A stretch of DNA of 64,000 nucleotides from Candidatus Marinacidobacterales bacterium (GTDB lineage: Bacteria > Acidobacteriota > Vicinamibacteria > Marinacidobacterales > SMYC01): the NCBI GenBank assembly GCA_965237955.1, contig OZ250169.1, positions 4,416,001-4,480,000 on the forward strand. Direction: 5' to 3'. Each line of letters begins with the position of its first letter. The stretch's first letter is position 1. A program made the position numbers and the translations under genes. The notes beneath the pieces are model-generated. The model was not told the origin of the DNA, searched no databases, and saw only the letters and a program-made list of their open reading frames with translations. This document shows positions 1-64,000 of the stretch, piece after piece.

Positions 1-2427
1 ATCAGCGGGTAGCTGCACGAGGTAGCCCACCGCGTCGATCCGCTTGCCAAGCGCCGGCTCCGATTCCGAAAGACGTCGGAGCCCGACGAAACCGAGCCCC
101 CCCTCGGTGGCTCCCTGGAGCGCGGACAGCAGCACGTCTTCCGGTCTCTCCTCCGTCAGCGCAAAGTCTAGGTACTCCGCGATCGATTGCATCCCGAGCG
201 CCAGCGCCGGACCGAACGTGAGAACCGGACGCGGCGAGAAACCCTCGGAGTAGTAGAGAGGAAGGCCCGCACGACGAAAAATGCGCGGAAGCACACGCAC
301 CATGCCCAAGTGCCCGCGAAGGCTCATCGGCACCGTTTTTCGATACCGGAGCCGATACCGCACTGGCGTTCCTTGCGCGAAGTCATGCGGCGCCAAACCC
401 TGTTCGACCCGTGTGTGTGCGTTCTGCCTCTGGGTAACGTTATCCGGGCGCGCCGCGCTTGGCTCGGGCCTTTGGTGCGCACCCATCTGCTCGAGGAACA
501 CCAGGCGCTCGTCCCGCATACCGGTGAGATCGCAAGCGACCCCGCAGTGGTAGCAGACGAGCTTGCGATGATCGGCACGGGCATCTTCGAGATTGGTGTG
601 ATGCACCTTCGCATGAACCGGCTTTCCGCACGGCGGCGAGAATCGCCCTTTGAGCGTGCGCTTGTACTCCATCGCGAGAAAGCCATCGGCGAGCCCGACG
701 TCGATGTGATCCCAGGGAAGCGCTCCGTCGACCGGGAGCGTCTGAAGAAACGTTTGCCGTGAGACGTCGCTTTCCTGCTCCCAAGCATCGAGGGCTCGAC
801 ACCATACATCCCACGCCAAATGTTCATCCCAGCCGTCGAACCGCGCACCGCGGCGCCAAGCCCGTTCGATGAGCTCGGCCGCCCGGATGTCACCTCGCGC
901 CAAAATACCTTCGAGGTGACTCACGCGAAGGTCGTGGGTTCGTAGCTTGAAGCCGTCTCGCTTGGATGCCTGTACGAGGACATCCTGCTTGCGCGCGATG
1001 TCATCCATCGAGTCCTGGGCGCACCACTGAAACGGCGTATGCGGCTTGGGCACGTGGCTCGACACTGATACAGTCACCGTCACCGTCGCGGGCTTGCGCT
1101 TGTGGTATTCCCGCCCAATGTTTTTCGCCTGGCGTCCCATTTCCGCAATCCCGACGACGTCCTCATCCTCTTCCGTAGGAAGCCCGATCATGAAATAAAG
1201 TTTGATCTTGCTCCATCCGCGGGAAAAGACGCGATGACAGGTCGTGTAGATGTCGTCTTCGGTGATGTTCTTGTTGACGACGTCGCGCATGCGCTGCGTA
1301 CCCGCTTCGGGAGCGAATGTGAGCCCGGTCGCCTTCACCGTCGCGATGTCGTCGAGGAGATCTTCATCCAGCCCGTACGCGCGCAAGCTCGAGATGCCGA
1401 GCGCCACTTTTTTCGGTCGGAGCTCCTTCATCACGTTCTTCACGAGCGGAGAGATGCACGAGTAATCGGCCGTCGACAGCGACGTGATCGCTGCTTCATC
1501 GTAGCCGCCTTTTTCGATCGCCGAGACGAGCGTGTCGACGATCTGGGCAGGATCGCGCTCACGGACGGGCCGGTAGATCATGCCCGCCTGGCAGAAACGG
1601 CATCCTTCGGTGCAGCCGCGCGCGATCTCGACCGACATGCGGTCGAAGATGGCTTCGGCGACGGGTACGGGCGAGTCGTCCGGATAGGGGAACTTGTTGA
1701 TATCAGCGAGGAACGCGCGCTTCACCCGTTCGGGAACACCGGCGTATTTGGGTCGAGTGACCGTCATCAAGCCGGAGCGATCGCACAACTCCCGCTCGTA
1801 GAGATCGGGGCAGTAGACGCCACCTTCCTTGGCGAGCTCGATGAGGATTTCGGTTCGCGTGAGCTTGCCGTTTCGCTGGAGCGCGACGTAGTGACGCATG
1901 AGCCGTGGAAGCCGTTCTTCAGCGTCGCCGATCACGAAGACGTCGATGAACGGCGCCATGGGCTCCGGCTGCGTCGCCACCGGTCCCCCGGCAACGACGA
2001 GTGGATCCGACAATCGACGCTCCCGATTTCTGAGTGGGATGCCGGACAAGTCGAGCATCGTGAGGATGTTCGTGAACGTGAGCTCGTACTGAAGCGAAAA
2101 TCCGACGATATCGAAATCCGAAAGCGGGCGGTGGGTCTCGAGGCTCACGAGCGGGAGCTCTCGCTCGCGGAGCTCCTTCTCGAGGTCGAACCACGGGCAG
2201 AAGGCCCGCTCGAGGCACAGGTCGTCTTGTTTATTAATGATGGAGTAGAGGATTTTCGTTCCTTGGTGGCTCATTCCAATGTCGTAGACATCGGGAAACG
2301 CCAACACCATCTTCGCATCGAGGGTGTCCCAATCCTTTGCCACCGAAAAATGCTCGCCTCCCACGTAGCGCGCAGGCTTCGACACCTCGTGAAGGAAATC
2401 GGCGTAGGGATGGTCCTGGAAGCTCAT
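1..2427 (-). CDS. TIGR03960-type radical SAM protein fused to a C-terminal TIGR03936/DUF2344 domain (runs off the window edge)
   Basis: Manual translation from ATG 2427: MSFQDHPYADFLHEVSKPARYVGGE, FPDVYDIGMSH, CxxxCxxC (RGCTEGCRFCQAG) near 1600 and C-terminal YSEGFSPRPVLTFGPALALG. Absent from the ORF track because no stop falls in the window. Confidence 0.88.
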   Translation of the reverse strand, partial: MSFQDHPYADFLHEVSKPARYVGGEHFSVAKDWDTLDAKMVLAFPDVYDIGMSHQGTKILYSIINKQDDLCLERAFCPWFDLEKELRERELPLVSLETHRPLSDFDIVGFSLQYELTFTNILTMLDLSGIPLRNRERRLSDPLVVAGGPVATQPEPMAPFIDVFVIGDAEERLPRLMRHYVALQRNGKLTRTEILIELAKEGGVYCPDLYERELCDRSGLMTVTRPKYAGVPERVKRAFLADINKFPYPDDSPVPVAEAIFDRMSVEIARGCTEGCRFCQAGMIYRPVRERDPAQIVDTLVSAIEKGGYDEAAITSLSTADYSCISPLVKNVMKELRPKKVALGISSLRAYGLDEDLLDDIATVKATGLTFAPEAGTQRMRDVVNKNITEDDIYTTCHRVFSRGWSKIKLYFMIGLPTEEDEDVVGIAEMGRQAKNIGREYHKRKPATVTVTVSVSSHVPKPHTPFQWCAQDSMDDIARKQDVLVQASKRDGFKLRTHDLRVSHLEGILARGDIRAAELIERAWRRGARFDGWDEHLAWDVWCRALDAWEQESDVSRQTFLQTLPVDGALPWDHIDVGLADGFLAMEYKRTLKGRFSPPCGKPVHAKVHHTNLEDARADHRKLVCYHCGVACDLTGMRDERLVFLEQMGAHQRPEPSAARPDNVTQRQNAHTRVEQGLAPHDFAQGTPVRYRLRYRKTVPMSLRGHLGMVRVLPRIFRRAGLPLYYSEGFSPRPVLTFGPALALGMQSIAEYLDFALTEERPEDVLLSALQGATEGGLGFVGLRRLSESEPALGKRIDAVGYLVQLPAD

Positions 2428-2449
2428 GAGTAGCCTTCCAATGTAGCAC

Positions 2450-2926
2450 TCAATAGGCTTTTTTGTCGGGTAGGGCGCTCCAGTCGTCGAGGAGGCGCTG
2501 GCAGGCGTCTTTCATGAAACCGGACACGAGCTCGACGCGGCCGCCCCCGAGGCTTTTGAGCCTTCGATTCGAGACGACGAGCTCGTTGAACCCGAGCCGC
2601 TTCACGTCCCGTACCGTGGTGCCGAAGGTGATGCGCCGCATCTGCGCCCAGTTGATGGCGGCGAAGCACATGACGCACGGCTCGGTCGTCGAGTAAATTT
2701 CCGAGCCTCGAAAATGCGGCGTCCCCAACTTCCGCGCTGCCCGTGAAATGGCGCACATCTCGGCGTGCCGCGTGGAGTCGTTCGAGCGCAGAACCTCGTT
2801 GTGCCCCTTGGCGATGATCTTGCCCCGCCGCACAATCACCGCCCCGAACGGCCCGCCATTCCCGCGCTTCATGCCGCGGTGCGCTTCCGCGAGCGCCGCC
2901 TCCATGAACTTCGGCTCCCCACGCAC
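2450..2926 (-). CDS. Zinc-dependent nucleoside/guanine deaminase (cytidine deaminase fold)
   Basis: GGPFGAVIV, HAE and EPCVMC zinc motifs; GTG start preceded by AGGAGG. Confidence 0.88.
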   Translation of the reverse strand: MRGEPKFMEAALAEAHRGMKRGNGGPFGAVIVRRGKIIAKGHNEVLRSNDSTRHAEMCAISRAARKLGTPHFRGSEIYSTTEPCVMCFAAINWAQMRRITFGTTVRDVKRLGFNELVVSNRRLKSLGGGRVELVSGFMKDACQRLLDDWSALPDKKAY

Positions 2927-2927
2927 T

Positions 2928-3780
2928 TCAGCGGACTCCAACCTCCTGGAGTAGAACGTTCGGCGCGATCTCGATCGACTTTTCGAGCTCAGCCTGGGCT
3001 TCGTCGAGTCGATGCTGCGCCGTGAAGAGCAGACCCTGCATCGTGTGGATCGCTTCGCTTCGGATCCCGGCGTCCGCCGCACGATCGAGAAGCTCCTGGG
3101 TCGGTTCCATATCCCACTCGTAGATGAGCTCGTAGGCTGCCGCAGCCGCAAGGGCCTCCTCGTGATCGCCTTCGTCCAGCGCGAGAGCGAGCTCAGTGGC
3201 TTCCCGCGCGAGCTCCCGCGTCTCGTTCGGTGCGGCAAAACCCCAGAGCACGTTCACTACGTACGCTTGAACGAGACCGGCATGAGCAGAGGCATAGTCG
3301 GGATCCGCTTCGATCGCGCTTTCAAAGAGGAGGATCGCTCGGTTCACCGAGGCGGGAGTCGTTCGGGAAAGCTCGTACCGGCCCTTCAGATATTCCTCGT
3401 AAGCCTCCGGTAAGGGCGTCGGGCTCTCGGAAACGCCGAGCTCTTTCTCGATCGCAGTCGCTACAGACCGCGCAATCCCTTCTTGCACTTGGAACGCACT
3501 GTCGTCAGCTTCCTCGTAGCTCTCATTCCAAATCTGGCGGCCGTCACTGGCACGGATCAGCTGCGCGGCGATGCGTAGCGTATCGCCCGATTTGCGTACG
3601 CTGCCTTGCAGCACCGCATCCACCTGAAGGTCTTCACCAACAGCGCCAAGCTCGTGGTCGCGGAACGCAAATGCCGTCGTCCGCGGCACGACGTGGAGCC
3701 CTTCGACGCTCGCGAGCGTCGTCGTAATCTCTTCCGCGAGACCATCACCGTAGTAGCCGTAATCCCCGTTGGGGCTCATG
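2928..3780 (-). pseudogene. Truncated TolB-like/TPR module (C-terminal part of a kinase, cyclase or regulator)
   Basis: Starts abruptly at MSPNGDYGYYGDGLAEEITTTL, lacking the preceding SIAVLPF strand; VLQGSVRKSGDTLRIAAQLI and TPR helices (AYEEYLKGRY, DPDYASAHAGL) end prematurely. Confidence 0.65.
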
Positions 3781-3809
3781 CGCCCACACCTTTTGGAGAT
3801 GACGGGAAA

Positions 3810-4115
3810 ATGATGAAGCTGCAACGGCTCGGGTGGAAACTCGAAAAGGACATTCAGAAAATCGACACCCCCTATCTCGCTCGGCGCGCGCGCCGAAAGC
3901 TCGACGAATTCTTTGACGAGCTCGAGCGTTATCGCGAACGTCAGCTCGCGGACGGCATCGCGATCGACGAGATGCAGGACTACATCGACCTGCGTGCCAC
4001 GGATCGACGAGATGATCCCACTCACGGGAGCGCCACTGCCCTCTACCGGTTGGCGAGACCATCCAGCAACTCGCGCACACTGTGCGTCAGGACGTCAGGC
4101 GTGAACGGCTTCTGA
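3810..4115 (+). CDS. Small hypothetical helical protein, possibly a fragment
   Basis: MMKLQRLGWKLEKDIQKIDTPYLARR with GGAG upstream; the 3' end reads through into the convergent gene. Confidence 0.35.
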   Translation: MMKLQRLGWKLEKDIQKIDTPYLARRARRKLDEFFDELERYRERQLADGIAIDEMQDYIDLRATDRRDDPTHGSATALYRLARPSSNSRTLCVRTSGVNGF

Positions 4116-6774
4116 AGGAAAGCCGTCCCCGGCCTCAACAGACTGCCGCCCCCGACGGCCCAGGCCGAGTAGCCCGAAATGTAGAGCACATTCAGCTCCG
4201 GGCGCAGTGAGATTAGGCGCTTGACCAGCTCTTGACCGCTCATCCCCGGCATGATCATATCAGTCACCAGCAGATTGATCGGCCCCTCGTGCCGCTCGGA
4301 GATCTCGATGGCCTCTGGGCCGCCCGGCGCCTCCAGAACCGTGTAGCCGTTCCTCTGGAGGGTCTTGCGAGCCAGGGCGCGCACCGCCTCTTCGTCTTCC
4401 ACCAGCAGCACGGTCTCGGTGCCGTGCAGCGGCCTTGGGACAGTCTCGGGTTCGAGCAGCTCGGTGGCCTCGTCGACCCGCGGCAGGTAGATCTTGAACA
4501 TCGTGCCATGCCCCGGCTCGCTGTAAACGCTGATGAAGCCGTCGCTCTGTTTCACGATCCCGTAGACTGGCGTTGAGTGCGAGGTTCATGATCACTTGCC
4601 CGATCTGTCCCGGGTCGGCCTTGACGCTGCCGAGTTTAGAGCTCAGAGCGGTGATCAGCTCGACGTCCTCGCTGATCACGCGGCGGAGCATCTTCTCCAT
4701 CTCGGCCACGGAGGCGTTCAAATCGAGTATCTTGGGCGCCAGCATCTGCCGGCGGCCGAAGGCCAGGAGCTGGTGGGTCAAAGAGGCGGCACGTCCCGAG
4801 GCTTTCCTGATCTCCTGGACCTCTCCGCGCTGCAGGTCGGTGAGGTGCGAGTCATCGCTCAGCAGAAGCTCGGCGTTACCAATGATGACCATGAGCATGT
4901 TTGTTGAAGTCGTGGGCCACCCCGCCGGCCAGTCGGCCGATCGCCTCCAACTTTTGCGCCTGGCGAAGCTGCTCTTCAAGGCGCTTGCGCTCCAGTTCAC
5001 CACCAGCTCGCTCGGCGAAAATTCTCAATATTGACTCCGGCAAAACGCGCTGTTCCATCGGCCCATCGTGCATCACACCCAGATGTCCAAGCGCATTGCC
5101 CGCTGAATCGAAAAGCGGGATCGCCAAGTAGCTCTCTATCCCGGCCTCTCTGAGCCAAATATCATCGGGAAAATGTTCCTGGACGCCCGCGGCATAGAAC
5201 GTGACTTTCTTGCTTATCACTTCTTCGCACGGTGTACCTCTTACGGAGTAAACGAAGGTTTCGCCGTAGCCCGTACCCGTCCAGAAGGAAATGAGGCGGA
5301 GCCTCTCACCTTTCGCGTCAGCCAACTCAGATACGAATGAAAACTTTACCTCGATTGCCGCGGCCAGTTGCCGAACTAACTGCCGGAAGAACTCCTCACC
5401 AGTCGCCGCGGCCGTCCCCTCGACAGTGAGACGCCGCAGCGCGTCCTCCGTCCGCTTGCGCTCGGTGCTGTCCTCAACAGTGACTGATACACCTTGCATG
5501 ACACCCTCGGACGACTTGAATGGGTAGAAGTTGACCACCCAATCTTTTTCCACGCCAGGTTGGGCTGGAGTCGTGCCGTGGACATCGATGCCAAGTACCG
5601 GCTGACCGGTTTCGAGAACCTGGCGATAGAGCGGTTCTACCCTCGGTGCGATATCCGGGACGACCTCACTAAGGGTTCGGCCGATGTGCTCAACGATCGG
5701 CTTTCCGTTAATGTCCGCCAAATCTTGGTTGATACGCATGTACCGGAGCTCCGTGTTTAACAGGCACATGCCGACTGGTGCAGTCGTGTAGACTTGATCA
5801 AGTTCCGCGAGCCGCGTCTGCAAGTCGGCAGTGCGTTCTCGGACACGCTGCTCAAGTTCTTCGTTTGCCTTGCGGAGTCTCTCAGCTAATGCGCGAGACC
5901 TTTCCTCGCTCTCCCTCAACGTCTCCTCCGCCCGCTTGCGCTCGGTGATGTCTTCCGCGATCCCGACAACGCGGTGGATGTCTCCGCGATCGGTCCGGAT
6001 CGGAAACAGGCGGTCGTGTATCCAGCAGACCGATTGGTCGGGTCGTTTGATGCGATACTCCTCGTCGTATTCCCCTGTTCGTTGTGATTTCTTGAACGCG
6101 GCGTTCACGCGCTCAGCATCCTCCGAAATGATATTGTCTGCCCAGGAAGAGGGCTGCTTGTACAAACTCTCGCATGTTCGGCCAAAGATCCGCTCGTACG
6201 CAGGATTGACGTACAAAGCCGTGTAATCTTCGTTATCTGCTAGGTAGACGACCTCCTGGAGGTTCTCCGCAATCTGACGAAACAGCTCCTCGCTCTCCTG
6301 CAGCCTCTCCTCCGACCGCTTGAGCTCGCTGATGTCACGTGAGACGGTGGAGAAGAACTCAATCTCCCCATCGGGCATCTTATGGCCGAGGAGCACCATC
6401 GACGTGGGAATCTCGTGTCCATCGCGGTGCAGGAACGCGACCTCTCCAGTCCAGACACCGTCACTCACGGCTGCAGGAAGCGCTTCGTCAAACAGCAGCG
6501 TGTTTGTCCCATCAGGATGAAGTTCCGTACTGCTCAACCCTGAGACGTCCTCATCTTTCCCAACGCCAACCATTTCTCGACCGGCCCTGTTGATATAGAG
6601 AACGCGCCCCTTCGGATCGGCAAAGGCGGTGAAATCCGTCGTCCCCTCCAGAAAGGCGGCAAGACGTTTTTGAGCCTGCCCCGGCTCCGAGGCTTCGAAT
6701 TCAGTTAGTCGTTGGCGGAGCTCTGCCAATTCGCGTAGAAGGTCGGCTTTTGTCTTGTTTTGGTCCTTCTTCAT
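4043..6774 (-). pseudogene. Multi-PAS/GAF hybrid histidine kinase-response regulator, frameshifted and internally deleted
   Basis: Three PAS domains, a GAF and H-box GRLAGGVAHDFN; extra base at 4900-4902 (FNNMLMVII expected). N-box NLALNA joins directly, out of frame, to VYGIVKQSDG at 4568/4569, so the G1/F/G2 boxes are missing. REC domain at the C-terminus (VLLVEDE...LLVTDMIMP). Confidence 0.85.
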
Positions 6775-7000
6775 TTCTGTACCTCTACAGAAAGGGATCT
6801 TCGCCGTTGTACTTCGCTACTGGGTACGACTGGCTTGGCGATCAGGCCCACCGCTCGACCTGGGCGATACCCCAGCAGGGCATCGTTGAGCCACATAACA
6901 TGAATTCCGTCTCTGTCCGCGTAAATCGGCTTTTGCGCGAGGCCTTCGTATGCGCGGTGCGCGGGCATCCGGAGATCCACGAGAACCGCGTCGTACCATC

Positions 7001-7114
7001 GACCTCGCGGTCGAGCCTCGTGTCGCGGGCACGGTAGACTTCACCCACGCCGCCGGCTCCAATGGCCGACGTGATTTCGTACGGGCCTAGGCGGGTTCCG
7101 GAGGTGAGAGCCAT
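7001..7114 (-). pseudogene. 38-codon N-terminal relic of a Ser/Thr protein kinase
   Basis: [38 protein letters not shown], then unrelated sequence where AIKVL is expected. Confidence 0.85.
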
Positions 7115-7289
7115 TCCTAACCTGAGGAGGAATCTAGCGGACTGTGGGGACGGAATCAACCCACAAGGGGGAGGTTTGTATCAGGTGTAGACGTGGACGG
7201 CCAGCGCATCGACACCCACCAGCGCTGGGGTCGCGCACCAACTACACCACGCGCGGGACAGCGGCAGGGGGGCTGGACGACAAATCGCG

Positions 7290-8867
7290 CTAGCCGCGCA
7301 AAAAACGTCGCGCGGCTTCTTCGCGGCGGAGCTTTCCGCTGGACGTTCGCGGCAATGCGCCCGGGTCGAGCAGAACGACGCGGTGGGGTACGAAGCCGGT
7401 GCGCTCCGACAGCACCGCGGAGATCAACTTCACCGCATCGGGTCTCGGCGATTTCGACTCGGCGAGGATGACGAGCTCTTCGCCTCCATCGGTCACGATC
7501 GATGTCGCCACGACCGCGCCGGTGCGAACGCCTGCAACACCCTCCAACGCCTCCTCGAAAAGCTCAGGCGCGTAGTTGCCGCCCCGTAACACGACCTTGT
7601 CGCGATCCCGCCCCGTAAGAAAGAGCTCACCTTCATCGAGAAACCCCTCGTCCCCCGTTTCGAGCCAGCCGTCGACGAGCGCGTTCTTGGTCGCGGCATC
7701 GTTGCCCAGATAGCCGCTCATGATCGAGGGGCCTCGAACGAGAACACGGCCAAAACCTTCGGCTCCGCGCGCGATTTTGACCTCGAAGCCCGGAAGCGGC
7801 TCGCCTGCGCTCACGATCGGCCGGCCCTCGAAGGTACGCATGCGGAATCGGCGTTTTGGAGGGGAGAATGTCACCGCGAGCCCCGCCTCGGCCAAGCCAT
7901 ACACGGGCGTCAACGCTTCTTCGCGCAGGCCGTAGTGGCGAAAGCGCTCGTAGAAGCGTTCGAGTGTCGAAGGCGTCACCGCTTCCGCGCCATCGAGCGC
8001 AAGGCGCCAACTCGACAGATCGATGCCGTCGAGCTCATCGTCACGAATACGGTCGAGGCACAGCGCGTAGGCGAAGTGCGGAGCAGCGCTCACGCTCGCA
8101 CGGTAGTGCGAGATCGCTTGAAGCCAACGCGCAGGACGGGCGACGAAAAGCTCGGGCGACATCAGCGCTAGCGGTCCCGGACGGACGAGCGCGGTGAGAA
8201 GCGCGCCGACTAACCCCATGTCGTGATAGAGCGGCAACCACGACACCCCACGATGCTCGAACCCATCGCTCTCGGGGTACGCGGTGAGAAACGCGCCGAG
8301 GATCGCGTGCACATTGGCGAGAACCTGCGCGTGCGTCAACGCAACTGCCTTGGGTGCATCGGTAGTGCCCGAAGAGAATTGAACGAGAGCCAAAGCGTCG
8401 GGGGAGACCTCGACCTTTGCCCGCGTGCCGCGAGGAAGCTCGGACACGCACAGCGTGCCGAGCTCGCTCGAGGCTCGCGAGAGAAGGCTCCGGTTCCGCT
8501 CACCCGCCAACAAGATCCGCGCCCTCGACGCGCGTAGCATACCCGCCGTCGAACGCAGGTAGTCGTCCACGGGGCCAAAGCGTCGAGGTAGCGGGAGTGA
8601 CACCGGCACCGCTCCCGCGACCACGGCGCCGAAAAACCCGTCGTAGAACTGGATGCTCGTCGGTATGGCGACGGCGACCCGATCGCCTTCGACAATACCC
8701 AACGATCGCAGACCGGAAGCGACGTCGAGGGCGCGCTCGTGGATGTCGGCGTAGCTATGGAACGCGTCACGATCACTCCCCGCGCGTCTGGCAAAGTGAA
8801 CGCCGACGGCGACATCAGTGCCGGCGGCACGTTCGAGGCACCCGGAGAGGGTCTTCGGCTCGGTCAC
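7290..8867 (-). CDS. Fatty acyl-AMP ligase (FAAL)
   Basis: QFSSGTT, SWLPLYHDMGL, PVYGLAEA, TGDEG and LPRTSSGKL motifs; adjacent to an ACP. Confidence 0.9.
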   Translation of the reverse strand: MTEPKTLSGCLERAAGTDVAVGVHFARRAGSDRDAFHSYADIHERALDVASGLRSLGIVEGDRVAVAIPTSIQFYDGFFGAVVAGAVPVSLPLPRRFGPVDDYLRSTAGMLRASRARILLAGERNRSLLSRASSELGTLCVSELPRGTRAKVEVSPDALALVQFSSGTTDAPKAVALTHAQVLANVHAILGAFLTAYPESDGFEHRGVSWLPLYHDMGLVGALLTALVRPGPLALMSPELFVARPARWLQAISHYRASVSAAPHFAYALCLDRIRDDELDGIDLSSWRLALDGAEAVTPSTLERFYERFRHYGLREEALTPVYGLAEAGLAVTFSPPKRRFRMRTFEGRPIVSAGEPLPGFEVKIARGAEGFGRVLVRGPSIMSGYLGNDAATKNALVDGWLETGDEGFLDEGELFLTGRDRDKVVLRGGNYAPELFEEALEGVAGVRTGAVVATSIVTDGGEELVILAESKSPRPDAVKLISAVLSERTGFVPHRVVLLDPGALPRTSSGKLRREEAARRFLRG

Positions 8868-9106
8868 TTCGTATCAAGCCTATTCGAGACCGCATCCACC
8901 ACGTCACCGATGGTTTCGATGCCCGCTTCGTCGCCCTCGTCGAAGCAAATCTTGAAGTGGTTCTCGATCTCGACCACGAACGTGAGCTGCTGGATCGAAT
9001 CGAGCTCGAGGTCGCGAAAAAGATGGGTCGCCTCATCGACGTCGACGATGGTCAGATGCTCCTCCAGAACCTGTCGCACATCGCGGAGAACACTCGCGCG
9101 GTCCAC
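8864..9106 (-). CDS. Acyl carrier protein
   Basis: About 80 aa, acidic, with DLELDSI phosphopantetheine site and VVEIENHF; overlaps the FAAL start. Confidence 0.9.
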   Translation of the reverse strand: MDRASVLRDVRQVLEEHLTIVDVDEATHLFRDLELDSIQQLTFVVEIENHFKICFDEGDEAGIETIGDVVDAVSNRLDTK

Positions 9107-9108
9107 GA

Positions 9109-9624
9109 TTATTGACAATGCGTTGCCAGCGCCTCGTTCTCGCAGCGAATCCGGACCGAGAGCATCCACGCGTTGAGGAACGTGACCGTGACCGCGGTGA
9201 TCCACGCCGTGTGGATGAGAGGCACGGCGAATCCTTCGAGGACGACCGCCAAATAGTTGGGGTGTTTCAGCACACGATAAGGACCCGCTGTGACCGCGGG
9301 CAACCCGGGAACGACGATGACGCGAACGTTCCAGCGTTTTCCCAGCGTGAAGATCACCCAATAGCGGATCGCCTGCGCACAAAGCGCCACGCCCAACATC
9401 GGAAAGCCGAGACTCGGGATGAACGGACGATCGAGCAGGATCACTTCGAGCGCGCAGGCGACGAAAAACGACGTATGGAGCAACTTCATGTATTTGAAGT
9501 GCTCACCACCGTATTCGATGCCGCCTTGTTCGAGCGACCACGCGGCGTTGCGCCTGCTGATGGCGAGCTCGACGAGACGCTCGCCCGCAAGCAGGAGCAG
9601 AAAAGCAAGGTAGAGACCTACCAT
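9109..9624 (-). CDS. Isoprenylcysteine carboxyl methyltransferase-family membrane methyltransferase (SrsB/BpsB/FtpB-like)
   Basis: ERLVELAISRRN, TLGKRWNVRV, GPYRVLKHPNY and RIRCEN motifs; overlaps the PKS stop. Confidence 0.9.
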   Translation of the reverse strand: MVGLYLAFLLLLAGERLVELAISRRNAAWSLEQGGIEYGGEHFKYMKLLHTSFFVACALEVILLDRPFIPSLGFPMLGVALCAQAIRYWVIFTLGKRWNVRVIVVPGLPAVTAGPYRVLKHPNYLAVVLEGFAVPLIHTAWITAVTVTFLNAWMLSVRIRCENEALATHCQ

Positions 9625-10667
9625 CGAAGCAAAACCATCTCGGAACAAAAACCGGGACCGAGGGCGGTGAGAATCCCGTAGCTTCCGGCGGCGGGCGAAC
9701 GCGAACGCAGCGTTTCCCCGAGCACCATCAGAACCGACGCCGAGGATACGTTCCCTATTCGCTTCAAGCTGTCCCAGGTAATCGAGAGCGCGTCGGCTTC
9801 GATCTCGAGCGCCTTTTGGAACGCTTCGAGCACCCTCGGTCCACCCGGATGACACACGAACGTTTCGATGTCTGCGAGGGTGAGCCCGTGCGCTTCGAGA
9901 AAGTCGTCCACGTTCTCGCGAACTTCGGCTTTTACCAGATTCGGGATGTCGGCCGAGAGCACGACGTGAAACCCTTCCTGCTTGATGTCCCACCCCATGA
10001 CGCGCTCGGTATCCGGGTAAAAGATGGACCGCGTCGCCACCACACTCGGCCCGCTCGGCTCGCACTCGGCGCCGACGACGAGCACGGCTGCCGCGGCATC
10101 ACCGAAAAGCCCGGATGCGATGATGTTCGGGATGGAGAGGTCTTTGCGCTGGAGGGTAAGGCTGCAAAGCTCGACGGAGACGACGAGCGCGGTTTGATCG
10201 GGAAACGCCCGGACGTAGTCGGCAGCACGGGTGATACCGACGGCTCCGGCAACGCATCCGAGACCGAACACCGGCGTTCTCTTGACATCGGAGCGCACGC
10301 CGAGGCGGTTGAAGATGCGCGCATCGATGGACGGAGTCGCGATGCCGGTCGTGCTCACGAAGAACACGTGGTCGACGTCGCGCAAGGTCATTCCCAAAGG
10401 CTCGAGGGTGTTTTGGACTGCTTCGGAGCCGACGTCGACGGCGACGCGGATGAAGGCATCGTTGGCGTCGGAAAACGAGTCGAGCTTCAGGTACTCGTCG
10501 ATGGGAAGCGCCAGGTGCCGCCCTCCAACGAGAACGTTTTGGTGCAGCTGATCCAGACGCTCGAGGTTGTGGTGGCGCTTCGCCCAGTGCTGCTTCAAGT
10601 TGGCCGACAGTGCTTCCTGGGAGTAATAGTTCTTGGGAAACGCCGTGCCGACGCTCGCGATTCTCAT
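9618..10667 (-). CDS. Type III polyketide synthase (alkylresorcinol/alkylpyrone synthase, SrsA/FtpA-like)
   Basis: Cys-His-Asn triad in FGLGCVAG, HPGGPRVL and GNVSSASV; also VELCSL, LFGD and GPGF. Confidence 0.93.
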   Translation of the reverse strand: MRIASVGTAFPKNYYSQEALSANLKQHWAKRHHNLERLDQLHQNVLVGGRHLALPIDEYLKLDSFSDANDAFIRVAVDVGSEAVQNTLEPLGMTLRDVDHVFFVSTTGIATPSIDARIFNRLGVRSDVKRTPVFGLGCVAGAVGITRAADYVRAFPDQTALVVSVELCSLTLQRKDLSIPNIIASGLFGDAAAAVLVVGAECEPSGPSVVATRSIFYPDTERVMGWDIKQEGFHVVLSADIPNLVKAEVRENVDDFLEAHGLTLADIETFVCHPGGPRVLEAFQKALEIEADALSITWDSLKRIGNVSSASVLMVLGETLRSRSPAAGSYGILTALGPGFCSEMVLLRW

Positions 10668-10668
10668 G

Positions 10669-11403
10669 TCATTTCCTCGATAGCGCGTCTTCGGTGAATT
10701 CTTCCTTGACCAGAGCCTGGTTGACGCGCACCTCGCTCAGTGTGAACACGGTCGTGCTGTCCGTGGTCGCGCTCTTGACCTCGATCCGATGCGCGAGAAG
10801 GATGCCGTCGCCGAGATCGCGGATATCCGTCAACTTAGCCTCTTTCATCAATCCGCCGTTCCGATCGAAGAACAACGCCCTGACGTTGACGAAATCCTTC
10901 TTGCGAATGAAACCTCGAAACTTGCCGTAGACGATTTTTCGCCGCGGCGTCCCCTCCATGACGTAGCACGGCTCGCCGTCGATCACTGCTTCGCCTATTA
11001 GCTCGTGCAACAGGTCGTCGAGGTGCGCACCGCCGGCAAGGTCCGCGTAGGTGATGTCGGAGCCGAGAAAGGGATCGTCCTGACTCTTTCCCGGAATCGC
11101 GCGCACCAAATCCAGATCGGGAAAGTACGCCCACTCGCGATTGCGCTTGCCACGCTCCGCCTGGATCAAGAACTTCGTTCCCGCCATCGCGCGCGGCTCT
11201 TCGAGGGCGATAACGGCTCGGTAGTCGACTCCCTCGCGTTTCATCGAGAGGGCGAAACGCCGTGTCTTGACCTCACCGCCGGTCGTAATCTTGAGGAGCG
11301 CTGATGCTTGAAGATCCTCGATGCGGAGCTCCTGTTGTTTGACGCGGGCCACGATCGCTCCGGCGGATATCTGTGCAACGAGAACGGCGGAGACAACGAT
11401 CAC
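10669..11403 (-). CDS. Outer-membrane lipoprotein-sorting protein (LolA-like)
   Basis: Signal peptide, AGTKFL, WAYFPDLDLVRAI and FLGSDITYADL motifs. Confidence 0.8.
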   Translation of the reverse strand: MIVVSAVLVAQISAGAIVARVKQQELRIEDLQASALLKITTGGEVKTRRFALSMKREGVDYRAVIALEEPRAMAGTKFLIQAERGKRNREWAYFPDLDLVRAIPGKSQDDPFLGSDITYADLAGGAHLDDLLHELIGEAVIDGEPCYVMEGTPRRKIVYGKFRGFIRKKDFVNVRALFFDRNGGLMKEAKLTDIRDLGDGILLAHRIEVKSATTDSTTVFTLSEVRVNQALVKEEFTEDALSRK

Positions 11404-12599
11404 GACGTACTACTTCGTTCATAGAGATGCCAACCCAAGAACAGATACACGCACCCGAACCCGAACAGGGCCGCCGTCGCCGGCAAGATGTCCGTGAAAC
11501 CTCTTTGTCGCAGCATCAAATCGTTGAACGCATCCATTGCCCACGCGGTTGGGAACACATGGGCGACCCGCTGGAGCCAGAACGGCTCGATGGTGATGGG
11601 CCACCAGCACCCTCCGATCGCTGCCATCGCGACCACCGCCATCGTCCCCATCGGCAGCACCGCCTCCCGGCTAGGCGCGAGGGTCGCCGCTAGCAAGCCG
11701 AAGGCGGCGGACGCGAAGGTGATGCCGAGGATGACGAGACCGAGGGCGGCGATCGAGGGACCGAGCGAGATACCGAACGCGATACGCCCGAACGTGAACA
11801 GCACAATCATTTGGACGGTTCCGATGAGAAAACGCGACAACACCTTCCCGGTCGCGACATGTTTCACCCCGACGGGGCTCGCGGCGATGCGGTGCAACAT
11901 CCCCCATTCGCGCTCGTCGATGAGACCCACGCCGACGCCGAACAGCATTCCCAAGAGCAAAAACGTCACGCTGAAGCCGGGGACGTTCTGATCGAACGAA
12001 TTGAACTCGAGCGGGCCGCCGAAGACACTCGTCTCATCGAGGCCGACGGACTTGTCGAGGAGACGACCCGCTAACTCCGCGGAGTCTTCGAACAGCGTTT
12101 CGAAGTCGGCGTCGCCCGCATGGGTCAAGACTTGGACGACCGAGATCCGGGCCGCCACTTGAGTGGCGACCAACCCCGCTCGTGCCCGCTCGACGGCCGC
12201 GCGAATTTTGATCGCTTCCAGATGTTTGACTGGATCGGTCCACAACAGAAGCTCGACGGGCTCACCGGCGACAAACGCATCGGAGAAGCCTTCGGGAATG
12301 ACGAGCGCCGAGCCCGCGATTGGTGTGTCGGCGACGAGCCTGCGGGCCTCGTTGCGATCGACCCGCATGACCTCGAGCTCATCGGATGCCTCTAGCTCGC
12401 TCACGAGACGCTGAGAGACTTCCCCCTCGTCGAGGTCGGCCACTGGGAACGCGTGCCGCTCCGCGCGGTAGAGGGTCGAAAGGGAGAACCCCGCCACTGT
12501 AATCACGACCACAGGCGCGAGCAGCAGTAACAAGAGCGCCAACCGATCCCGCTGAAGGAGTTTCAAGTCTTTAATTATCAACGTAATGAGCGCGCGCAC
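11400..12599 (-). CDS. ABC-2 type exporter permease
   Basis: N-terminal TM, large extracytoplasmic loop, DEREWGMLHRIAASP and six-TM C-terminus ending AIGGCWWP...PTAWAM. Confidence 0.9.
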   Translation of the reverse strand: MRALITLIIKDLKLLQRDRLALLLLLLAPVVVITVAGFSLSTLYRAERHAFPVADLDEGEVSQRLVSELEASDELEVMRVDRNEARRLVADTPIAGSALVIPEGFSDAFVAGEPVELLLWTDPVKHLEAIKIRAAVERARAGLVATQVAARISVVQVLTHAGDADFETLFEDSAELAGRLLDKSVGLDETSVFGGPLEFNSFDQNVPGFSVTFLLLGMLFGVGVGLIDEREWGMLHRIAASPVGVKHVATGKVLSRFLIGTVQMIVLFTFGRIAFGISLGPSIAALGLVILGITFASAAFGLLAATLAPSREAVLPMGTMAVVAMAAIGGCWWPITIEPFWLQRVAHVFPTAWAMDAFNDLMLRQRGFTDILPATAALFGFGCVYLFLGWHLYERSSTS

Positions 12600-12647
12600 C
12601 GCTGTACCTATTTGGCCGACAGTTTATACCACAGGCCCCGAGTCAAT

Positions 12648-12678
12648 ACTTGACAAAAAAGTCATGTTTTGAGATACT
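12648..12678 (+). promoter_or_regulatory. Sigma-70 promoter overlapped by an Rrf2/IscR-like operator
   Basis: TTGACA(12650)-17 bp-GATACT(12673); imperfect palindrome ACTTGAC-N6-GTCATGT covers the -35 box. Confidence 0.65.
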
Positions 12679-12698
12679 AATCACAACGGGAGGCGACC

Positions 12699-13190
12699 AT
12701 GAGGATTACGGCGCAAGAAGAATATGGGCTCCGTTGCCTCCTCCAGCTAGCCAAAAACGCCGGCGCGGCGCGTCCGGTGACGGTGCGGGAAGTCGCGGCG
12801 AACGAGGGCATTTCGACCGCGTACGCGGAGAAGCTCCTGTACCAATTGTCGAAGGCCGGACTCGCCGAGTCCGTCCGGGGGATTCGCGGCGGCTTTCGCC
12901 TCAAACGACGCCCCGAAGACGTCACCGTAGGGGACGTCGTGCGCGCTCTCGGAAGCTTTCTCACTCACGCTGCCATCTGCCAGCGCTTTACCGGTGAAGG
13001 AACTCAGTGTGTCCACAACAAGAATTGCGGGCTCCGACCCGTGTGGAGCACGCTGAACTACCACATCCAAAAATTGCTCGACAACATGCCCCTCACGTTG
13101 TTGCTCCAGGACGAGCGCGACGCGCGCCAGGCGATGGTCGAGATGGTGCCCTTTCCTTTCGCATCCCAAACGCCAGGCGGTGCTGCATGA
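12699..13190 (+). CDS. Rrf2-family transcriptional regulator with three Fe-S-type cysteines
   Basis: EEYGLRCL, SVRGIRGGFRL winged helix and C-x9-C-x5-C; RBS GGGAGG. Confidence 0.92.
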   Translation: MRITAQEEYGLRCLLQLAKNAGAARPVTVREVAANEGISTAYAEKLLYQLSKAGLAESVRGIRGGFRLKRRPEDVTVGDVVRALGSFLTHAAICQRFTGEGTQCVHNKNCGLRPVWSTLNYHIQKLLDNMPLTLLLQDERDARQAMVEMVPFPFASQTPGGAA

Positions 13191-14386
13191 CGACCCACGT
13201 CGACATCGAATACGTCTCTCCGATCACCTACGAGCTCTTCGAGTGGGAGCTTCCCGCTCGCGAACCGGTCCCCCCTCCCGAAGCCGAGGCGAGCGACGTT
13301 TCACAAAACGACCTCGGCTATTTCATGACCATGGCCGGGCGGCACGAGCTCCTCACCGCCGAAGAAGAGCGCACGCTGGGTGCAGCGCTATGGACGGCAC
13401 GCCGGCGACTGCTGCGCATTCTGCGTCGCGCTCGCGCCGGATCGGGTGAGTTTCCGGGTGAGTTTCCCAGCATCATCGAAACGTCACCTCCGACGCGTCC
13501 GGTAACACGGTCGACAAGACGGCGTTTGGCGAACGTCGAGCTCCTGGCGCGCGAGCTGAACGACGCGTTGAAGACGCCCGGTCGCGTCGCGCTTCCGAAC
13601 GGATTCACGAAAAAGCGACTTACAGCCCATCGGACGAGCCTGAGCGACACGCTTTGGCAAATGGACGAAGTCCGTCGCGAGCTCTTGGAGCGCAACCTGC
13701 GCCTCGTCGTCTGGGTGGCGAAGCGATTCCGCGGGCGCGGTTTCGACTTCATCGACGTCATCCAAGAAGGAAGCCTCGGGCTGATGCGCGCGGTCGATCG
13801 CTTCGACCCCGCGGTCGGCGCCCGCTTCTCGACGTTCGCGACCCATTGGATCCAACAAGGCATTCGCCGCGCGCTCGCCGAAAAAGAGCGCATGATCCGC
13901 ATCCCGGTGAACCGCATTCCCGAAGTGCGGCAAACAATGTACGCGCGCGCGCATCTCGCGGAGGAGCTCGGACGTCCGGCGCAACCCGAAGAGATCGCGA
14001 AGGAGATTGGCCTCCCGCAATACAAAGTGGAAGAGCTCCTTCCCGCCATCGCCCCCATCGATTCGGTGGACGCACCGATCGGCTCGACGAACCGGCAGCT
14101 CGGTGACGTGCTCGAAGACCGCACCACACCGACGCCCCTCGACGGAGCAATCGATGCAGAAACCCGGCGCGTCATCAAAACCGTCCTGCACGAGCTCCCC
14201 GACCGCCAACGCGTCATCCTTTCCATGCGCCACGGCATCGGCTACCCGAAGGAGTGCACGCTCGAAGAGATCGGCAAAGCTCTAGGATTGTCGCGCGAGC
14301 GGATCCGTCAAGTGGAGAAGGTAGCGGTAGCGTCCGTACGCGAGTGGATGCAAAAGCATCGCCCCCAACTGGCCGAACCGGTATAG
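13187..14386 (+). CDS. Alternative (group 2-like) sigma-70 factor
   Basis: Regions 1.2 (LLTAEEE), 2 (NLRLVVWVAKRF, QEGSLGLMRAVDRFD), 3 and 4 (TLEEIGKALGLSRERIRQVE); no region 1.1; ATGA overlap with rrf2. Confidence 0.92.
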   Translation: MTTHVDIEYVSPITYELFEWELPAREPVPPPEAEASDVSQNDLGYFMTMAGRHELLTAEEERTLGAALWTARRRLLRILRRARAGSGEFPGEFPSIIETSPPTRPVTRSTRRRLANVELLARELNDALKTPGRVALPNGFTKKRLTAHRTSLSDTLWQMDEVRRELLERNLRLVVWVAKRFRGRGFDFIDVIQEGSLGLMRAVDRFDPAVGARFSTFATHWIQQGIRRALAEKERMIRIPVNRIPEVRQTMYARAHLAEELGRPAQPEEIAKEIGLPQYKVEELLPAIAPIDSVDAPIGSTNRQLGDVLEDRTTPTPLDGAIDAETRRVIKTVLHELPDRQRVILSMRHGIGYPKECTLEEIGKALGLSRERIRQVEKVAVASVREWMQKHRPQLAEPV

Positions 14387-14569
14387 ATCAGCTTCCAGCC
14401 AGCCTTCGGGAACCTTTCGCGGTACTTTGGCTCTAAGTTGTCGTTGTGTTGGAGCTCATAGATCGGCTGCCTTGGAGTCTTGCGGTTATTCTGTGCCTGA
14501 CGCTGTGGAGTGAAGGGACTTTTGAGCGAAGAGCAGAAGACGACACTAAAATACTCCGGGTGGTGCAGC

Positions 14570-15462
14570 ATGAACAATTCAACCGTGCACAACCGGAGCG
14601 CCCGGCTGCCCCCGCCAGTCTGGGCCGCAGGTCGCGGTGGTGGCTCGAATACGCGGTCGTGCGGTCTCTAGAGGCCGTTGCCGTGGTCCTACCTCGGAAC
14701 GTGGTTCACGCAATGGGTGCTTGGCTCGGCCTGGCGGCTCGGACCCTGCCGTGAGACGCTCCGTCGTCATTGCGAATCTTCGCCATGTCGGTCTCGGCGC
14801 CGACGAGCAGATTCGACGCGTGGTACCCGAGCTCTACAAAAACATGGGGCGATATTGCATGGACCTGTTGCGGGCGAATCCACGGCCGGGAGATTCTCCG
14901 CGACCTCGACGAAAAGGGCACCATCGCGCTCGGGGCGCACTTCGGTAATTTCGAGCTGCTCGCTCCCGTCTTCGGCACCTCGGTGGGCGATCTTCACGTC
15001 ATCGTCAAGGCGATGCACAACCCCTTCGTCGAACGCTGGCTCGACAAAAGACGTCTCGCGACAGGCGTGCACACCATCCACCACGCCAAGGCTACAAGGA
15101 AGGCGCTCACAATCTTGAAGCGCAAGGGCTGCGTGGCGGTGCTCGTCGACCAGCACCCGGGCCGCAACGGGATACCCGTTCCCCTTCTGGGCCAGACCGC
15201 CTCTACCGTGCGAGCCGTCGCGGGATTGCAGGAAAGAACGCGTGCGCGCGTCGTGAGTGCCTGCGCAATCTTGGGATCGGATGGCGTCTACGACGTCTAT
15301 CTTGCTGTCGAACCCTTCGAACTGGACGGCCTAGGCCGCGAGGCGCGGCTCAGCCGGATCCAGGAAAGACACAATGAGATCATCGGGGAGTGGATTCGCG
15401 AGCGCCCCGAGCATTGGTTCGGCTGGTTCCATCGCCGCTTCAAACCTTTCCTCGAATACTAG
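14570..15462 (+). pseudogene. Lipid A late acyltransferase (LpxL/HtrB family) with two frameshifts
   Basis: WLEYAVVRSL...GAWLG, then RRSVVIANLR, then AHFGNFE, LVDQ and RERPEHWFGWFHRRFK lie in three successive frame segments (shifts near 14748 and 14872). Confidence 0.8.
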
Positions 15463-15594
15463 ACACGATGAAGCTTCGATGAGCCCGATCTACGCAAGCT
15501 CATCGCCGAGTCCTACCCGGAAGACGGGGCGACCGGTTTCGAAGTCGGCGAGCTGCGAGGCTGGATGAGGGCCCGAAGTGCCGCGCGAGCGATA

Positions 15595-15621
15595 ACCTCT
15601 CCCCCGCTTGGGGGAGAGGTC
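15595..15621. repeat. REP-like GC-rich hairpin
   Basis: ACCTCTCCCCC-GCTT-GGGGGAGAGGT stem-loop. Confidence 0.6.
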
Positions 15622-15837
15622 CAGTCGCAAGCTGCCTCCAGCTGAGGAGCCGAGCGGCGCGACTCCGGACGTGAGAAAAAATCGCGTTTCCCAAGGGAGA
15701 TGGGGATGGTTGGTCCACACTTCTGTCAACTAGGGGGTCGGGTCCGCGCGGTACGGATTCACCCGATATCGTATCGGCGTTTCGTTGGTGCGTATTGCTA
15801 GCGCTTTAACAAGTCGGGCTGCGTGTGCTCAACGCGC

Positions 15838-16593
15838 TCACGTCGGCACGAGTGTCGATACCATCTTCGGCCTCCAGCGGAGGCGAATCCACTGCAAGAT
15901 ATCGTAGGTGAGGGCGACCCACAGAGATTCAGTGCGCACTTTGGCGACTCCGCGCACGCTAAACTGCCGCAGGCCGAACTTGGTTTTGATCCAGAGATTC
16001 GGAAACTCGGCCACCTGCGAGCGTGTCTTATAGATGGCCTTGGCTTCGTCGGTCTGCATCTTCTTCCGGAACGCGGCTATGTCGGGCAAGAGTTCGCGCC
16101 GCTCGATCGAGCGGCCGTGCTGCGTACGAGGACAACACTGCTCTTTGGCCGGACACGTCTGGCAGTCTTGCTTAGACGCCTTATATCGATAGCGCATCGT
16201 GCCATGGCTTTCCTGCTTGGCGTCGTAGCGTAAGTGCTTGCCCTGCGGGCACACATACGTGTTGGTCTGCGTATCGAAGACAAACTTCGACGCCTCGTAT
16301 TCCGCTTTCACGCCGTGGTGCTTATACGACTTGCGCCGATTGGCCTCTGCTGCCTTGTTCTCGTGGTCGGGGCCGACGAGATCGATGCCGCGCTTCGCCA
16401 TCTCCGCGATGTTGTTGCTACTAATGTAGCCTCCATCTACGACCATCTGCTCGGGCGCACGCTGCATGCTCTGCTCAATCCGTTCTATGGCCGGCGTCAG
16501 CTGCTGATAATCGCTACCGGCCTGCGTGGCATCGATGTCGACAATCAGGCCGTGTGCGGCATCCGTTGAGACTTGGACGTTGTAGTTAGGTGC
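15838..16593 (-). pseudogene. IS1182 transposase, C-terminal fragment
   Basis: APNYNVQVSTD, VDGGY, YVCPQGK, CQTCPAKEQC and YKTRSQVAEFPNLWIK...GLRQFSVRG. Confidence 0.88.
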
Positions 16594-16637
16594 GGAGCGG
16601 AACGTGTCAACAACTTTGAGACACCCGCGGACTGCAT

Positions 16638-17771
16638 TTAGTGAGCCTCAATCAATGCAGTAAGACTCGTGGGCCCGGGGCGGTCACCGTCTGCGTGCGG
16701 CGAGATCTGGTCGCGTTGGCCTGAATCCGGGGGCCCCAGGTGTGGACCACCTCGAGAAAGTGGCTCCGGCGGCCTCCTGGCGCGTCGTTTTCTCCGGCGG
16801 CGGGTTGATCCAGGCCTGAGGAGGCAAAACGGGGGGCTGTGGCATTCCGCGAACGAAGCGTTCGGGATGAGCCGATGAGCTTCGAGGAGGATTTGGCGCC
16901 GGGCAGTGGTGAGCTGTTCCGCGAGACCATCGTGAACGGCGGCCGGTGTCATGAGGCCGATTCCCGAGTGCCGGCGTTCGTGATTGTAGTAGTCGAGGAA
17001 GCCGCCGCAGAACAGCCGGCCGTCTTCGATGGAACCAAAACGGCTCGGAAACTGAGGGCAATACTTCAGAGTCTTGAACTGGGACTCGGAGTAGGGGTTA
17101 TCGTTCGAGACGTAAGGTCTGGAGTGGGTCTTGGTAACGCCGAGGTCAGCCAGGAGCATAGCTACGGACTTGCTTCGCATCGAGCTGCCACGGTCGGCGT
17201 GGATGGTGAGCTGGTCTGGTTCGATGTTCTGTTTGCGGCAGCTCTCGCTGATGAGACGACGAGCGAGCTCAGCGCTTTCTCGTCGAGCCAACATCCACCC
17301 GGTCACGTAACGGGAGAAGATGTCCAGAATCACGTAGAGGTAGTAGTAGGTCCACTTGACGGGGCCACGCAGCTTGGTGATATCCCACGACCAAACCTGG
17401 TTCGGCGCTTCGGCCAGCAGCTCCGGCTTTTGATAATTCGGATGTCGCAGCTGGTTCCGGCGCTCTCGGACCTCTCCGTTCTCCGCCAGAATCCGATACA
17501 TCGTGCGGATCGAGCAGTAGTAGATTCCCTCGTCCAGGAGCGTGGCCCACACCTGAGCGGGCGCCTTGTCGACGAACCGCTCGGAGTGCAAGGCACCGAG
17601 AACCAGCTCACGTTCGGTCACATCGAGGGCTCGGTGCGACCGAGGGCGGCGTTTCGCATTGGACGTCACCGTCTGGCGCCTGCGATACAACGTGGAGCGA
17701 GCTATTCCAAGGGCCTCGCAGGCTTCCGCCGTCTGTCCAATTCGTCCCGCCAGCTCCTCGGCCGCCACCAT
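16638..17771 (-). CDS. IS3-family transposase OrfB (DDE integrase core), C-terminus frameshifted
   Basis: WSWDITKL, ILDIFSRY, HADRGSSM and SNDNPYSESQFKTLKY; the expected tail HPERFVRGMPQPP lies in another frame near 16875. Confidence 0.88.
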   Translation of the reverse strand: MVAAEELAGRIGQTAEACEALGIARSTLYRRRQTVTSNAKRRPRSHRALDVTERELVLGALHSERFVDKAPAQVWATLLDEGIYYCSIRTMYRILAENGEVRERRNQLRHPNYQKPELLAEAPNQVWSWDITKLRGPVKWTYYYLYVILDIFSRYVTGWMLARRESAELARRLISESCRKQNIEPDQLTIHADRGSSMRSKSVAMLLADLGVTKTHSRPYVSNDNPYSESQFKTLKYCPQFPSRFGSIEDGRLFCGGFLDYYNHERRHSGIGLMTPAAVHDGLAEQLTTARRQILLEAHRLIPNASFAECHSPPFCLLRPGSTRRRRKRRARRPPEPLSRGGPHLGPPDSGQRDQISPHADGDRPGPTSLTALIEAH

Positions 17772-17799
17772 CAATCGTTCTCGTCGCTGTCTGGTGGAT

Positions 17800-18237
17800 T
17801 CAGGGGGATCCCCAGAAGTCGGAGGTTTTTTTTTGGATCTCTAGCATCGTCTCCACCCGAGCCAGGCGATGCTTCAATCGCGCGTTCTCGCGCTCGAGCT
17901 CCTTGACCCGTGGATCCTCTGCCTTCGCCTTCCGTCCTCGCTTCCTCGATGTCAACCCCGCCTTGGCAATCTTGTCACGTTGGCGACGCCAACTCGAAAG
18001 ATGCGACGAGTACAGTCCCTCTCGACGCAGAAGAGCCGCAACATCCCCGTCACCCTTGCAAGCATCGGCCTCGCGCACTATCCGCAGCTTGTACTCTGCG
18101 GTAAAGCGTCGACGCTTCGCTTGCTCACTCACTTCGGGATCCGGGACCCCTGCCGCATCGCGGCCGGCGCGATCTGCAGTCGCCCTACGGGCTCCTTCCG
18201 ATCCCGCCGGGGTCATTCTCTCAATCAACGTAGTCAT
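17800..18237 (-). CDS. IS3-family transposase OrfA (HTH)
   Basis: RRRFTAEYKLRIV and LLRREGLYSSHL; A9 tract at 17826-17834 near the 3' end. Confidence 0.88.
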   Translation of the reverse strand: MTTLIERMTPAGSEGARRATADRAGRDAAGVPDPEVSEQAKRRRFTAEYKLRIVREADACKGDGDVAALLRREGLYSSHLSSWRRQRDKIAKAGLTSRKRGRKAKAEDPRVKELERENARLKHRLARVETMLEIQKKTSDFWGSP

Positions 18238-18308
18238 TCATGATCCTCCTCCGCCCTCTACACTAATTTCAAGGGGCGAAGTGTCTCAAGGACGTTGGCA
18301 CAGAGGGC

Positions 18309-18984
18309 TGGCGCGTTGCTGCGCTGCCTGCATCTGCCGGCTCGATTCCTCCTCCGTCTGGGCGTTGAGAGTCTCTACCGCCTCACGCGCCTGCTCCAGA
18401 CACTCTTCGACCGTCGGCTTGCGGCGAAATCCACTCGACGAAGCGTTCGCGCGCACCTTCGTCCCATCCAGCATGACTCGCTCGAGCGTGATCAATCCGT
18501 CCGAACTCAGAACTCCCAGAGCTTGCACAAACAACTCGTCCAGGATCTCCCTATGAATCATCCGAAAGTCCGACAGCGTGTGCGCACTGATGCTCTGCAT
18601 TCCGCTGAGCCATTGATACGCCGGATGATGTTCGCACAGCCGCTCAACCGCGCGGGCCGAACTCACGGCTTGGCTGTAGCTGTAGACCCACAGGCTCACC
18701 AGTAGCTGAGGATCAAACGCAGGCCGGCCTGCGCCACCCGCGACCGAGCGGACTTGATCCGTGTACCCGCTGAGATCCAGCCGACCCACGAACTCCCAGA
18801 TCGCACGCGCTGGGTGATCCTCTGGGATCAAACGCTCCACGTCGACCGTCCGCAGCAGCAGCTGCGCCCTATCGACCACCTTCAACCGAGCTTGTGTCAC
18901 GCGCGCTCCCTCATCGCCGTCATCACCATCGCTGCGTTTTCGCGGACTCGGAAAGCCTGGAAGTGACGTTTGCTTATCACCCAC
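18309..18984 (-). pseudogene. IS1182 transposase, N-terminal fragment
   Basis: LIPEDHPARAIW, GRPAFDPQLL, SSARAVERLC, HTLSDFR and LDGTKVRANAS; cut by the IS3. Confidence 0.88.
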
Positions 18985-19180
18985 GTTTACCCCGCTTCCT
19001 CCCACGCTTTGCCTTAGGCGTCCGACGCACAATCAGTGTGTTTCGATCCTCCACCACCCACTCCAGCTCCTCGCCCGGCTCCATCTCTAGCGCCTGGGCT
19101 AAAGGTGACGGGCAAATCACATAGAACTGACGGGTGTCGTTGGCTCGCTTGATCACCTGCAGCTTTGTCACGTATCCCAT
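18977..19180 (-). CDS. AbrB/SpoVT-like small DNA-binding protein inside the IS1182
   Basis: RQFYVICPSPLAQALEMEPGEELEWVVED swapped-hairpin pattern; its stop overlaps the transposase GTG. Confidence 0.7.
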   Translation of the reverse strand: MGYVTKLQVIKRANDTRQFYVICPSPLAQALEMEPGEELEWVVEDRNTLIVRRTPKAKRGRKRGKRG

Positions 19181-19307
19181 GCTGGTCACTCTATAACATA
19201 GCTGTACCGCTAGTCAAGCTTAATTTTTTATCACGTCCTCCGTCTAGACGGAGTTGACTCGGGCCCTACCGTTTGAATCGCCGCGTTGAAGCGGCTACAT
19301 TCCACGG

Positions 19308-20774
19308 ATGCGCTCAGTGTCGGAACCCGCCTTGGACCTTACGAAATTGTTGCGCCGATTAGAGCGGGCGGGATAGGCGAAGTCTACAAAGCCAAAGACA
19401 CTCGCCTCGACCGCACCGTCGCTATCAAAGTTCTACCGGAAAACTTCGCTGAGGTTCCCGAACGGAAACAACGCTTCGAGCGCGAAGCGAGGGCAATCTC
19501 AAAGCTGAATCATCCCCACATCTGCATCCTTCACGATGTCGGAAGCCAGGACGGCGTTGAATACCTGGTGATGGAGTACATCGAGGGCGAGACGCTGGCG
19601 GAGAGGCTCGAGAAAGGCGCGCTACCGCTCGACCAAGCTCTCGAATACGGAATCCAGATTGTAGACGGATTGGATACGGCTCACCGCGCAGGGATCGCGC
19701 ACCGAGACCTGAAACCGCCCAACGTCATGTTGACGAAGTCCGGGGTAAAGCTTCTGGACTTCGGGCTCGCGAAGCTCGTCGCGGACGGAAGTGCTTCCGA
19801 CGCGTCTGACGCACCCACTCGACAGCAAAAGCGATGTCATGGTGACAGCGTCGACCCAAAGCATCTTACTGTCCGTTTCCGACACTGGTCTTCTCGCCTT
19901 CGTAGCGGACACGGGTGGGATGGAGCTCGCACGCATCGATCGTGAGGGGAACGCTACGACGCTCATGGTGCGCGATGGCGGATCCCTTCAATGGCCGCGC
20001 GTTTCTCCGGATGGATCGCTCCTCGCTGTGTGCCAGATCTCCGGAAGCGGCGTATGGGATGTGTGGGTGCTAGATCTGGAACGCGGGAGCCGCACGCTGT
20101 TGGCTCCCGGCGGATACATCACTCCCGTGTGGACGCCCGACGGCAAACGCGTTGCCGTCGCTACAGGCGAAACCATCTACTGGGCGCCGGCTGATGGGAG
20201 CGAGGGGCTCGAGCAGCTCGCGAGTCGAGAGCATCAGATCCTTCCAGGCTCGTTTCACCCGGATGGCGACGCTCTTGCTTTTTATGAAGTGCACCCGAGC
20301 ACGCGCCGCGATCTCCACGTGCTCGACCTCGGAGACGGAACGCTGAACCCATTTCTAATGACTTCAGACAACGAGAAAGGTCCTGTCTTCTCGCCCGACG
20401 GACGATTCATCGCGTACGATTCTGATGAATCCGGTCGATACGAAGTTTATGTGCGTCCTTACCCCGGGCCGGGAGGGAAGTGGATCGTGTCGACCAATGG
20501 AGGCAGTGGACCAAGATGGTCTTCGGAAACCGGGGAGCTGTTTTACTGGGAAGGCAGTCAAGTCATGGCTGTTTCGGTGGAGACCGAGCCGGAGTTCGAG
20601 GTGGGGCGACCGTACACTTTGTTCCGTAACTCCCAGGTGGTAAGCAGCACGTACGACGTCGCGCCCGACGGTCAGAGCTTTTTCGTCGTCCGACGGGACT
20701 CCTCCCCGACAGAGCTACGCGTCATCTTCAATTGGTTCGAAGAGCTCGAGCGCCTTGCTCCTGCCGACAACTGA
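19308..20774 (+). pseudogene. Ser/Thr kinase-beta-propeller (PD40/TolB-like) protein with a large internal deletion
   Basis: ATG 19308 is out of frame by 1 nt; G-loop altered (IRAGGIG); VAIKVL, HRDLKP and DFGLAK present. Near 19828 it jumps into propeller repeats (PRVSPDG, PVWTPDG, PVFSPDG, NWFEELERL), so the APE motif and TM segment are missing. Confidence 0.85.
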
Positions 20775-20775
20775 C

Positions 20776-21687
20776 CTAATCCCGCAGCCCCTTCCCCGTT
20801 AGATGCAAGAACACATCACCCAAATCCGGGCGATGCACGTTGAGCTTGTGTACATCGTTCCCCTCGGCCACGACTATGGCGAGGATCGCGGGGAGCGATT
20901 GCGTGGAGCTTTTTCCCGTAAAGAAGTACCCGCCCAGTGAACGTGATACGCCGCCAAGCGACTCGAGTTTTTGTCGAAGCTTCTCCGTCGCAGGTCTCAC
21001 CAAATCCAGCTCGACGGTGTGCTCGAGCGCGGAGCGGTCGACGAGCTCGTCGACGGTGCCTTCGGCGATGAACTGCCCTTCGTCCATGATCGCGACTCGC
21101 CCGCACAGACGCTCGGCCTCTTGCATGTAGTGCGTGGTGAGAAGGAGGGCTGTGCCTTCCTCCGCGAAACCGGCCAGCGCTTCGTAAATGTGCTCGCGGG
21201 ATTGGGGGTCGACGCCGACGGTCGGCTCATCGAGCAACACGACATCGGGCTCGTGGATCACACCGCACGCGAGGTTGAGCCGCCGCTTCATCCCGCCCGA
21301 GAACTGACACACCGGATCGCGCGCGCGCGCCGTCAGCCCGGAAAGCGTCAGCAGCAATTGGGTGCGGCTTCTGACGCGCTCGGTCGATAGGCCGTGGATG
21401 CGTCCGAAAAAGTGCAGGTTCTCTTCCGCGCTCAGCGTTGGGTAGAGCGCGATGGTTTGCGGCACCAGGCCTAACTTGCCCGCGGGTTTGATGGTGCCAC
21501 CCGATGGCTCGAGGATTCCGGCGATCATTTCGATCGTCGTGGTTTTGCCGGCCCCGTTCGGGCCGAGCAGGCCAAAGATCTCACCGCGCCCGAGCGAGAA
21601 CGAAATGGACCGCACCGCTTCTCGCGCTCCGAAGCTCTTCGTGAGCGCGTCGACGTCGAGAAGCGAGTCGTTAATCGAGGGGCGCAT
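20776..21687 (-). CDS. ABC exporter ATP-binding protein (DrrA/NodI-like)
   Basis: [32 protein letters not shown] and C-terminal [12 protein letters not shown]. Confidence 0.93.
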
Positions 21688-21702
21688 TGAGTAACGACGC
21701 GC

Positions 21703-23700
21703 TTACACCAGACGCTTCACCGTCTCCGCCACGCTTTCGGGCGTGAGGCCGAGCTTTTCGAAAATGGTGTCGCCCGGTGCCGAAGCGCCGAAGCGATCGA
21801 TTCCAATGGCCCTCCCCTTTTCACCGAGGTAGCGCCGCCAGCCGAGGGTGACGCCGGCTTCGACCGAAACCCGGGCCTTGACCGCTTCGGGAAGGACGGA
21901 CTCCCGATAGTCGTCCGCTTGCGCTTCGAAAAGCTCCCAGCACGGCATCGAGACCACACGGCAACTCACACCCGCTTTTTCGAGAAGCTCGCGCGCCTCG
22001 AGTGCGAGTGCGACTTCCGAGCCGGTTGCGATCACGGCCGCGTCGTCACCCTCCGCGACCACATAAGCGCCGCGCCTCGTCCCGGAGGCATCGCCGTAGC
22101 TCGAGCGATCGATCGTCGCGATTTTCTGGCGGGTCAGAACGAGCGCCGTTGGGCCTTCGGTTCTCTCCATCGCCAAACGCCACGCCTCAGCGGTTTCGTT
22201 CGCATCGGCGGGTCGGATCACGTGCAGGTTGGGAACGACGCGAAGCGCCATGAGATGCTCCACCGGCTGGTGGGTGGGACCGTCTTCGCCCAAGCCGACC
22301 GAATCATGCGTCCACACGTAAATCGCCGGGACCTTGCTGAGCGCAGCGAGACGCACCGCAGGCCGCATGTAGTCGGAGAAAAGGAAAAACGTCGAGGCAT
22401 AGCCGCGCAGGCCGCCGTGGTACGCCATGCCGTTGACGATGCTTCCCATCGCGTGCTCGCGCACACCGAAGTGGATGTTGCGACCTTCACCGGTCTGACC
22501 GTCGAACGAGCCCATGTCTTTGAGCGCGGTCTTGGTCGAAGACGACAGATCGGCATCGCCGCCGAGAAGCTCGGGCACCGCGGCCGCAATCGCGTTCAGC
22601 ACTTTGCCCGACGCTTCGCGCGTGGCGAGATTGTCTCCGGTCTCGAAGCTCGGGATCGCTGCCTCCCATCCCGCGGGAAGCTTATTCGAGAAACGGCGCT
22701 CCCACTCCGCCGCAAGCTCGGGGTGAGCACTTCGATACGACGCGAATCGCTCGTTCCATCGCGATTCGGCTTCGTCGCCACGCTCGATCGCCTTGCCGAA
22801 TTGCCCTTTCGCTTCCTCGGGCACGTAGAACGGCTCCTCGGCGTCCCACCCGAGGCTTTCTTTCGTCAGCGTGACTTCGTCCGCACCGAGCGGTGAGCCG
22901 TGCGCCGACGACGAGCCTTGCTTGTTGGGCGAGCCATACCCGATGGTCGTTTTGACGATGATGATCGACGGCCGCCTCGTTTCTTCCTTCGCTTCCCGAA
23001 TCGCGGCGTCGATCGCCTCGAGATCCGTGTCTCCGTCTTGCACGCGCAGCACGTGCCACCCGTACGCTTGGTAGCGGCGCCCGACGTCCTCAGTGCTGAA
23101 CGTGAGCGACGCCGGCCCGTCGAGGGTGACGTCGTTGGCATCGTAGAGATAGATGAGCTTTCCGAGGCGCACGTGGCCGGCAAACGAAGCCGCTTCCGCG
23201 GAGATTCCCTCCATGAGATCGCCATCCGAGACGAGCGCGTAGGTGTAGTGGTCGACGATCATATGAGAGCGCCGGTTGAAACGGTACGCGAGCGCGCGCT
23301 CCGCGAGCGCCATGCCGACGGCGTTCGCCGAACCTTGGCCGAGAGGGCCGGTGGTCGCTTCGACCCCCGGCGTGTCGAACGACTCGGGATGGCCGGGAGT
23401 GCGACTTCCCCACTGCCGGAAGGCTTTGAGGTCGTCCATGGTGACGTCGTAGCCTGTCAGGTGCAACAGAGCATAGAGCAACATCGAGCCGTGTCCGGCC
23501 GACAAGACGAACCGATCGCGGTCTGGCCAATCGGGATTTTGCGGCTGATGTCGAAGGTGGCGCTGCCACAGCACGTAGGCCATGGGCGCCGCGCCCATAG
23601 GAAGGCCAGGGTGGCCCGAGCTCGCCTTTTGTACCGCATCGATGGCCAGGGTGCGGATTGTGTTGACGCACAGCTGGTCAAGCGCAACTGCGGTGGTCAT
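21703..23700 (-). CDS. tkt: Transketolase
   Basis: [42 protein letters not shown] and GEDGPTHQP. Confidence 0.97.
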
Positions 23701-23900
23701 GCTTCGAATCCTCCTTGTGGAACCCCTGAAGAATGCCGGAAAAGAATCCGGAGAATATCAAGACGAGACGCGCCGCACAAGCTGAAAAGGCTGAAGTTGG
23801 CCCAGCTAACCAGCTAATATTCAATGGCTTACCCAAAAAAGCATCTCACGAGTTAACTTTTTCACAGTCTATGGGTCGCAAGAATCGGTAACGTCGTTTT

Positions 23901-24614
23901 ATGGCGACGCTTATAAGAAGTAGTGAAGGCAGTTCCCAATTTCTCCGGGGGAGCACGGAAGTCGATCCCCAGGGATCCCTGGCCGAAGTCCCACTCTTCC
24001 GCGTCTTGTCCGGCGACGAGCTCGAAGAGCTTCTGGCCGCGAGCACGAGCCACCGCGTTCACCGTCAGCAAGTCGTCTTTTGCGAAGGCGAGAAGCTGAC
24101 GCACCTCTACCTCGCCCAAACCGGAAGCATCAAGCTCGTCCGCCACTCAGAGGACGGGAAGGAACTGATCGTCGCGCTGGCGCGTCCGGGAGAATGCTTC
24201 GGGGCGCTCGCCGACCCGCTGGAATCCCGAACGCTCGCCCAGGCGCTCGAGGATTCGGTGCTCCTCGTCGTTCCCCTTTCTGCGGTCCGGCACACACTGG
24301 CGCAAAATCCCCGGTTCGCGACCGGCCTCCTTCGGCAAGCTCTGAAACGGCACCAAGACGCCGAAACCGCAGCGACGCGGCTCGCGTTCGAGACTGTCCC
24401 CCAGCGCCTGGCGCATCTGCTGCTCGAAGTATCGGATCCGCACTCCGGCAAGCTCGCGACCCCTCTGAATCAGACCGAAATCGCGAACTTGATCGGGAGC
24501 AGCCGGGAAACGGTGTGCTCCATCCTCAACCAGTTCCGCCGGCAAAGGTTACTCGACATCGACCGTGGCCGGCTTCGCATCGTGGAACGCGCGCTTCTGA
24601 CCGACGTCAAATAA
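23901..24614 (+). CDS. Crp/Fnr-family transcriptional regulator
   Basis: cNMP-binding-like domain plus HTH NQTEIANLIGSSRETVCSIL. Confidence 0.9.
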   Translation: MATLIRSSEGSSQFLRGSTEVDPQGSLAEVPLFRVLSGDELEELLAASTSHRVHRQQVVFCEGEKLTHLYLAQTGSIKLVRHSEDGKELIVALARPGECFGALADPLESRTLAQALEDSVLLVVPLSAVRHTLAQNPRFATGLLRQALKRHQDAETAATRLAFETVPQRLAHLLLEVSDPHSGKLATPLNQTEIANLIGSSRETVCSILNQFRRQRLLDIDRGRLRIVERALLTDVK

Positions 24615-24661
24615 GCCAGATTCGCACCTAAAGTACCCCGTCCGCCAGCCGATAGAGCGAT

Positions 24662-26866
24662 GTGGATCCGCTGTCGACGACGAAGCCTCGCCCGAGCCAA
24701 GAAGACGAATCCGAGGTCGAGATTCAGAGCGCGGAAGCGCATGCTCTCCAGCCCGGCCGCCCTGACCATCCCGACGAGCGCATCCTCTACGTCGACGACG
24801 ACGATATCGCTCGCGAGGCGTTCGCGGACGCGGCCATCCAGCTAGGCTTTCGGGTCGATACCGCCGACGGCGGCGGCGAGGCGCTCACGATGGCGAGCCG
24901 GCGCCGTTACGCCGTCATCGCGGCGGATATACGCATGCCCACGTTGAACGGGCTCTCGCTGATCCAGCTGCTCCGGCCCAAGCGGCCCGACGCAACCTAT
25001 CTGATCGTCACCGGCGCGTCCCACCTCGACCTGCCGAGCCAGGCCAACGGCGAGCCGCTCGTGGACGAGATCGTCTCGAAGCCGTGGACACTGAGCCAGC
25101 TCGCGAAGATTCTCAAACGCGCCGTCGACCGCGCGCGCGCGCGCCAGTCGGATGGCTCCGCAAAGCAGCCGCAGGATCTTCCCATCCTCGTCGTCGAAGA
25201 CGATCCCGAAAACGTCACCATCTTACGCAAGCTCATGGCCGAGAGCTTGCCCGACACGAGCTGTGTGCACGCGCAAAGTCTTTCGCACGCGATCGAGATG
25301 CTCGCGGAGCGCGCGTTCCGCCTCGCGGTCGTCGATCTGGAGCTTGCGGACAGCGGCGGACTCGAGACGGTGCTGAGCTTGAGGCGCACCGTTCCGGAGC
25401 TCCCCCTCGTCGTTCTCGGAGTTCTCGACGATGAGCTCGTCCAAAACCAAGTCTTGAAAGCGGGCGCGCAAGACTACCTCGTCAAGAGCCGCCTCGACGA
25501 GTACAACCTGAGACGCTCGGTGCGTTACGCGCTCGAGCGCAAGGAACTCGAGGACCGTCTCACGTTCCTCTCGCAAAGCGATCCGGTGACCGGCCTACCC
25601 AACCGAGCGTCGCTCCTCCAAGATCTCGGGCGCGCCGTCAGCCGCGCGAGAAGCCCGGACGCGAAGGTCGCGGTGCTGCTGCTCGACCTGGATCGATTCA
25701 AGATCGTCAACGAATCTCTCGGCCACGACATGGGGGACCGTCTCCTCAAAGTGGTTGCCGATCGCTTGCGTGAGAATCTGAGAGACGTCGACATCTCCGC
25801 CAGACTCGGGGGTGACGAATTCGCGATCCTCCTCGAAGGTGTATCGAGCGACGACGAAGCGGTGGCTACCGCACAACGTCTGTTGGAGGCGCTCACACCT
25901 CCCGCAAGACTCAACGACTACGAGATCGCATCGACGGGCAGTATCGGCGTCGCGCTCTATCCCGACCACGCGGAATCGGCGACAGAGCTACTCCAGCGCG
26001 CCGACCGCGCCATGTACCGCGCCAAACAAAACGGGCGGGACGGCTACGCGCTCTACAGCGACGAGAACGAGGAATCCCGCTCCGGTGTTTTGGAGCGACT
26101 CACGTTCGAAAGCGGGATCCGCCACGCGCTCGAGCGCGACGAGTACGTCGTGTTCTTCCAGCCGCAGCTGACGCTCGATCGAAAGCGATTGGTCGCGGTG
26201 GAAGCTCTCGTCCGCTGGAACCATCCCAAAGCGAGTCTCGTCCCGCCGGGGCGTTTCATGCCGTTTCTGGAGAGCTCGGGCCTCATCAAAGGTGTGGGCG
26301 ATTGGGTGCTCCAGACCTCGTGCCACCAGGTCAAGCTCTGGCAGGATGAAGTCTTTCCCGAGCTGCGGGTATCGGTGAATCTATCCGCGCGGCAGTTCGA
26401 AGGCACCGACCTCGTGGCCACGGTGGAGCGGGCGCTCTCGGAGTCGGGGCTTCCGGCAACCGATCTCGAGCTCGAGATCACCGAAAGTCTCTTGATGCGC
26501 GATACCGAACGTACGCGAGCAACGCTTCAAGAGTTGAAAGCGCTCGGTGTACGCATCGCCATCGACGACTTCGGCACCGGGTATTCTTCGCTTGCTTACC
26601 TGACGACGTTTCCTCTCGATTGCCTCAAGATCGACCGCAGTTTCGTCCACGACATCACCACCAACGACGACGACCGCACCGTCGCCGAGGCGATCATTGG
26701 CTTGGGTCACAACCTTCGGCTCGACGTCGTCGCGGAAGGTGTCGAGACCGAGGAACAGCTTGGGCTTTTGAGCGGGTGCGACGGTTTCCAGGGATTTCTG
26801 ATCAGCCGCCCACAACCATCCCAAGCAGCTCGACAGCTATTGGCACAGTACTCCCGCGCTCCGTAA
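24662..26866 (+). CDS. Dual-REC GGDEF-EAL diguanylate cyclase/phosphodiesterase
   Basis: Two receiver domains, RDVD I-site, RLGGDEF, EALVRW, ELEITES, DDFGTGYSS and AEGVET. Confidence 0.93.
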   Translation: MDPLSTTKPRPSQEDESEVEIQSAEAHALQPGRPDHPDERILYVDDDDIAREAFADAAIQLGFRVDTADGGGEALTMASRRRYAVIAADIRMPTLNGLSLIQLLRPKRPDATYLIVTGASHLDLPSQANGEPLVDEIVSKPWTLSQLAKILKRAVDRARARQSDGSAKQPQDLPILVVEDDPENVTILRKLMAESLPDTSCVHAQSLSHAIEMLAERAFRLAVVDLELADSGGLETVLSLRRTVPELPLVVLGVLDDELVQNQVLKAGAQDYLVKSRLDEYNLRRSVRYALERKELEDRLTFLSQSDPVTGLPNRASLLQDLGRAVSRARSPDAKVAVLLLDLDRFKIVNESLGHDMGDRLLKVVADRLRENLRDVDISARLGGDEFAILLEGVSSDDEAVATAQRLLEALTPPARLNDYEIASTGSIGVALYPDHAESATELLQRADRAMYRAKQNGRDGYALYSDENEESRSGVLERLTFESGIRHALERDEYVVFFQPQLTLDRKRLVAVEALVRWNHPKASLVPPGRFMPFLESSGLIKGVGDWVLQTSCHQVKLWQDEVFPELRVSVNLSARQFEGTDLVATVERALSESGLPATDLELEITESLLMRDTERTRATLQELKALGVRIAIDDFGTGYSSLAYLTTFPLDCLKIDRSFVHDITTNDDDRTVAEAIIGLGHNLRLDVVAEGVETEEQLGLLSGCDGFQGFLISRPQPSQAARQLLAQYSRAP

Positions 26867-27044
26867 GAGCGCATCGCCTCAAAAACCCGAGCTCCGCGCA
26901 AACACCATACGGTTTCCGCTCGGGAAGCGGATCGTCATCGACGCTTCGCCCACCTTCAGGTACGGATCCTCGCACCAACGGGCCCTCAATTGGAAATCTG
27001 TTACCATGGGCCGTTTCGAGCATTGGGTTTATGGAGTCGGGGTC

Positions 27045-27965
27045 GTGAACGCTAGACCGATTACTGTCGTCCTTGTTGTGGTTCTCGTCATGCTGGTTCT
27101 CCTTGGCGGCTGCTCCCTCAAGAGCCGCGCCGTCGATACTCTCGCCGACGTGCTCGGTGACGGCGAAGCCGTCTATCTCTCGGACGAAGACCCGGAGCTC
27201 ATCGCCGCAGCGCTTCCGTTCAACATGAAAACGATGGAGACGCTGCTCGAGACCAACCCCAACCATCGAGGTCTGCTCCTCACCTCGACGAAATCATTCA
27301 TTCTCTACACGTACGCTTTCGTCGAGCCTGAAACGCGTGAGTTGGAATACACCGAGTTCGACGAAGCCGAAGCGGTGCGGCTTCGTGCCGCACGGCTGTA
27401 CCGCCGTGCCTACCGCTACGGCATCCGCGGACTCGAAGTCGAACATCCGGGTATTGGCGAGCGTCTGAGCGCTAGCCCCGACGAAGTGGCACAAGGCCTT
27501 ACCCTCGAGGACGTCCCTCTTACGGTCTGGACCGCCGCCGCCCTTGGCGGCGCGATCGGCGTCGCCATCGACGATCCGGAATCGACCGCCGATATCGCCG
27601 TCGTCGGCGCGTTGTTAGAGCGGGCGCTCTCGCTCGACGAAGATTTCGAGAGCGGCACCATCCATGAATTCTTGTTCTCGTACGAGGCAGGGAGGCTCGG
27701 TGGCGACATGGAGAAAGCGCGCATGCACTACGATCGCGCTCTCGCGCTCGGTCCCAGCAAAAAGCCTTCGATCTGGCTGAGCTGGGCCGAGAGCGTTTCC
27801 GTGGCCCAACAAAACCGGAGTGAGTTCCTGGAGCTCGTAGAACAGGTGCTCGAGTTCGACGTGAGCGCCTATCCCGAAAACCGGTTGCTCAACATCCTGG
27901 CACAGCGACGAGCTCGATGGTTGCAAGACACCGTCGACGAGCTCTTTTTGGAAAGTGGAACCTGA
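27045..27965 (+). CDS. TRAP transporter TatT component (lipoprotein)
   Basis: Lipobox LGGC, DEDPELIAAALPF and ENRLLN; directly upstream of dctP. Confidence 0.82.
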   Translation: MNARPITVVLVVVLVMLVLLGGCSLKSRAVDTLADVLGDGEAVYLSDEDPELIAAALPFNMKTMETLLETNPNHRGLLLTSTKSFILYTYAFVEPETRELEYTEFDEAEAVRLRAARLYRRAYRYGIRGLEVEHPGIGERLSASPDEVAQGLTLEDVPLTVWTAAALGGAIGVAIDDPESTADIAVVGALLERALSLDEDFESGTIHEFLFSYEAGRLGGDMEKARMHYDRALALGPSKKPSIWLSWAESVSVAQQNRSEFLELVEQVLEFDVSAYPENRLLNILAQRRARWLQDTVDELFLESGT

Positions 27966-27966
27966 G

Positions 27967-28989
27967 ATGAAGCGCGGACTGAGCAACTTGTCTAGAGGCT
28001 TCCTGTGCACCCTACTTCTATCGGCGGCAATGGCGGCCGAAGCTCGCGTCGTGGTGCGGCTAGGTACAGTGGCGCCTAAAGGCTCTTCCTGGGAGCTTCT
28101 CATGAGGCGCATGGGCGCCGAATGGGGTAAAGCGACCGATGGAGAAGTGCGGTTGCGCATCTACGCCGGCGGCACGGTGGGCGACGAAGGCGAGATGATC
28201 CGCAAGATGCGCATCGGCCAGCTGCAGGCCGCCGGCATCTCGAACGCCGGGCTTGCCGAGCTCGATCCCAGAGCCTATGCCCTCATGCTCCCGATGATGT
28301 TCGAATCCTACGAAGAGTGGGACTACGTCCGCAACGAGATCAACCCGATTCTCGAGAAGAATCTGGCCGAGAAAGGATTCATCGTTCTTACGTGGTCCGA
28401 CGTCGGCTGGGTGTATTTCTTCACCAAAGCTCCGATGCGCACGCCTACTGACCTCGCGGGCATGAAGCTTGCCGGCTCGCATACCGAGACGCGGACGATC
28501 GACATCTTCAAGTGGGCTGGATTCAACCCGGTGCCGATATCGACCGTCGACATGATGACCGGGCTCCAAACGGGCTTGGTTGACTCGACCTACGTGCCTC
28601 TCATTCTCGCGGAAGGCTCCCAGCTCTATCGTCAGGTGTCGCACATGACCGATATGAAGTGGGCGCCCCTTCAAGGCGCCATCGTCATGCACGAGAACGG
28701 TTGGAAGAAGCTCACCCCCGATCAGCAGGCCGACGTGCTCCGGATCACACGCAAAATCGGTGAAGAGCAACGACAATCGAACCGGCAACATGAACAGCGC
28801 TCGCTCGATGCCATGACCAAACGAGGGCTTCAAGTCATCGACGTGACCGACGAGATCCTCGACGAATGGCGTGCGGTCGCGGAGAAAGCGTACCCGCGGG
28901 TGCGCGACGACCTGGTACCCCCCGAGATTTTCGATCGCGTCGAAGAGCTCCGGGACGAATTTCGAGCGCGGCAGGCCAGCCAACCCTGA
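27967..28989 (+). CDS. dctP: TRAP substrate-binding protein DctP (TatP)
   Basis: LGTVAPKGSSW, YAGGTVGDEGEMIRKMRIGQL and LQTGLVD. Confidence 0.9.
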   Translation: MKRGLSNLSRGFLCTLLLSAAMAAEARVVVRLGTVAPKGSSWELLMRRMGAEWGKATDGEVRLRIYAGGTVGDEGEMIRKMRIGQLQAAGISNAGLAELDPRAYALMLPMMFESYEEWDYVRNEINPILEKNLAEKGFIVLTWSDVGWVYFFTKAPMRTPTDLAGMKLAGSHTETRTIDIFKWAGFNPVPISTVDMMTGLQTGLVDSTYVPLILAEGSQLYRQVSHMTDMKWAPLQGAIVMHENGWKKLTPDQQADVLRITRKIGEEQRQSNRQHEQRSLDAMTKRGLQVIDVTDEILDEWRAVAEKAYPRVRDDLVPPEIFDRVEELRDEFRARQASQP

Positions 28990-30833
28990 GCGAAATCATA
29001 AAAGACCCCGGGCCCGAGGCGGCGCCTCTTCCGCCTTTCAAGGGGCTCCATGCTTTCGAAAACGGTATCTCTATCGCGGCGCTCTTCACCATGGCGCTTC
29101 TGCCGCTCGCAGAAGCGATCGTCCGCACGGTGTATCCGGGCGGGATTTCCGGCTCGACCATCTGGGTGCAACACCTTGCTCTCTGGGTCGCTTTTCTCGG
29201 TGCCGCGATCGCCGCGCGTCGTGGCGAGCTGTTGTCGTTGACGGCGGGGGCCCAGCTCGCGGGGGCGCGCTCCCGCGCGTGGATCGATATCGTCGTCGGT
29301 GGTATCAGTGTCGCCGTTTGTCTCGTTCTTCTGTACGGAAGCCTGGTGCTCGTTTACGTCGAGCGCGACGGCGGGCGGACGATCGGGGTCGGTCTTCCCG
29401 TCTGGATCGCACAGGCGATCATGCCAGTCGGGTTTGCACTGATCGGCGTGCGCCTTCTGCTGAGAGCGTCACCGAACTGGAAAGGACGACTACTCGCGGC
29501 GAGTTTCGCACTCGTGCCACTCGTGCTGTGGCGCTTCGAAGCCCTTCAAGAAACGAGCTTGTACTTGCCGCTCGTCGTTGCCCTCATTGGGGCCACCGCG
29601 CTCGGCGCGCCGATCTTCGTCGGCATCGGCGGCGTAGCCGCGGTCCTGTTGTGGCACGACTTCTTCCCCGTCGCCGCGATCCCGACCGAGGCTTACAACC
29701 TCGCGATCAAACCTATTCTTCCGACGATCCCGTTGTTCACGCTCGCGGGCTTCATCCTTGCGGAAGGGGGAACGCCGCGTCGACTCGTAGAGCTCTTCAC
29801 TGCACTCGTCGGTTGGCTTCCTGGCGGCGTGGCCGTGGTCGCGATCGTGGTGTGCGCGTTTTTTACGAGCTTCACCGGCGGAAGCGGCGTGACCATCCTC
29901 GCCATGGGCGGGCTGTTGTTCCCGATGCTGCTCGATCGGAAGTACACGCCGAAGTTCGCGACCGGGCTTTTGACGTCGGCAGGCTCGCTGGGGCTGCTGT
30001 TCCCGCCGTCGCTCGCCGTCATCCTCTATGGCCTCGTCGCGAAGGTCGAGGTCCGGCAGCTTTTCGTCGCCGGGTTCATTCCCGCGGTCCTCGAGATCGG
30101 GATCGTGGCCGCGTTCGCGCTCTACCTGGCAAGGAAAGTCCGGATCGAGCGTGTCTCGTTCGAGTCCAGACGCGCCGTGAAGGCGCTCTGGATCGCGAAG
30201 TGGGAAGTCGCGATTCCGGTGGTCGTTCTCGGGAGCATCCTCGGGGGGTTTGCCACGCTCGTCGAGGCTTCCGCCATCACCGTGCTCTACGCTTTCATCC
30301 TCGAGTTCGTCATCCACCGCGACTTGAAGATCAAACAGGATCTGCTGCGCGTCGGCGGCGACGCGGCGACGTTGATCGGCGGCGTGCTCATCATCCTCGG
30401 CGTCGCGCTCGGGTTGACGAACTACTTGATCTTCGCCGAAATCCCTCAGGCGGCGGTGGAGTCGGTGCAGACCATCGTGAGCTCACCGCTCGTGTTCCTC
30501 CTGCTGCTCAACATCTTTTTGCTGATCGTCGGGTGCTTGATGGATATCTACTCGGCGATCGTCGTGGTCGTCCCCCTCATCACTCCTCTCGGCCTGGTCT
30601 TCGGCATCGACCCGTTCCACCTCGGCATCATCTTTCTTACCAATATGGAGCTCGGTTACCTCACCCCTCCCGTGGGGATGAACCTCTTTTTGGCCTCGTA
30701 CCGGTTCAAGCAGCCGCTTCCGGATGTTTATCGTGCGGCGCTGCCCTTTCTGGTGATCCGCGCGGTGGCCGTGCTACTCGTAACTTACGTGCCATGGCTG
30801 ACGCAGTTCCTGCCAGCGCTGCTGTTGCGGTAG
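28986..30833 (+). CDS. Fused TRAP DctQ-DctM permease
   Basis: Four-TM DctQ region then DctM motifs TIPLFTLAG, FTGGSGVTI, GSLGLLFPPS and LTPPVGMNLF; start uncertain (CTG overlap or ATG 29091). Confidence 0.9.
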   Translation: MSEIIKDPGPEAAPLPPFKGLHAFENGISIAALFTMALLPLAEAIVRTVYPGGISGSTIWVQHLALWVAFLGAAIAARRGELLSLTAGAQLAGARSRAWIDIVVGGISVAVCLVLLYGSLVLVYVERDGGRTIGVGLPVWIAQAIMPVGFALIGVRLLLRASPNWKGRLLAASFALVPLVLWRFEALQETSLYLPLVVALIGATALGAPIFVGIGGVAAVLLWHDFFPVAAIPTEAYNLAIKPILPTIPLFTLAGFILAEGGTPRRLVELFTALVGWLPGGVAVVAIVVCAFFTSFTGGSGVTILAMGGLLFPMLLDRKYTPKFATGLLTSAGSLGLLFPPSLAVILYGLVAKVEVRQLFVAGFIPAVLEIGIVAAFALYLARKVRIERVSFESRRAVKALWIAKWEVAIPVVVLGSILGGFATLVEASAITVLYAFILEFVIHRDLKIKQDLLRVGGDAATLIGGVLIILGVALGLTNYLIFAEIPQAAVESVQTIVSSPLVFLLLLNIFLLIVGCLMDIYSAIVVVVPLITPLGLVFGIDPFHLGIIFLTNMELGYLTPPVGMNLFLASYRFKQPLPDVYRAALPFLVIRAVAVLLVTYVPWLTQFLPALLLR

Positions 30834-30886
30834 CACCTCCCCTGCCCCTGTCCGTCCCCGTTCGCGACGGGCGCCATCGTTTGTCT

Positions 30887-30949
30887 GTCGCCGTAGCACG
30901 CGCCGTCGGCGGCGACCCGTCGATTGTGCTCGCGGATGAGCCGACCGGA
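30887..30949 (+). pseudogene. 21-codon relic of an ABC ATPase (Walker B region)
   Basis: Intergenic sequence translates to VAVARAVGGDPSIVLADEPTG with no start or flanking domain. Confidence 0.7.
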
Positions 30950-31070
30950 AGAGGCACCAAGAATGTCGCCGGATCGAAAGACGCGAACCCGCGCCGGAGG
31001 CGCCCACTTCGCGACTTTGCGTTGTTTTTTTCTTTCCCGGAAAACAAGCTTTTCGGGCGTGGTGCAAAGC

Positions 31071-31577
31071 TCACGGAGCCCGCTCGTAGGCTAAGGCTTC
31101 CCGCACCTGTCGTGCGAGATCAGCGGGGATCCGCTCGGCGTCTTCCTCGTCGTAGAAGAACTCGTCGGCCCAAATGCGTGGCTGGTCGCCTGGTTTCACG
31201 AAATACGCCTGCAGCCGTAGTTGGCCCTGATAGCGCTCCACACTCCCCGCGAGCACGTAGTCGACGCCGAGCTCCTCCGCGATCGCGCGAGCGCCGCCAG
31301 GAATACCAAGGTAGTCGAGCGCGGTAGCACGCGGGACGACATCGAAACTCCCGAGCTCCATAAGCGCTTCGGTAATCGCCACCGTGGTATTCGACGCGAT
31401 GAGCTCGAGATCGTCGGCGCCGTCGAGGTTCCCGAACGGCAGGACGGCAACAGACGGGCTCGCGCTAGGGCTCTGGGGCTTGAGTCGCACCACAGGCTTT
31501 CCGAAGTACGCAATCGTCGCCAGCACGGCTCCGAATGCGACGATGGCGACGACGACTTTCTTCCCCGAAGAATCCAT
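31071..31577 (-). CDS. Membrane-anchored TolB-N/FlgO-like domain protein
   Basis: N-terminal TM, SVAVLPFGNL and LGVDYVLAGSV. Confidence 0.75.
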   Translation of the reverse strand: MDSSGKKVVVAIVAFGAVLATIAYFGKPVVRLKPQSPSASPSVAVLPFGNLDGADDLELIASNTTVAITEALMELGSFDVVPRATALDYLGIPGGARAIAEELGVDYVLAGSVERYQGQLRLQAYFVKPGDQPRIWADEFFYDEEDAERIPADLARQVREALAYERAP

Positions 31578-31617
31578 AGTTTGACCGATTCGGCCGAAGC
31601 GGTAATCATACTTGGTC

Positions 31618-32412
31618 ATGAAATCACTTGTTCTCGTCAAGTACGTCCCCGACGCCAACTCCGTGTTCCGCATCAATGCCGAAGGGACTTGGGTGGACAC
31701 GTCGAGCCTGTCGTATGCAGTCAACGACTACGATCGCTACGCCCTCGAAGAGCTTCTCGCGCTCAAGGACGCCGGGAAAGTCGAAGAGGTCGTTGCTCTG
31801 ACAATAGGCCCCAAAGACGCGAGCTCCGCGCTCCGCACCTGTCTCGCGACCGGCGCCGATCGCGCCATCCACGTCAACGACGACGCTCTCACTGGATGCG
31901 ATCCGCTGTCGCTCGCTCGCGTCATCCATGCCGCCATCAAAGACGAAGGGTTCTCGCTGATTCTCGCCGGCCTTCAGGCCGACGACGACAACCACACGCA
32001 AGTGGGCGGGCTCCTCGCGGGTCTCCTGGACTTTCCATGCGCGAGCGCCGCGGGGAACCTGAACCTCCAAGACGACACCACGCTTCGGGTCGAACGTGAG
32101 CTCGAGAACAACGAGCTTCAGGTCGTCGACCTGACGTTACCGGCGGTGGTCACGGTGCAAACCGGCATCAACACACCGCGTTACGCGAGCCTCAAAGGGA
32201 TCATGGCGGCGAAGAAAAAGACCGTCGCGAACCTCGGCTTGGCCGATCTCGGCCTCGACGCTTCGGACGTCGGCGGAGGCGCCGCCAAGCTTCGCACCGT
32301 GGGATTCGCCCCGCCATCCAAGGGCAAGGGCGCGGAGATCCTGACCGGCTCTCCCGACGAGATCGCACAAAAGCTCATCGGCCGTATCCGCGAGAACACA
32401 GGAGTCATCTGA
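31618..32412 (+). CDS. etfB: Electron transfer flavoprotein beta subunit
   Basis: VKYVPD, GADRAI, AGLQADD and PRYASLKGIMAAKKK. Confidence 0.95.
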   Translation: MKSLVLVKYVPDANSVFRINAEGTWVDTSSLSYAVNDYDRYALEELLALKDAGKVEEVVALTIGPKDASSALRTCLATGADRAIHVNDDALTGCDPLSLARVIHAAIKDEGFSLILAGLQADDDNHTQVGGLLAGLLDFPCASAAGNLNLQDDTTLRVERELENNELQVVDLTLPAVVTVQTGINTPRYASLKGIMAAKKKTVANLGLADLGLDASDVGGGAAKLRTVGFAPPSKGKGAEILTGSPDEIAQKLIGRIRENTGVI

Positions 32413-32415
32413 GAT

Positions 32416-33387
32416 ATGCCTACCAAAGTCCTTATTCTCGCCGAGCACGACGGAACTACCCTCAAAGACATTTCGTTCGAGCTTCTCGGGATGGCGAACG
32501 CCATCGCGGACGCCGAGGTCAAAGCGCTCCTGTTGGGAAACGGCGTCGACGGCCTCGCGGAAGAGCTCGCGTCTCGCGGCGCGAGAGAAGTGATCTACGT
32601 CGAGGGCGCGGCGCTCGAGGAATACACAGGTGACGGCTATCAGAAAGCCATCGAGCCCATCGTCAAGGAAGAAGCGCCGCGGCTCTTTCTCATCGGCAAC
32701 ACGCCGAACGGCTGGGATGTAGCGCCGCTCGTCGCGGCCAGGCTCGGGGTGCCGCTCGCAACCGGTTGCTCCGAGGTGACGCTCGAGGGAGACGAGGGTC
32801 GCTTCAAGCGCAAGGCGTTCAACGGAAAGTTCGTCCACGAAGTCGCGATATCGGATCAAAGCCCGCTCATGGCGACCATCGACAAAGGCGCTTCCTCGGT
32901 TTTCGAAGGCCAGACGTCGGGCTCGGTGCGCAAGGTGGAGCCAACCGTTCACAAGAGCGATCTGCGCTCGCGCTTCGTCGAGATCAAGAAGGGCGCCTCG
33001 AGCGGGCTCGATTTGACGCAGGCTGCGGTCATCGTCGCGGGAGGCAGAGGCGTCGGGGAAGCAGAGAAACTCGACGTCGTGCGTGAGCTCGCGGACGCGT
33101 TGGGCGCGCAGCTAGGCGCTTCGCGCGCGGTGACCGACGCGGGTTGGCTTCCCCACGAGCATCAAATCGGCAGCAGCGGCGTGACCGTCAGCCCTAAACT
33201 GTACGTCGCGTGCGGTATCTCGGGCGCGATCCAACACGTCGTGGGCATGAAGAGCTCGGGGTACATCGTCGCCATCAACAAAGATGCCGACGCACCCATC
33301 TTCGGCATTGCTGATGTCGGTGTGGTGGGCGATCTGTTCGAGATCGTGCCGGCGCTGACCAAGGCAGCCAAAGAAGCAAAAGGTTAG
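32416..33387 (+). CDS. etfA: Electron transfer flavoprotein alpha subunit
   Basis: [30 protein letters not shown] and AINKD. Confidence 0.96.
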
Positions 33388-33390
33388 AGG

Positions 33391-35118
33391 CTAGCCGGCT
33401 TTCTTGTTCTCTTCGGACTTTTCGGTCTTCTTGTGCTCGTCCTTTTCCTTGGGAGCATCCGGGATCGGAAAGTCCGGGTCGAGGGTGCGCACCTGATCGA
33501 AGACCCGCTCCGCGCGCTCGGTGAGCCCTTCCTTCTGGTACAGCTGAGCTAGTCCCCTGTATCAGAACAAATTAGATAAAGCAGAGCTTGCCGAAACCCT
33601 TCTAAGTGCATGAATCTTATGAATCTTATGGGCTGGCGAAAAGCCTAACTTTGTATAGTAATCAAAGATCCAGGGGACTAGGGACAAGAGATACCGCGGC
33701 TCCCACGGCTCGAGCTTGTGGGCAATCTTCAAATTCTGCTCCGCGTCCTGCCGCCATTTCGGGTTCTCCGAGAGCGCGCGTCCGAGGAAGTGATAGCGCG
33801 CGGGGTCGTTGTCCTCGTCGAGCTCCATCGCCTGGCGGCAGAGCTCGATCGCGCTCCAGAAATCTTCTTCTTTCATGGCGCGCTTCGCGCGCTTGAACAA
33901 CCGCCCGCCCTCCCCGGAGTCCGTTGGACGGATCCAATCCTTCCGCACCGAAGTTTCGGACGTGATGACCTCCCAACGCTGCTTCGATTCCTGGTATTGG
34001 CTCTCGTGGTCATCGAGCTTTTGATACGCGTTCGTAGAGGTCTGCGACGTTAGCGTAATGTAGGCCTCTTTCACGCGGGCGCGCCCGAACGAAAGCTTTT
34101 CTTGAAAATCCGAGTCCGGAATGTGCTCCCACTTCTCGGGATCGAACTTGTGGAAGCGCTCGCTGTACGCGGCTTCGATCTGCGCGTCCCCCGCGCCGCG
34201 CTCGAGCCCGAGGACCTGCCAGTGGTTGTGGCACTGGATGTCGTTATGGAGCTCGATGAGCTCCTTCTCGAACGGATCGGGGGCGGCGTCACGCGGTGTC
34301 GGCCGGGGACCGATTGGCGGATCCGCGCTGACCCTTCTTTCTTTGAGCTCTACGACGCCAGCCTGATGGAGCGCAATCAGGGTGCGGACCGCGTCTTCTT
34401 CGTCGAGCGGCGACGACTTCAAGATCTCTCCCACCGTGCTCTCGCTGTCGACGAGGTCTAACAGCGTGGCCTGTTCGGGCGTCAGCTCCATTCCGGAGGC
34501 GACCGCGAGCGCGCCGGCGGTCTGTTCGAGCACGTAGTCTTCGATGAGAACCTTGTCGCGATAAAGCCCCACATCGGGAAGGCGTTTGACCGCGTACAGG
34601 AACACGTCGCCGATGGATACCGGCGACAGCGTCACCGCCTCGACCTCCATTTGCTCCGAGAACACCAGCCGGTCCGACGGGCTCATGAGAATCGCACCAG
34701 CGATGTCGAGGATCTGGATGCGGACGAAGCGTTCGATCTCACCAGCTCCGAGGTAATCGAGCTCGACGAGGATCTGGCCGAGCTTGCGGCCCGAGCGGAT
34801 GAAGCTGATGGCGTGGTCGAGCTCGGTCGCGGTGATCTGCTGCTCGCGCACCATGACCTCACCGAGACGCTCTTCAGGAACGTTGGATCGGGCGCCGACG
34901 AGCTCGCCGCCTTCGAAGAAGACCAACCGCTTGGCGTCTCCCGCCTCGCTGATGAGCGCGCCGTTTTTGCCTGCCTCGAATGCGCTCCGCATCGCGCGCG
35001 CCGCTTTGGTGTCAAAGGTGTCGCTCAATCTGCAGATCTCCCCAACTTTGACAGAAGCAAGTTGCAGGCCAATATCGTGACGATCGCCGTCGCGCCATAA
35101 GTTCCCGCGGATCAACAC
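33391..35118 (-). pseudogene. DUF4388-like / J-like / TPR protein whose 3' end is interrupted by a MITE
   Basis: RLGEVMVR and KLGQILVE repeats, J-like NHWQVLGL...FDPEK, and TPRs. Removing 33553-33681 restores PRYLLSLAQLYQKEG...KKAG*. Confidence 0.78.
33553..33677. mobile_element. 125-bp AT-rich MITE with CTAG target duplication
   Basis: TIRs TCCCCTGTATC / GATCCAGGGGA (10/11 match); CTAG at 33549-33552 and 33678-33681. Confidence 0.88.
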
Positions 35119-35177
35119 GAAACGGGCACCAAAACGATGCGGCGGGCGGAAACTGTGGAGAAAACCCTACACCGGCG

Positions 35178-35621
35178 CTAGCCAGTGGCAGTCCAGAGCG
35201 TGACCGACTCGGGGCTGATTTTGATCAGCGGTTTCTGGTCGATGCGGGCGTTTCTGTACTGTGGGTATCGGGAACGTAGCCTCGCGATGACCGTGGCGTG
35301 CTCCTTCGCGTAACGCCCACGGGGAGCGATGGTCTCGGCCACGCCGCGCACGAGCACGTAACCGAGCGCGGTCCAGTCGGCTTCGTAGTGGTCGATCACG
35401 AGTGACACCGAAGGGTTCACCTCGATGTTCCGAAGCCGCTTCAGCCGACCCCACGAGACGCTCTTACGCTTCTCGTCGATAGGCGTATAGAAATACCCGT
35501 CGACGAGCACGAAGCAAACCGGGACGACGCTCGGTCTCCCCTCCGCATCGGCCGTCGCCAGGCGCGCCACGAGGAGCTTCTTGATGAATGCCTCGACTTC
35601 GGGCTCGATAGCGACCGTCAT
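35178..35621 (-). CDS. PPOX-class putative F420-dependent oxidoreductase (TIGR03668-like)
   Basis: VARLATAD, VVPVCF, LKRLRNIEVNPSVSLVIDHYEADW and RYPQY. Confidence 0.85.
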   Translation of the reverse strand: MTVAIEPEVEAFIKKLLVARLATADAEGRPSVVPVCFVLVDGYFYTPIDEKRKSVSWGRLKRLRNIEVNPSVSLVIDHYEADWTALGYVLVRGVAETIAPRGRYAKEHATVIARLRSRYPQYRNARIDQKPLIKISPESVTLWTATG

Positions 35622-35726
35622 GGCTCGAGTGCTTATAATGCATTATGCGCGCTCTCTTTCCAACGCTTCTTGTTCTTCCCTACCTCTGGCCTCGGGTCGT
35701 TCTCGAGCCGTAGTAGACTGGTCGCC

Positions 35727-36119
35727 GTGAAACGCCTGATCGCCCTGTTGTTGTTGTTGTGCTCCTCTTGTGGAGGTGGGGGTGGCCTGCCCACAGGCGC
35801 GTCTCCCGTGATGGCGAGCGTCGAGTTCCACTACGAAGCCACATCGGACCAACGGGCCCAAAACTTCGGGTGCAACGGCGTCGCGCGGATCTACCCCAGT
35901 TGGTGGGGATTCACCCACGCGACCATGATCCTGACGGGTGAAGGACGCTGGGCGGCGCTCTTCGAGAACGTCCCCGTCGGCCGACAATCGGTCCGTATTA
36001 CCACTCCGTTCGGTTGCGACAACCCGAGTATCGTCGCGAACGACGTCGCACTGGCCGCTCGGAACGACAACCTCGTATTCGCCTTCACCGTCCACCCTGA
36101 CGGCAGTGTCGATCACTAA
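35727..36119 (+). CDS. Hypothetical lipoprotein
   Basis: Signal MKRLIALLLLLCSSC followed by a Gly linker and a beta-rich domain; overlaps the GT2 start. Confidence 0.65.
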   Translation: MKRLIALLLLLCSSCGGGGGLPTGASPVMASVEFHYEATSDQRAQNFGCNGVARIYPSWWGFTHATMILTGEGRWAALFENVPVGRQSVRITTPFGCDNPSIVANDVALAARNDNLVFAFTVHPDGSVDH

Positions 36120-36930
36120 AACGACCGTTTCGGTCGTCATCCCGACGTTCAACCGCGCGAGCGTCATCACGCGAGCGCTCGAATCCATCCTCCTCCAGAC
36201 ACGTCCGCCTGACGAAATCCTCGTAGTCGACGACGGCTCCACCGACGATACCGCCGAGCGGGTGCGCGCCGAGTTCCCCGGCGTTCGCTTGATCGAGCAA
36301 GAAAACCACGGCGTCAGTGCCGCACGAAACGCCGGAATCCGAGCGGCTACCGGAACCTGGATCGCCCTCCTAGATTCCGACGACGAATGGCTTGCCGAAA
36401 AACTCGACCGCCAATTGCGCGCGGTGGCCACCGACGACACCGTCCTTTGCCACACCGACGAAATCTGGATCCGGCGCGGCCGCCGCGTGAACCCGATGAA
36501 AAAGCATCGGAAGCACGGCGGGCACATCTTCGAGCACTGTCTTCCTTTGTGCGTCATTTCGCCTTCGTCGGCGCTGTTGCATCGGCGTCTTTTCGAAACC
36601 GTTGGTTGGTTCGATGAAGATTTGCCCGCGTGCGAGGACTACGACCTCTGGCTCCGCGTCACCGCACGCTTTCCCGTCCTCTTCATCGACGAGCCGTTGA
36701 TCGTCAAGCACGGCGGCCACGACGATCAGCTTTCTCGCCGCTACTGGGGTATGGATCGCTTCCGCATCACCGCGCTCGAAAAAATCCTCGCGGCGGAAAC
36801 GCTCAGCGAAGCGGATCGCGCCGCGGCGGAATCGATGTTGGCGCACAAGATCGCGATCTACGCGTCGGGCGCCAAAAAGCGCGGCAAGCTGGCGGAGGCA
36901 CAGGCGTATGAGAGTAGGCTCGAAACATGA
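36106..36930 (+). CDS. Glycosyltransferase family 2
   Basis: VSVVIPTFNR, VVDDGSTD, GVSAARNAG, LDSDDEW and CEDYDLWLR. Confidence 0.93.
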   Translation: MSITKTTVSVVIPTFNRASVITRALESILLQTRPPDEILVVDDGSTDDTAERVRAEFPGVRLIEQENHGVSAARNAGIRAATGTWIALLDSDDEWLAEKLDRQLRAVATDDTVLCHTDEIWIRRGRRVNPMKKHRKHGGHIFEHCLPLCVISPSSALLHRRLFETVGWFDEDLPACEDYDLWLRVTARFPVLFIDEPLIVKHGGHDDQLSRRYWGMDRFRITALEKILAAETLSEADRAAAESMLAHKIAIYASGAKKRGKLAEAQAYESRLET

Positions 36931-37742
36931 CTCGGTTCGTCGTTGCCCTTCGCGCGGAAGCGCGCCCTTTGATCGACCGCTACCAGCTCGAAGCACTCGA
37001 ACCTGGCGACGATGGCGCATTCCGTGCGTTTCACGGAAGCGGCCGTAGTCTCGTGATCTCGGGCGTCGGTAAAGTAGCGGCGGCCGCAGCGGTAACGTAT
37101 CTTCATGAAAAGCCCCTAGAAGTATGGTTGAACGTGGGTATCGCCGGTCACCGCGACCGCTCACCGGGTGAGCTCGTGCGGGCGCACCGCGTCACCGACA
37201 CCGGGACTGGTGAGCGCTTCTATCCAACGCTCCTCGGCCTTCCTCACATCCAGACCGAAGGCGTCACCACGGTCGACGTACCCGAGACCGAGTTCGCCTC
37301 GCGCGACGTCTTCGACATGGAGGCGTCGGGCTTTTACCAAACCGCGGTTCGCTTTTCGACATCCGAGCTCGTGCAGTGCGCGAAGATCGTGAGCGACAAC
37401 GTGGACACTGGCACCGACGCGCTCACGGTTGAGCGCGTCAGCAAGCTCGTGGAACGTAACCTCCACGCCATCGATGATGTCGTCGCCCATCTCGAAACAC
37501 TGGCCACAGAGCTCGAGCCTTTGCGGCCTTTGGGAGATGCGCCCGACGTCGAGCCTTTCTTCGAGACATGGCACTTCACCACATCGGAAAGGCGGCGGCT
37601 TTCTCGGCTTCTCGTTCGCCACCGTGCGCTCCAAAGTCTGCCGACGGCTGAGGAGTTCCGCCAACTGAAAGCGGCGTCGGCGGTCTTGCAAGAGCTCGAC
37701 CACCGCGTGCGAACCCTCGCTTCGGAGCAGCGGGAGTTTTGA
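36927..37742 (+). CDS. Nucleoside phosphorylase / MTA-SAH nucleosidase-fold protein
   Basis: VALRAEA, SGVGK, NVGIAG, FDMEASGF and KIVSD motifs of the PNP/UDP/MTAN fold, plus a helical tail. Confidence 0.78.
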   Translation: MTRFVVALRAEARPLIDRYQLEALEPGDDGAFRAFHGSGRSLVISGVGKVAAAAAVTYLHEKPLEVWLNVGIAGHRDRSPGELVRAHRVTDTGTGERFYPTLLGLPHIQTEGVTTVDVPETEFASRDVFDMEASGFYQTAVRFSTSELVQCAKIVSDNVDTGTDALTVERVSKLVERNLHAIDDVVAHLETLATELEPLRPLGDAPDVEPFFETWHFTTSERRRLSRLLVRHRALQSLPTAEEFRQLKAASAVLQELDHRVRTLASEQREF

Positions 37743-38464
37743 CGCCGCTCGAGCTAATAGGAGCCGCTACGATCGTGATGCTCGGTGCGATCCTTCAAGG
37801 CTCGGTCGGGTTCGGCCTCGGCATGCTGGCGGCGCCACTCCTGGTGCTCATCGATCCCGGGTTCGTGCCCGCTCCGCTTCTGGCGGCCGCGTTGGCGCTG
37901 ACACTCCTCGTTGCGCAACGCGAGCGGCATGCCATCGACTTCAGGGGCATCGGATGGGTGCTCGTCGGCCGCCTCCCCGGCACGCTCTTGGGTGCCATGG
38001 TCATGGCGATCGCTCCTCAACAGGCGACGACCATTCTCGTCGGCGTGGTCGTGTTCGTCGCGGTTGGTCTCACCGGCTCAGGGATGAGCCTTCCGCGTAC
38101 CCCGCGCGTTCTCTTGGGCGCGGGGACGCTCTCGGGTTTCATGGGGACGACGACCTCGATTGGCGGGCCGCCGATCGCGGCCCTCTACCATGACGCGGCA
38201 GGAGCCAAGCTCCGCGGAACGATGTCCGCCATCTTCGTCGTCGGGCTCGTGATCACCCTGACGGCTCTCGCTATCGTCGGCCGCTTCGGCCGGCCGGAGC
38301 TCCACCTCGCAGCGTGCCTTCTCCCCGGCGCCATCGTGGGCTACGCGGCGTCCAGCCGTATCGCACCAATTCTCGACCGGGGCTACACGCGTGTCGCCGT
38401 GCTGAGTGTTTCGGCTCTCGCTGGTCTTTCGGTCATCGTGCAGGCGCTCGTGGCGAGCCAGTAA
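37739..38464 (+). CDS. TauE/SafE-family membrane exporter
   Basis: LQGSVGFGLGM and GTTTSIGGPP; about 8 TM helices. Confidence 0.88.
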   Translation: MTPLELIGAATIVMLGAILQGSVGFGLGMLAAPLLVLIDPGFVPAPLLAAALALTLLVAQRERHAIDFRGIGWVLVGRLPGTLLGAMVMAIAPQQATTILVGVVVFVAVGLTGSGMSLPRTPRVLLGAGTLSGFMGTTTSIGGPPIAALYHDAAGAKLRGTMSAIFVVGLVITLTALAIVGRFGRPELHLAACLLPGAIVGYAASSRIAPILDRGYTRVAVLSVSALAGLSVIVQALVASQ

Positions 38465-38468
38465 TCGA

Positions 38469-39458
38469 ATGATCGAGACAATCTACGTCGAAGACGCGGT
38501 GGCGTCCCATCCGCGGGTGCAATCGATACTCTCGAGGTTTTCGAAAGCAGCGGCAATTCCCGTCACTCGCTATGGCGAAGTGTTCAACCGCAATCATCAG
38601 AGCTTCCGACTTCAGAAACGAAAGCCCTCGTTGATCCTCGCGGAGAAGCAAGGCAACCGGGTGTTGCCGGCGCCCGAGGGCTACGGCATCGGGAGCGCGC
38701 AAAACTTCTACTTCTCTCACGTTCTCAACTGCCTCTACGATTGCCGCTATTGCTTCTTGCAAGGCATGTATCGTTCGGCGCACTACGTCGTATTCGTGAA
38801 CTACGAAGATTTTCAAGACGCGATCGTGTCCACCGCGATCGCGCGTCCCGACGAAGACGTTTATTTTTTCTCAGGCTATGACGGCGACAGCCTCGCTCTC
38901 GATAGCATCACCGGGTTCGTCGACGCGTTCGTTCCGTTTTTTGCGGAACATCCTCGTACATACCTGGAGCTACGCACAAAATCCGCCGCCATTCGACCGC
39001 TCTTGTCACACGAGCCCGGTGCAAACGTCGTCGTTGCATTCAGCTTCACACCGGTCGCTTTCGGCAATGCGCTCGAGCACGGCGTGCCCAAATTGGAAGC
39101 TCGCGTCGGCGCCATGCGGCAGCTCGCCGAACGAGGCTATCGTCTCGGGCTACGCTTCGATCCGCTTCTGTACACCAAGCACTACCGGCAACACTATCGT
39201 GGGCTCTTCGAAGCGATCTTCTCCCAGCTCGACGTTCGAAGCCTCCACTCGGTGAGCTTCGGTCCGTTCCGGATGCCACGCGACTACTTTCAGCGCATGC
39301 AGAAGCTCTACCCGGAGGAAAAACTCTTTGCGGGCCTCGACGAAGAAACTCGCATGGTCTCGTATCCGGCGGAGCTCGAGAAGGCCATGCGAGAGTCATG
39401 CGAAGAGGAACTGAGGCGCTTCGTACCGTCCTCGATCCTGTTTCCGTGTCGCCCCTAG
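38469..39458 (+). CDS. Spore photoproduct lyase-like radical SAM protein
   Basis: NCLYDCRYCFLQGMY (CxxxCxxC), ELRTKS and GLRFDP, SPL-family pattern. Confidence 0.85.
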   Translation: MIETIYVEDAVASHPRVQSILSRFSKAAAIPVTRYGEVFNRNHQSFRLQKRKPSLILAEKQGNRVLPAPEGYGIGSAQNFYFSHVLNCLYDCRYCFLQGMYRSAHYVVFVNYEDFQDAIVSTAIARPDEDVYFFSGYDGDSLALDSITGFVDAFVPFFAEHPRTYLELRTKSAAIRPLLSHEPGANVVVAFSFTPVAFGNALEHGVPKLEARVGAMRQLAERGYRLGLRFDPLLYTKHYRQHYRGLFEAIFSQLDVRSLHSVSFGPFRMPRDYFQRMQKLYPEEKLFAGLDEETRMVSYPAELEKAMRESCEEELRRFVPSSILFPCRP

Positions 39459-39535
39459 CGACGAGAAAGTTCCCTCCCTGCACTTGCCCCTGCCCCTGCC
39501 CGGGAGTGGGAACCGCGTTGTCCCAAATCGTATAG

Positions 39536-39621
39536 ATTCTTTACGGCGACGCTAACGTAAAGAATGTTAAGCCAGGTGTTTACACATAGTTGCAATGATG
39601 GACCCGTGGCACGGAACTTGT
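39536..39621 (+). promoter_or_regulatory. Putative sigma-54 promoter with an upstream palindromic enhancer
   Basis: TGGCAC-GGAAC-TTGT at 39607-39621; perfect inverted repeat ATTCTTTACG-N10-CGTAAAGAAT at 39536-39565. Confidence 0.6.
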
Positions 39622-39647
39622 ATTAGCACTTGGCAACGGTGCTCTGA

Positions 39648-39932
39648 ATGAGACACGCACAGAACCGGATCCCAATCGTCCTTCTGGCGTTTTTCGCGCT
39701 CGCGACACCCGTTATCACTCAGGCGGATCTGGTGTGCCCGCTCTGCGACGCCGAACCCGTGGTGACGCTCGGCGTCGCCGAGGTCGTCGAGCTCGTGCTG
39801 TCGACGGTGATGTACAAAGGCGTCGCCGTCCTTCTCCTCGGCGCGACTGCCGTCGTCAGCTTGCCGTGGGTCGTCGCCGGGGTGGCTGTCGCTCTTTTCT
39901 ATGTCCCTCGCTGGCTCAAGGCCTCGTCTTGA
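39648..39932 (+). CDS. Small exported/membrane protein with CxxC
   Basis: Signal-like N-terminus, CPLC and a hydrophobic C-terminal half; directly after the putative sigma-54 promoter. Confidence 0.6.
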   Translation: MRHAQNRIPIVLLAFFALATPVITQADLVCPLCDAEPVVTLGVAEVVELVLSTVMYKGVAVLLLGATAVVSLPWVVAGVAVALFYVPRWLKASS

Positions 39933-40098
39933 CCTTCTCGAGCTCGTCGTAGACGTCTTCTTTCCAATACTGCGAGCGCACGTGCTCCACGAGCTGCACG
40001 CGGTAGCTCTCGGATTCGATGGCGATGAGTTGCCGATCCGCACCCCGATATAGAATGCCGGCTCCAGCAGGGCCATGAATGAAAACGGTGATGACGCA

Positions 40099-40202
40099 GG
40101 AAAAAAATAACGCAAAGTCGCAAGGGCGCAAAGGTTCGGGTTCACTTCGCTTCACTCGACTCGCTTTCTTTGCGCCTCCGCGTCTTGGCGCCTTTGCGTT
40201 TG
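40099..40202. repeat. Palindromic ACGCAAAG-type dispersed repeat; partial inverted copy at about 31000-31037
   Basis: AACGCAAAGTCGCAAGGGCGCAAAG...CTTTGCGCC...CTTTGCGTT; the reverse complement of 31000-31037 contains AACGCAAAGTCGC. Confidence 0.6.
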
Positions 40203-40420
40203 TTTTTTGGATCAGACGCACTCTCTCCAAGAAGATAGATCATGGGTTACACCGTTCCTTGCTCGCGAGGCCCGATTCGCGCAGGAGATCAAAAAAAGTC
40301 GCTTTATCGGCGTCGCGACCCGGGTGTCATCGGCCAGAGACGCCACCGAAGCGCTTGCCACGCTGAAAAAGGAATTTCCCGACGCCACCCACCACTGCTG
40401 GGCGTACGTTCTCGGAAACC

Positions 40421-41704
40421 GCTCTCCAAAATCTGATCAAATCTGATCAGGCCCAGGTTCCTGCTTCATCGAGGAGCGTTTCACTTCGGCGTATACCGAA
40501 GCCAGAGCGCTCCTCTCCACAGGCTTGAGGTCCGGTTGAGCTCACCGTACTAAAAAGATTCAGCGCTGCGTTCAAGTCTCGATCTCTTTCCGAACCACAC
40601 TCCTCGCATCGAAACTGGCGCTCTGTCAAAGTCAGATCTTTGTTGAGCACGCCGCACTCACAGCACGTTTTCGAAGACGCGAACCAACGGTCGCACACCT
40701 CGACGTGATTGCCGCGAAGCTCCGCCTTGTAGTGGAGCTGGCGGCGAAACTCGTGAAAGCCCATGTCCGCAATCGCTCGCGCCAGGCGCCGATTCGCCAG
40801 CATGCCCTTTACGTTCAGATCCTCAATCGCTATGCCCGCATAGTTTTTCGTCAAGTAGGTCGTGAGTTTATGCAGTGCGTCTTGGCGAACGCAGCGGATT
40901 CTGTAGTGTAGCCGCGCCAGAGCCACACGAGCCTTCTCGCGATTCTTGGTCCCTTTCTGTTTGCGCGACACGCGGCGAGACAAGCGCCTCAGCTTGGAAA
41001 GCTCTCGTCTCAGCGGCTTCGGTCCCGCGATCTGCTCCCCAGTAGACAACGTTGCCAGCCGCAGCACACCCACCGCTGCTTGGCTCTCGCAACGTTCCGG
41101 TGTCTCCTCGAGCTCTACCGATAGGCTCACAAACCACTTGTCCGCCGTTCGAGAAACGACCGCCGAGACCAGCTTGCCTCGAAACCGAAGCTCCTCCCGC
41201 ATCCGTACCCACCCGAGCTTCGGGATCCAAACGCGCTTGCCCGCGAGCTTCACGTGATCGTTGCCAACATAGAAACTGTCGTGCACCCCCTTCCTCTTGA
41301 ACCGTGGATAGCGTGCCCTCTTGGCGAAAAAGTTCCGGAACGCCGACTGGAGATGAAGAAACGGTTGCTGGGCTGCATACTTCGTGACTTCAAACACCCA
41401 AGGAAACTCCTCGCCCTTGATGGCGTTGAACTGTTTCTTGAGAGCCAATCCCGAGGGTTGACCGCCCGCTTCGTATTCTTGCCGCCAGCGCTCGAGAGCC
41501 CAATTCCACACGAAGCGAGCAACACCACAGGCGCACCGTAGGTAGACTTGTTGTTGCGGTGTAGGATCGAGATGTATCTTGTGGCTGAGTGTCGTTGGAC
41601 GTGTGCGGTGCAGCGCTTTCACGGGATGAGTATAAGTAAATGTTAGGAGTATGTCAAGAGATCAAATCTAATCAATCTGATATAAATAGATAGAAACATT
41701 AGCC
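40421..41704 (-). mobile_element. Non-autonomous IS607-family element (tnpB only)
   Basis: Inserted at a CC/GG core; direct ATCTGATCA-like repeats at both ends; no tnpA; TTGACA-17-TATACT promoter at 41657-41629. Confidence 0.82.
40447..41622 (-). CDS. tnpB: TnpB RNA-guided nuclease homolog lacking the RuvC-I Asp
   Basis: ARFVWNWAL, YPRFKRK, IEDLNV, SSKTCCECG, CEECG and DRDLNAALN; RuvC-I reads VGVLRLATL instead of VGVDLG. Confidence 0.92.
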   Translation of the reverse strand: MKALHRTRPTTLSHKIHLDPTPQQQVYLRCACGVARFVWNWALERWRQEYEAGGQPSGLALKKQFNAIKGEEFPWVFEVTKYAAQQPFLHLQSAFRNFFAKRARYPRFKRKGVHDSFYVGNDHVKLAGKRVWIPKLGWVRMREELRFRGKLVSAVVSRTADKWFVSLSVELEETPERCESQAAVGVLRLATLSTGEQIAGPKPLRRELSKLRRLSRRVSRKQKGTKNREKARVALARLHYRIRCVRQDALHKLTTYLTKNYAGIAIEDLNVKGMLANRRLARAIADMGFHEFRRQLHYKAELRGNHVEVCDRWFASSKTCCECGVLNKDLTLTERQFRCEECGSERDRDLNAALNLFSTVSSTGPQACGEERSGFGIRRSETLLDEAGTWA

Positions 41705-42160
41705 CCAAGACGAGCTGGCAGATGCGGATGGACGATGATGGCGAGCCTTCGGGAACGGCCGGCAAGCCCATCCTGAATGTGCTGCAGCACAAGAACGTCG
41801 GCGACATTTTGCTGGTCGTCGCGCGCTATTTCGGGGGCACGAAGCTCGGTGCCGGTGGTCTCGTGCGCGCGTACTCGTCGAGCGCGAGCGGGGTGATGGA
41901 ATGCCTCGAGGTCGTCACCAACACGCCGCTACGAGAGGCCCGGCTGAGACTCGACTATGCCGAGGAGCAACCTGTCCGAAGACTTCTGGAGGAGCTCGAG
42001 GTCACCGTAGGCTCGTCGACGTACGGCGAGCACGTGGAGCTTCTGATTCGTTTCGCCGAGGATCGTTCGCAGGTGCTCGAAGACGCTCTCGCCGAGCGCA
42101 CGAGTGGGCGCGTGAAACTCGTTGCGATATAGTTTCGGTCCGTAAGCAACAGGAGAACCC

Positions 42161-42679
42161 ATGAAGAACTATCTCCCTTTTCTATTCGCGCTCGGCACCG
42201 CTCTCTGCTGGGGTCTTTACGGTCCGACTCTCGGTAAAGCGCGCCTCGTCGACGCCGATCTCTCCCCGTTCAAGCCCTACGTGGGCATCGGGTTCGCCTA
42301 TCTCGTCATCGCGATCGCGGGTGGAATGATCGGGATGTGGTACAAGGGCGACAGTTTTTCGCCGTCCGGTGCTTCGGGTCTGTGGGGCCTCGCAGCAGGA
42401 ACGCTCGGGGCGCTCGGGGCGTTCAGCCTCACGTTGTGCATGTTCAGCGGCGGGGCGCGCATCCCTCATGCGGTCATGCCCGTCGTCTTCGGCGGCGCGG
42501 TCACGATCACTGCTATCTACACGATTCTCGCCTCCGGCGGGCGGCTCCACGCGAGCCGATTGTTGTGGGTCGGCATCGCCGGTATGCTGATCTCGATCGT
42601 CATTATTACGATGAACACGCCACACGCTCCGCCAACGTCGTCGACTCAATCAACCCCCGAAGCTGGACCATCCCCTTGA
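42161..42679 (+). CDS. DMT-like small membrane protein
   Basis: Five hydrophobic helices; CWGLYGP and VMPVVFGGA. Confidence 0.7.
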   Translation: MKNYLPFLFALGTALCWGLYGPTLGKARLVDADLSPFKPYVGIGFAYLVIAIAGGMIGMWYKGDSFSPSGASGLWGLAAGTLGALGAFSLTLCMFSGGARIPHAVMPVVFGGAVTITAIYTILASGGRLHASRLLWVGIAGMLISIVIITMNTPHAPPTSSTQSTPEAGPSP

Positions 42680-43323
42680 CCGAGCCGCGCTACCTGTACT
42701 GCTGGTTCGATACCGAGTACACGACTCTCGAGCTCGAGCGGGCCAAGCTTCTCCAAGTCGCGCTCGTGGTGTCGGACGACCGGCTGAATCCGATCGCGTA
42801 CAAGCCGGACGGCGTCCCTCCCGAGCTCCTGAGAAACGACGGGTTTTCGGCATGCCTCGAGCTGCCACCCCGGGAAGAGATTTCGGACCACGTGTTGGAG
42901 CACTACCAGCCGTTGCTCGAGATGTGCGAGCGAGAAGGCCGAACCGTCGAGGAAGTCGATGCGTACCTGTCGCGCTACCTCGACGGTTTTCCGGAGACCC
43001 GCGACGAGGACATCCGCGTGCGCCCGACTCTCGCCGGCAACAGCATCTATGCCGACTATTTTCTCGCACGCAAGTTTCTTCCTCGGTTTCTGTCCCACTT
43101 GAACTATCGGCTCTTCGACGTCACCACGCTGAAGCTCGAGTGGCTCTTCCACCACCGTGGTCCGAGATTCGAAAAGCTCGGCTATCCCGAGAATATCCGA
43201 AAGTACTACCGCGGCAAGGACAAGATCGCGGGCGACAAACACGACGCCTACTACGATGTCCAAGCGTCAATGGCAGAGCTCGCTTACTACCGATCGCAAT
43301 TCGAAAGAATCGAAGAGGACTGA
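42676..43323 (+). CDS. orn: Oligoribonuclease-like DEDDh exonuclease
   Basis: WFDTEYTTL, LAGNSIYAD, LNYRLFDVTTLK and HDAYYDVQASMAELAYYR. Confidence 0.8.
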   Translation: MTEPRYLYCWFDTEYTTLELERAKLLQVALVVSDDRLNPIAYKPDGVPPELLRNDGFSACLELPPREEISDHVLEHYQPLLEMCEREGRTVEEVDAYLSRYLDGFPETRDEDIRVRPTLAGNSIYADYFLARKFLPRFLSHLNYRLFDVTTLKLEWLFHHRGPRFEKLGYPENIRKYYRGKDKIAGDKHDAYYDVQASMAELAYYRSQFERIEED

Positions 43324-43331
43324 GGATTAAC

Positions 43332-44718
43332 ATGAACTTCGTCGAGGCGCCGAGCGAGGCGTCCATACCGCTTCGCCCGCTACGGCGGGACGAGCTGACC
43401 ACGTGGCTTGCCGACCAGCCCGAAAGCGTAACCCGCTGGGTCGTATCGACCGGCTTCGAAGCCAAGCCGGGTACGACGTGTCTCGTGCCCGGAAACGACG
43501 GCGCCATCCGCGAGGTCCTCGCGGGCGTCGGCGAGACGTTATGGGATTGGGCGGGCCTTCCTATTGAGCTTCCCACGCACGCGTATCATGTCGTCGGCGA
43601 GCTTACCGACGGGCAAGCAAACCACGCCGCACTCGGGTGGGCGCTCGGAACGTATCGATTCGATCGCCTCAAACAAAGTGAAGACAAAAGCCACGCCGTG
43701 TTGGCATGGCCGGAGGGTTGCGACCGACAGAAGGTCGCCTCCGCCGCACGCGCGACGTTCCTCGTCCGGGATCTAATCAACGCACCCGCGTCGGACATGG
43801 GTCCGGCGGACCTCGCGGAATCGGGCAACAAAACGGCTGAAGCTCACGGCGCGACCGTTCGGCTCCTCGTCGGGGCCGAGCTCCTCGAGAAGGGTTTTCC
43901 CGCCGTTCATGCGGTCGGCCGTGCCGCCGCGCCTGAGCGCGCGCCTCGTCTCATCGACCTCACCTGGGGTGAGCCATCGCATCCGAAAGTCCACTCTCGT
44001 CGGTAAAGGCGTCTGTTTCGACAGCGGCGGGCTCGATCTCAAGTCGGCGGCGCACATGAAGCTGATGAAGAAGGACATGGGCGGTGGCGCACACGTCCTC
44101 GGTGTCGCGAGCATGATCATGGACGCCAAGTTGCCGGTACGCCTGCGGGTCATCATTCCCGCGGTCGAGAACAGCGTCTCCGGTTCAGCGCTTCGCCCGC
44201 TCGACGTCGTCCCCACGCGGAAAGGTACGACCATCGAGATCGGCAACACCGACGCCGAAGGCCGGGTGATCCTCGCCGACGCACTCACCGAAGCGTCGGG
44301 GGATGCGCCCGAGCTTCTCGTCGACTTCGCGACTCTAACCGGCGCTGCGCGCATCGCCTTGGGCGCCGAGCTTCCCGCGCTCTACTCGAGCGACGACGAA
44401 ACAGCAGCGGCACTTCTCGTCCACGGCGAGCGAGAATCCGATCCTCTGTGGCGGATGCCGTTGTACAAACCTTATCGGAAGCTCATCGACGGAAAAGTCG
44501 CCGACATCACCAACTCTGCAGACACTCCACTCGGCGGTTCGATCAATGCCGCACTGTTTCTTCAGGAGTTCGTCGAGCCCGACATCCCTTGGGTCCACAT
44601 CGACGTCATGGCCTGGAACACGAGCTCTCGTCCGGGACGCCCCGAGGGTGGAGAAGCGATGGGAATGCGCGCGGTCTACGCCCTGATTAGCGAGAAGTTT
44701 GGCGAGAAGTTTTCTTGA
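43332..44718 (+). pseudogene. M17 leucyl aminopeptidase with a single +1 frameshift (could be a sequencing error)
   Basis: RDLINAPASDMGP...WGEPSHPKV, extra C near 43992, then TLVGKGVCFDSGG, MKKDMGG, NTDAEGR and ATLTGA. Confidence 0.85.
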
Positions 44719-45970
44719 ACATCGACTTCAACCGCGACACCACGCCCGGCTCTTGAAGCTTTTGTCGCGCCCGCTCGTGATTGGGCTCGAGCGATAGAAC
44801 TTTCTCGAACGCGGCCCTCGCTTCCGGCTCGCGACCTTCCTGCTCGTAGACCTCTCCGAGCAGGTAGTACGTTTTGTCGTCGTATTCGTCGAGACTCGTG
44901 GCCTGTTCGAGGTGCTCGATGGCCGAGCTTCTCCACTTCGGGTTGCGCGCGTATGCTTGGCCCAGAAGCTGATGGTGCGACGCTTGGGTACCGTCGAGCC
45001 GGACCGCTTCCATCAATGCGCCTATAGCCTCGTGATACTTCCGTCGCGAAAAGAGTCGCCGACCTTCCTGGTAGCGCTGCTCCGCGGCCTCGCGTTTGTC
45101 TTCCGCCGACGTCTCCTTGTGGGACTCCGGAGCTCGAGCATCGGCGGGTTCCGTCTCGGCCACTCGTGGCGGCGGGACTGTCAGTAGCGGCGCCGGCGGC
45201 GTCTCAGGAATTGGTTTGTGTACTTCGAGGGGCTCGGGCTTCGCCTCAACGACGCCGATAGCCAAAAGCGCACAAATACTTCTGAGCGTCTCGACTTCGC
45301 CCAAGGGCGAGACCGACAGAATGTCCAGGATGTTGGTTCGCCCGTCCACGCGCGACAGCACGAAGCCTTCTGCTGCATTCACGTTGGCACTCTCGCTCGT
45401 CGACCCCGCATGCAGGTAGTCGGTCATGGCACCGACACCGATTTGAAGCGCAATGGGATCCTCCATCGATCGGATCCCGTCGACGATGATCTCGCGCATC
45501 GGGAGATCGAGAGTCAGATCCTGTTCCACCGGGTCTTCGGTCTCTTCGAAACGGTATTGTCCTCGATCGAGCGAGAACAAGAACGTGACGATCGACCGCA
45601 CTTGACGTTCGACGGCCGCGAGAAGCTCGTCTTCGCTCAGCGCCTCGAGATCGATGAGGCATTCACCGAAACGTTTGCCCGAGGATTCCTGTGCTTGACG
45701 CGCCTCTTTGAGCGTCGCCAAATCGACGAGACCTTCGGCACGGAGCAACTGGTCGAGCCGATCTCCGGTTCGATCGGAGCCCGCGAACACGACGGCCCCC
45801 CACTGGAAGCGAACCCGCCGCTCGGAGCCGCACGCGCGGATGTGGAGTGTCCCGGTTCGTCGCTCCTCGTGCAGCTTCCGGATGAGCGCAGGGAGAGTCC
45901 CCAGTCCAAGCTCGCCTTGAACGGCCTCTCGTTGATCCACGGGAACAGAATCCAAAGGGCACCTCTCCAC
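44687..45970 (-). CDS. DUF4388-like domain plus C-terminal TPR protein
   Basis: QGEL, RRTGTL, RLDQLL, RFGECL and TPRs with NPKWR; paralogous to 33391-35118. Confidence 0.72.
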   Translation of the reverse strand: MERCPLDSVPVDQREAVQGELGLGTLPALIRKLHEERRTGTLHIRACGSERRVRFQWGAVVFAGSDRTGDRLDQLLRAEGLVDLATLKEARQAQESSGKRFGECLIDLEALSEDELLAAVERQVRSIVTFLFSLDRGQYRFEETEDPVEQDLTLDLPMREIIVDGIRSMEDPIALQIGVGAMTDYLHAGSTSESANVNAAEGFVLSRVDGRTNILDILSVSPLGEVETLRSICALLAIGVVEAKPEPLEVHKPIPETPPAPLLTVPPPRVAETEPADARAPESHKETSAEDKREAAEQRYQEGRRLFSRRKYHEAIGALMEAVRLDGTQASHHQLLGQAYARNPKWRSSAIEHLEQATSLDEYDDKTYYLLGEVYEQEGREPEARAAFEKVLSLEPNHERARQKLQEPGVVSRLKSMFKKTSRQTSR

Positions 45971-46250
45971 CCACGAGTTGATGCAAAGAGAACGCCAATC
46001 TTCTGTTGGGCCGAAGCCGTTGCCAGCAAGGAAGTTCTCGGTTTGCCACCTCGACGCGATGTCGGGAATCCCCTACAGCGCGGGTGACGCGTGACGGCGG
46101 GGGAGGCTTAGCGGATGACGCGGGAGAGTCGGAGGAGCTCCGAGGAGCCCCCGGCATGGATGTCAAACGTTTTCTGTGGTTTCGACCGAAGGCTCGCGCG
46201 GACGTGGGTGAAAAAGCCTACGCTTCACGAGCGCGATCGATTCAAAAAGT

Positions 46251-47216
46251 CTACTTCGAGAGGACTTTCGTCAACGTTTCGAGGCTGACTTTCTTGCCGC
46301 TCACGACCAGCACCACGGTCTGATCACGATAGCGCGTGGGATCTTCGAGATAGGCAGCTATCGAAAGCGCCGCCGCTCCTTCGATGAGCGTGTAGTGCTT
46401 GTCGATCATGAAACGCATTGCCTCAGCAATCGCGTCTTCGCCGAGCAGAGCGAACTCGTCCACGACGCGCTGGCAGATAGGAAACGTGATCGCGTCGGGC
46501 TCGAGGCCGCCGGCCGTCCCGTCGGACAGCGTCGGCTCGGAGTCGAGCTCGAGAATCTTGCCGGCTTTGACCGACTCCGCCATGACACGGGATCTCTCCG
46601 GTTGGCACCCCACGACGTGGATGGACGCATCGCGGGCTTTCAGATACCCGGCGATCCCCGCAATCAACCCGCCGCCTCCCACCGGAACGAAGATCGTGTT
46701 GATCGGATCCCCTTGCCGCTCGATCTCGAGCGCAATCGTACCTTGACCACCGATAATCTTCGCGTCGCTGTACGGAGATACGTACGTCCAACCTTCTTCG
46801 GCGGCCGCCTTCTTCGCTACCAGCTCCCCGACAACAGAGTCTTGGCCGACGAAGCGGAGCTCGACGTCATAGGGCGATAGCGCGTCGACTTTGGCCTTCG
46901 CGACGTTCTCGGGAAGATAAATAATGCCTTGACCGCCGAAACCATCGAGCGTGTACGCGACCGCGGCCGCGTGATTTCCCGACGACGCCGTCACCACGGG
47001 CCGGGCTCGATCTTCCGAGCTCAGAGAAAGGATCTTGTTCATCGCACCGCGGAGCTTGAAGGAGCCCGAGAGCTGCTGGTTTTCGAGCTTGAGATAGACG
47101 TCGGCGCCACCGAGCTCGCTCAAAAACGGCGAGTGCTCGAGTGGCGTCTCTCGAACATAGGGTCGGATCGTCGCTTCTGCGGCCTGAACTTCCGCTACGA
47201 TCTCCGCGTCGCGCAT
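46251..47216 (-). CDS. PLP-dependent threonine/serine dehydratase family protein
   Basis: KLENQQLSGSFKLRGA, SSGNH, GQGT and PVGGGGLI. Confidence 0.92.
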   Translation of the reverse strand: MRDAEIVAEVQAAEATIRPYVRETPLEHSPFLSELGGADVYLKLENQQLSGSFKLRGAMNKILSLSSEDRARPVVTASSGNHAAAVAYTLDGFGGQGIIYLPENVAKAKVDALSPYDVELRFVGQDSVVGELVAKKAAAEEGWTYVSPYSDAKIIGGQGTIALEIERQGDPINTIFVPVGGGGLIAGIAGYLKARDASIHVVGCQPERSRVMAESVKAGKILELDSEPTLSDGTAGGLEPDAITFPICQRVVDEFALLGEDAIAEAMRFMIDKHYTLIEGAAALSIAAYLEDPTRYRDQTVVLVVSGKKVSLETLTKVLSK

Positions 47217-47261
47217 GCTCCCTATTCTATAATGTGGGGTTCTACAAAGGAGGCAGACGAC

Positions 47262-48902
47262 GTGTCGAACGCGATTCTCAATGTACCCGAGCCGAAGAAC
47301 GAGCCGGTGTCGAGCTATGCGCCCGGAACTCCGGAGCGGAAGACGCTCCAGGCTCAAATCAAGGATATGCTTGGAAACGAGATCGAGATCCCGATCATCG
47401 TCGGCGGTAAGGAAATCCGTACCGGCGATCTAGGCGATTGCGTGTGCCCGCACGACCACGCGCATGTTCTCGGCCACTACCACAAGGCAACGACCGAAAT
47501 CGTCGAGCAAGCCGCGCAAGCGGCCGCGGATGCGTGGCACGACTGGTCGGTGATGGATTGGCGTGCGCGTGCCAGCGTGTTTCTGAGAATGGCCGAGCTC
47601 CTTGCCGGCAAGTACCGTCCGATCGTCAACGCCGCGACGATGCTTGGTCAGTCCAAGACACCGCACCAGGCCGAGATCGATGCCGCTGCCGAGCTCGTCG
47701 ACTTCTACCGCTTCAACGCGAGTTACTTGCAGGACATCTACTCGGGGCAGCCGCTCTCGGACGAGGGGATGTGGAACTACGTCGAGTACCGTGCCCTCGA
47801 AGGCTTCGTGTTCGCGGTCACCCCGTTCAACTTCACATCGATCGCTGGAAACCTCCCGACGAGCCCCGCCATCATGGGGAACACCGTTTTGTGGAAGCCG
47901 GCGTCGAGCGCAGTCTTTTCCGCGCACTACCTCATGGAGCTTTTCAAAGAAGCCGGCCTTCCCGACGGCGTCGTCAATTTCATCCCGGGCTCGGGCGGTA
48001 AAGTCGGAGCTCCGGTCATGGCGCTTCCCACGCTCGCCGGCATCCACTTCACCGGCTCGACCGAAGTCTTCCAGAGCATGTGGGCCACGGTCGGCAACAA
48101 CATCAAAGACTACAAAGTCTACCCGCGTATCGTAGGCGAGACCGGCGGCAAGAACTACGTCTTCGCTCACCCCTCTGCGAGCGTAGACGCGCTCGTCACG
48201 AATACGCTCCGGGGTGCGTTCGAGTATCAGGGACAGAAGTGCTCCGCCGCTTCGCGCGCGTACATTCCCGAGAGCTTGTGGCCCGAGTTCAAGGATCGGT
48301 TCGTGGCGCAAGTCGACACCATCAAGATGGGCGATGTGACCGACTTTTCCACGTTCATGGGTGCCGTCATCGACAAGGCGGCGTTCGACAGCATCACCGA
48401 GTTCGTCGACTACGCCAAGGACTCCCCCGACGCAGAATTCCTCACCGGTGGAAGCTACGACAGCTCCAAAGGCTATTTCATCGAGCCCACCGCGGTCGTC
48501 ACCGGTGATCCGCACTTCAGGCTCATGGAAGAGGAGATCTTCGGTCCGGTGGTCACGATGTACGTCTATCCCGACGACAAGTTCGAAGAAACCCTCGAGG
48601 TTTGTAACAACACGTCGCCGTACGGGTTGACGGGCGCCATCTTCGCGAACGATCGAGCCGCGATCGAGACCGCATTCCGCGTACTCCGGCACACCGCGGG
48701 TAACTTCTACATCAACGACAAACCCACCGGCGCCGTCGTCGGTCAGCAGCCGTTCGGGGGTAGCCGTGCATCGGGAACCAACGACAAGGCAGGCTCCGCG
48801 GGCAACTTGATGCGATGGACGAGCATGCGCACCGTGAAAGAGACTTTCGTACCGGCGACCGACTATCGTTATCCGTACATGGGAGGGTTCGAAATCAAGT
48901 GA
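47262..48902 (+). CDS. pruA: L-glutamate gamma-semialdehyde (P5C) dehydrogenase
   Basis: NEPVSSYAPG, PFNFTSI, FTGST, GETGGK, FEYQGQKCSA, EEIFGP and QPFGGSRASGTNDK. Confidence 0.95.
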   Translation: MSNAILNVPEPKNEPVSSYAPGTPERKTLQAQIKDMLGNEIEIPIIVGGKEIRTGDLGDCVCPHDHAHVLGHYHKATTEIVEQAAQAAADAWHDWSVMDWRARASVFLRMAELLAGKYRPIVNAATMLGQSKTPHQAEIDAAAELVDFYRFNASYLQDIYSGQPLSDEGMWNYVEYRALEGFVFAVTPFNFTSIAGNLPTSPAIMGNTVLWKPASSAVFSAHYLMELFKEAGLPDGVVNFIPGSGGKVGAPVMALPTLAGIHFTGSTEVFQSMWATVGNNIKDYKVYPRIVGETGGKNYVFAHPSASVDALVTNTLRGAFEYQGQKCSAASRAYIPESLWPEFKDRFVAQVDTIKMGDVTDFSTFMGAVIDKAAFDSITEFVDYAKDSPDAEFLTGGSYDSSKGYFIEPTAVVTGDPHFRLMEEEIFGPVVTMYVYPDDKFEETLEVCNNTSPYGLTGAIFANDRAAIETAFRVLRHTAGNFYINDKPTGAVVGQQPFGGSRASGTNDKAGSAGNLMRWTSMRTVKETFVPATDYRYPYMGGFEIK

Positions 48903-50117
48903 CGAGCTGGCGTTTTTGGAACTCGGGGCGGCGGAAGGCTTCGGCCTCGAGAATCTCTCTCAGTATCTCGACTCCGTCCCAAACGTCGGTGAAGCGGAGA
49001 TAGAGCGGGGTAAAGCCGAAACGGAGGACGTCGGGCGCTCGAAAGTCGCCGATCACGCCGCGGGCGATGAGCGCCTGCATGATCGGGTAGCTCTCGGCAT
49101 GATGGAGCGAGACTTGAGAGCCGCGCTTTTCGCTGTCTCGCGGACATGCGGGGCTCAGCCCCAAGCCGTTGCACTGCTCGTCGACGAGCTGAAGAAACAG
49201 GTCGCCCATGCGCTGTGACTTCTCGCGCACGCGGCTGAGATCGGCGCGCGTCAGGATCTCGACGCCGACTTCGAGCGCGGCCATTGCGAGGACGGACGGC
49301 GTGCCGCAGAGCTGGCGCTCGATGCCCGGCGCCGGACGGTAGTCGGTATCGAACGCGAACGGGGCCTCGTGTCCCATCCAACCACTCAGCGGTGGGTGGA
49401 TGTTGTTTTGATGTCGTTCGGCGACGAAGAGATACGCCGGAGCTCCCGGGCCTCCGTTGAGATATTTGTAACCACAGCCGACCGCGAAATCCGCATTCGC
49501 TTCGTCGAGATGCACCGGGACAGCTCCGGCGCTGTGGCTCAGATCCCAAAGCACGGTAGCGCCCTCACCGTGATTCCGGCCATGTCGTGAAGTTCACCGC
49601 TTCGGAAATCGACGTGTGTCAGCAACACCACCGCTACGTCGGCATCGATGGCCGCTTCGAGCTCCGAGCGCTCCACCAGGCGAAGCTCGTGGGTTCCGAG
49701 AAGCTCGACGAGACCTTGAGCGATATAGAGGTCGGTCGGAAAATTCTCTTTCTCAGAAACGACGACGCGGCGCTCGGGAGCGAGCTTGACGCCCGCTGCG
49801 AGAAGCTTGAACAGATTGACCGACGTCGTGTCGGCGGCGACGACTTCCCCGGGCTTGGCGCCGATGAGAGATGCAATTTGGTCACCGACCCGCCGCGGGT
49901 AGTGAATCCACCCGTGCGCGTTCCAGCTCCGAATGAGGTCCCGGCCCCACTCATCCTCCACGAGCTTGCGCACCCGTTCAGGCGTTTTCCTCGGAAGAGC
50001 TCCGAGCGAGTTGCCATCGAAGTAGACGATGTCGTCGGGCACATGAAACTCGTCGCGGAAGGACCGAAGCGGATCGGTCGCATCCCAGGACTCGACATCA
50101 GCGCGTGCAACCGTCAT
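48895..50117 (-). pseudogene. kynU: Kynureninase broken by a small frameshifting deletion near 49565
   Basis: YFDGNSLG, TSVNLFK and NFPTDLY in one frame; WDLSHSAG, GCGYKYLNGGPG and RFGFTPLY in another. Confidence 0.87.
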
Positions 50118-50965
50118 ATGGACGTCCGTACTGACCACAACTCGGGGAAGAATTTCAGATTGAGCGCCTTTTGCAGATAGCTCACGCCCGACGATCCGCC
50201 GGTACCGCGCTTTCCGCCGATGATCCGCTCCACGGTCTTCATGTGCGCAAAGCGCCACTGCTGGAACTTGTGCTCGAGGTCGACGAACTTCTCGGCGAGC
50301 TCGTAGAGGTCCCAATGGGTGTCGACGTCCCGATAGACTTTCAGCCACGCCGCCTCGACCTCGGGATGGGGTTCGTAGGGGTCGGACCAGGCGCGCTCGA
50401 CGTGGGTCGACGGAATCTCGAAGCCGCGACGCGCGAGCATCCGTAGCGTCTCGTCGTACACGCTCGGTTTCTCGAGCGTCTCCTTCAACTGCTGGTAAAT
50501 CGCCGGGACCCCACGGTGTACTTCGATGAGCTCGCGGTTCTTGTTGCCCAACGTGAACTCGAGGGTGCGGTATTGATACGACTGAAAGCCCGAGCTTTGT
50601 TGAAGCTCGTCGCGGAACGAGGCGTAGTCGAGCGGGGTCATGGTCGAGAGCACGTCCCACGAAAGGATGAGCTGACCTTGAATACGAGCTACTCTCGACA
50701 ACATCTTGAAAGCTGGGCCGAGCTCGTCGGATTGAATCTGGCGGAGCACGCCGGTGAGCTCGTGCAGCGAGAGCTTCATCCACAGCTCGGTGACCTGATG
50801 GATGACGATGAAGAGCATCTCGTCGTGATGCTTCGAGACGGGTTTTTGCGCGTCGAGGATACGATCGAGCGCCAGGTAGCTCCCGTAGGTCATCCCCCCT
50901 TCGGGATCCCAATAGATACCCTCGCCCGAAAGATCCACGGCACCGGATTTCGTTTCGTCTTTCAA
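50114..50965 (-). CDS. kynA: Tryptophan 2,3-dioxygenase
   Basis: YGSYLAL, HDEMLFIVIHQVTELW, SSGFQSYQYR and GKRGTGGSSG. Confidence 0.95.
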   Translation of the reverse strand: MKDETKSGAVDLSGEGIYWDPEGGMTYGSYLALDRILDAQKPVSKHHDEMLFIVIHQVTELWMKLSLHELTGVLRQIQSDELGPAFKMLSRVARIQGQLILSWDVLSTMTPLDYASFRDELQQSSGFQSYQYRTLEFTLGNKNRELIEVHRGVPAIYQQLKETLEKPSVYDETLRMLARRGFEIPSTHVERAWSDPYEPHPEVEAAWLKVYRDVDTHWDLYELAEKFVDLEHKFQQWRFAHMKTVERIIGGKRGTGGSSGVSYLQKALNLKFFPELWSVRTSI

Positions 50966-50986
50966 AGAGACTCCTCGTTCACGTTT

Positions 50987-52354
50987 CTATACATTCTCGC
51001 GACTCAACCCGAATTTCTGCATGCGATAAATCAACGTGTTGCGGGTTAGCCCGAGAAACTTCGCCGCGCGTGTTTGGTTCCAGTCGTTCCTTTCGAGAGC
51101 CTCTTTGATGAGGCCTTCTTCGAGTTTTTGGAGATCGAGCCCTTCGGCCGGGATCTGGAGCAGCACCTCTCCGACCGTGGAAGCGTCGCTCGTAAAGTTC
51201 TCGGGCAGATCCCCGGGAGACACCGTCCCCGCGGGGTGCAACGCCGCGAGACGTTCCATCAAGTTCTCGAGCTCGCGAATGTTCCCCGGCCACGGATAGC
51301 GCTCCAGGATCCGGAATACGGACCGCTCGAGCTTGAGCTCCTTGCCGAATTTTCGCGCGTACTTGTCGAGAAAATGATCTGCGAGAAGCGGTACGTCCGC
51401 TCTTCGCTCTCGAAGCGGCGGAAGCTCGATGGGGATGACCGACAGGCGATAGTAGAGATCCTCGCGAAAGCCCCCACTTTTTACGAGCGATCCGAGATCA
51501 CGGTTGGTCGCGGCGAGGATGCGCGCGTCGACTTTGGTTGGTTTTCCCGCACCTAGCTTTTCGATTTCCTTCTCCTGGAGCAGACGCAGGAGTTTCACCT
51601 GAAGAGCCGGCTCCAGGTCGCCGACTTCGTCGAGAAAAAGCGTGCCCCCGCTCGCGGCCTCGACCTTCCCTCGTTGATCGAGAACCGCGCCGGTAAACGC
51701 ACCTCGCCGGTGGCCGAAGAGCTCGGACTCAAGGAGGGCGGCCGGGATGGCACCGCAGTTGACCGCAATGAACGGACCTTTCTTTCGTGGCCCGTTCACG
51801 TGGATCGCTTTCGCCAAAAGCTCCTTGCCCGTGCCGCTCTCGCCGAGCAACAGGATCGTCGAGTCGACCTGCGCTGCCTGGGCAGCGACTTCGAGCACGG
51901 ACTGCATTTTCGGCGCGCTACCGATCATGTTGCCGAAGTCGAGACGATCGGACACGACTTGGCGCAGGCGGTGGTTCTCACGCACGAGCTCCTTGAATTC
52001 GAGCGCGCGAGAGAGAACGAGCTTGAGCTCTTCACGGTTGATGGGTTTGGCGATGTAGTCGAAAGCACCTTCGCGCATCGCGTCCACCGCATCGTCCACC
52101 GCCGCATGCGCGGTCACGACAATGACTGGGACTTCGGGAGCGATGGCGCCGAGCTGGCGCAACAACTCGAGACCGCCGAGCTCCGGCATGAGCACGTCGG
52201 TGATGACCGCGGCGCAATCGTCCTCGTCGAACTTCTCTCGCGCTTCCCGTCCATTCACCGCAAGCGTGGTCTCGTAGCCGGCTTCCTTCAGCGTGTAGTC
52301 GACTACACGCCGAAAGCTCGGATCGTCGTCGACAATCAGAATGTGCTCTTTCAT
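50987..52354 (-). CDS. Sigma-54-dependent response regulator (NtrC/ZraR type)
   Basis: REC domain, GESGTGKE, ESELFGH, GAFTGA, WPGNIREL and Fis-type HTH. Confidence 0.95.
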   Translation of the reverse strand: MKEHILIVDDDPSFRRVVDYTLKEAGYETTLAVNGREAREKFDEDDCAAVITDVLMPELGGLELLRQLGAIAPEVPVIVVTAHAAVDDAVDAMREGAFDYIAKPINREELKLVLSRALEFKELVRENHRLRQVVSDRLDFGNMIGSAPKMQSVLEVAAQAAQVDSTILLLGESGTGKELLAKAIHVNGPRKKGPFIAVNCGAIPAALLESELFGHRRGAFTGAVLDQRGKVEAASGGTLFLDEVGDLEPALQVKLLRLLQEKEIEKLGAGKPTKVDARILAATNRDLGSLVKSGGFREDLYYRLSVIPIELPPLRERRADVPLLADHFLDKYARKFGKELKLERSVFRILERYPWPGNIRELENLMERLAALHPAGTVSPGDLPENFTSDASTVGEVLLQIPAEGLDLQKLEEGLIKEALERNDWNQTRAAKFLGLTRNTLIYRMQKFGLSRENV

Positions 52355-53373
52355 ACCGGGAGACTCACAATAAACGTAGTGCCGCGTGGGCTCGCATCTT
52401 CGATCTGGATCTCACCGTTGTGACCTTGAATGAGCTTGTGCGCGATGGCGAGGCCGAGCCCGGTGCCATCGTCCTTCGTCGTGAAGAACGGATCGAAAAC
52501 GTGGCGCCGCGCGTCTTGCGGCAAACCTCGCCCCTCGTCGGTGACGCGAACTTCGAGCTTGCGGTCTTGTCTCGCAACACCGATCTCGAGACGGCCACCA
52601 TCCGGCATAGCCTGGATGCCATTCAACACGATGTTGAGAAACGCCTGTTGGAGCTGCCCAGCGTCGGCGGAAATCTCTGGCAATCCGCTCTCCGCGTCTA
52701 CGTCGATCACGACGCCTGCGCGGCCAGCCTGCTGCGAGCACAGCGACTGGATGGAGCTGACGACGTCTTCCACGCTGCACAGCTGGCGATCGGGCGTCGG
52801 CGTTCGTGCGAACTGAAGGAACTGGTTGAGAACGCCGTTCAGCCGGTCGAGCTCCTTTTGGAAGATGTCTAGAAACTCGCGCTTTTCGTGTCCTATTGGA
52901 AAATCTTCGTTGAGAATATCGAGAGAGCCTTTCATCGAATCCAATGGGTTTTTGATCTCGTGCGCGAGTCCGGCAGAGAGCTCCCCAAATGCGGAAAGAC
53001 GTTCGGCGCGTCTCAATTGCTCGAAGCTCTCCCCCAACTCCCGGCGCCGGCGCTTCTCGAGCTCGGAGAGTGTGCCCACCACGAGCGCCACGACTTGGAA
53101 CATCAGGAGCTCGGCGTACTGGGCTTGCCGGTACATCGGACGATCCTGCCAATCGGTGACGATGTGGGGCAGGTAGCTCGCGGCCGACAAAAGTGCCACC
53201 ACGAGAGCGCCGCGTACCCCGAACCAGTAGGCGGCGGCGAGGATCGGCAGGTAGTAGAGCCGCTGATAGAGGTTATGGAGGAAGCCCGATTCGATGGCGG
53301 TGACGTAATGCGCCGCGGTAATGCTCACGATCGCAACCGCGAGAATCAGGAGCTGCGTTGTCTGCCGTCTCAC
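52351..53373 (-). CDS. Membrane sensor histidine kinase
   Basis: Four TM helices, AHEIKNPL, NGIQAM and FFTTKDDGTGLGL. Confidence 0.93.
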   Translation of the reverse strand: MRRQTTQLLILAVAIVSITAAHYVTAIESGFLHNLYQRLYYLPILAAAYWFGVRGALVVALLSAASYLPHIVTDWQDRPMYRQAQYAELLMFQVVALVVGTLSELEKRRRRELGESFEQLRRAERLSAFGELSAGLAHEIKNPLDSMKGSLDILNEDFPIGHEKREFLDIFQKELDRLNGVLNQFLQFARTPTPDRQLCSVEDVVSSIQSLCSQQAGRAGVVIDVDAESGLPEISADAGQLQQAFLNIVLNGIQAMPDGGRLEIGVARQDRKLEVRVTDEGRGLPQDARRHVFDPFFTTKDDGTGLGLAIAHKLIQGHNGEIQIEDASPRGTTFIVSLPV

Positions 53374-53443
53374 TGCCCCCCAGCATATCCAAGTGCTCGA
53401 AATGCATCAAGGTGCTTGAAATCCAACATTCATGAACGGGGCC

Positions 53444-54205
53444 TCAAGCGCCGCGCTTGACCTTCGCTTTGCTGAGGCGGTGGAGACGAGCCGAAAGGAG
53501 CGCGCTCGGGGTGTGCTCGGCCACGAGCTCGAGGAGCTGATGGTCGACAGGAGTGAAACCGTTTTTGTGCGGCAGCAACCGATAGACGGCGATCACGCCC
53601 ACGGATGTTTCTTCTGCCTTCAAGGGTATGACGGCGAGCGGGACACCCTTCGGTTGCGGCTCGTGTGAAGACTCGCAATAGAACGGCTTGCCGCTCGAAG
53701 CGACCCGGCCGAGAATGCCCTCCGTCAACGCCACGGTGTCGGAAACATCTTTGGCACCGCGCCCGGAGACTCGCTTGAGAACCTTCGTCTTCTGCTCCAG
53801 AAACAGAATCGCGAACTCCTCGGCGCCCACGAGCTCGACGAGAATCTCGGTCACGATGTTCATGATCTCGGTCGCATCGAGAGACGCGTGGAGGCGATGC
53901 TTGGCAACGTAGAGGTTCGAGATAGCTTCGTTTTGCTCTTGCAGCTCTGTGCACGCCTGTGACAGGGCTTGATTCTCTTCTTCGACCTGCCGCAAGCGAT
54001 TCTCGAGCTCGATAACCTGAGCCAAAACATCTCGGTCGATTGGAGGAGGCCCGTCCGGTGCCGCCGAGGAGCCCGCGCTTTGGGTCTCGAGACTTCGGAG
54101 TCTCGACTCGATGTCGCCGAGGCCCTCGACGTTTTTCTCCAATTGGACGATACGGCCCAAAAGGTGGCGTATGTGGTCGGCGACCGACTTCTTCCCCTGG
54201 CTCAT
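53444..54205 (-). CDS. Coiled-coil plus GAF domain protein
   Basis: Heptad region, then NLYVAKHRLHASLD, GILGRVA and AVIPLK. Confidence 0.78.
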   Translation of the reverse strand: MSQGKKSVADHIRHLLGRIVQLEKNVEGLGDIESRLRSLETQSAGSSAAPDGPPPIDRDVLAQVIELENRLRQVEEENQALSQACTELQEQNEAISNLYVAKHRLHASLDATEIMNIVTEILVELVGAEEFAILFLEQKTKVLKRVSGRGAKDVSDTVALTEGILGRVASSGKPFYCESSHEPQPKGVPLAVIPLKAEETSVGVIAVYRLLPHKNGFTPVDHQLLELVAEHTPSALLSARLHRLSKAKVKRGA

Positions 54206-54271
54206 GTCTGGTGGGCTGTTTGTATTATTGTGGGAACAATCTCCCACAACGTCAATTGGCGAAAATACAGC

Positions 54272-54925
54272 TCAGCGGGACGCGCCGGCTTTTCGCAGAA
54301 GCGACGCGATTTCGGTGTGGCCTCGCTCTTCGGCCGCTCGCAGCGCGGTCCAACCGTTCGCAGCGCGGGCTTCTACATCGGCGCCGGCAGCGAGAAGCGC
54401 CTGCACGATCTCGGTGCTCCCGTAGCGCGACGCCTCCAACAACGGGAAGTTCTCGGTCTTGGAGCTCAGGTTGGAATCGGCACCGGCAGCGAGCAGAATC
54501 TTGATGGTGTCGACACGCCCCTTCGCCGCCATGAGTAAGAGGCTCGTGCGACCTCGTGTGTCGCGCGCATCGACGGAGGCGCCGCGATCGATGAGAAGGC
54601 GAACCGTCCCGTCATGGTCAGCTTCAGCGGCAACCATGAGAGGCGTCGAGCCGTCGGTTCGCCGTCCATTGACTTTCGCGCCGGCGCCGAGAAGCTCACG
54701 GATGCGCGCGTCGTTGCCGGCCGCGGCAGCGTCCAAAAGCGTCAGCTCGAGATCGGTCGTGTCCGACGGCGCAAGGCTGACCTCACCACCGCCACCGAGG
54801 CCTACGTCGTCTGCGACCGATTCGACGGTGTCCTGCACTTCGTCCACCGCATCCTCCATCTGGTCCGGGAAGAACAGGAACAGTGCGAGGAGCACGACCG
54901 CCAGAACAATAATCACTTTCAGCAC
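54272..54925 (-). CDS. Membrane-anchored ankyrin-repeat protein
   Basis: N-terminal TM and repeats GSTPLMVAA, GRTSLL and GWTALRAA. Confidence 0.88.
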   Translation of the reverse strand: MLKVIIVLAVVLLALFLFFPDQMEDAVDEVQDTVESVADDVGLGGGGEVSLAPSDTTDLELTLLDAAAAGNDARIRELLGAGAKVNGRRTDGSTPLMVAAEADHDGTVRLLIDRGASVDARDTRGRTSLLLMAAKGRVDTIKILLAAGADSNLSSKTENFPLLEASRYGSTEIVQALLAAGADVEARAANGWTALRAAEERGHTEIASLLRKAGASR

Positions 54926-55019
54926 GGGGGATACCCCATTATGCCGCAGCCGAGCGGTGTCAGCGAGCCAACAAGTCGTGGCACTCACCGATGAATCGTC
55001 GATACGGTAGACGTTGAAT

Positions 55020-55211
55020 CTCGACGACCTCCTCGTCCCAGATGTGATCGTCGCGCTTTTCCATCGTGTTCCACGGACCGCGGTCCGAGGCATCGTAGCG
55101 AAGGTAAAGCCCGGCAGGTGTCCAAAGCGCTCGGAAGCTCGTACGATACGCCGCCGGACCCCAGGTGATGCGGTCCGCCTCGTGCCAGGTGTCGTCGTCA
55201 CCGCCAAGCAA
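55020..55211 (-). pseudogene. Relic of a CBM9/DOMON-like domain protein
   Basis: TSFRALWTPAGLYLRYDASD...RDDHIWDEEVVEI, truncated at both ends. Confidence 0.6.
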
Positions 55212-55269
55212 TGATGCGGCAGACGCGACAGTGGGACGAACGAAGTAAGAGGCCCTCAGCCATGGGTGG

Positions 55270-56213
55270 ACCGTGACACACCATGGCCCCCGAGAACAGG
55301 TTCAACGAATAGACGACGAGCTGAGCGATAAAGCCCGGCTCGTCGTTTTGGCTCAGCCAATGCATCACTCCGAGAAGTGTCACGAGATAGACGCCGGCCC
55401 AAAGCGGTCGCACGTACCAGCGGTCGTGCTCGAACGCGATGATGAACGACAACAGATAGAGACTGAGCGGCACTACCCACAGAAACGGCACCGCGGCGAC
55501 GTTTTGCGTAAGCTGGTTCGTCGTCGCCATGAGCAGCACCGCGCCGGTCGCGGAGAGACCGAGCCAGAGCGCGCGCACGGAAAGGTCTCCCGGCAACGAG
55601 TCAATGCGCGTCGGCTGCGCCCGCACGCGATACGCGTACCAAACGCACACCATCGTGGAGGCGGCGAACACCGAGTAACCATAGGTCCACATGCTCACCT
55701 GAAACGCGAGCGTCGTCCTGGGCTCCAACAGAAACGGATAACACCAGAGACCCAGGAGCGAGCCGAGGTTCGAAAGTGCGAACAGACGGTAGATGCTCGC
55801 GCGACGATCGGGTGCAATCGTAGGCGCGAGCCAACGCTGCAGCAACGGACTCGTCGCCGATAACGTCAGAAGAGGCAACCCGAGGTTCAAACTCAGAAGA
55901 CCCAATATTGTAAACGTCGGATCCGGGTTGCTCGCGGACGGGCCTCAGCAGGTCCCAACGGCAGAAAAAAGAGCGCACCTAAGACCAACGCACCGTGGAC
56001 GATCGCCTGCCGCCGGCCGTCGAGATACTTCCCCGCGAGGTGAGCGTAGCTATAGCCCAACAGAAGAGTCGCCTGGAAGAACAGGAGTGCAACCACCCAC
56101 ACCGCGGGGGTTCCGCCGAACCAGGGGAGTAGACGCCGCGCGGTGAGCGGCTGGACGACGAAAAGGAGGAACGCTCCCAAAAATATCGTCGTCGCGGTCG
56201 CGGGCAGGATCAT
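55270..56213 (-). pseudogene. Truncated membrane/spermidine-synthase-like fusion protein (N-terminal TM part only)
   Basis: FLGAFLLFVVQP, PWFGGTPAVW, FFQATLLLGYSYAH, SATSPLLQRW and YRLFALSNLGS; frameshift near 55940; ends at VCHG. Confidence 0.8.
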
Positions 56214-56235
56214 GGTCTTCTATAATGAAAGTGCT

Positions 56236-56799
56236 ATGAGCAAAAAACGCAACGAGAAGAACGCGGATTCGCCACAGATGCAACCGGAAACGACTCCCGG
56301 GGGCGGGGGCGGTGCACGCTGGATCGCCGTAGGTCTCCTGATGCTCGGAACTGGAGTGTTCCTGTACGCCCTCAACTCCGAAGGTCCGCCCACGCCGGCC
56401 GCGAGCCACGACCATGGCTCTCGGCCCGCGACTCCTCCCAAGGCCGCCGGTCAGACCGGCCAGCACCGCTACTTCGAAAACCCCGAAGACGCGCACCCGC
56501 TACCCGTCACGTTACCCCCGAGCGAGTTCCAAAACGCCGGGATCGCCAATACGTACGCTATCGCCAAAGAGATTCCCGAAGTTCTCGCACAGCAACCATG
56601 CCTGTGCGGCTGTGACAACACGTCGGACGATCACCGCAGCCTTCTGGATTGCTACATCGACGAGCACGCTTCCACCTGCATGGTGTGCCTGAAAGAGGCG
56701 GTCTACGCGAAACAGAAGACGGAAGCGGGAGAATCAGGCGCGTGGATCCGCGATGCGATCATCCGTGGCGAGTTCTCGAACGTGAACATTGGAAACTAA
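56236..56799 (+). CDS. PCYCGC-motif protein
   Basis: TM anchor, PCLCGC, HRSLLDCY and HASTCMVC. Confidence 0.82.
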   Translation: MSKKRNEKNADSPQMQPETTPGGGGGARWIAVGLLMLGTGVFLYALNSEGPPTPAASHDHGSRPATPPKAAGQTGQHRYFENPEDAHPLPVTLPPSEFQNAGIANTYAIAKEIPEVLAQQPCLCGCDNTSDDHRSLLDCYIDEHASTCMVCLKEAVYAKQKTEAGESGAWIRDAIIRGEFSNVNIGN

Positions 56800-56809
56800 C
56801 GACCGCTCG

Positions 56810-57157
56810 CTACAGATTTCCTGAGCAGCGATTCTCATCGAGAACCCTCATCAGCCAGTCGAGTTCCATGCCCATGTGGGTGAGGAGCGCACCGACCTTC
56901 CCGTAATCTTTGGAGCGCGCGGCGTCGCCTAATTGCTCGGCGAGGCCCACCATCCCTTCCGCCCCGATGCCGTGAGCCGCATCGCAGAGCTCTCGGGCGA
57001 GCTCCTCGAGCCGGGCTGAGCGTTTCTTGCTCGCGGCGTTCGCCATCGCCTTCATCATCGCGGGAATTTTCATCTGAAAGTCTTCGAGCAGGTCCTCGAG
57101 CCGATCGACATCGCCACCGAGTCGGTCGAGCGCGCCGGTTCGATCGAAAACTTCCAC
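56810..57157 (-). CDS. Hpt-like domain protein lacking the canonical His
   Basis: ALDRLGGD N-terminus and IGA motif; AHxLKG replaced by ARELCD. Confidence 0.72.
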   Translation of the reverse strand: MEVFDRTGALDRLGGDVDRLEDLLEDFQMKIPAMMKAMANAASKKRSARLEELARELCDAAHGIGAEGMVGLAEQLGDAARSKDYGKVGALLTHMGMELDWLMRVLDENRCSGNL

Positions 57158-57159
57158 GA

Positions 57160-57486
57160 TTACCAGAGAGGATTCGGGCGATAGAGAGGGCTCGCCCACG
57201 GGCTCGAGGCACCGTCCTCTTGTTCGTCGAGTCCTTGCGTTTCCTCGAGGTAGTCGAGAACGAACTCACGGATATCCGGCTCGAGCTGGTTGAGACCTTG
57301 CGTCTCTTCCATCCACGTGAGCGTCGTATCCCACGTCTTGCGGCTCATGTGCGATGCGACGATGATCTCCGCGGTGTGACAACTGGTGCACACCACCCAA
57401 ACCGTTTCTCGTCCCTCACCTGGTTCGAGTCCCGAGCTCTCCACTTGAGCGACCAACGCCATCAACACGAGCGCGAGCTGCGGCAT
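57160..57486 (-). CDS. Monoheme cytochrome c subunit (SorB-like)
   Basis: Signal peptide, CTSCH, W...WM and LDYL; coupled to the sulfite oxidase gene. Confidence 0.85.
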   Translation of the reverse strand: MPQLALVLMALVAQVESSGLEPGEGRETVWVVCTSCHTAEIIVASHMSRKTWDTTLTWMEETQGLNQLEPDIREFVLDYLEETQGLDEQEDGASSPWASPLYRPNPLW

Positions 57487-58679
57487 CAGGACACCTTCAC
57501 CGAGATGCGCTGCATGGCGTTGTTGAGATAACCACGAGGGTTCCAGCCGGGAATGATCATGGGCTGTTGGCGCCCGGCATGATCGGTGGCCCGCGCCCAC
57601 ACCTCGTAGTGCCCCGGTGTCGGAAAGCGGACGGACGCCGTCCAGTGTTGCCACGCGAACGGATTGCGCGCCGCTCGCATCGTGGCTTCGACCCACGTCG
57701 CACCGAAGTCCCAGCTAACGTGCATCGCGGCGACTGGCCCATCGCCACACCATGCGTGCCCGCGCAACGAGAGTGGTTGTGCGTGCCGGTGCGCGTGCCC
57801 GGTCGCAGGACGGGTGATGATCGACTTGACCGGCATCGCTTCGATGATTTTCATGTCGGCTTCGGGCACGTCGGCGCCAGGCTCGACCGGATATCGCGGG
57901 ATACGGTACGAGTAGCCCCCCATCTTGGGCCCATCGTGCACTTGGTCGCGGACCCAAAGACGCGTGAGCCACTTGCCGCACACCGACGCGGGAAAACCAG
58001 GAGCCACTAAACGCAACGGAAAACCGTGTTGCGCCGGGAGCGGCTCGCCGTTCATCTCCCACGCGAGGAGCGTCCAATCATTGAGCGCCTTCTCGATAGG
58101 AACGCCCCGCGAGATCGGAACCTCGTCGGTGTTGCCGCTCAAATGTGGATCTTCGCCGTAGTACGCGACGTACACCGAACTAGCTTCGAGACCAGCATCC
58201 TCGAGGACGTCCCTTAGGCGAACCCCAGTGTACTCCGCGCATCCGACCGCACCGAGCTTCCATTGATTACCCCGCGCGGGAGGGCTGAAGCCGGCGCGAC
58301 CGTTGCCGCCGCATTCCATGGCGAGCTGCGCGGTTTTGTTCGGGTAGCGCCTCAAGTCTTCGAGGTTGAGCTTCAAGGGTTTCCGCACGTTGCCGTCGAC
58401 CGTCAGTCTCCAACCGGTCAGGTCCTGATTCTTTGCTCGCTCGGGAACGAGCCCGTTGTTGCGAATGAAGTGGGCCGCGTTCGACGTCACGTCGTCGTCG
58501 AGGAGCGTAAGCGGTGTTTCCGCGTTGAGGGGACGATCGCTGAGAACGACGAGGCCCTCCTTGCCTTCGATGACGACGTGCTCCTTGGTTTGAGCGAACG
58601 GCGCCTTTTCGGCGAGGAGCCAGGCGGCGGACAAAGAGCCCACCGTCCGGAGAAAGCGACGTCGCGGATGATGCGCCAT
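57486..58679 (-). CDS. Tat-exported sulfite oxidase-family molybdoenzyme (SorA/SoxC-like)
   Basis: RRRFL Tat motif, NAETP, FIRNNG, ECGGNGR, HGFPLRL, KWL and WNPRGYLNN. Confidence 0.92.
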   Translation of the reverse strand: MAHHPRRRFLRTVGSLSAAWLLAEKAPFAQTKEHVVIEGKEGLVVLSDRPLNAETPLTLLDDDVTSNAAHFIRNNGLVPERAKNQDLTGWRLTVDGNVRKPLKLNLEDLRRYPNKTAQLAMECGGNGRAGFSPPARGNQWKLGAVGCAEYTGVRLRDVLEDAGLEASSVYVAYYGEDPHLSGNTDEVPISRGVPIEKALNDWTLLAWEMNGEPLPAQHGFPLRLVAPGFPASVCGKWLTRLWVRDQVHDGPKMGGYSYRIPRYPVEPGADVPEADMKIIEAMPVKSIITRPATGHAHRHAQPLSLRGHAWCGDGPVAAMHVSWDFGATWVEATMRAARNPFAWQHWTASVRFPTPGHYEVWARATDHAGRQQPMIIPGWNPRGYLNNAMQRISVKVS

Positions 58680-58692
58680 GAGAATCCTCAGA

Positions 58693-59319
58693 TTATATCA
58701 ACTCGAGCCACTCCGAAACGGCGACTCCGAGGGCGCCGGTTTTGTCGGTGAAGAAGTGATCGCTCCCGGGGACCACGACGAGTGTTTTGGGCTCGGGGAG
58801 AGTCGCCACGAATCGGGTCATGGCTTCACCGTCGCCGAACTCGTCGAGCTCCCCTTGAACGAAAAGACGCGGCTTCGTCGATGACGTCACGAGCTCGGTG
58901 CTCTTCATGACGTTCACCGGAAGGCCTAGCGCCACGAGTGCTCCGACGCGCGCATCGTCGACACCGACTCTGAGCGCCATGACCGAGCCGAACGAGTACC
59001 CGCCACAGACGATCGGAAGCCCGGTAAAATCACGCTCGAGCGTGTCGAGCGCTGCGCGCACGTCATCCTGCTCTCCGCGCCCGTCATCGTGCACGCCTTC
59101 GCTCCGCCCCACCCCGCGAAAGTTGAAGCGCAACACGGCGTAGCCCTTCTCCTGAAAAACCTTGGCGACGCGGAACAGAACCTTGTAGTGCATCATCCCA
59201 CCATGAAGCGGATGCGCATGACAGAGCACCGCCGCCGCCACCGGTGGAGTCGCTGGCGTCATCAGCACCGCCTCGAGGCGGCCAACCGGCCCATCGATAT
59301 CGAGCGCCTTGGTGAACAT
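58693..59319 (-). CDS. Alpha/beta hydrolase
   Basis: CHAHPLHGG, RFNFRGVGRSEG, GYSFG, GELDEF and DHFF. Confidence 0.9.
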   Translation of the reverse strand: MFTKALDIDGPVGRLEAVLMTPATPPVAAAVLCHAHPLHGGMMHYKVLFRVAKVFQEKGYAVLRFNFRGVGRSEGVHDDGRGEQDDVRAALDTLERDFTGLPIVCGGYSFGSVMALRVGVDDARVGALVALGLPVNVMKSTELVTSSTKPRLFVQGELDEFGDGEAMTRFVATLPEPKTLVVVPGSDHFFTDKTGALGVAVSEWLELI

Positions 59320-59702
59320 GCGAGCTACTCTATAAGATAGGCGCAATAGATAGGTCACCGGTGCCGCGATTCCTGTTGAGCCTGTTAAGCCTATCCGCTA
59401 CGTTTTCGGCGACATCATCGTTGCGTTCGACGCCGAGACCGTTACCCGCGTCATCGCCGAGCTCGAGAGCGTCTTCGAAAGGTTCTTGCTGATCTTCCGA
59501 GTCTTTCACTGGGCGTAGGCGCCAGCGACGCCCGCAAGGCCAATGACAATTGCCACTCCACGTTCGAACAAATATGGCTGGTGCTGTTCAATGCCGACGG
59601 GCTCGTCCCAGGAACGCTGTTCGATTCGATCTACTTCGACCACGAGAACGAGTTCGTCGTCCTCAACCCGAAGGACGGCGACTAGCGCGGTAGGATAGGG
59701 CC

Positions 59703-60635
59703 GTGAATCATCTGATCGCTGTCGTTGGAATCGTCGCCGTCGGCCTATCTCCCATCTGGGTTGCTCTCGCGGACGTGTCCCCAGCCACGGCGGCGTTTTT
59801 TCGATCGAGCTACGCGCTCCCGGCGTTGACGCTCATCTGGTTTTTCGCTGGTAGAGGAGATGAGCGCTCGGCGCGTGCTCGCATGCTCGCCGTTGCGAGT
59901 GGGTTTCTGCTCGCGGTCGATCTCACGGTCTGGCATCAGAGCATCGCCTATATCGGCGCCGGGCTTTCGACTATCCTCGCGAACACCCAAGTTGTCTTCG
60001 TCGCGCTGCTCGCGTGGGTTTTCCACCGCGAGCAACCCACGAAGGCGGCGTTCCAGATAATTCCGGTGATCCTGATCGGTGCCGCCTGTATCTCGGGTCT
60101 CGGACAAGATAGCGCTTACGGCGTGGCGCCCGTCGCCGGTACTCTGTTGGCCTTGACGAGCGGCCTTTTGTACGCCATGTTCCTCCTCATGTTCCGAGCC
60201 TCGAATCGCGAGCTCGCTCGGCCCGCGGGCCCGTTGCTCGACGCAACGATTGGCGCTTCGGTGGCAACACTTGCCGTTGGTCAACTCGATCCCGGTTTCA
60301 GCCTCGAGCTCTCGTGGCCGAGCCACGGGTACTTGCTCGGGCTCGCGCTCGGCTCTCAAGTAGCCGGATGGCTCATGATCGCGTACGCGCTTCCTCGTCT
60401 CGCCGCGCTCGAGACATCGTTATTAATGTTGGTGCAACCAATGGTGTCGTTGATCGTCGCCGCGCTTCTCCTCAGCGAGCGCATCTCTTGGCTCCAGGGT
60501 CTCGGCATCGTTCTCTCTGTCGGAGGCGTCGCTTGGATTTCGGTGAAAGGCGCTACGAAGCCGGCAAAAGGAGAACAGGAATGGAGTTCAGACAACACTA
60601 TCTCGAAAACGCGCGCTTCGAGTTCCAGCGTATGA
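59703..60635 (+). CDS. EamA/DMT-family transporter
   Basis: About 10 TM helices in a duplicated EamA pattern. Confidence 0.88.
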   Translation: MNHLIAVVGIVAVGLSPIWVALADVSPATAAFFRSSYALPALTLIWFFAGRGDERSARARMLAVASGFLLAVDLTVWHQSIAYIGAGLSTILANTQVVFVALLAWVFHREQPTKAAFQIIPVILIGAACISGLGQDSAYGVAPVAGTLLALTSGLLYAMFLLMFRASNRELARPAGPLLDATIGASVATLAVGQLDPGFSLELSWPSHGYLLGLALGSQVAGWLMIAYALPRLAALETSLLMLVQPMVSLIVAALLLSERISWLQGLGIVLSVGGVAWISVKGATKPAKGEQEWSSDNTISKTRASSSSV

Positions 60636-61114
60636 AGGGACTCGCCGAGCGCGCGATGGAGCAGATCCCGAGCGCGGACGGGTTCCACTTCGAGCTCGAC
60701 GAGGCCTCGAACTCGATCGCCGTTCTCATCCAGCACCTGAGCGGCAACATGGTTTCCCGGTGGACCGACTTCCTGACGTCGGACGGCGAGAAGCCAACCC
60801 GTCATCGAGACGCCGAGTTCGGGTCGAACCCGGAACGAACCCGCGACGAGCTCCTGAAAATTTGGGAACGCGGCTGGTCGTCACTCTTCGAATCACTCGG
60901 TGCGCTCGCCGCGGAGGACCTCGACAAGACGGTCGTCATCCGCGGCGAAGAGCACACGGTGCTCGAAGCTATCCAGCGACAAATCGCCCATGCTTCGTAT
61001 CACATCGGCCAACTCGTTTACGTTGCCCGACTTGTCAGCGCAGAAGGATGGCAGAGCTTGAGCATCCGGAAAGGCCAATCGGGAAGTGCGACCGGACGCT
61101 ACAAGAAGCTTTGA
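60581..61114 (+). CDS. DUF1572/DinB-family protein
   Basis: SNSIAVLIQHLSGNMVSRWTDFLTSDGEK and HASYHIGQ. Confidence 0.9.
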   Translation: MEFRQHYLENARFEFQRMKGLAERAMEQIPSADGFHFELDEASNSIAVLIQHLSGNMVSRWTDFLTSDGEKPTRHRDAEFGSNPERTRDELLKIWERGWSSLFESLGALAAEDLDKTVVIRGEEHTVLEAIQRQIAHASYHIGQLVYVARLVSAEGWQSLSIRKGQSGSATGRYKKL

Positions 61115-61124
61115 CGTCAGGGGC

Positions 61125-61343
61125 CCCGAGACCGTCCCAGATAGCCTCGAGCTGAAGCGTCTTAAGCTCTTCGAGCTGGGCGTCGGTGACCTCCACATCG
61201 CGCGAGCTCGCCAACATATCCATGCGCGGCGAGTACGTGGTGCGATTCGCCCGAAACCCTTTGGATGGTTCGACGTCCTGCGCGAAGGCCGCAAGCGAGC
61301 CAACGACCAAGACGACGATGGTTAGTAAGATTAGATTCCTCAT
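61125..61343 (-). pseudogene. Truncated secreted protein, possibly an RraA-family N-terminus
   Basis: RBS GGAGG, signal peptide and VTDAQLEELKTLQLEAIWDGL, then runs into the convergent gene. Confidence 0.4.
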
Positions 61344-61414
61344 GTGAATCCCTCCGGCTATAAAGGCACGGTGCGTAGGATAACCGAGCCGCCCAGAAGT
61401 TATAATCCCCGTAC

Positions 61415-62065
61415 ATGAAAAAACGTTTTCTAATGTGTGTCATCGCGCTCGTCTCGGCAGGCGCTTGCTCGTCTCGGCAGCCGCCACGAACCCCCGGAAC
61501 GCCGCCATCTCGCGTGGACGAAGGTCTCGCGTCTTGGTACGGCCTCGAAGAAGCGGGACGCGCCACGGCGAGCGGTGAGGCCATGGCACCCGAAAAACTG
61601 ACCGCGGCCCACAAAACACTTCCCTTCGGCTCGCTCGTGCGCGTCACCGATCTCGACACCGGAAAGCAAGTCGAGGTCATCATCAACGATCGCGGCCCGT
61701 TCGTCGGTGGCCGTATCATCGATCTCTCTTTCGCTGCGGCGCGCGACCTCGGCATCGTCGACAAGGGCGTTGCGAGGGTGCGCATCGAGGTGATCGGTCT
61801 CGAAGGTCCGCTCGCCGAGAGACGATGGCGCGTTCAGGTCGGCTCGTTCACGGACATGACCACCGCGACCGAGCTTTCGATGCTCTTGCAGGCGGAAGGC
61901 TACTCTTTCGTCTTGGTCTCCGAGTTCGAGGATGGAGGCATGCTCTACTACCGCGTCTGGGTCGGCGAGTTTCGGGAACGCGACGGCGCCGAGCGCCTTC
62001 AACGACAGCTCCAGCGAAACGGCCACCAAGGCTTCGCTTTGCTGGCTGCGGCCAGCAGTCGCTAG
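61415..62065 (+). CDS. rlpA: Septal ring lytic transglycosylase RlpA with SPOR domain
   Basis: Lipobox, GLASWYG, TAAHKTLPFG, INDRGPF, RIIDLS and VQVGSF. Confidence 0.93.
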   Translation: MKKRFLMCVIALVSAGACSSRQPPRTPGTPPSRVDEGLASWYGLEEAGRATASGEAMAPEKLTAAHKTLPFGSLVRVTDLDTGKQVEVIINDRGPFVGGRIIDLSFAAARDLGIVDKGVARVRIEVIGLEGPLAERRWRVQVGSFTDMTTATELSMLLQAEGYSFVLVSEFEDGGMLYYRVWVGEFRERDGAERLQRQLQRNGHQGFALLAAASSR

Positions 62066-62739
62066 CGGTTCACGCCTCGGCGCGGACATAGCTCCGCCAC
62101 CGCGCACACGTCGCACTTCGGGCCGATGGGCCGGCAGACCAGCTGCCCGTGCGCTACCAGGAGCAGGTTGACTCGAGCGCGCCAGCGCACCGGCACTAGC
62201 GGGCTAAGCGTTTGCTCGGTCTTCTCCGGTGTCTTCGTTCGAACCCAATCCAATCGGTTCGAGATGCGGTGCACGTGGGTGTCGACCGCCACTGCGGGCT
62301 TGCCGAAGCAGTGCGCGAGGATCAGATTCGCGCACTTGGGTCCGATTCCCGGAAGGGCCACGAGTCCCTCGCGGGTCCCGGGAACCTTACCGCCCTGATC
62401 GATGATTGCCTGAGATAGAGCCCGGAGCGTGCGCGCTTTCTGCCGATAGAAGCCCGCGCCGTACAACATGCGTTCGAGCCGACGGGTCGGAAGCGCTCGT
62501 AGCTCTTCCGGCGTTCTCGCCTCTGCAAAGATCTTTCGGCACACTACGGTTGTCTGCTCGTCGCGGACGCGCTGGCTGACGAGACAGCTCACGAGCTCCA
62601 TGAACGGCGACGTCCGGCGCGAAAATGGCCCCGCGTAGACGGGCGCTTCCCGATAACGTCCCTTGCGGGTCTCGCGCGCGAGCGTTTTGAGGACTTCGAC
62701 GATCCGTCGTTCGCGAGGGAGGCGTTTCGTGGTGCTCAA
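62062..62739 (-). CDS. nth: Endonuclease III
   Basis: HhH LPGIGPKCA, VDTHVHRISNRL and C-x6-C-x2-C-x5-C. Confidence 0.93.
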   Translation of the reverse strand: MSTTKRLPRERRIVEVLKTLARETRKGRYREAPVYAGPFSRRTSPFMELVSCLVSQRVRDEQTTVVCRKIFAEARTPEELRALPTRRLERMLYGAGFYRQKARTLRALSQAIIDQGGKVPGTREGLVALPGIGPKCANLILAHCFGKPAVAVDTHVHRISNRLDWVRTKTPEKTEQTLSPLVPVRWRARVNLLLVAHGQLVCRPIGPKCDVCAVAELCPRRGVNR

Positions 62740-62767
62740 GGCATCCAGAGAATAATATGGAAGCGCA

Positions 62768-64000
62768 GTGAGCAGGTACCGTATCGCCCTCGCACTTCTC
62801 CTCGCGTCCGCTGCCGCTTCGGCCGCGCAGACGGAGTCCCTTGCCGACGAGCAGGAGAAGTGGCTCGAAGAAGACGTCCGCTACATCATCACCGAGCGCG
62901 AGCGCGAGCTCTTCCGGTCGCTCGAAACGCTGGACGAGCGCGCACGCTTCATCACTGCCTTTTGGGCGAAGCGCGACCCGAACCGCACCACACCCGGCAA
63001 CGAGCTCAAGGACGAGCACTATCGTCGCATCGACTACGCGAACGAGTTCCTCGGGAGGGAAAGCTTTCTGCCGGGTTGGCGCACCGATCGCGGCCGCTAC
63101 TACATCATCCTGGGCGAGCCGAGAACGATACAAAGGTTCTACGGCAGAAACGCGCTCAAAGAGGCCGAGCTGTGGTTCTTTCAAGGTCAGGAAGGTCGCG
63201 GTCTTCCTGCTTTTTTCTACCTGTTGTTTTTCAAGCGCGACGAGGTCGGTGACTACCGGCTCTACCATCCTCTAATCGACGGCCCCGCGTCGCTTCTCCG
63301 CGGAACCGACATCAGCCGCGCGACGGACAACCTCGCTGCGGTCGAGAGGCTCGAGGAAATCGATACCGAGCTTGCGCACGCATCGCTTTCACTCGATGCC
63401 GGTGAACCGCCGGACTTGCTCACTGGCCGTGCTGCGGTTGGTGTCGATGCCCTGATAGCGCGCATCGAGGACTCTCCCAAGCGCGCCATCAACACGGACT
63501 ACATCGACGCGTGGACGGAGTACGGCAAGCGCGTCTCCGCCGAGTACTCGTTCAACTTCGTACCGAGCCGGCACCTCTTCGCCGTGATGGTAGGCCCCGA
63601 AGGGACGCCCATCGTCCACTACAGCATCGAGCTCGATCCGACGAGCTTCGGGCTTGAGACCGACGAAGACCAATCCAAGTTTTACACCACGCTCGATGTC
63701 ACCGTCGAGGCCACCAATTCCGATGGGATTCTCGTTCACTCGACAGCACGGTCGACGTTTATCGAGCTCACCCCGCAACAAGTGGAAGAAATCCAAACCG
63801 CGCCCGTCGCCTATCAGGACGATTTCCCACTCGTTCCTGGCACGTACGCGATTTCGGTCATCGCGCGAAACCGGGCCTTGAAGAACTACACCGTCGCCGA
63901 GGCGGACCTAGAGATACCCGAGCTCGCGCCACTAACACTAAAAATGACGCCCGCGATCGTCGACGTCATTCTTTGCCACCAAGCCACGGTCTCCGCCGAA
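62768..64000 (+). CDS. GWxTD domain-containing protein (partial)
   Basis: Manual translation: signal peptide, KWLEEDVRYII, FWAKRDP, EHYRRIDYAN and PGWRTDRGRYYIILGEP; no stop in window. Confidence 0.9.
   Translation, partial: MSRYRIALALLLASAAASAAQTESLADEQEKWLEEDVRYIITERERELFRSLETLDERARFITAFWAKRDPNRTTPGNELKDEHYRRIDYANEFLGRESFLPGWRTDRGRYYIILGEPRTIQRFYGRNALKEAELWFFQGQEGRGLPAFFYLLFFKRDEVGDYRLYHPLIDGPASLLRGTDISRATDNLAAVERLEEIDTELAHASLSLDAGEPPDLLTGRAAVGVDALIARIEDSPKRAINTDYIDAWTEYGKRVSAEYSFNFVPSRHLFAVMVGPEGTPIVHYSIELDPTSFGLETDEDQSKFYTTLDVTVEATNSDGILVHSTARSTFIELTPQQVEEIQTAPVAYQDDFPLVPGTYAISVIARNRALKNYTVAEADLEIPELAPLTLKMTPAIVDVILCHQATVSAE

Follow-up and report, generated by a model that had tools for sequence, protein, structure and literature searches.

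The question raised by this locus is whether an enzyme with the fold of spore photoproduct lyase (SPL), encoded beside a glycosyltransferase and a nucleosidase-like protein, repairs DNA or contributes to the making of some other molecule. In the window (the whole stretch of 64,000 nucleotides that was analysed) five genes of the + strand are tightly packed, just as the first-pass annotation had claimed: a secreted or lipoprotein-like protein (35727..36119; 130 aa, signal peptide/lipobox-like, without a family), a soluble GT2 glycosyltransferase (36106..36930; 274 aa, PF00535 at 2e-35, start codon inferred), an MTAN-fold nucleosidase-like protein (36927..37742; 271 aa, PF01048 at 6e-5, under the cut-off), a TauE/SafE-family membrane protein (37739..38464; 241 aa, PF01925 at 2e-21) and an SPL-fold radical SAM enzyme (38469..39458; 329 aa, PF20903 at 6e-19, over the cut-off). 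Successive overlaps of 14, 4 and 4 nt join the first four genes, and a 4-nt gap separates the TauE and radical SAM genes. A search for a sigma-70 promoter or a terminator at the operon gave nothing above shuffle level. RNA-labelled runs contained 5-8% of the words searched for, as short divergent pieces that say nothing on expression, and comparison of the operon proteins with a protein atlas returned Pfam-level names only.

The radical SAM enzyme and SplB of G. thermodenitrificans (4FHC-4FHG, 4K9R, 4RH0; TIGR04070; PF20903) have the whole-chain fold in common. The AlphaFold model (pLDDT 91.9) superimposes in Foldseek on the 4FHC series with TM 0.82-0.83 over ~348 columns at 18% identity, N-terminal alpha/beta domain included; for MqnE the TM is 0.39. 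Both motifs read earlier are found, CRYCF as part of CLYDCRYCF and FFSGYDGD as such. The cluster cysteines C88/C92/C95 (CxxxCxYC) and residues Y94, D140, K171, S192 and R268, which correspond to the SAM-binding Y96, D143, K174, S195 and R273 of SplB, are invariant in 100/100 aligned homologues. Residue 139, which aligns with SAM-binding S142, is Gly here and Cys in 72/80 loci; covariation of this Gly with loss of the SDR reductase gene described below was ruled out, as Gly and SDR occur together in four loci (L027, L163, L164 and L165).

The residues of repair, in contrast, are gone. In an alignment with solved SPL the Cys140/141 position is occupied by Tyr137 and that of Tyr98/99 by Phe96, so that the absence of the SplB Cys141 equivalent, first judged by eye, is borne out: Tyr137 is present in 100/100 close and 134/148 distant homologues, and Cys at this position in 0/148 distant representatives. 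Absence of the Tyr99 equivalent holds for this enzyme and fails as a family trait, since 69/139 distant representatives retain the Tyr. Nor is there a Clostridium-type H-donor Cys (S76 position), any Cys at all in residues 60-87 occurring in just 4/100 homologues; further cysteines of the enzyme are C311 and C327. SplB R193 is replaced by A190, E268 by G265 or S263, Y339 by P326 (+/-1) and K309 by M296, and the R304/Y305 base-flipping hairpin falls in a deletion of 7-10 residues; the lesion- and thymine-binding roles of the SPL Arg, Glu and Tyr and of the DNA-flipping hairpin are described in PMC3467042. New invariant polar residues are E167, R169, D138 and Y137. Scores against TIGR04070 (82.5, cut-off 400) and TIGR03886 (65.6, cut-off 437.6) are low, and in a FastTree tree of 97 rows, for which the distant non-fused representatives were thinned to every other one, the six SplB/TIGR03886-like rows group apart from the SPL-like enzyme on a branch of their own (support 99). 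The loss of the repair residues and the separate branch support the claim that the enzyme is no repair enzyme of the SplB type, and on its sequence it is assigned to a family separate from SplB.

The partners differ as well: SplB is paired with SplA, whereas the enzyme of this Acidobacteriota-related host belongs to a set with nucleosidase, GT2 and SDR, none of which has a place in repair of spore photoproduct (SP). That the enzyme is nevertheless a true SPL, repairing SP in desiccated or UV-exposed cells, would match its database names ('spore photoproduct lyase', 'DNA photolyase'), its PF20903 score and the fact that SPL is the closest solved fold, and Tyr137 might in principle donate H; given a donor Cys at neither the C140 nor the S76 position, the replacement of R193, E268 and Y339, the hairpin deletion and the separate branch, this reading is very improbable. 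A comparable case may be GAmH_0507 of the non-spore-former Nautilia profundicola, a spl-related gene adjoining an SDR gene (GAMH_0506); the likeness is by description only, and the available part of PMC2628731 reads it as a DNA-repair gene and describes no experiment on it.

Which genes belong together was evaluated in an evenly drawn sample of 330 genomes of Gammaproteobacteria. The SPL-like enzyme occurs in 53 of them (16%), with the nucleosidase in 49 of these, the GT2 in 47 and the SDR in 35, versus overlaps of 8.0, 7.7 and 5.6 expected under independence (which kin do not satisfy). The SDR is undetected in 18/53, eight candidates having been scored per genome, the GT2 is missing in 6/53, and in the 4/53 without a separate nucleosidase that gene is fused or decayed instead. 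Any of the four genes is present in 54/330 genomes and all four in 30, a module partner without the SPL-like enzyme being found in one genome only. The GT2 orthologue is co-resident with the SPL-like enzyme in 47/48 Gammaproteobacteria that carry it, and in the host's class the enzyme is paired with the nucleosidase in 20/21 cases; co-occurrence of the homologues with GT2 and nucleosidase, posed as a test by the first-pass annotation, is thus found in both groups. Nucleosidase-radical SAM fusions are seen in 25/150 distant representatives, and also in P0241 and in Fusobacterium vincentii. GT2, nucleosidase and radical SAM genes are clustered beyond chance, and together, usually with the SDR, they are the conserved unit, which reaches across Gammaproteobacteria, methanotrophs, marine Acidobacteriota, Latescibacterota and Fusobacterium.

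A chance run of unrelated genes can accordingly be dismissed almost entirely: co-occurrence and repeated fusions rule out chance assembly of the three core genes, even though in Methylococcales the module genes are scattered over separate loci. Chance does account for the other two members. TauE (PF01925 77.5 bits, cut-off 32.6) is found in 13 of the host family's 15 loci (of the other two, one lacks it and one is truncated by a contig end) and in 0/5 of the sister family; among 80 related loci TauE is found in seven and the lipoprotein-like gene in six, all close kin, and in a second set of 80 each is found in five, the linkage again being confined to close kin. TauE and the lipoprotein were therefore ruled out as core members. 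TauE is a late insertion inside the host's Acidobacteriota family, and the lipoprotein-like gene, which has no Pfam or NCBIfam match and solely hypothetical proteins as protein-atlas neighbours, is a lineage-specific passenger outside the conserved module. The suggested export step is unsupported, as one member of the host's family has the module without TauE.

The GT2 (DxD as LDSDD; EDYD; basic insert RVNPMKKH) falls in a distinct orthologous group whose members are 58-73% identical; it lies upstream of the nucleosidase in 58/66 scorable metagenome loci, and three different SPL-like subtypes have one and the same GT2 orthologue as partner. Directly 3' of the radical SAM gene an SDR reductase gene is found in 64/80 loci, and elsewhere two unrelated aldo-keto reductases (AKRs) take its place. 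The SDR gene of the module is missing from the host genome, which has lost it; the gene set first proposed thus stands as to its GT2, nucleosidase and radical SAM core, while the usual SDR is absent from the window. The top PDB matches of the SDR include the Chlorobium sepiapterin reductase (1e-34); a pterin role was dropped and is not claimed, because generic SDRs score alike against sepiapterin reductase.

The nucleosidase-like protein consists of a shortened catalytic domain (~1-200; key residues E11, M131, E132, K153 and D157) and an extra C-terminal helical domain (~205-268). Its AlphaFold model (pLDDT 92.9) finds only MTAN-type nucleosidases as best Foldseek matches, at a TM of just 0.45-0.59; its Glu, Met-Glu and Ser-Asp motifs have aligned counterparts in MTAN/Pfs, from which it differs in its shortening, in a Lys for the MTAN Arg and in the helical domain. 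It scores below every cut-off for MTAN (TIGR01704, 12.3 vs 73.8 bits; NF004079, 19.4 vs 169) and for its best NCBIfam match, TIGR03664, the futalosine hydrolase MqnB that goes with MqnE (4e-8; 33.2 vs 124.7 bits), and unlike these enzymes it is genetically tied to an SPL-fold partner. Its catalytic triad of Glu, Glu and Asp, which we take to be the MTAN catalytic residues, is intact in 215/215 scorable rows, a count that is biased because most rows came through the nucleosidase profile and repeats are included. The shortening lies between beta-strands 83-91 and 109-115, where in MTAN a loop caps the 5'-substituent; the shortened domain and the futalosine hydrolase match together fit a bulky 5'-adduct. 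The protein is predicted to be a nucleosidase that removes adenine. The host already has MTA phosphorylase and PNP, and at least eight other radical SAM genes; that the triad is kept all the same speaks more for a dedicated substrate than for housekeeping.

Some relatives depart from this pattern. In 2/53 Gammaproteobacteria (G319 and G372) the nucleosidase motifs are decayed and the helical domain, GT2 and radical enzyme retained. Another genome (G188) carries a fusion of the nucleosidase domain with an intact Dam-type methyltransferase, which is treated as a single event because it occurs in 1/178 loci and the host Dam homologue lies 1.3 Mb from the operon. The nucleosidase lacks the C-terminal helical domain in 8/8 genomes with the 'long' SPL-like subtype (G188 and seven Gammaproteobacteria). 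This distribution, and an F-T-x-x-Q/E motif common to both, would fit a move of the helical domain to the N-terminus of that subtype, but the profile score of 19.2 is no better than the 19.1 of a reversed control.

Loss of the repair residues, together with partners that would remove adenine and transfer sugar, makes it likely that the operon builds a sugar-decorated molecule instead of repairing DNA. From the gene set, its co-occurrence and fusions, the folds, the intact triad and the missing SP-binding residues, all of which are directly supported, we infer the chemical steps, their order and a complex of nucleosidase and radical enzyme. In the preferred reading, given a probability of about 0.4, some acceptor is adenosylated, freed of adenine, reduced and glycosylated in a small-molecule route. 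The radical SAM enzyme would attach the 5'-deoxyadenosyl radical to some polar acceptor, and the predicted nucleosidase would then cut adenine off the adenosylated product; in most relatives the NAD(P)H-dependent SDR (twice an AKR) would reduce the exposed aldehyde before the GT2 glycosylates the freed ribose-derived chain. In the host, without the SDR, the product may stay unreduced or a generic reductase may step in. Nucleosidase and radical enzyme may form a physical complex through the C-terminal helices of the former. Held still more tentatively is the specific version in which the SPL repair fold has become a nucleosidase-tethered adenosyl-radical transferase: from SAM it would make a C-linked pentitol arm borne by an acceptor, with glycosylation of the latter to follow.

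Counted in favour of the adenosylation route are the strict nucleosidase pairing, the fusions, the kept triad, the shortened 5' region, the reductase slot behind the enzyme and the constancy of the GT2 across three SPL-like subtypes. Precedent for its logic exists, as HpnH/HpnG/HpnI and MqnE follow adenosylation with adenine removal according to the available part of PMC13459092, and the former likewise combine a radical SAM enzyme, a nucleosidase/phosphorylase-fold protein and a GT2 and are a possible template. The operon enzyme is not HpnH, however, and the nucleosidase is far below the HpnG cut-off (15 bits vs 187). In the host genome, which is 98% complete, squalene-hopene cyclase (TIGR01507) has 0 matches and the best HpnH score (TIGR03470) is 66.6 against a cut-off of 225; a hopanoid acceptor was therefore ruled out and the product must be another, so that the hopanoid parallel drawn at the outset holds as an analogy of logic and fails as a pathway. 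Counted against the route are the relation to HpnH, MqnE and ArsS at superfamily level only, and the laterally open SPL fold, typical of macromolecule-acting enzymes (PMC3467042). The decayed motifs of G319 and G372 count against obligatory de-adenylation, which should not allow such decay, and the genomes with undetected SDR (18/53) or GT2 (6/53) make both downstream steps optional.

The same exceptions bear on a different reading, in which a sugar or nucleoside loses H to the enzyme and undergoes dehydration, epimerisation or cleavage; the SDR/AKR then reduces the carbonyl that results, the GT2 attaches or extends a sugar and the tethered nucleosidase removes inhibitory 5'-deoxyadenosine (5'-dA), its helical domain being a scaffold. 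The survival of the helical domain beyond the decayed motifs, and the fusion to Dam-type methyltransferase, another SAM consumer, would suit such by-product clearance; E167, R169, D138 and Y137 could serve as acid/base groups. A dehydratase-reductase precedent exists in AprD4, which pairs with the reductase AprD3. AprD4 is named in PMC13598754, and inhibition of radical SAM enzymes by 5'-dA is reported in the available part of PMC8102628. This reading is nonetheless somewhat less probable than the adenosylation route, as the host already has MTA phosphorylase, almost every nucleosidase copy has an intact triad, the opened 5' pocket would suit a substrate larger than 5'-dA and the Dam fusion is one case among 178 loci.

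Less probable again is a nucleic-acid system, in which a non-SP base of DNA or RNA is modified or repaired by the enzyme and glycosylated by the GT2, while the nucleosidase disposes of by-products or allows salvage of the modified nucleoside. The SPL architecture is kept in full, N-terminal domain and R268 included (R273 of SplB, phosphate/SAM binding), one subtype adjoins a ParB-like gene (PF02195, E 0.014, a weak match), and the single Dam fusion, the basic insert of the GT2 and the occurrence of SplB-like genes within SOS operons (PMC3765255) point the same way. However, the R304/Y305 hairpin and K309 are gone, and net charge is approximately neutral (median -1, vs +2 to +9 in four SplB-like proteins), a weak sign. 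An upstream scan with the E. coli LexA box consensus found no box of this type within 300 bp in 80/80 loci, other box types being possible. No DNA-repair gene is present among the recognised or annotated recurring neighbour clusters, and no copy of the SPL-like enzyme was found on viral contigs in a search reaching close relatives.

No published characterisation of the GT2/nucleosidase/SPL-like gene set was found in the literature searched, which was thin in subscription journals; the set is widespread in bacteria and apparently unstudied. Thousands of 'spore photoproduct lyase' or 'DNA photolyase' genes in non-spore-formers are members of the SPL-like family, which comprises about 2,800 representatives, and they pass for DNA-repair capacity under a label that residue mapping and gene partners argue is wrong. 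To our knowledge one reaction of the SPL fold has been characterised, and this family offers a second. The small defined gene set occurs in culturable strains (Methylomonas, Methylobacter), and the operon described here is a natural variant, with the reductase lost and TauE gained, that helps to tell core from accessory steps. If the adenosylation route is true, a hopanoid-like side-chain strategy would act on a new bacterial metabolite class or a modified nucleic acid base.

All five genes that the first-pass annotation had placed in one operon are present as forward-strand ORFs, encoding in order a secreted or lipoprotein-like protein with no family (35727-36119), a GT2 protein (36106-36930, by family search), a nucleosidase-like protein (36927-37742, a weak match to PF01048), a TauE-family membrane protein (37739-38464, by family search) and the SPL-like radical SAM enzyme (38469-39458, PF20903); neighbouring ORFs overlap by 14, 4 and 4 nt, and the final gap is 4 nt. 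The host genome (one contig of 8.13 Mb, 98% complete), which among named organisms is nearest to Acidobacteriota (Ca. Marinacidobacterales, Vicinamibacteria), holds one close copy of each core gene, and the enzyme is its sole PF20903 gene. Divergent from the block is a TIGR03668 F420-dependent PPOX gene (35178-35621, reverse strand), linked in 8 of 80 loci, exclusively in Acidobacteriota-type kin. Family searches of the reverse-strand product of 33562-35118 gave DUF4388, DnaJ and TPR matches and a c-di-GMP-binding MshE-type motif; the product of 44687-45970 (reverse) resembles it by eye. On the 3' side, a 94-residue hydrophobic ORF with a CxxC motif (39648-39932, forward) had no match in the family search and is conserved downstream in close kin, and what we take from its translation to be a TnpB-like IS200/IS605 ORF (40447-41622, reverse) appears to split a presumably YigZ-like gene (remnants 40207-40446 and 41722-42132).

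The AlphaFold model of the enzyme (pLDDT 91.9) matches spore photoproduct lyase (SPL) of G. thermodenitrificans over its entire length (TM 0.82-0.83), with other structures far behind, which supplies the structural comparison proposed in the first-pass annotation. To map residues, the enzyme sequence was aligned with the PDB chain of SPL and with two Bacillus SplB proteins; the roles in SPL come from the accessible part of PMC3467042. The enzyme keeps the three cluster cysteines and the equivalents of SPL Y96, D143, K174, S195 and R273. The H-donor C140 is replaced by Tyr137 and Y98 by Phe96, confirming that counterparts of SplB Cys141 and Tyr99 are absent; of the thymine-binding residues, R193 becomes Ala190, E268 becomes Gly265 or Ser263, and Y339 is lost; K309 and the R304/Y305 hairpin are missing, and the Clostridium-type S76 position holds no Cys. 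The enzyme also carries C311 and C327. With these residue tests failed, repair of spore photoproduct by the enzyme is highly improbable. A search with the E. coli-type consensus found no LexA box upstream in 80 of 80 loci, and endospore formation is not known in the host's Acidobacteriota group. In a FastTree tree of 97 rows the enzyme family stands apart from six SplB/TIGR03886-like rows (support 99).

In a set of 150 sequences that represent clusters at 50% identity, with the number of scorable rows differing by position, Y137 is conserved in 134/148 rows, D138 in 126/148, E167 in 140/140 and R169 in 140/141; judged from the alignment, these four residues are a new conserved polar site in the enzyme family. 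Positions 96 and 229, and the cysteines C311 and C327, warn against too simple a picture of these residues. Position 96 is Tyr in 69/139 rows, although it is Phe in the window enzyme. Position 229, in the barrel, is Cys in 71/134 rows and Arg in 43/134 (representatives P0243-P0392), the window having Arg; Cys229 marks a large branch with most fusions and Fusobacterium, and the two branches may differ in chemistry.

In the best 80 GTDB loci the nucleosidase lies inside the fetched flank in 29 and the GT2 in 16, and an SDR that the window does not have lies downstream of the enzyme in 64. TauE and the lipoprotein, two of the five operon genes in the first-pass annotation, occur there in 7 and 6 loci and are not retained as pathway parts; what that annotation observed holds, and its interpretation does so in part, namely for the co-occurring genes and the missing repair residues. 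A single nucleosidase copy is found elsewhere in 46 of 50 genomes searched (from 51 loci without a nearby one) and a GT2 orthologue in 31 of 50 (from 64 loci without a nearby GT2); a search of a complete Methylomonas genome found no GT2 orthologue. Where no SDR was adjacent (16 genomes), 15 genomes lacked one altogether at E<=1e-35. Among 80 metagenome loci chosen by the nucleosidase, GT2 is present in 58 of the 66 with room upstream, and with room downstream the enzyme is present in 49/57 and the SDR in 25/42.

Two even genome samples were free of selection on neighbours. Of 201 genomes sampled from the host's class, 21 (from two families only) carry the enzyme. The nucleosidase is found in 20, each of them one of those 21; the remaining genome has its enzyme gene at a contig start. 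Across 330 scored Gammaproteobacteria (the class of a Methylococcaceae genome, of which one more genome went unscored; 6-8 candidates scored per genome), the enzyme occurs in 53 genomes, the nucleosidase in 50, GT2 in 48 and SDR in 35, any of the four in 54 and all four in 30. The enzyme coincides with the nucleosidase in 49, GT2 in 47 and SDR in 35, versus 8.0, 7.7 and 5.6 expected if independent, kin being non-independent; the predicted co-occurrence of enzyme homologues with GT2 (47/53) and nucleosidase (49/53) is thus borne out. Four genomes have the enzyme but gave no nucleosidase match: in G366 and G528 the nucleosidase is fused to GT2, and in G319 and G372 the gene that separates GT2 from the enzyme is a decayed nucleosidase. 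Nucleosidase-enzyme fusions occur in 25/150 representatives, and also in representative P0241 and in Fusobacterium vincentii, where an SDR comes next; only the fusions suggest that the nucleosidase may bind the enzyme.

The nucleosidase model (pLDDT 92.9) shows an MTAN fold with a three-helix C-terminal domain, and the best family match is futalosine hydrolase, below threshold. In the alignment E11, E132 and D157 fall on MTAN motifs, and they are intact in 215/215 scorable rows (25/240 were unscorable; the set includes repeats and was retrieved mostly with this nucleosidase profile). Relative to MTAN, the nucleosidase domain is shortened in one region, which we take to be the part that caps the 5' substituent. 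In G319 (L306:3963-4703) and G372 (L305:3396-4058) the motifs are gone and the C-terminal helical domain is kept. The SDR is of the classical type with YxxxK.

The evidence shows which genes make up the set, how they fold, which residues are lost, and that the genes co-occur and fuse; the chemistry is inferred. The core module is probably a small-molecule pathway, with a probability of about 0.7 for all such readings together. Tentatively, and by analogy, the enzyme would put an adenosyl group on a polar acceptor by radical chemistry, the nucleosidase would then take off adenine, an optional reduction would come next, and glycosylation would be the final step, the same logic as in HpnH/HpnG/HpnI and MqnE (PMC13459092, in the part available). 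The hopanoid parallel is retained as analogy in logic but not in genes, squalene-hopene cyclase and HpnH being absent from the host genome searched. Adenosylation is favoured because the nucleosidase is a dedicated one, with a conserved catalytic site and a shape suited to a bulky 5' group, and because the host, which encodes MTA phosphorylase and PNP, is already able to clear MTA-type by-products. Radical tailoring, with a tethered nucleosidase clearing 5'-dA, accounts better for the two decayed nucleosidases, and is a possible if rather doubtful alternative to adenosylation.

One GT2 orthologue accompanies three SPL-like subtypes, none of which has a Cys at the donor position: a short Tyr type, to which the window enzyme belongs, a long type and a ParB-neighbour type. 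The long type reads GQSSD or GQASD, and its genomes' nucleosidase has no helical domain; at loci L295-L301 and L173 it has an extra CPVxS..CC motif and a helical N-terminus of ~100 residues, which in a profile comparison with the nucleosidase's helical domain scored on a par with a reversed control. The ParB-neighbour type reads WELGD; at L302, L303, L307 and L308 (G366, G528) a ParB-like gene, the WELGD enzyme and an aldo-keto reductase are consecutive, the nucleosidase-GT2 fusion being located away from this row. In G188 (L172:4398-5792, reverse) a nucleosidase domain directly following GT2 forms an in-frame fusion with an intact D12-class N6-adenine DNA methyltransferase (DPPY), with a long-subtype SPL-like gene 55 kb off. 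A nucleic-acid substrate, to which the SPL fold, the weak ParB neighbour and the one Dam fusion point, is unlikely.

The window copy is a derived variant of this module, in which TauE has been added and the reductase lost. TauE is absent in 5/5 loci of the sister family; in the host's family, G146 has GT2-nucleosidase-enzyme-SDR without TauE, G086 and G164 have both TauE and SDR, and the other loci, window included, have TauE and no adjacent SDR, for which the simplest history would be TauE insertion, then SDR loss. The host genome yielded no SDR orthologue (best E 1e-32, versus 1e-70 or better for orthologues) and no orthologue of two aldo-keto reductases that fill the SDR slot elsewhere (best 33% identity). 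At L045:5996-6973 and L192-L194 an aldo-keto reductase directly follows the radical SAM gene, at the usual SDR place.

Searches of the literature at title and abstract level found no published characterisation of the GT2/nucleosidase/enzyme gene set. The nearest mention, alike in gene context alone, is an spl-related gene adjoining an SDR in Nautilia, read there as DNA repair (PMC2628731); in the portions available of the other sources, SPL appears merely as a subgroup (PMC9477430), SplB-like enzymes are handled as DNA enzymes (PMC3765255, PMC8989533), and ArsS and AprD4 are precedents (PMC13598754). The module is uncharacterised, widespread and built on a repurposed SPL fold.
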